IMG/VR virus record: IMGVR_UViG_2061766007_002057
Reading direction: 5' to 3' (one strand)
Origin: an uncultured virus (IMG/VR IMGVR_UViG_2061766007_002057)
Lineage: Duplodnaviria; Heunggongvirae; Uroviricota; Caudoviricetes
DNA length: 22,815 bases
Shown: positions 1-22,815 of the stretch, in pieces
Position numbering within the stretch: position 1 is the first letter of the stretch
How the letters are laid out: each line of letters opens with the position of its first letter
Notes under the pieces: generated by a model
What the model was told of the DNA's origin: nothing
The model's database searches: none
Seen by the model: the letters and a program-made list of their open reading frames with translations, nothing else
Made by a program: the position numbers and the translations under genes

Positions 1-16
1 AATACACACAAACCAG

Positions 17-56
17 AAGCGGGAGACTGTGGGTTCAAGTCCCACTCGTAGCTCCA
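17..56 (+). tRNA. 3' exon of intron-split tRNA-Thr(UGU); the preceding nt 1-16 (ending in G16) are probably the 3' end of a group I intron
   Basis: AA-GCGGG-AGACT-GTGGG TTCAAGT CCCAC-TCGTAGC-T-CCA. Acceptor strand TCGTAGC pairs perfectly with GCTACGA at 5044-5050, and GCGGG pairs with CCCGC at 5071-5075. Confidence 0.85.
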
Positions 57-61
57 TTTTA

Positions 62-112
62 AGTGGCATACTAACATAACCCAATTATCCTTCCTACAAA
101 TAGTGTGCCACT
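62..112 (+). ncRNA. Isolated 12-bp hairpin with a 27-nt G-free loop between two tRNAs; possible small RNA
   Basis: AGTGGCATACTA (62-73) pairs with TAGTGTGCCACT (101-112), one G-U; loop ACATAACCCAATTATCCTTCCTACAAA. Confidence 0.4.
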
Positions 113-129
113 CAGAATGGGAATTTTAC

Positions 130-210
130 AGCGGGTGGGTGGTGGTTGGGACAAGTAAATCACGCCTGGTTTATAATCAGGAGAACTACGTTCGACACGT
201 AGACCCGCTA
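130..210 (+). tRNA. Atypical tRNA with UAU anticodon (Ile-AUA type) and enlarged D-arm
   Basis: Acceptor AGCGGGT/ACCCGCT; D-stem GTGGT/ATCAC with 15-nt loop; anticodon arm CCTGG-TT TAT AA-TCAGG; T-arm CTACG-TTCGACA-CGTAG; no encoded CCA. Confidence 0.7.
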
Positions 211-230
211 TTTTATTACAAGGAGTTGAT

Positions 231-482
231 ATGGCTAACGAAGCATGGTATGTAAAATTGTGGAACGCAGTAAAAGCTGTATTTGAAGCGGTCGTTAATT
301 TCTTTGTGTGTTTAGTAAAGAAATTCTTCTCGATCTTCAACTCATGGCATAAACTCGCCACAATCGCATTAGCAGTGTTTACGTGGGACTGGTTAAACTT
401 ATCCGTTGCTGATAAAATCGGTACGTTTATCTTGTTCAGTGTATTAGCATTGTTGGTGTACGATATTGCAAAAGATAAATAA
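231..482 (+). CDS. Small membrane protein with two predicted hydrophobic segments
   Basis: 83-aa ORF with SD AAGGAG upstream; hydrophobic stretches LATIALAVFTW and IGTFILFSVLALLVY. Confidence 0.75.
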   Translation: MANEAWYVKLWNAVKAVFEAVVNFFVCLVKKFFSIFNSWHKLATIALAVFTWDWLNLSVADKIGTFILFSVLALLVYDIAKDK

Positions 483-486
483 ACAC

Positions 487-515
487 TTGACACTTATTTA
501 ATTTTGTAGTATAAT
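487..515 (+). promoter_or_regulatory. Consensus sigma70-type promoter
   Basis: TTGACA (487-492), 17-nt spacer, TATAAT (510-515). Confidence 0.85.
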
Positions 516-540
516 TTGTTTGTTGTTATTGTGTTGTTTT

Positions 541-602
541 GGGGAGACGCTAAACGACGTACTGAACCTCCTTATAAATAAATCAGTACGGTCTCCCCTC
601 CA
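541..602 (+). ncRNA. Putative small hairpin RNA with an acceptor-stem-like end (T-CCA) and an anti-SD loop
   Basis: GGGGAGAC (541-548)/GTCTCCCC (591-598) followed by TCCA; inner stem CGTACTGA (558-565)/TCAGTACG (583-590); loop ACCTCCTTATAAATAAA; directly downstream of a consensus promoter. Confidence 0.55.
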
Positions 603-609
603 GATTTGA

Positions 610-845
610 CAATTTGTGTGCTTAAGTGAGAGAGTGAAGACTTGTTATGGACTACTTCATCTCGGTATAGTACAGATTGACTGGATGATATATAGGACGT
701 GAGCCGACCACAAATACCATAACTAACTATATATCGTTGATTGTAGGGGCCGCGGATACTCCTGGTCAGATGTAATAAACTATACCTGTCTACATATACG
801 GGACGTATATTGGGGCCACACAATACGATTTCGCGCCGGTAGCTA
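610..845 (+). ncRNA. Putative structured non-coding RNA of unknown family
   Basis: No credible + strand ORF; nested complementary pairs TTGTGTG/CACACAA, GGTATAGT/ACTATACC, TGACTGG/CTGGTCA, GATATATAG/CTATATATC. Confidence 0.4.
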
Positions 846-859
846 AATAAGAAGGTTTT

Positions 860-1369
860 ATGGAAAGACACATTAAGTTTATTAACATTATTTTTGAGAA
901 CTGTGAGCATGTACAAGTGCCCGGTGATGCTATTTATCATTGTGAACTTGTTGCAGACAGCAGATTCATTGATACGTATGAAGAAATGGAAGAAGCACGC
1001 AGTGTGTCAATTTCCATTATACTCAATAAACTTAAGAAAGAAGATAGCGAACGTTTAAGCAAATGCGCTGACATTACGCATATTCAATTTGTGTATATTT
1101 CCGGAGAAGACAAATACGTGCAAGTACCTATACCGATATACTTTCACTACTGGTATCAAAATCCGTATCAGGACAGCCATAAGTGGTATAATGAATCACT
1201 AGGGGACATACTGGACCTTGACTTCGAAAAGTACTGGTCAATACTCAGTACGTGGCAAGCGGTGAAAGACTATGTTGGTATGTGCATGCACAACTTCCCA
1301 AACGGTATGCGAACTTTGTTTGGTGGATACTGGGCTACTTTCAAAAGACATTTCAAAAGTAGACATTGA
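860..1369 (+). CDS. Hypothetical phage protein
   Basis: 169-aa ORF preceded by AGAAGG. Confidence 0.75.
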   Translation: MERHIKFINIIFENCEHVQVPGDAIYHCELVADSRFIDTYEEMEEARSVSISIILNKLKKEDSERLSKCADITHIQFVYISGEDKYVQVPIPIYFHYWYQNPYQDSHKWYNESLGDILDLDFEKYWSILSTWQAVKDYVGMCMHNFPNGMRTLFGGYWATFKRHFKSRH

Positions 1370-1401
1370 AAGTAGACATTGGTAGTAAAAAAGTAGACAT
1401 T
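1356..1401 (+). repeat. Three exact 12-bp direct repeats AAAGTAGACATT
   Basis: Copies at 1356-1367, 1369-1380 and 1390-1401. Confidence 0.8.
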
Positions 1402-1574
1402 AATTTATTTATAAGTTATTTAGTTCTTTGAAAATTTACATGTAAACAAAATAGAACNNNNNNNNNNNNNNNNNNNNNNNNNNNNNNNNNNNNNNNNNNN
1501 NNNNNNNNNNNNNNNNNNNNNNNNNNNNNNNNNNNNNNNNNNNNNNNNNNNNNNTTCTGTGGCTCTTTGTTTAT

Positions 1575-2436
1575 ATGTACTCATGCAGATACTGTAGTAA
1601 AGAATTTGCAAAATCAAATTTGTTAGCAAGTCACGTGGTAGCAGCGCATAAAAAGCCGGAAAAGCATTACATATGTTGTAAGTATTGCGGCAAAAAACTT
1701 AATGTAAAACACCGATTAACTAGGAAGCATATTGAAGTCTGCCGAAAGAAGCATGAACCTTATATATGCAAAGTGTGTGGAAAACTTGTAACTACGTTAT
1801 ACGGTACTGGAAAATTTTGTAGTATAATATGTCGAAATACGAGAAAACATAGCGAGGCTACAAAGCAAAAACTGCGGGATGCTGTTAAACGTAATGGATT
1901 AACAGGGGCTGTGTTAATAGATAGTACAACTAAGCATTTAGAAGCTATTCGTTACTATGTAAAGCACCCGAAATTTTGTAAGATTTGTGGCGCAAGAATA
2001 AGTTATAAACGCCGTTATAGCAGTGAGACATGCGGAAGCCATGAATGTAAGTACAAAAACTGCGGTGGGTTTAGACATGAATCCAGAAAGACTAAAAGTA
2101 AGTCTGGATATTACAANNNNNNNNNNNNNNNNNNNNNNNNNNNNNNCTTTTGTTATTTTTTGCATTGATCATAACATACCTTTCTCTAGAAATGTAACTG
2201 GTTTTCAGTATTTATATAATGGAAAATATCATAAGTTTTATCCAGATTTTATTATCAATAATCGGATGTACATAGAAATAAAGGGTATGCGAGACCCTAT
2301 AAACGATGCAAAACAAAAATCAGTTCCGCACCCTATAAAGTTTCTGTATTATGCGGACTTGCAAAATTGTTTTGAATATTGTAGAGTAAAGTATAAGGCT
2401 AATAGAAATAAATTATATGTTCTTTACGATAAATAA
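1575..2436 (+). CDS. Zn-finger array plus PD-(D/E)xK nuclease, probably a free-standing homing endonuclease; frame broken by an N-gap
   Basis: N-terminal C2H2 finger (CRYC...HVVAAH) and several CxxC pairs; after the gap, KFYPDFIINNRMYIEIKG gives the PD...ExK motif. Confidence 0.75.
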
Positions 2437-2444
2437 TTTTAAGT

Positions 2445-2521
2445 GGGGCGCTAGTGTAACTGGCTAACACGCCTGTCTGTCGAACAGGAAATTACGGAAT
2501 CGTACTCCGTGCGCCCCGCCA
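2445..2521 (+). tRNA. tRNA-Asp(GUC)
   Basis: Acceptor GGGGCGC/GCGCCCC, G73 and CCA; anticodon arm CCTGT-CT GTC GA-ACAGG; T-arm ACGGA/TCCGT with non-canonical loop ATCGTAC. Confidence 0.9.
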
Positions 2522-2524
2522 GGT

Positions 2525-3325
2525 TTCACAGTAGTCCTATCTGGATGAAGTTATGTGAACGCTGGAGGGAGCCACCAGCGTTATAAAAGAGCTCCTGAGT
2601 GGCATAAAATATGACAATGGACGGAACGACTCCAGCCTAAATAAAGTTCCTGCCACTTCCCGTCTGCTACTGGTGGNNNNNNNNNNNNNNGGTTAAACTA
2701 CTCCCTGTGTAGTTTCCCCGCTACCTTAAACAAACGGGGACGTCAAACTGAGGCGTGAAGTCAGGACGGGACCCGAACGTGCCTAGAGGCTTAACCGGGT
2801 GACGTTATCTGTAAAGTCGTTAAACCAGACTGTGCCACCACGGGCAGAGATTAGTACGTGGGGAGTATGGTTAAGTTGACTGACGGGCGCAACCCGAAGA
2901 CAACACTATGCGAGGCTGATAGTACCGGCAGGGAAATTGGCCGAAACTTATAGTAAGTACCGAGCTGAAGGGAAAGCTATAAACGTAGTGCTCGCTTACC
3001 TGGGTTCTTAGCGAGTCTTTATACTCCACATGCTGTACCGGGTAAAAACTAGAATTGATTATTCTAACCCCAGGACCTAGTGGGATATATAGTACCTTCA
3101 GTGTGGCCTAATCAGCCCAAACGCGGAGCCTTATTATGCGGGATTCGCCGAAACTGAAGGGAGGGCCGACTTGCTTGGCAGGTCAGGAGCAGGGATGACC
3201 TTGTAGCCGGAGTCCTCTTAAACCCGTCCTAGGAGTACAGGTAGTGCGGTAGGTGCGACCGGAGGCGTAGTAAGCACGTAACGGTCTTGACCATGATGGT
3301 AATACCCGCTTACGCGGTAGCATCT
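2525..3325 (+). ncRNA. Large (~800 nt) ornate non-coding RNA; GOLLD-like candidate
   Basis: ORF-free, richer in GC than the flanks, immediately after a tRNA. Many helices: AACGCTGG/CCAGCGTT, GTGGCA/TGCCAC, TCCCCG/CGGGGA, CCACG/CGTGG, CTCGCT/AGCGAG, CCTTCAGT/ACTGAAGG, GACTTGC/GCAGGTC, CCGC-TTAC-GCGG. Size and phage tRNA-cluster context fit GOLLD, but the family is not verified. Confidence 0.65.
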
Positions 3326-3406
3326 CTTTTATGGAGAGTGTGTGGGTAAAGCAGGCTATATCTGGTAAATCCCACTGGTCACCTACCTCTTTAGATTTTG
3401 CGTTAT

Positions 3407-4354
3407 ATGTATACTTGTAAATATTGTGGAGCTAAATTCAGTAGGGCAACTGATATTGCTAACCATGTTCGTGGTACACACTGTGATATTCGCTGGGATA
3501 AAAAACCATGTAAAGATTGTGGTAAGCTAATTTCAGTTAACCCTGCAGCACAGCATGCACATGCTGCTGGGTGTAAAGCAAAAAAGGTTCCTTATATTTG
3601 CAAAGGGTGTGGTAAAAAAGTATTAATTTATTATGGTTCCGGTAAATATTGTTCAAAAGAATGTGCAAATAGAAGAGCTCAGACTAAAGAGTTATTATTA
3701 AAAAAGAAAAACAAAGCTATAGAGTATCTTGGATTATCTTTCTATATGGACAAGTTTTTACGATGCTTGTATAGCTTACTTAAAAAAAGAACTTGTATTG
3801 AAAATAATAAAAGTAGTACAAACACTACAAGTAATACATATACGTGCGTTGGGNNNNNNNNNNNNNNNNNNNNNNNNNNNNNNNNNNNNNNNNTGTAATA
3901 GATGCCGAGATTTGAAGTTATACACTGATTTTAAGTACGGGAATATAACAATTAGTCATGTGGTTGCAAAACGATTACTTGAAAAATATGAAGGGCATAA
4001 GTGTTCCATTTGCGGAATTTCAACCTGGAATAATAGGTATTTGCCAATGANNNNNNNNNNNNNNNNNNNNNNNNNNNNNNNNNNNNNNNNNNNNNNNNNN
4101 NNNNNNNNNNNNNNNNNNNNNNNTTTTATTTGTATGAAAAGAAATGGAATGACACACGCAGAAGCCGGTAAACTCGGTGCAATTGCGGGTAAGAATATAC
4201 ATAATTGGTTGCGTAAACAAGAAAGAATTGTTGCGTATTATAAAAACCCGTTAAGGTGCAAGTATTGTAACAGCGTNNNNNNNNNNCGCAATTGCCGACA
4301 TATAAAAGTAAGAATAGAAAAAGTGATAGAAAGAAAAGATTTTATTATAATTAG
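3407..4354 (+). CDS. Zn-finger array plus HNH endonuclease 'A', reconstructed from 3407-3853, 3894-4050 and 4287-4354; interleaved with another ORF
   Basis: C2H2 and CxxC N-terminus; KYEGHKCSICGISTWNNRYLPM is a typical pre-HNH segment; 4289-4354 reads QLPTYKSKNRK...*, a typical post-HNH tail. The HNH core would fall in the gap. Confidence 0.6.
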
Positions 4355-5009
4355 GAGAGATGGCCGAGTGGTTTAAGGCGTCAGTCTTGTTTACTCGAGT
4401 GCACTATAGAAATATAGCTGTAGAACGTTTCAAAGTCGGTGAAGCCCAGACCGGGTAATACCGAGCCAAGCCGGAAACGNNNNNNNNNNGTCGTATCACA
4501 AATTCTGCAATTCTAGTTGTGCATGTAAATACAACAATGCGTTACGTGCTTCAAAAAGAAAGTTAGTTTGTTATACAGTTGGTAATTTACCGAAGGATTA
4601 TAACAAAAAAGAGATAAAACCAATTTCAAAATGTTTATTTTGTGAGTCGGAATTGCGTCACGGGAAGAAGTATTGCTCTATCCAATGTGAGGGACACTAC
4701 AGGAAGCAAAATACGGATCAAAAAATAGAATCCGGTGAAGTTGTGTATCACAGACACCTTAGAAGGTACTTACTGGAAAAGCACAAAATATGTATGAATC
4801 CAAGCTGCTGCTGGGACTGGAGTAAAAACTGTAATGTACCACTTGAGTTACACCATTTAGATGGTAACTCAAATAATAATAATGTGCTGTCAAATGTTAT
4901 TTTACTTTGCCCTAACTGCCACGCGTTAACTGATACATATAAGGCAAAGAATGCGGGAAAGGGTCGTGCGTGGCGAAGAAAACGTTACCATGATGGTAAA
5001 AGTTATTGA
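4134..5009 (+). CDS. HNH endonuclease 'B', reconstructed from 4134-4276 and 4491-5009
   Basis: LELHHLDGNSNNNNVLSNVILLCPNCH is the HNH motif. The frame is open from 4491 (SYHKFCNSSCACKYNN), which continues naturally from YYKNPLRCKYCNS ending near 4276. Confidence 0.7.
4354..4388 (+). tRNA. 5' exon of tRNA-Ser(UGA), intron after U34
   Basis: GGAGAGA-TG-GCCGAGTGGTTTAAGGC-G-TCAGT-CT-T; joined to 5275-5326 it gives TCAGT-CT TGA AA-ACTGA and acceptor GGAGAGA/TCTCTCC. Confidence 0.88.
4389..4479 (+). mobile_element. Group I intron of tRNA-Ser, 5' part
   Basis: P1 CTT|G..CGAG puts a U-G pair at the splice site; P3 strand ACGTTTC; P4-P6 core AAAGTCGGTGAA...GGTAATACCGAGCCAAG; ends at a 10-N gap. Confidence 0.8.
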
Positions 5010-5035
5010 CAATATAAGTTCCATTTTTATATAAT
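5006..5035 (+). promoter_or_regulatory. Sigma70-type promoter upstream of tRNA-Thr
   Basis: TTGACA (5006-5011), 18-nt spacer, TATAAT (5030-5035); tRNA starts at 5044. Confidence 0.7.
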
Positions 5036-5043
5036 AGTTATAC

Positions 5044-5080
5044 GCTACGATAGCTTAATTTGGTGAAGCACCCGCCTTGT
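5044..5080 (+). tRNA. 5' exon of tRNA-Thr(UGU), intron after position 36
   Basis: GCTACGA-TA-GCTT AATTTGGTG AAGC-A-CCCGC-CT-TGT; completes a cloverleaf with 17-56. Confidence 0.85.
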
Positions 5081-5274
5081 ACAAAGTGCAACTTTATCCA
5101 GTGATGGGTATTGAAAATACTATCAAAGTCGGTGAAGCCCAGACCGGGTAATACCGAGCCAAGCCGGAAACGGAAGGTGTAGAGACTTGACGGAACGTAC
5201 CTAAACAGTACTGCTGTAGGTAAAGGTAAAGTCCAGACCACAAATAGTGTAGCGGTGGAAACCGTAGTGGTACG
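5081..5274 (+). mobile_element. Group I intron sequence, chimeric as assembled: 5' part from the Thr intron, 3' part (5173-5274) from the Ser intron
   Basis: P1 TTGT|AC-AAA-GTGCAA with a U-G pair; R element GTAGAGACT; S element AAGGTAAAGTCC; terminal G5274. The P3 3' strand GGAACGT (5192-5198) pairs with ACGTTTC (4425-4431), not with local TACTATC (5118-5124). Confidence 0.82.
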
Positions 5275-5326
5275 GAAAACTGATGTGGGGGTAACTCCAC
5301 CGTGGGTTCGAATCCCACTCTCTCCG
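5275..5326 (+). tRNA. 3' exon of tRNA-Ser(UGA)
   Basis: GA AA-ACTGA, long variable arm GTGGGG-GTAA-CTCCAC, T-arm GTGGG-TTCGAAT-CCCAC, TCTCTCC, G73. Confidence 0.88.
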
Positions 5327-5334
5327 ATTAATTT

Positions 5335-5478
5335 ATGTTAACATTGTTTATTGGTTTTGTTTGTGGTATTGCTTTCAACGTTATAGCTGACGTTATTGCA
5401 AATTTGATTACGAACAGAATATTAAGGCGTAAAAAGAAACATGGGGAATCTTTTAAGTCAAACAAGCATCGTACTTAA
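5335..5478 (+). CDS. Small single-pass membrane peptide (47 aa, below ORF-track cutoff)
   Basis: MLTLFIGFVCGIAFNVIADVIANLITNRILRRKKKHGESFKSNKHRT: hydrophobic N-terminus with a basic tail. Confidence 0.45.
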   Translation: MLTLFIGFVCGIAFNVIADVIANLITNRILRRKKKHGESFKSNKHRT

Positions 5479-5641
5479 TAGGCTTATTACAGGAGAAAAA
5501 AATAAGCCCCTATGTTATACGGCATACGACCGGAAAAGCATATGGGCTGTTATTTTTGACAGCTTTATGTTTTGGGACAAACAGCACTGTAGAAAAGTTT
5601 GGTTGAGATCAAGGATTTATGAGCGAAACAAAAAAGGATAA
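5441..5641 (+). CDS. Hypothetical protein
   Basis: 66-aa ORF overlapping its neighbours in an operon-like run. Confidence 0.55.
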   Translation: MGNLLSQTSIVLNRLITGEKNKPLCYTAYDRKSIWAVIFDSFMFWDKQHCRKVWLRSRIYERNKKG

Positions 5642-5894
5642 TAACTTTGCGGAGAAAGTGAAGAAGATTTGTTCTGATATTGCTGACCTTCTTATCAAGA
5701 AAAACAAAAGTTACGGAAACTCAGCGTTAGAGCCTATAAATTGCTTTTACAAAGGTGACGCAAGCACTGCAATTAAAGTTCGTATAGACGATAAATTGTC
5801 TAGAATCATGCGTGGTCATGAATTTCAAGGCGATGATACAATAGACGATTTAATAGGGTACTTGGTTCTTTACAAAGTAAGCAAAATGAAATGA
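5619..5894 (+). CDS. DUF1599 / nucleotide-modification-associated domain 1-like protein (all-alpha NTP pyrophosphatase fold)
   Basis: KKNKSYGNS...VRIDDKLSRI...DDTIDDLIGYLVL pattern. Confidence 0.75.
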   Translation: MSETKKDNNFAEKVKKICSDIADLLIKKNKSYGNSALEPINCFYKGDASTAIKVRIDDKLSRIMRGHEFQGDDTIDDLIGYLVLYKVSKMK

Positions 5895-5904
5895 GGCAAT
5901 ACAT

Positions 5905-6444
5905 ATGTTTTGTTTAACTCAGGCAGATAGGGAATACTACTACAAAAACAAAGAGCTTTTTACGCACATTGTGTCTATAGTTTGTCCTGACGACGATATT
6001 ACTCCACTTCATGAAAAGCACATAGTAGTAAAGTTTTGGGACGTTGACCATGCAATGACAAACAAGTTTAGACACTATAATGTTGTCGACAGCGAGACAG
6101 TACTTAATCCGTTGTGGTACGTAAAAAATTGGTATTGTCTTTCGGCGCAAGATAATGAACAAATGAATTTACTTGTACACTGCGATGCCGGTATTTCAAG
6201 AAGTTCTGCTGTTTCTCTTGGAATACTGTGTGATCTTAGCAATCTCATTTTTAGAAATGGGGATGACGTTAATATGTATTTTCGTGAGTGGATGGCTGCA
6301 CGCAAGGAGTGGTGTGTAAACCATGTGTCTGACCATAGTACAGGTCTTAAAAGATTTATTGAAGGAAGACTCAACCCAGGTGTAAAACCTAATCAGGCAG
6401 TACTAAAACATTACAGAGAACATTTATCTTATTTTCCATGGTGA
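5905..6444 (+). CDS. Cys-based (tyrosine/dual-specificity-type) phosphatase
   Basis: LLVHCDAGISRSSA = HCx5R(S); D-loop FWDVD; C-terminal PN motif. Confidence 0.85.
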   Translation: MFCLTQADREYYYKNKELFTHIVSIVCPDDDITPLHEKHIVVKFWDVDHAMTNKFRHYNVVDSETVLNPLWYVKNWYCLSAQDNEQMNLLVHCDAGISRSSAVSLGILCDLSNLIFRNGDDVNMYFREWMAARKEWCVNHVSDHSTGLKRFIEGRLNPGVKPNQAVLKHYREHLSYFPW

Positions 6445-6448
6445 TGAA

Positions 6449-6746
6449 ATGAACTATATTTTTAATTTTTTATACAGATTGTGGACTACAATATTTGGAG
6501 AGCCAAGTCAAGCAAAATTTATAGTTCAATATCAGCATATAGTTCGCGAACATTTACCATCTGATCCGAAGTATCCGGNNNNNNNNNNNNNNNNNNNNNN
6601 NNAGGAAAATGTTCGCTATAAAAGATAATCGTGGAAAAAAGTATGATGTTGACTGCTTGATTGTAAACAACAGATTTGTTATAATTGATCATAGGGACGG
6701 TAACAAACGGAAGTACATTATAAGGGAGGATACAGATGGAAGATAA
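6449..6746 (+). CDS. Hypothetical protein, frame broken by an N-gap
   Basis: MNYIFNFLYRLW...DPKYP before the gap and RKMFAIKDNRG...TDGR* after it fill the intergenic space. Confidence 0.45.
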
Positions 6747-7308
6747 ATCGTTAACAACTTTAATAGTTGACTTGTCGTTATGCAAGGATAAGGCTAAAAA
6801 GATTGAGGAAGAAATAAAGGACACGTTAACTAACTGGATAAATGAAGTTGATTTTTCACAATTCAAATTAAACCCGGAAGTTCATTTTGGATTATTGCCT
6901 GTAGCTATTGGTGGTAAAGCACACGATTGGTCTGTGCTATATCATGAAACACATGAAAAGCAAATGCTCGATCCATACTCGCTAACTATAAATTTTTACG
7001 GAAACGACGTTGAGGCGTCGTGCTTTTATCACGGTAATTTGATTACAGCAAAAATCCCGCTCGGTGTACTTGCATCTTTTAACTTGTTTTCAGAATGGGT
7101 TTACGAACAGGAAAAGAACTACAAGGCAAATCTTTACTATATTGAGCAGAGAATTAAAAGTAAAGAAGAGGCGTCAAAAAGTGAAGAATTTGCAAAATGG
7201 GTTGAACAGGGACGAAAATATCTTAAAGACGGTCTTATAGAAGATTTTAGATTGTCAGAAACAGCTAGAGTTTCCACTCAGGAGAACGGCTATGCGAAGC
7301 TTCCATGA
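6736..7308 (+). CDS. Hypothetical phage protein
   Basis: 190-aa ORF with strong SD GGGAGG. Confidence 0.8.
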   Translation: MEDKSLTTLIVDLSLCKDKAKKIEEEIKDTLTNWINEVDFSQFKLNPEVHFGLLPVAIGGKAHDWSVLYHETHEKQMLDPYSLTINFYGNDVEASCFYHGNLITAKIPLGVLASFNLFSEWVYEQEKNYKANLYYIEQRIKSKEEASKSEEFAKWVEQGRKYLKDGLIEDFRLSETARVSTQENGYAKLP

Positions 7309-7624
7309 GGTTGTAGTAAACGAACATATTGTTGTTCTTAATATGCTAGATGAGTTTAAGATTCTAAATAATTCCCCATACAATCTTGTCATAGGATCAG
7401 TTATGTATGACCAAGAACATGGTGAGCTTTACAATCTGTTCATTGATATAAAACGCAGAAACGAAGGTAACGCTGAGGCTTTATTAAAAGAGGCAATAAG
7501 TAGATATAGTCCAAAGTATATAACTGCATCAACAGCATACGGAAGCGATGTATTAAGACTTATGCACCTCTATGATAAAGTAGGTTTCAAAACTGATAAT
7601 ATAAGACTTACGAGAAAGATCTAG
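7292..7624 (+). CDS. GNAT-family acetyltransferase
   Basis: LFIDIKRRNEGNAEALL (acetyl-CoA motif A-like) and LYDKVGF (motif B); SD AGGAG. Confidence 0.7.
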   Translation: MRSFHEVVVNEHIVVLNMLDEFKILNNSPYNLVIGSVMYDQEHGELYNLFIDIKRRNEGNAEALLKEAISRYSPKYITASTAYGSDVLRLMHLYDKVGFKTDNIRLTRKI

Positions 7625-7629
7625 ACGTT

Positions 7630-7845
7630 AGTCCACGATACGGCTCCCAATTCGTGTTCCTCGAAGGGTTAAGAGCAGGAAACGCAGGGCAACGCTATCC
7701 CTTAGCTGACTCCCTCAAAGTACAAGCGGGACAGTGGGCTGGAATCCGGGCAACAGCCGAAACTAAATGGCCGGACCATTNNNNNNNNNNNNNNNNNNNN
7801 NNNNNNNNNNNNNNNNNNNNGGCGGATCGTCACCGCCACGAGGTG
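7630..7845 (+). ncRNA. Putative structured ncRNA upstream of tRNA-Tyr
   Basis: GC-rich intergenic stretch with AAGGG/CCCTT, TCCC/GGGA, TCCGG/CCGGA, CGGCT/AGCCG, GGCGG/CCGCC and CCTCG/CGAGG; 40-nt gap inside. Confidence 0.4.
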
Positions 7846-7853
7846 TTATTTTA

Positions 7854-7938
7854 CCCGGCATAAACCCGTAAGTAGTAGCGGCAAAGTCTGTAAAACTTTA
7901 CACATAGTGTTCACAAGGTGCAAGTCCTTGGGCCGGGA
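7854..7938 (+). tRNA. Atypical tRNA-Tyr(GUA)
   Basis: Anticodon arm AAAGT-CT GTA AA-ACTTT; variable hairpin ACAC-ATA-GTGT; T-arm CAAGG-TGCAAGT-CCTTG; acceptor CCCGGC/GCCGGG plus an A-G mismatch; A73. Confidence 0.75.
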
Positions 7939-7944
7939 GGTTTT

Positions 7945-8435
7945 ATGAAAGCAGATGAGTTAATAAATTGGTTTATTAAATGCAATACTCATGTAATAAC
8001 ACGAGATGGTCATATTTTTAGTAGTCGTAACACTACAAAAGAAATAGGGTACATCGATAAATATGGGTATAAACAGATCACTGTAAAAATTCCAGGCGGT
8101 CAACAAACACGTAGTCTATTGGTACACCGTATTATTTGGGCAAAGTATGGTGGCAGTCCGTTAGGTAGTGAGCGTACTATAAACCATAAAGATGGAAATA
8201 AACTAAATAATTGTATAGATAATCTGGAACAGGTGTCTGATGCAGAAAANNNNNNNNNNNNNNNNNNNNNCTTCATGCAAAGCCTGTTATTGGCAATTGT
8301 AAACTCGACAAAAAACAAGCAGAAGAAATCCGTGAATTACGTAAACAGGGTTGGAAGTACAAAGATTTAATGAAGAAGTTTAACGTAGGTAAGACAACAA
8401 TTTCCTACGTTGTTAATAAGAAGATTTGGAAGTAA
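7945..8435 (+). CDS. HNH homing endonuclease with C-terminal HTH; frame broken by an N-gap
   Basis: LLVHRIIW...TINHKDGNKLNNCIDNLEQVS; the post-gap frame reads KLDKKQAEEIRELRKQGWKYKDLMKKFNVGKTTISYVVNKKIWK*. Confidence 0.85.
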
Positions 8436-8514
8436 ACTACTTATTTTACAACAACATTGTTGTTTGATATATGTGCGTTATCCTTTGTGTAAACATTTAC
8501 GTTAGGAGGTAGTT

Positions 8515-8967
8515 ATGAAGGAAGTTATACTTAAAATACCGTGTGAAATATGCGGTAAGATTATGGAAGTAACCGAAAAACACGGACAACATAAAAAGTA
8601 CTGCAGTAAAGAGTGCAAGCAGGCAGGAATTCGTGAACGCTATCACGAACGCATGGAATCTAGATCGCTTACAGACTTAGATAAAAATGATCTAATAAAG
8701 CTTGAGGCAATACACAATAAACTGAAAGCTTCAATAGCAGTTCCAGAAGATGGGGTTGTTCCTGAAACGACCATAGCAGAATTAGAGAATAAATATGGAA
8801 GAGTAATCTTTTCAAAATTCATTGGAAATAATCTGGTATGCATATTCTTTAATAACAATAAATTCTTTTGGAAATCTTTTTTTGGCACTAGAAAAATACT
8901 AGAATCAACTAAACAATTTGAAACACTTGACAAAGCACAGAAAGATGTTGTAGAATGCTTCATCTAA
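8515..8967 (+). CDS. Hypothetical protein with N-terminal Zn ribbon
   Basis: CEICGK...KKYCSKECK; SD AGGAGG. Confidence 0.75.
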   Translation: MKEVILKIPCEICGKIMEVTEKHGQHKKYCSKECKQAGIRERYHERMESRSLTDLDKNDLIKLEAIHNKLKASIAVPEDGVVPETTIAELENKYGRVIFSKFIGNNLVCIFFNNNKFFWKSFFGTRKILESTKQFETLDKAQKDVVECFI

Positions 8968-8980
8968 AAAGGAGAAACTA

Positions 8981-9589
8981 ATGACTTGTATTATTGGCAT
9001 GCTTAATGATGGCATAGTATATATGACTGGAGACCACATAGGGACAGACGGTTACGACGTAGAATTACAAAAACGCTCCAAGGTATTTAAGAACGGAGAT
9101 TTTGTTATCGGGTACACAAGTTCTTTTCGTATGGGCCAGTTATTAGAACATGTTTGGGAGCCACCTAAAAAACCCAAAGACTGTAAAAGTGTATACACAT
9201 TTATGGTAAAGCACGTAGTTCCTTCTTTAATTAAATTGTTTGATGAGAACAAGTTTATGAGAATCGTTAGCGACCTTGATAACGCATCTAAGCGTTCTGT
9301 AAACGGTCAGGCTTACGGTGGTGAATTTTTAATCGGATACAAAGATCACTTGTTTAAGATTCAGTCAGACTTTGCAGTGCTTGAGTGTACCAGAAATTTT
9401 GATGCAATAGGTGCCGGAGAGGATTTTGCAAAAGGTGCTCTTGGTGCAATGTTAGAGTTCTGTATTCCCGGACTTGGAAACCTATCTCCTGAGACGTGTT
9501 TACGCGAAGCATTAAAGGTTGTAGAAGACCACTCAGCTCTCGTAAAAGTTAACTGGGATTCGTTTCAAGTTTTGAATACAAAAAAATAG
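8981..9589 (+). CDS. HslV/proteasome-beta-like Ntn threonine peptidase
   Basis: N-terminal (M)TCIIG with Thr nucleophile; GD...KVF; AIGAGEDFAKGAL motif; SD AAGGAG. Confidence 0.8.
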   Translation: MTCIIGMLNDGIVYMTGDHIGTDGYDVELQKRSKVFKNGDFVIGYTSSFRMGQLLEHVWEPPKKPKDCKSVYTFMVKHVVPSLIKLFDENKFMRIVSDLDNASKRSVNGQAYGGEFLIGYKDHLFKIQSDFAVLECTRNFDAIGAGEDFAKGALGAMLEFCIPGLGNLSPETCLREALKVVEDHSALVKVNWDSFQVLNTKK

Positions 9590-9618
9590 TTGACAAATTA
9601 TTTTGTTTGTGCTATTAT
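9590..9618 (+). promoter_or_regulatory. Sigma70-type promoter with extended -10
   Basis: TTGACA (9590-9595), 17-nt spacer ending TGC, TATTAT (9613-9618). Confidence 0.75.
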
Positions 9619-9625
9619 ATATTTA

Positions 9626-9760
9626 ACAGCCCACCCAGGCTTAACTACTAAACCGTAACTGGTTAGGGTAGACCGCCCAAACGGGGTTGTCCTGAAACTC
9701 GAGATATAATGGACACGTGACTTGGCAGTTTAGCGGGGACGGAGCAACTGCCATTATTAC
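9626..9760 (+). ncRNA. Putative structured RNA or leader downstream of the promoter
   Basis: ACAGCCC/GGGTTGT, AACC/GGTT and TGGCAGTT/AACTGCCA pairings; GC-rich; starts near the predicted +1. Confidence 0.35.
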
Positions 9761-9893
9761 TAGCCNNNNNNNNNNNNNNNNNNNNNNNNNNNNNNNNNNN
9801 NNNNNNNNNNNNNNNNNNNNNNNNNNNNNNNNNNNNNNNNNNNNNNNNNNNNNNNNNNNNNNNNNNNNNNNNNNNNNNNNNNNNNNNNNNNNN

Positions 9894-10189
9894 AGACCTA
9901 CCTTAACTTTGTATAATAATTCAAAGGATAGGAGCGCTACTCAATATGCACGGTACCTACTGTCTGTCAAACTTGGACGGTTTTTGACAAAAAATGAGAC
10001 GGTTGACCACATTGATGGTGATAAAACGAACAATGCGCTCAGTAATTTACAGATACTTAGTAGTGCGGATAATACTCGTAAGTCTCATAAAAAGGAAGAT
10101 TATGTGCTAATATGTCCGGTTTGCAAAAAGGCATTTGTTCGTAAACGTACACAAGTCAGTGGTAAGCAAAAAAAGATAAAAATCAAAAA
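9894..10189 (+). CDS. HNH homing endonuclease, partial with both ends in gaps
   Basis: YARYLLSVKLGRFLTKNETVDHIDGDKTNNALSNLQILS, followed by CPVC. Confidence 0.85.
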
Positions 10190-10229
10190 NNNNNNNNNNN
10201 NNNNNNNNNNNNNNNNNNNNNNNNNNNNN

Positions 10230-10322
10230 NNNCCCATAGTTTAATGGTGAAACACCCGGCTTATACCCGGCAAACACCGTCTTGATAAGGCGGCAATGTA
10301 GGTTCGAGTCCTACTGGGGCTA
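10230..10322 (+). tRNA. tRNA-like gene with UAU anticodon and a very long variable arm; first ~3 nt in the gap
   Basis: CCCA-TA-GTTT AATGGTG AAAC-A-C CCGG-CT TAT AC-CCGG C; extra arm CCGTCTT-GAT-AAGGCGG; T-arm GTAGG-TTCGAGT-CCTAC; TGGGGCT-A. Confidence 0.8.
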
Positions 10323-10332
10323 CTTATTTTTC

Positions 10333-10682
10333 AGGCATCCCTTGCTTGAGTGGGACAAGGCAGTACAAGCGTAATGCTTGTTCATGTTAACGTTGGCCAC
10401 AATGCGGATAATTGTGGAAGCTAGGGCCCTCCTTCCCGAGTATGTTTGGAGTTTTATTCATTTGTCCAAGCAGAAAAAACAGATAGCGCATCTCTGTAGC
10501 GAAACGATGGCAAACTCAGTACAACCGGGATGGTAACCCGGGAACAGCGGGTGGCTCACAACCCTGACTGATAGTGAGTTGCAGTACTTTGTTATTCATA
10601 GTTATAACCAGACTCCGGGGCATAATACCTTATGTAGTGGCTTGCTGCTACCACAGGAGAGTCGAAAAGCAGCACAGATTCG
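10333..10682 (+). ncRNA. Second large structured ncRNA, at least 350 nt, running into a ~436-nt gap
   Basis: No credible ORF, follows a tRNA; helices CAAGC/GCTTG, CCACAAT/ATTGTGG, TTGGA/TCCAA, CCGGG/CCCGG, AACTCA/TGAGTT, GACTCC/GGAGAGTC, GTAGTGG/CTGCTAC. Confidence 0.6.
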
Positions 10683-11177
10683 NNNNNNNNNNNNNNNNNN
10701 NNNNNNNNNNNNNNNNNNNNNNNNNNNNNNNNNNNNNNNNNNNNNNNNNNNNNNNNNNNNNNNNNNNNNNNNNNNNNNNNNNNNNNNNNNNNNNNNNNNN
10801 NNNNNNNNNNNNNNNNNNNNNNNNNNNNNNNNNNNNNNNNNNNNNNNNNNNNNNNNNNNNNNNNNNNNNNNNNNNNNNNNNNNNNNNNNNNNNNNNNNNN
10901 NNNNNNNNNNNNNNNNNNNNNNNNNNNNNNNNNNNNNNNNNNNNNNNNNNNNNNNNNNNNNNNNNNNNNNNNNNNNNNNNNNNNNNNNNNNNNNNNNNNN
11001 NNNNNNNNNNNNNNNNNNNNNNNNNNNNNNNNNNNNNNNNNNNNNNNNNNNNNNNNNNNNNNNNNNNNNNNNNNNNNNNNNNNNNNNNNNNNNNNNNNNN
11101 NNNNNNNNNNNNNNNNNATATAATACAGGCCGGAGACGGAATTATAATAAGCTGTTATAGGAATAAATGGAGATAAA

Positions 11178-11426
11178 ATGGCATACGTAAAAGTGTTTTA
11201 TAAAGATTCGTCTGAAGAAGGAAGACTTGCAGCAGTAGAAAGCGCTATAAAGTCTTTNNNNNNNNNNNNNNNNNNNNNNNNNNNNNNNNNNNNTATAAAA
11301 GATGTTCGTAAGCGGGAAGAGTATAATCCACCGTCTGTGGTAAAAAGAATAAAGCACAAAGAAGCAGTAAAAAGAAACAAAAAAGCTGAAGCGAAAAGAA
11401 GAAGATTTAACAAAGATTACAAGTAG
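11178..11426 (+). CDS. rpsU: Phage-encoded 30S ribosomal protein bS21
   Basis: VESAIKSF...IKDVRKREEYNPPSVVKRIKHKEAVKR matches the bS21 pattern (E.AL..F...R.RE.Y.KPS..R..K...A.KR); basic, 82 aa; SD GGAG. Confidence 0.85.
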   Translation: MAYVKVFYKDSSEEGRLAAVESAIKSXXXXXXXXXXXXXIKDVRKREEYNPPSVVKRIKHKEAVKRNKKAEAKRRRFNKDYK

Positions 11427-11444
11427 TTATGCTCTGGAGGGAAA

Positions 11445-14033
11445 ATGGTCACAATTGAAATAAATAACGTATTGACCNNNNNNNNNNNNNNNNNNNNNNN
11501 NNNNNNNNNTCACAGCTCATAAAAGAGGCCTGCTCGTATTCAATACAAGGGGCAGAGTTCTCTGTTTATGGGTCCCGCATTTATTGCCCACAATGTAAAA
11601 AGCAAACAAAAGAACCTACGACAGAAGAAATGTTCGGGCCTACTTATCCGATAGACGGAAATATATACCGTAAGTGTCCGTTTCACGGGTGGGTAATACC
11701 GATAAGTCTTTGGGACGGTAAAAATTATTTGTTTGACGCAAGATCAATGGTATTCCATACCGGATTAATTACGCGTGTCATAGATGTACTTAAGCAAAAT
11801 GGTATTAAATACACCGTACAAGACCTTAGAATAGCCCCATTTACTCACAAAATAGCTTGGCATGGGTATGAGCCTAGACAATATCAGAAAAACGCTGTAC
11901 GCGAGGTTTTGAAGCGTTCTCGTGGCATTATACACGCTGCTACCGGAACGGGAAAAACCTTAGTTATCGGTCAGCTAATAGCAAATACATGTGTAAATAC
12001 TTTGGTACTGGCGCATACGAAGTCCGTTTTCAATCAGATATATAACGACTTAAATAAGAATCTAAAAATGCCGATAGGACGGTTAGGTGACGGCATTGTT
12101 GACATTAAAAAAATAACCGTTGCTATGCCTCAGTCGTTGGTGGAAACTGTTGACACGTACAAGCGTAGACTTGTTAAAGGAGTTTGGAAAAATGTTAAGT
12201 CCAAAAAGCAACAGGTAAAAGAAAAGGCGCGTGACCTGCTTACTAATACTGAGATGTTATTGGTGGATGAGTGCGTTAGCGGGGATACAGAGGTTTTAAC
12301 AGAAAATGGGTGGTTACGCATTGACAAGTATGACGGAGCAAGTAAAATAGCTCAGTGGGATACAGATGGTACAATCTCTTTTGTTAAACCGACCCGTGTC
12401 ATAAAATCTTTTTGGGAGCAAGTGTATAAGATTCCTTTTAGACGTGGTGAAATCTACCAGACCCCTAATCACAGAAATCCTGTTAAAACAAAAAACGGGA
12501 ATATTTCGGTTAAAACGCCGGATAGCTTGTCGCATGGAAACTTCTTTATAACAGAGGGTAAGATTGCAGATACACAAAGACACATGACGCTGCTTGAAAA
12601 ACTTATTATAATGACACAAGCAGATGGAAGTGTAAACGGACGTGATAAGAAAACAAATGAACCGCGTAGCTGGACTATACAACTTAGTAAGCAGCATAAG
12701 ATTGATGAAGTCCTTTCATTTATGAAAGAAGACGTAAATAGTGAGTTCCATTTTAGTGAGATAAGTGGATCCCCAAAACATGGTAGTATAAACGAACGCA
12801 GACGGTTTTATTATGTACTTCCAAAAACTGGGCCTGATTACAAAAAACTGTCTGACCACTTTAAGTTTAACGACTTTGACTATACTAAAGCAACTGAGTT
12901 TATGAATGAGGTGTTTAAGTGGGACTCTTCTTCGTATTCAACTAAAAATCACACGACTAAACTTTATTGTACTACAGATGAAGGTAACGCTGACTTCGTG
13001 CAAGCAGTAGGTATGCTTGCCGGATACGCTACAAATAAAACAGTAGAATATGACAAACGCGGATTTAAGCCACATTACAGAGTATACTTCAGAACGAACC
13101 ATAATTTAAGTTGCCAAAAGACAAGCCTGGAATCTAAAGTGGTACAGTGGAACGACTACATGTACTGTGTAACAGTTCCGTCTTCATTCTTTGTCATTCG
13201 TACTTGCGGACGAACAATGGTAACTGGCAATTGTCATCACATATCTGCGTCTACTGTTCAGCTTGTTGCAAATGAGTGTCCAAACGCTTTTTATCGTGTA
13301 GGAGTATCCGCCACTCCGTGGAGAGATGACTTACTTGATATTTTGATAGAGGCACAGACAGGTAGAACAATATATCATTATTCAGCAACTGAGGCGATAG
13401 AAGCAGGATACTTAGCTAGGCCGTATATACACATGGTTGGGTTTAAGCAAGAAAGACAGCCTAAGTATATCACTAAATATGTGCTTAATAAAAAGACCAA
13501 GGTTGAAGAGCTCAAAACGGTCAAAATGGAGTATGCTGACTTATATGACAAATGTGTCATAAACAATATACAAAGAAATAAACTTATTGAAAATATTGTT
13601 AGACAAAGGTATAATATGGGGGAGTCGATCTTAGTTATTGTAAAGAGATTGCAGCATGGGGAGAATCTTCACGCATTACTAAAAGACCTTGATAAAGATA
13701 TACGGTATGTTAATGGTGAAGACGACCCCGACTTTTTACAAGAAACATTAAATGACCTGGACCAAAAAAAGATCCGAGTTTGCATAGCGACAGGTATATT
13801 TTCCGAAGGTGTTGNNNNNNNNNNNNNNNNNNNNNNNNNNNNNNNNNNNNNNNNNNNNNNNNNNNNNNNNNNNNNNNCAGGTTGTAGGGCGTGCACTGAG
13901 AAAGGTGCCTGGCAAAGAAGAAGTTCATATTTTTGATATCGCAGATTATAACTGTAGATGGCTAGGGGAACACAGTAAAAACAGATTAGCCATTTATAAA
14001 ACTGAGCCGGGATACAGAATAATTGAGGAGTAA
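11445..14033 (+). CDS. SF2 (UvsW-like) DNA helicase with intein; frame broken by gaps
   Basis: PRQYQ Q-motif, AATGTGKT Walker A, DE|CH motif II, SAT motif III, QVVGRALR motif VI; ATG at 11445 with SD GGAGG. Confidence 0.9.
12272..13231 (+). mobile_element. Intein (320 aa) with LAGLIDADG-type endonuclease domain
   Basis: Starts CVSGDTEVLTENGW; block B TPNH; IIMTQADGS block C-like; ends MYCVTVPSSFFVIR...VTGN followed by Cys. Removing it restores VDECHH. Confidence 0.93.
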
Positions 14034-14036
14034 GCT

Positions 14037-14792
14037 ATGATCAGTTCTTTGGATAATGAGTATTTGCAAAATAGGTATAAGCAGATCGTTGAGGGTTGCC
14101 CGCTATGTGGTGGAAGAAAACCGTACTGTTCTTGTAAGTATGCGTTTCAATTTGAGTACGCAAAAATAAAGGCAAACATACCGGTATCACTCAGGGAGTT
14201 TGTTATAGACGATTTTACACACCCGCAATTACAGAAGCAGAAAAATATGTTAGTTAATTACGCTGCGGAGCTACATAATAATCCATACGGTAGTAAAAGT
14301 ATTTATCTGTGCGGAGACAAAGGTACAGGAAAATCTGCTATCGCTGCGTGGATTCTTGAAGAGGCCTTGAAGGGTAAAAAAACAGGTTATTTTTTTCATA
14401 CTCTTTATGCTGCAAAAGTGGCTGCAACAAAGACTTGGGATAAGGCGTCAAGAGACGACATTGACTGTGTAGCATTGTCTAATTATGACGTTATAGTAAT
14501 TGATAAGGTTGGCGAGGGGACAACTATTTTAGGTCAAACATTTGAAGAGCTAAAAGAGATATTACGTGCCCGCGCAGAATCCTCTAAAGTGACTATTTTT
14601 GTAGGAACAGCACCATTAAATAACCTTGTAAGTAATGAGTCTGAACTTATTAGGGTTTGTGACTGTGAAGAAGTATTTTTTGCTGGTTTTGATTATAAGA
14701 AAGCGGTGTTAAAGGCTGCGGCAGATGACCCAAAGAAAAAGCAAAAGTTGCCAGGAATTGTTATAAAGAAAAAAAGAGGTGGTAAGAAATGA
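14037..14792 (+). CDS. DnaC/IstB-like AAA+ helicase loader
   Basis: N-terminal CPLC...CSC; GDKGTGKS Walker A; VIVIDKVG Walker B variant; coupled to DnaB. Confidence 0.8.
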   Translation: MISSLDNEYLQNRYKQIVEGCPLCGGRKPYCSCKYAFQFEYAKIKANIPVSLREFVIDDFTHPQLQKQKNMLVNYAAELHNNPYGSKSIYLCGDKGTGKSAIAAWILEEALKGKKTGYFFHTLYAAKVAATKTWDKASRDDIDCVALSNYDVIVIDKVGEGTTILGQTFEELKEILRARAESSKVTIFVGTAPLNNLVSNESELIRVCDCEEVFFAGFDYKKAVLKAAADDPKKKQKLPGIVIKKKRGGKK

Positions 14793-16065
14793 GTATTTAC
14801 GAAGACGCAGAAAGTAAACTAATTGTAAAACTTGCCACGGATGAAAAGTCGCTTCTTAAATCTCTTGACAAGGGTTTAATAGGTAAAGTATTTACAAATG
14901 AGGATAATGAAAATCTTTTTATTGTTCTTAAACGATTTTACCTTAAATACCACAAGATGCCTACGCACGAAGAGCTTATGCTTTTTGTACAAACAGATGG
15001 TCGTTCAACCGACTGGCAAAAAGAGAAGACAACGCTATACTACCAGCTAACTTTAACGCAGGAAGTACCGACTGATGATGTAGACGTACTTTTAGATGCC
15101 GTAATATCAGTTTTTAAGTCAAAAAAAGCTAGAGAGATCGCACTTCTTTTAGCGTCTGATAAGTCTGATAAAAACATAGACAAAACCATTGAAGAAATGG
15201 TCAATGATTTTACCAAACTTAAGAACATGGGTACGACGGGTGAGATGGTTGTAAACTACAAAGAAGATGCAGCAGAGCGTATAGCCAGATACGACGCCGT
15301 AAAAGCCAGACAGGAAGATACAGGTATGTACTATTGTTTTCCTACTCTAAATAAAATTACTGGCGGTCAGGATAATAAAACCTTATGGGTTATTCGTGGT
15401 GGACCGAAGGCTGGAAAATCTACAGCACTAATAAACATGGCAAACCATGTTGTTAAATCAGGAAAAAACATTATTTATTTTTCTGCTGAGGTTAACAAAG
15501 ATGTAATCGAAAGACGTCTGGATGCGATAAATATTGGTGTACCAATGAACGATATTAAGCGTGGAACACTAACTCCTGATGAAGAAGTTAAATATAAGGA
15601 GTGGCTTACTAAAAATGATCCAAGACGTGGAAGTTTTATTATAATTGATAAGGGGAATANNNNNNNNNNNNNNNNNNNNNNNNNNNTATGAAAGTTGACC
15701 TTGTAGTTGTTGACTATTTAGGTCTTATTCATCTTCCATATAAAACGGAAGCAAAATGGATTGAGATCGGTGAAGTTGCAAAAGAGTTGCGTGCTATTGC
15801 AAAGGAAGAAGATTTACCGATGCTTACGGCACAGCAGACAAATAAACAAGGGGACACGGCAAACGCGCAGGAAATTGACAGAACTTGCGACCTGTTATTA
15901 GATATAAGCCGTGACAATCCGGACGAGGATACACTAGCGGGGGCAGTTGTACAAGTGACCGCAAAAATTGTATACTCTAGAGACAGTGGGCTTGGAGAGT
16001 TTCCATTAGAGGCTCAATTTGCATACAGTATGTTACAAGAAGTACAAAGTTCATTTACACTTTAG
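14789..16065 (+). CDS. dnaB: DnaB-like replicative helicase, one gene split by an N-gap
   Basis: GGPKAGKS Walker A, YFSAE, VVVDYLGLI, LTAQQ. Confidence 0.88.
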
Positions 16066-16075
16066 GAGATAATAT

Positions 16076-16258
16076 ATGAAAAACGAAACTACTAACTTAA
16101 CATTAAAACAACAAGCATCTCGAAAACGTGCTGAAATTCGTAACATTGTTCGCTTCATGAACAATAAGGCATCCTATGAAAGATTAAATGCCTTAAATAA
16201 AAAGCTCACTACTGCATTAAAAGAGCTGAACAAAATTGAATCAAGCATGCACGTTTAG
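16076..16258 (+). CDS. Small basic hypothetical protein
   Basis: 60-aa ORF with SD AGGAG. Confidence 0.65.
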   Translation: MKNETTNLTLKQQASRKRAEIRNIVRFMNNKASYERLNALNKKLTTALKELNKIESSMHV

Positions 16259-16278
16259 AGAAATAAAGGAGGTAATTT

Positions 16279-16734
16279 ATGGGAAGAAAAGTTGTTATTT
16301 TTGACCTAGATGGAACGTTAGCCAATATAGACCACAGGCTTCATTTTGTAACAGGACCGAAAAAGGACTGGGACGCATTTTACAAGACATGCGTAGCAGA
16401 TTCACCAAACTGGAACAATCTCCAGGTTTTACACGCCTTGGCGTCTGTTGGATACAGAATTGTTATTCTTACAGGACGGTCTGATGAAGTTAGAAATGAA
16501 ACTATTGAGTGGCTTAATAACTATGGTGTGACGTTTCACGGGTTGTACATGCGGCCCGATAAAGATTATACACAAGACCACGACCTTAAGCTAAGAATGA
16601 TGGCTGACGCTCAACAAGAGATGGGATTTACCAAGGAAGAGGTCTTGTGTATTTTTGACGATAGACAAAAAGTAGTTGACATGTGGCGTAAAAACGGATA
16701 TACTTGTTATCAAGTTGCTAAGGGGGACTTCTAA
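16279..16734 (+). CDS. HAD-family phosphatase similar to the T4 PNK 3'-phosphatase domain, stand-alone
   Basis: FDLDGTLA, LTGR, LYMRP, FDDRQKVVDMWR, QVAKGDF. Confidence 0.9.
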   Translation: MGRKVVIFDLDGTLANIDHRLHFVTGPKKDWDAFYKTCVADSPNWNNLQVLHALASVGYRIVILTGRSDEVRNETIEWLNNYGVTFHGLYMRPDKDYTQDHDLKLRMMADAQQEMGFTKEEVLCIFDDRQKVVDMWRKNGYTCYQVAKGDF

Positions 16735-16982
16735 TGTTTGATGGAGTGTATGCTATGCAGCTCGGAAACTTATCCGAAACTGTCATTTATAAAGAATGTA
16801 GATCTTGTAAGTGGGCACGTAGTGTAAAAGATAACGAATATGGTTGCTATAACGTGATTTGTTACCACGACCCAAAAACGATTAACTGCAGAACTCGTGA
16901 CTTTATGAAATGTGCTCACTATGCAGTTGATACTGACGCCATTGAAAAAAATTATAAGAGATACAGGATTACGGATAAATAA
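16734..16982 (+). CDS. Cys-rich hypothetical protein
   Basis: 82-aa ORF, translationally coupled (TAATG), CRSC motif. Confidence 0.55.
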   Translation: MFDGVYAMQLGNLSETVIYKECRSCKWARSVKDNEYGCYNVICYHDPKTINCRTRDFMKCAHYAVDTDAIEKNYKRYRITDK

Positions 16983-16983
16983 T

Positions 16984-17466
16984 ATGACAGGAGAACAAGG
17001 AACAATACCATCTGATATTTTAGATGTGCTAGACCATTACGGTCTTGAGTATCACGCATCTGGAAGCATTTACGTTATGTCCTGCTTATTTCATGATGAT
17101 AGTACACCGTCAATGGTAATTTATCCTGACACAAACAGCTTTTATTGTTTTGGATGCGGTACGTCAGGTACTCCCGAAAATATAGTTATGCATATGGAAA
17201 ACTGTACGTACCAACAGGCAGTAAAACTGCTTTACGGGCAAGGATATGAGTGGTTTAAGCTACGCAAAAAACAGACAAAAAATGTTTCCATCGATCTTGG
17301 GTATATGTATCGTATAATAGGACGTAAAATAAAAGAAAAAATACGAGCATCTACTGCTGATAAAGAAAAGCTTGACAAGGCAAGAGGACTTATACTAAAA
17401 TACTCTAAGAACGAAGTTGATCCAAATAAACTATTTGAGTGCTTACAAGAAATAAAACAAATATAG
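16984..17466 (+). CDS. Stand-alone CHC2 primase zinc-finger protein
   Basis: CLFHDDSTPSMVIYPDTNSFYCFGCG; no TOPRIM domain follows. Confidence 0.85.
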   Translation: MTGEQGTIPSDILDVLDHYGLEYHASGSIYVMSCLFHDDSTPSMVIYPDTNSFYCFGCGTSGTPENIVMHMENCTYQQAVKLLYGQGYEWFKLRKKQTKNVSIDLGYMYRIIGRKIKEKIRASTADKEKLDKARGLILKYSKNEVDPNKLFECLQEIKQI

Positions 17467-17476
17467 GAGAAATGCT

Positions 17477-17962
17477 ATGATCATTACAATACCACAAACT
17501 ATTATAAAAGACGGCGGGGAAGATTGGTCTTTTGATTCCGCCAGATTTCAACTGACAGAGGAATCTATTAATGAGCAGTCAATGAAGATCGCTTCTGCTT
17601 ACTCAGAGTGGTCTTACTTGGCGGCAAGACTTAGAAAGAACCTGTTAGACCTTGAGCGTACGTACAACGACTGGGAGCCTAAAGCAATTGCAATTGTAGA
17701 GGCTGAGGCAAAACAGCTTGGTATCGTATTTAAGTCTGAGAAAGCAAAAACAGCTGCGTTGTATAATCACAAAGATAATAATAACGCATATGACTTTGCT
17801 GAAGTTGTACTTAAATACCAGAATCAAAAGGACGAGCTTACGTACTATATCGATTTAGTGGAGAACGCTATATTAAAACCGTTATCCATTGAAAAAGACA
17901 TGATCGTTTCTCTCGGTGCAAATATGCGTGCCGGGATGAACGTACAGACAACAAACGTATAA
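17477..17962 (+). CDS. Helical protein, possibly a UvsY-like recombination mediator
   Basis: All-helical, 161 aa; located just before the SSB-like and RecA genes; assignment from context. Confidence 0.5.
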   Translation: MIITIPQTIIKDGGEDWSFDSARFQLTEESINEQSMKIASAYSEWSYLAARLRKNLLDLERTYNDWEPKAIAIVEAEAKQLGIVFKSEKAKTAALYNHKDNNNAYDFAEVVLKYQNQKDELTYYIDLVENAILKPLSIEKDMIVSLGANMRAGMNVQTTNV

Positions 17963-18016
17963 CAGGGCACTCGTTATACAATAAATTAAATCACATGTGT
18001 CATAGGAGACCATAAT

Positions 18017-18657
18017 ATGTTTATACCGAAAAAATTATATGCTAGCGCTGATACCATTGCAGATGGTGAATATACGGCAAAAATTGCTCGTATCCGCATG
18101 ACGAAAGACAATGAGTCCGTTATGTTTATTTGTTCTATTACCAATGAAGGTTTTGACAATATGGAAGTAACCGGATTTGCAAGAGCAAATTGGAACAAGC
18201 CTACTGGTCGCACAACTGCAAACTTATTGCAATGGTGCAAAAATCTTGGAGCCGAAATTGAGGAAGGCAAAGAAGATTTGTTTGACGTAGAAACGTTAAT
18301 TGGCAAACCTTGTCGTATTATTACAACCACGTACGTCAAAAAAACCACAGGTGAAACGGCGGTTAAAGTAAGCAACATTTTACCGCTTAGTAAAAAACCG
18401 ATTCCTAATCCTGTGGCCGTTACACAAAAACCGCAAGGCGTTTTTGTTGGAAAACAGCAGGCAGAGCCGGTGCAAGAAAAATCCTATACGAATACGGCTA
18501 CANNNNNNNNNNNNNNNNNNNNNNNNNNNNNNNNNNNNNNNNNNNNNNNNCTAGCGCTGCCGTCGCTAAACCAACAGCTGCACCTGCTGCAGCACCTGCG
18601 GTCACTACTACCACGACACCGTCAGAAGAAACAACTGAAAATGATGACCTTTGGTAA
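18017..18657 (+). CDS. Putative ssDNA-binding protein (DUF669-like)
   Basis: IADGEYTAKI N-terminus, LIGKPCRI, Ala/Pro/Thr-rich linker, post-gap acidic-aromatic tail SEETTENDDLW*. Confidence 0.65.
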
Positions 18658-18662
18658 TATCT

Positions 18663-19725
18663 ATGGCTAAAGAGTTATCATTTATTGAAAGACTTAAAAA
18701 GCAACTGGACAAGGACTCTGTCAAGACACGTATTTCCTTGCTGTCTGATGACGAAAACCGAATTGTTTATGAGCCGTCCGGGATATTGATGCTTGACTAC
18801 TTATCTGGAAAAGGATTACCTCGTGGCAGATGGGTAGAAATCTTCGGCGTCGAAAGCGGTGGAAAGTCTTTAATAGCAGCCCTAATAGGAGCTTCGTTCC
18901 AGAAAAGAGGAAAAAACGTAGTATGGTTGGATATGGAAAGAACTACTGATCCTGACTGGTACGGTCGTGTTGGTTTAGATACAGATAACTTAGTTGTGGC
19001 AAAACCTGAATCTGCCGAAGAGGCGTTCGACACAATTAAATCTTGTATCTCTGCCAAAGCAGACCTGGTTATTGTAGACTCGGTTGCTTCTATGGCTACA
19101 NNNNNNNNNNNNNNNNNNNNNNNNNNNNNNNNNNNNNCTTTCTACCCAGTTACGTAAGCTTACTGGACCGCTTGCTGACGCTGGTACAATTGTTATTATG
19201 ATTAACCAGCTTCGTTCTACCATGGCCCTTACTCAATACGAAAAGCAGGAAACAACAACCGGCGGTAAAGCTTTACCGTTTTACTGCTCTTTACGTTTCC
19301 GCGTATCCCGTGTTACCGCGCCAGGATCTTATCTTAAAGATGAAAATGATGTTTATAAGGCTCACACGATTAAACTAAAAAACATCAAAAATAAGGTTGG
19401 AGCACCTGGCCGTGAAGGTACGTTTATGCTAATCTATGATGGCGGACCGGATAATAGAACTGCCTTAATTGCATTGGCATTACAAAAGGGATATATTACC
19501 AAAGGTGGTGCGTGGTATACACTTAACATTAACGGTCAGGAAATCAAGGCGTGCGGAGAGCAGGCATTGGTAGATAAATTGGCCGCTAATAAAGACGCTC
19601 AAAGTTTCTTATTTGACGCATTAAACATTGATCCGTTATACAGAGATATGTTTGAAACTGACAAGCGTACTATTGAGTTGCCGTCTGGTATATCAGAAAT
19701 AGCAGCCGGGGACGACTATAAGTAA
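18663..19725 (+). CDS. recA: RecA/UvsX recombinase, frame broken by an N-gap
   Basis: GLPRGRWVEIFGVESGGKS, IVDSVA, INQLR, TTTGGKALPFY, KNKV, KGGAWY. Confidence 0.95.
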
Positions 19726-19726
19726 T

Positions 19727-20642
19727 ATGACTGAAGACGCGATCGTATATGCTACCGACATACATTTAACCGATAGACAACCGTCAAATCGTGTTACAAG
19801 TGTGGATAACGGGATTACGCTGTTTCGTAATCTTCTTCAACTAACTCGGGACAATGGTCGCGTCTTAGTTTTAGGTGGAGACCTTTTTGATTCTCCGGCA
19901 CCTTCATATAGTTTACTTACACAGGTAATAAATTGTTTAACAGAATACTCAGATTGTAAGGTCTATATATGTGTCGGTAATCATGACGTTTCTTACGCTA
20001 ATCTAGATNNNNNNNNNNNNNNNNNNNCATGCAGCCGGTCTGTTATCTTATTTCTCTGATGGTGTAGCGGTTAACGGATTTTTTATAAAAGCCTTTGATT
20101 ATACACCAACGCTAAAATTAACAGATAATGGTAATTTGGATTTACGGGTTAGTACTAACTTACCGAAAGACGCAACAAATATTAACACGTACATAGCTGT
20201 TGCTCATCTTCCGATCGTTACGGATCCAGTTCCGTACAAGCATGTACTAACCCAANNNNNNNNNNNNNNNTATGTACTTTGCGGGCATATTCACGAACAA
20301 TTTAAGACATTTAGAAAAAGTCGTGGGTCTGACGTTACAGTATTTCTTAATCCCGGATGTTTGTTGAGATTAAAAAGAAATGAGGCAGTTATTAAGCCGT
20401 CTGCGATTGTATTAAAAAGAGATGAAAACGTAGTGTCTCATAAATTCGTAGAAATACAAGGCGATGAAAATGCAGAGTTTATATTCGACGATGCAAAAGA
20501 GCATGTTACTTTTACTCAAGCAGTCTCAGATGCTAAAATAGAAGTTGCAGATATAGACGCATATATCAATGGAACAAAGTTTCCAACGCAGGTAAAGGAA
20601 AAAGCACTTGAACTTATAGGACAGTATAGGGAGTTACAATGA
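19727..20642 (+). CDS. Mre11/SbcD (gp47-like) metallophosphoesterase nuclease, frame broken by gaps
   Basis: TDIH, GGDLFD, GNHD, GHIH and NPG motifs. Confidence 0.88.
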
Positions 20643-21001
20643 TAAAAGAATTATGGCACTGGGTATGGCAGGNNNNNNNNNNNNNNNNNNNNNNNNNNNN
20701 CATTAAAAACTTGTACATGTATCTTAGATACGGGTTTACATTGTACGACTTACAGGACATGGATACATACTTACTTTATAAAATGAGTGCGATGCTTAGA
20801 CAGTTCAAAAAATATACAGTTGGATATCCAAATGTGTTTGACACTATGGAAGACTGGAAAAGGGTTTTAACTGAACTTGAAATTGGAGCAAATACGATAG
20901 CCTCTGACGCTTTTTGTGACATGGGAACAAAACGCCAGATACGTTTCAAAACTCATTTTTTAATGCAGTTTAGACGTTATTTCTTTTGGTTGTGGTTTTA
21001 A
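20639..21001 (+). CDS. Hypothetical phage protein
   Basis: 120-aa ORF coupled to the upstream gene; ends YFFWLWF. Confidence 0.7.
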   Translation: MIKELWHWVWQXXXXXXXXXXIKNLYMYLRYGFTLYDLQDMDTYLLYKMSAMLRQFKKYTVGYPNVFDTMEDWKRVLTELEIGANTIASDAFCDMGTKRQIRFKTHFLMQFRRYFFWLWF

Positions 21002-21002
21002 T

Positions 21003-21222
21003 ATGACAATACAGGAACTTGAACAATTACAAAAATCGCTTGAAGAGTGCAAACAACGCAAAGCAAAATTGGAAGGACAGCGTACTGAACTNNNNNNNNN
21101 NNNNNNNNNNNNNNNNNNNNNNNNNNNNNNNNNNNNNNNNNNNNNNNNNNNNNNNNNNNNNNNNNNNNNNNNNNNNNNNNNNNNNNATTGAAAATGTTAT
21201 TGTAGAGGCCAAGAAAATATGA
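21003..21222 (+). CDS. Small coiled-coil protein, gapped
   Basis: MTIQELEQLQKSLEECKQRKAKLEGQ...IENVIVEAKKI*. Confidence 0.6.
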
Positions 21223-21871
21223 TCGACATAGAGAAAGAAATGCTTGATCTTCAAAAAAGAGAGGCATTTTTAGTAGCTAAAAAGGAAGCANNNNNNNNNN
21301 NNNNNNNNNNNNNNNNNNNNNNNNNNNNNNNNNAAGAAGTATTACTCAGCCAAGGAAAAAGCTGAGTTATACAACGATTGCTCAAAGCTTCTTTTGGAAA
21401 CCTCTATGGCTATACAAGAAACAACAACTGATAAAATAGCTAAGATAGTAACATCTCTTTATCAGAACGTGTTTCAAACTCAAGATGAATTTGTAATCAA
21501 AGTTGACTCTAAAAGAAAAACTCCTGTTGCTGAATTTTTTATAAAAACGAAAAAAGACGGAAAGGAGATTTTACTTGACCCTATGGACTCAGATGGTGGT
21601 GGAAAAATAGACGTAATTTCAATTGGATTAAGNNNNNNNNNNNNNNNNNNNNNNNNNNNNNNNTGATGAGCCTATGCGTTTTATATCATCGAGCAACACG
21701 TCAGAGTTCCCATTTAGGTACCGTGCTGTATCCTTTCTTAAAAAGGTAGCAGAAGAGTATAACATACAAATTATAGCGGTTACACATGACGCAGAGCTTG
21801 TGGATCTTGCTGACAAACACTATGAGTTTTCACTAGATAAAGATGGTTATACGGAGGTCAAATGTTTTTAA
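21219..21871 (+). CDS. C-terminal half of a Rad50/SbcC (gp46-like) ABC ATPase encoded as its own gene; gapped
   Basis: Short coiled coil, signature-like SDGGG, DEP (end of Walker B), IIAVTHD, LADK; no Walker A visible. Confidence 0.8.
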
Positions 21872-22587
21872 CAGAAAATGAGCGTGCGGCACGCGACTCT
21901 GGAAAAATAGTTGCATCAATCGGCAACTCCGGGGTAAGTAGTTTATGTGGTCCGATTGTTTCTGTTGGTGTTGTATTAGACTACACTAATATACCGCAGA
22001 AAATAATTAACAAAGTNNNNNNNNNNNNNNNNNNNNNNNNNNNAGATATTGAAGATATACGGTCAGCCGTTAAGGCAATCGGTTCATACACTATTTCGTG
22101 TACAAAACTACTAGAGATTTTGGATATAGACGTATCCGCTGCGATGTCCGATTATAATGCTCTTATGGGACTTATCTTTGATGTATTCAAAGTTTTCGGT
22201 AACGACCCAGACATAGTACAGTCTGTTAGCAAAATAAAGGAAGTTATAAAGAACGAGGACTTGTCAATATATCAAGATAAAAAACGGAAATCAAAATATA
22301 TTACAAGACAGGACTGGACACAATTTAATAACTTGATACCAAATACCAAGTTTACAAAATGCTCACCAGAGACATTTGGTATTATGTTCGCAAGCGAGTT
22401 AGCTAATATTATACGCAATAAAGAGCTTGCTGCGGCCAAAGAAAAATATCCAGAATATGATTTTGATAACCCGCTAGATACAGAAGAAAAGGTAAAGTTT
22501 CTTCAGGAAAACGGGATGACAGAATATCACCGTGCGTTTTTACCTGAGTTTAGTGGTTTTGCCTTTTCTAAAAGGATTTTAATATGA
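21862..22587 (+). CDS. RNase HII-like protein with degenerate active site
   Basis: ASIGNSGVSSLCGPIVSVGVVL aligns to [21 protein letters not shown]; C-terminal ASELANIIRN...YPEYDF...GMTEYHR aligns to AASILAKVTRD...YP.YGF...G....HR. Confidence 0.7.
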   Translation: MFLTENERAARDSGKIVASIGNSGVSSLCGPIVSVGVVLDYTNIPQKIINKXXXXXXXXXXDIEDIRSAVKAIGSYTISCTKLLEILDIDVSAAMSDYNALMGLIFDVFKVFGNDPDIVQSVSKIKEVIKNEDLSIYQDKKRKSKYITRQDWTQFNNLIPNTKFTKCSPETFGIMFASELANIIRNKELAAAKEKYPEYDFDNPLDTEEKVKFLQENGMTEYHRAFLPEFSGFAFSKRILI

Positions 22588-22815
22588 ACAATACATGGAT
22601 TTTAGGAATTGATAATGGTATATCCGNNNNNNNNNNNNNNNNNNNNNNNNNNNNNCAAACGGAAAGGTAGTATTATATGCTCCTGTGCCAATATATAAGG
22701 AGCGCAAATGGACAAAGCCAAAAGCAGTTACAAAAAAGACAAAGGCAACGAAAACAAAAAAAGAAACAAAAGAAGTAAAATTTTTATACGAAGAAATACA
22801 GTTAATTGACGTAAA
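22584..22815 (+). CDS. RuvC-like Holliday junction resolvase, 5' part
   Basis: MNNTWILGIDNGIS matches the RuvC N-terminal GID motif; recombination-operon context. Confidence 0.6.

Follow-up and report, generated by a model that had tools for sequence, protein, structure and literature searches.

Bacterial RNase P cleaves hairpin RNAs that have no T loop, and those described include the P4 CI RNA, the P1/P7 C4 RNA and the phi80-induced M3 RNA (PMC5499578). Loops that copy the 3′ tail of 16S rRNA are known from NfeR1, which silences mRNAs via its anti-Shine-Dalgarno (anti-SD) loops (PMC10746234), and from the OLE RNA, whose anti-SD mimic is bound by the ribosomal protein bS21 (PMC12054373). In Bacteroidia such as Flavobacterium, bS21 is described as forming, together with bS18 and bS6, a 30S-subunit pocket in which the anti-SD is occluded, and these hosts ignore SD sequences. 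Among the allo-tRNAs, UAU is the most frequent anticodon, in genes thought to be non-translating, and U73 is a main identity element for cysteinyl-tRNA synthetase (CysRS) (PMC5389517). Bacterial Y RNAs (YrlA/YrlB) carry the motif GNCGAAN0-1G near the 5′ end, together with T- and D-like loops (PMC4201824). Among openly licensed papers, none was found in print that describes an RNA joining a tRNA-type end with an anti-SD loop.

Here we describe a hairpin with both of these features. It lies in a 22,815-nt window (the whole stretch of DNA analysed), which is part of a large uncultured rumen phage; the sequencing runs containing the region were mostly ruminant gut samples. The hairpin is a real, uncatalogued and nearly orphan RNA gene.

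Results

Sequence, fold and setting of the hairpin

The window contains HNH genes, helicases, a primase and a RecA-like gene, and the hairpin is positioned within the tRNA array of the phage. The features considered below are (window coordinates, strand where assigned):

1-57: incomplete tRNA at the window start (Rfam)
134-210, 2445-2521 and 10230-10323: tRNA genes (ARAGORN)
231-482, +: small hydrophobic open reading frame (ORF) common to related phages, which served to locate their loci
487-515, +: putative sigma-70-type promoter TTGACA-17-TATAAT, 12 of 12 consensus letters
516-540, +: U-rich unstructured leader, with a predicted transcription start near 522 and a U at position -1 of the hairpin
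541-602, +: the whole element, a 62-nt CCA-ended hairpin RNA (folding, topology scan)
541-548, +: 5′ strand of the 8-bp acceptor-like stem; its first seven letters are those of clostridial SelC* tRNA-Cys
549-557, +: 9-nt single-stranded bulge (folding)
558-565, +: 5′ strand of the inner 8-bp stem, with a weak likeness to the 3′ strand of the D arm in some (8/4) tRNA-Ser genes
566-582, +: G-free open loop of 17 nt, with the anti-SD word at 566-574 and the anticodon-like heptamer CUUAUAA at 571-577
583-598, +: the 3′ strands of the two stems, which stack with no gap between them
599-602, +: discriminator-like U and encoded CCA
605-615, +: boxA-like antitermination word directly 3′ of the CCA (pattern match)
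11178-11426, +: bS21 gene (Pfam and structure matches), given as context and without a shown tie to the hairpin

The outer stem pairs 541-548 with 591-598 and the inner stem 558-565 with 583-590, and 16 of 16 pairs are Watson-Crick. Folding of 541-602 gave -23.3 kcal/mol (z -5.1; 0 of 200 shuffles equally stable), a z value that is inflated because the boundaries were picked from the fold itself; with flanks (520-610) the value was -2.1, and in longer folding contexts the CCA paired with downstream sequence. The strict topology of two 8-bp stems and NCCA was present once in the window and in none of 40 dinucleotide shuffles, both strands being scanned. With the bulge on the 5′ side and the 3′ strands stacked, the shape is that of a tRNA top without the middle. 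No stand-out pairing partner of the bulge was seen within the window. A first, sequence-only reading of this DNA had described a 62-nt fold of two 8-bp stems, a 9-nt bulge, a G-free loop and a terminal T-CCA, preceded by a perfect promoter; folding and the topology scan confirmed the former and the consensus match the latter.

The promoter ranked first among 10 promoter-like sites in a scan of positions 1-3000. Its type is ordinary in the array, with similar sites at 5006 and 9590 and also before tRNA genes of the related locus L160, and the layout of the hairpin resembles that of the array's tRNA genes, which have the same type of promoter and a U preceding G+1. A search around the element revealed no terminator. 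Words that we take to be boxA are found on the sense strand at 605-615 and 1427-1437 and, in L160, at 4298 and 6828, before RNA genes; in L160 the word also lies 3′ of promoters. The counts were two in the window and three in L160 (one within an ORF), with 0.06-0.08 expected per strand and a search pattern that was defined after the word had been noticed. These words suggest a possible rRNA-type antitermination of the tRNA array. As there is no terminator nearby and a boxA-like word at 605, the hairpin RNA would have to be excised from a longer transcript. Judged from its sequence, the phage employs sigma-70-type promoters and SD sites, 11 of 27 starts pairing with the anti-SD 9-mer at ≤ -8 kcal/mol (one start was placed one base off and two had unread bases upstream; all were kept).

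Rfam covariance models, which the first reading had proposed as a check, gave no family match for 541-602 at any threshold tried, and ARAGORN made no call there. Compared with tRNA (RF00005), the hairpin has an acceptor stem with NCCA, of 8 bp instead of 7; T arm, D arm and a paired anticodon stem are absent, the flanks of the heptamer being unpaired. The features of tmRNA are a G3-U70 pair, a T arm and a tag frame. The third pair of the hairpin is G-C, there is no T arm, and no tmRNA was called by ARAGORN or Rfam; a two-piece tmRNA with the neighbouring RNA was also rejected, as the co-fold (-78.0 kcal/mol) brought no gain over the separate folds (-77.2 kcal/mol). A Y RNA was discarded since GNCGAAN0-1G is missing from the hairpin sequence. 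No Ro60 gene was present among the 36 ORFs of the window, which begins 540 bases upstream of the hairpin; L160 has one. By the features tested, the hairpin stands outside the tRNA, tmRNA, Y RNA, cuckoo and C4/CI families.

A tRNA-like end and its possible origin

We tentatively favour the reading that the hairpin is a stand-alone tRNA-end mimic, excised by RNase P, in which the anti-SD word is incidental. To judge by sequence, its source was probably a tRNA whose acceptor had 8 bp and which was then shortened. From the observed sequence, fold and context we infer transcription, processing, origin and function as follows. Host sigma-70 polymerase would transcribe from the promoter through the hairpin, RNase P would cleave at 541, and 3′ trimming would halt at the encoded CCA. 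Such processing would release a stable 62-nt RNA and define the following RNA on its 5′ side. The hairpin would then serve as a tRNA top, that is, as a mark for processing and stability. Enzymes that recognise tRNA ends or anticodon loops might also take it as a substrate or be decoyed by it, and U73 together with the SelC*-type stem would point toward CysRS. The anti-SD word would be a by-product of an unzipped anticodon arm. An RNase P-processed minihelix had been suggested before, and the U-rich leader, the G at +1, the helix and the NCCA agree with it; the cleavage itself is plausible by analogy with the T-loop-less substrates. The tRNA-end reading has against it that the anti-SD match is rare (~1e-4) and wholly exposed. 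Moreover, the strand opposite the word, its partner strand in a tRNA, is A-rich, which would fit selection for display.

The first reading had missed a tRNA-derived explanation of loop and acceptor. Supplementary SelC* and allo-tRNA sequences (PMC5389517) were matched by eye, without alignment. In the SelC* sheet, 15 of 54 rows begin with the first seven letters of the hairpin, and 14 of these 15 also end in its last 11 letters; two allo-tRNA(UAU) rows begin with the same seven letters. The loop has a 5+7+5 architecture in which CUUAUAA is central (nt 31-37 from the 5′ end). In L160, the first promoter 3′ of the shared ORF drives an (8/4) tRNA-Ser(UGA), which agrees with the hairpin in 10 of 17 flank letters when both are set in the anticodon register. 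For 26 other tRNAs the agreement was at most 6 of 17, and the 10/17 level was reached at 3 of 1163 heptamer-like sites. Four of 13 (8/4) tRNA-Ser genes have ACCGCCT where the hairpin has ACCTCCT, and the ACCGCCU of tRNA-Ser is one change from the anti-SD word.

At the same time, the interior likeness to (8/4) tRNA-Ser gave p values from 0.001 to 0.47, depending on method and member set. A 4-member profile yielded p 0.001 (0.013-0.20 on leave-one-out), and of 14 control profiles built from ordinary tRNAs none gave less than p 0.09. The 13-member profile gave p 0.04 and the 9 new members alone p 0.08; for this set, 3 of 12 fetched loci without a full 8-bp CCA-ended tRNA were omitted. A position matrix found the same register at p 0.02-0.07, a signal that vanished (p 0.3-0.47) once the 7-nt loop was masked. 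When the L160 tRNA-Ser was aligned locally, p was 0.12, and globally two ordinary tRNAs aligned equally well. None of the 4-bp T stem, long V arm and long D stem of (8/4) tRNA-Ser is present in the hairpin. Derivation from a tRNA with an 8-bp acceptor may thus be taken as a lead with fragile statistics. It matters because, from a tRNA-Ser, the anti-SD word could be reached in few steps with no selection for it, or else selection would have had a starting point to use.

The anti-Shine-Dalgarno word in the loop

The unpaired loop word is ACCUCCUUA, and ACCTCCTTA at 566-574 is the sole exact match in the window (0.08 expected). It was 97-100% unpaired across three folding contexts, in line with the earlier claim that an anti-SD word opens the G-free loop. 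By chance, a loop of this kind would contain the 9-mer with a probability of 6.5e-5 when the loop letters are permuted and of 1.6e-4 for G-free random loops; for its first 8 letters the values are 1.2e-4 and 5.9e-4. The last letter fits what we take to be an E. coli-type 16S end, which may not be that of the phage host. A p value near 1e-4 is weakened because the finding was selected from a very large scan, and the striking part of the hairpin, as a matter of sequence, rests on this one 9-letter word. On the minus strand, TAAGGAGGT has no ATG, GTG or TTG at ribosome-binding-site distance, as the first reading had stated, and a minus-strand gene using this complementary SD was ruled out. Pairing of the hairpin's 5′ strand with its own loop, as SD with anti-SD, was not favoured in folding.

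It is possible, although on the whole rather unlikely, that the hairpin is an antisense anti-SD RNA on a tRNA-like chassis, whose loop, once RNase P had processed the RNA, would pair with SDs of host or phage mRNAs and damp translation, and whose tRNA end would serve for stability alone, as in the P4 CI and P1 C4 RNAs. The low p value and the full exposure of the word agree with such a role, as does the predicted duplex of the loop with a perfect SD (-13.1 kcal/mol, a value attained by one in 5000 shuffled loops), and two of the three CCTCC copies on the sense strand of the window lie in the hairpin. Pairing with SDs as in the cuckoo RNAs is possible in silico, and the anti-SD loops of NfeR1 (PMC10746234) and the P4 CI/P1 C4 RNAs (PMC5499578) are precedents. 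However, within the window the loop paired best with SDs of the phage itself (-12.0 to -12.9 kcal/mol), no single one being outstanding, so that a general SD trap would hit the phage; nor did a cognate antisense target stand out in these 22.8 kb, which are one part of the genome. In the collections searched, no diverged homologue was found that would show the word to be retained. There is one loop only, compared with 2-4 in cuckoo RNAs (PMC4615179), and an origin from tRNA-Ser would leave the word one or two changes away. The SD trap that had been proposed from the sequence has, by analogy, a precedent in NfeR1.

The bS21 gene of the phage

Since the bS21 ORF of the window is partly unread, its score stayed under the Pfam cut-off. 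A database protein with the same sequence everywhere else reached 52 bits against a cut-off of 27 and matched 29 solved S21 chains, so the claimed phage gene is real. Only two close relatives of the phage bS21 were found. The gene lies 10.6 kb from the hairpin, and co-presence is their sole link.

We consider it unlikely that the hairpin is a decoy for a reader of the 16S 3′ tail, which could be an anti-SD-cutting host nuclease toxin or the bS21 of host or phage. Toxins of this kind exist (PMC12274833, PMC12620021), the OLE RNA provides a bS21-bound mimic, and the phage encodes bS21. Yet OLE, as described in PMC12054373, offers an SD/anti-SD duplex and requires flanks, whereas the word of the hairpin lies in a single strand, and with the 3′ strand of the acceptor blocked in silico the 5′ strand did not move onto the loop. 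In addition, the bS21 gene is distant and is a kind present in many unrelated phages (PMC9723584). For a decoy of bS21, as suggested earlier, the OLE precedent holds as an analogy, and the open loop departs from it. The wider suggestion of a hairpin-bS21 system that reprograms translation is unsupported: the two lie 10.6 kb apart, OLE shows a duplex, and the hosts with anti-SD occlusion ignore SDs, in contrast to this phage with its 11 SD-paired starts.

Relatives and homologue searches

A contig of a near-identical phage (run X3) spans 50-631 and differs there by four letters and one insertion. All three listed changes are synonymous and lie within ORF 231-482, and none is listed in the hairpin. 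In the same contig, 632-1358 is replaced by 265 other letters; the hairpin, unchanged while this stretch was swapped, is thus retained apart from its downstream neighbour. The contig is so close that it is uninformative on covariation. Three related loci (L160-L162), found by their homologues of ORF 231-482 in a metagenome scan, also lie within tRNA arrays, and the hairpin was not found in their 20 kb, 16 kb and 1 kb of sequence. A single-sequence covariance model run on the window and these loci gave a best non-self match of E 0.26.

The sequence-only reading had named a lack of homologues as evidence against it, and no diverged homologue was found in the viral contigs, genome contigs, phages and plasmids searched. 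In viral contigs, there was none among 9 loci with the acceptor pattern, none among 5 with the tight anti-SD pattern and, for the loose anti-SD pattern (at least 118 loci), none among the matches listed; the bulge word was seen at 31 loci, none with the hairpin context. Queries of these contigs with ORF 231-482, DnaB or the neighbouring RNA found one weak locus or none. A pattern scan of genome contigs (51 loci) gave the same negative result, and a topology scan of 233 loci (553 kb) gave 35 loose matches, 0 with CCTCC in the loop. No match was obtained by blastn against phages, and two 19-base chance matches against plasmids. Contigs of two of the three RNA runs listed (X8 and X9) do not cover 541-602, which as contigs cannot show absence.

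It is doubtful that there is no discrete working RNA here and that the hairpin is a lineage-specific leader structure or a decaying relic before an exchangeable RNA at ~629-850. Its absence from the three related loci is consistent with this explanation, as are the downstream pairing of the CCA in long folds and the RNA contigs that include the neighbour and leave out the hairpin, within what contigs can tell. However, a full set of Watson-Crick pairs in an AT-rich genome is unlike decay, the hairpin was retained when the neighbour was swapped, and a leader has no need of a correctly placed, encoded CCA.

Other structured RNAs in the arrays

The neighbour at 629-850 is a structured RNA in its own right that probably contains pseudoknots; its helices were recognised by eye, and plain folding gave z 0.3. 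RNA-run contigs from two different studies cover 629-804, and it is this RNA that the near-identical phage replaces. Long hairpins starting at a tRNA CCA were seen at 54-119 and at L160 7201-7262, there behind tRNA-Thr (z -5.7 and -6.4); between the two phages, conservation extends to the stem and not to the loop. The loop of 54-119 is likewise G-free and C-rich, a character not kept in the homologue, which we count in favour of the tRNA-end reading; kinship of the G-free loops 74-100 and 566-582 was rejected (p 0.52). The stretch 2530-3390 behind tRNA-Asp, ~850 non-coding bases that are GC-richer and have no Rfam match, may contain further structured RNAs.

Several tRNA genes were also unusual. 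The tRNA-Ile at 10230-10323 apparently has tandem anticodon arms, UAU and GAU (by eye), and the tRNA-Ile(UAU) at 134-210 has an odd D region and, in the near-identical contig, one extra T beside the anticodon loop. At 4354-5330 and 7650-7940, tRNA halves seem to be split by group I-like introns with HNH genes, and an intron stretch is duplicated near 4435 and 5125 (both by eye). In L160, an (8/4) tRNA-Ser at 10673-10762 was overlooked by ARAGORN and Rfam, and directly behind the shared ORF (10194-10465, by eye) lie two genes that resemble tRNAs, have a T arm and are enlarged in the middle. Unannotated (8/4) tRNA-Ser genes were present in phage records at L219-L221, L223-L224, L226-L229 and L231-L233. 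L160 also encodes a TROVE (Ro60-like) protein (4694-6328), with a YrlA-like RNA 700 bases downstream of the gene (7012-7081; 27 bits, under the gathering score).

Discussion

A combined scheme appears improbable: a tRNA gene with an 8-bp acceptor, turned riboregulator, would have lost its V and T arms, unzipped its anticodon stem and retuned it to a copy of the 16S tail, and retained the tRNA end for processing and stability. Its RNA would trap SDs, or else bS21 or a defence nuclease as the protein that reads the anti-SD, tilting initiation during infection. If the anti-SD loop works, the phage would possess an RNA uniting tRNA-type processing with mimicry of the ribosome's 3′ tail. The 62-nt RNA is a cheap test object for SD-dependent repression, bS21 binding and protection from anti-SD nucleases. 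If the loop is incidental, as in the tRNA-end reading that we favour, the locus would add a further CCA-ended mini-hairpin to those of phage tRNA arrays, and would mainly hint that such hairpins derive from shortened tRNA genes, in this case a gene whose acceptor has 8 bp.

Among the described systems, P4 CI, P1/P7 C4 and the phi80-induced M3 RNA (PMC5499578) are like the hairpin in being small phage RNAs whose ends are paired and which lack a T loop but have a plausible RNase P site and a single-stranded bulge and loop, and the geometry of its 5′ end would fit RNase P cleavage as in P4 CI and P1 C4. Unlike these, it has no match to the Rfam family models and lies in a lytic-type tRNA array and not in an immunity region. 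With the cuckoo/alpha-r14 sRNAs such as NfeR1 (PMC4615179, PMC10746234) it shares an anti-SD word in a hairpin loop. Cuckoo RNAs, as these papers describe them, have 2-4 adjacent hairpins, each with CCUCCUCCC, whereas the phage hairpin has a single loop with ACCUCCUUA, a tRNA-like end and a phage origin instead of an alphaproteobacterial one. The P6 element of OLE (PMC12054373) is similar as an anti-SD mimic in a non-ribosomal RNA with bS21 available, but OLE is ~600 nt long and holds its word in a duplex.

The (8/4) allo-tRNAs and tRNA-Ser share with the hairpin an 8-bp acceptor, the U73 of the G73-or-U73 criterion and the CCA, and the CUUAUAA heptamer is as in allo-tRNA(UAU) (PMC5389517). 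In contrast to them, the hairpin is without D stem, anticodon stem, V arm and T arm, has 62 instead of ~90 nt and cannot decode. SelC* tRNA-Cys, from the same source, resembles it in acceptor sequence and U73, the first seven pairs being those of clostridial SelC* (by eye), but carries a GCA or UCA anticodon in a cloverleaf that the hairpin does not have. The T4 RNAC and RNAD (PMC9697503), described as of unknown function, are likewise small RNA genes that do not decode and lie within the tRNA array of a phage; compared with these, the present hairpin has a promoter of its own, a 9-nt bulge and an anti-SD word in a 17-nt loop.
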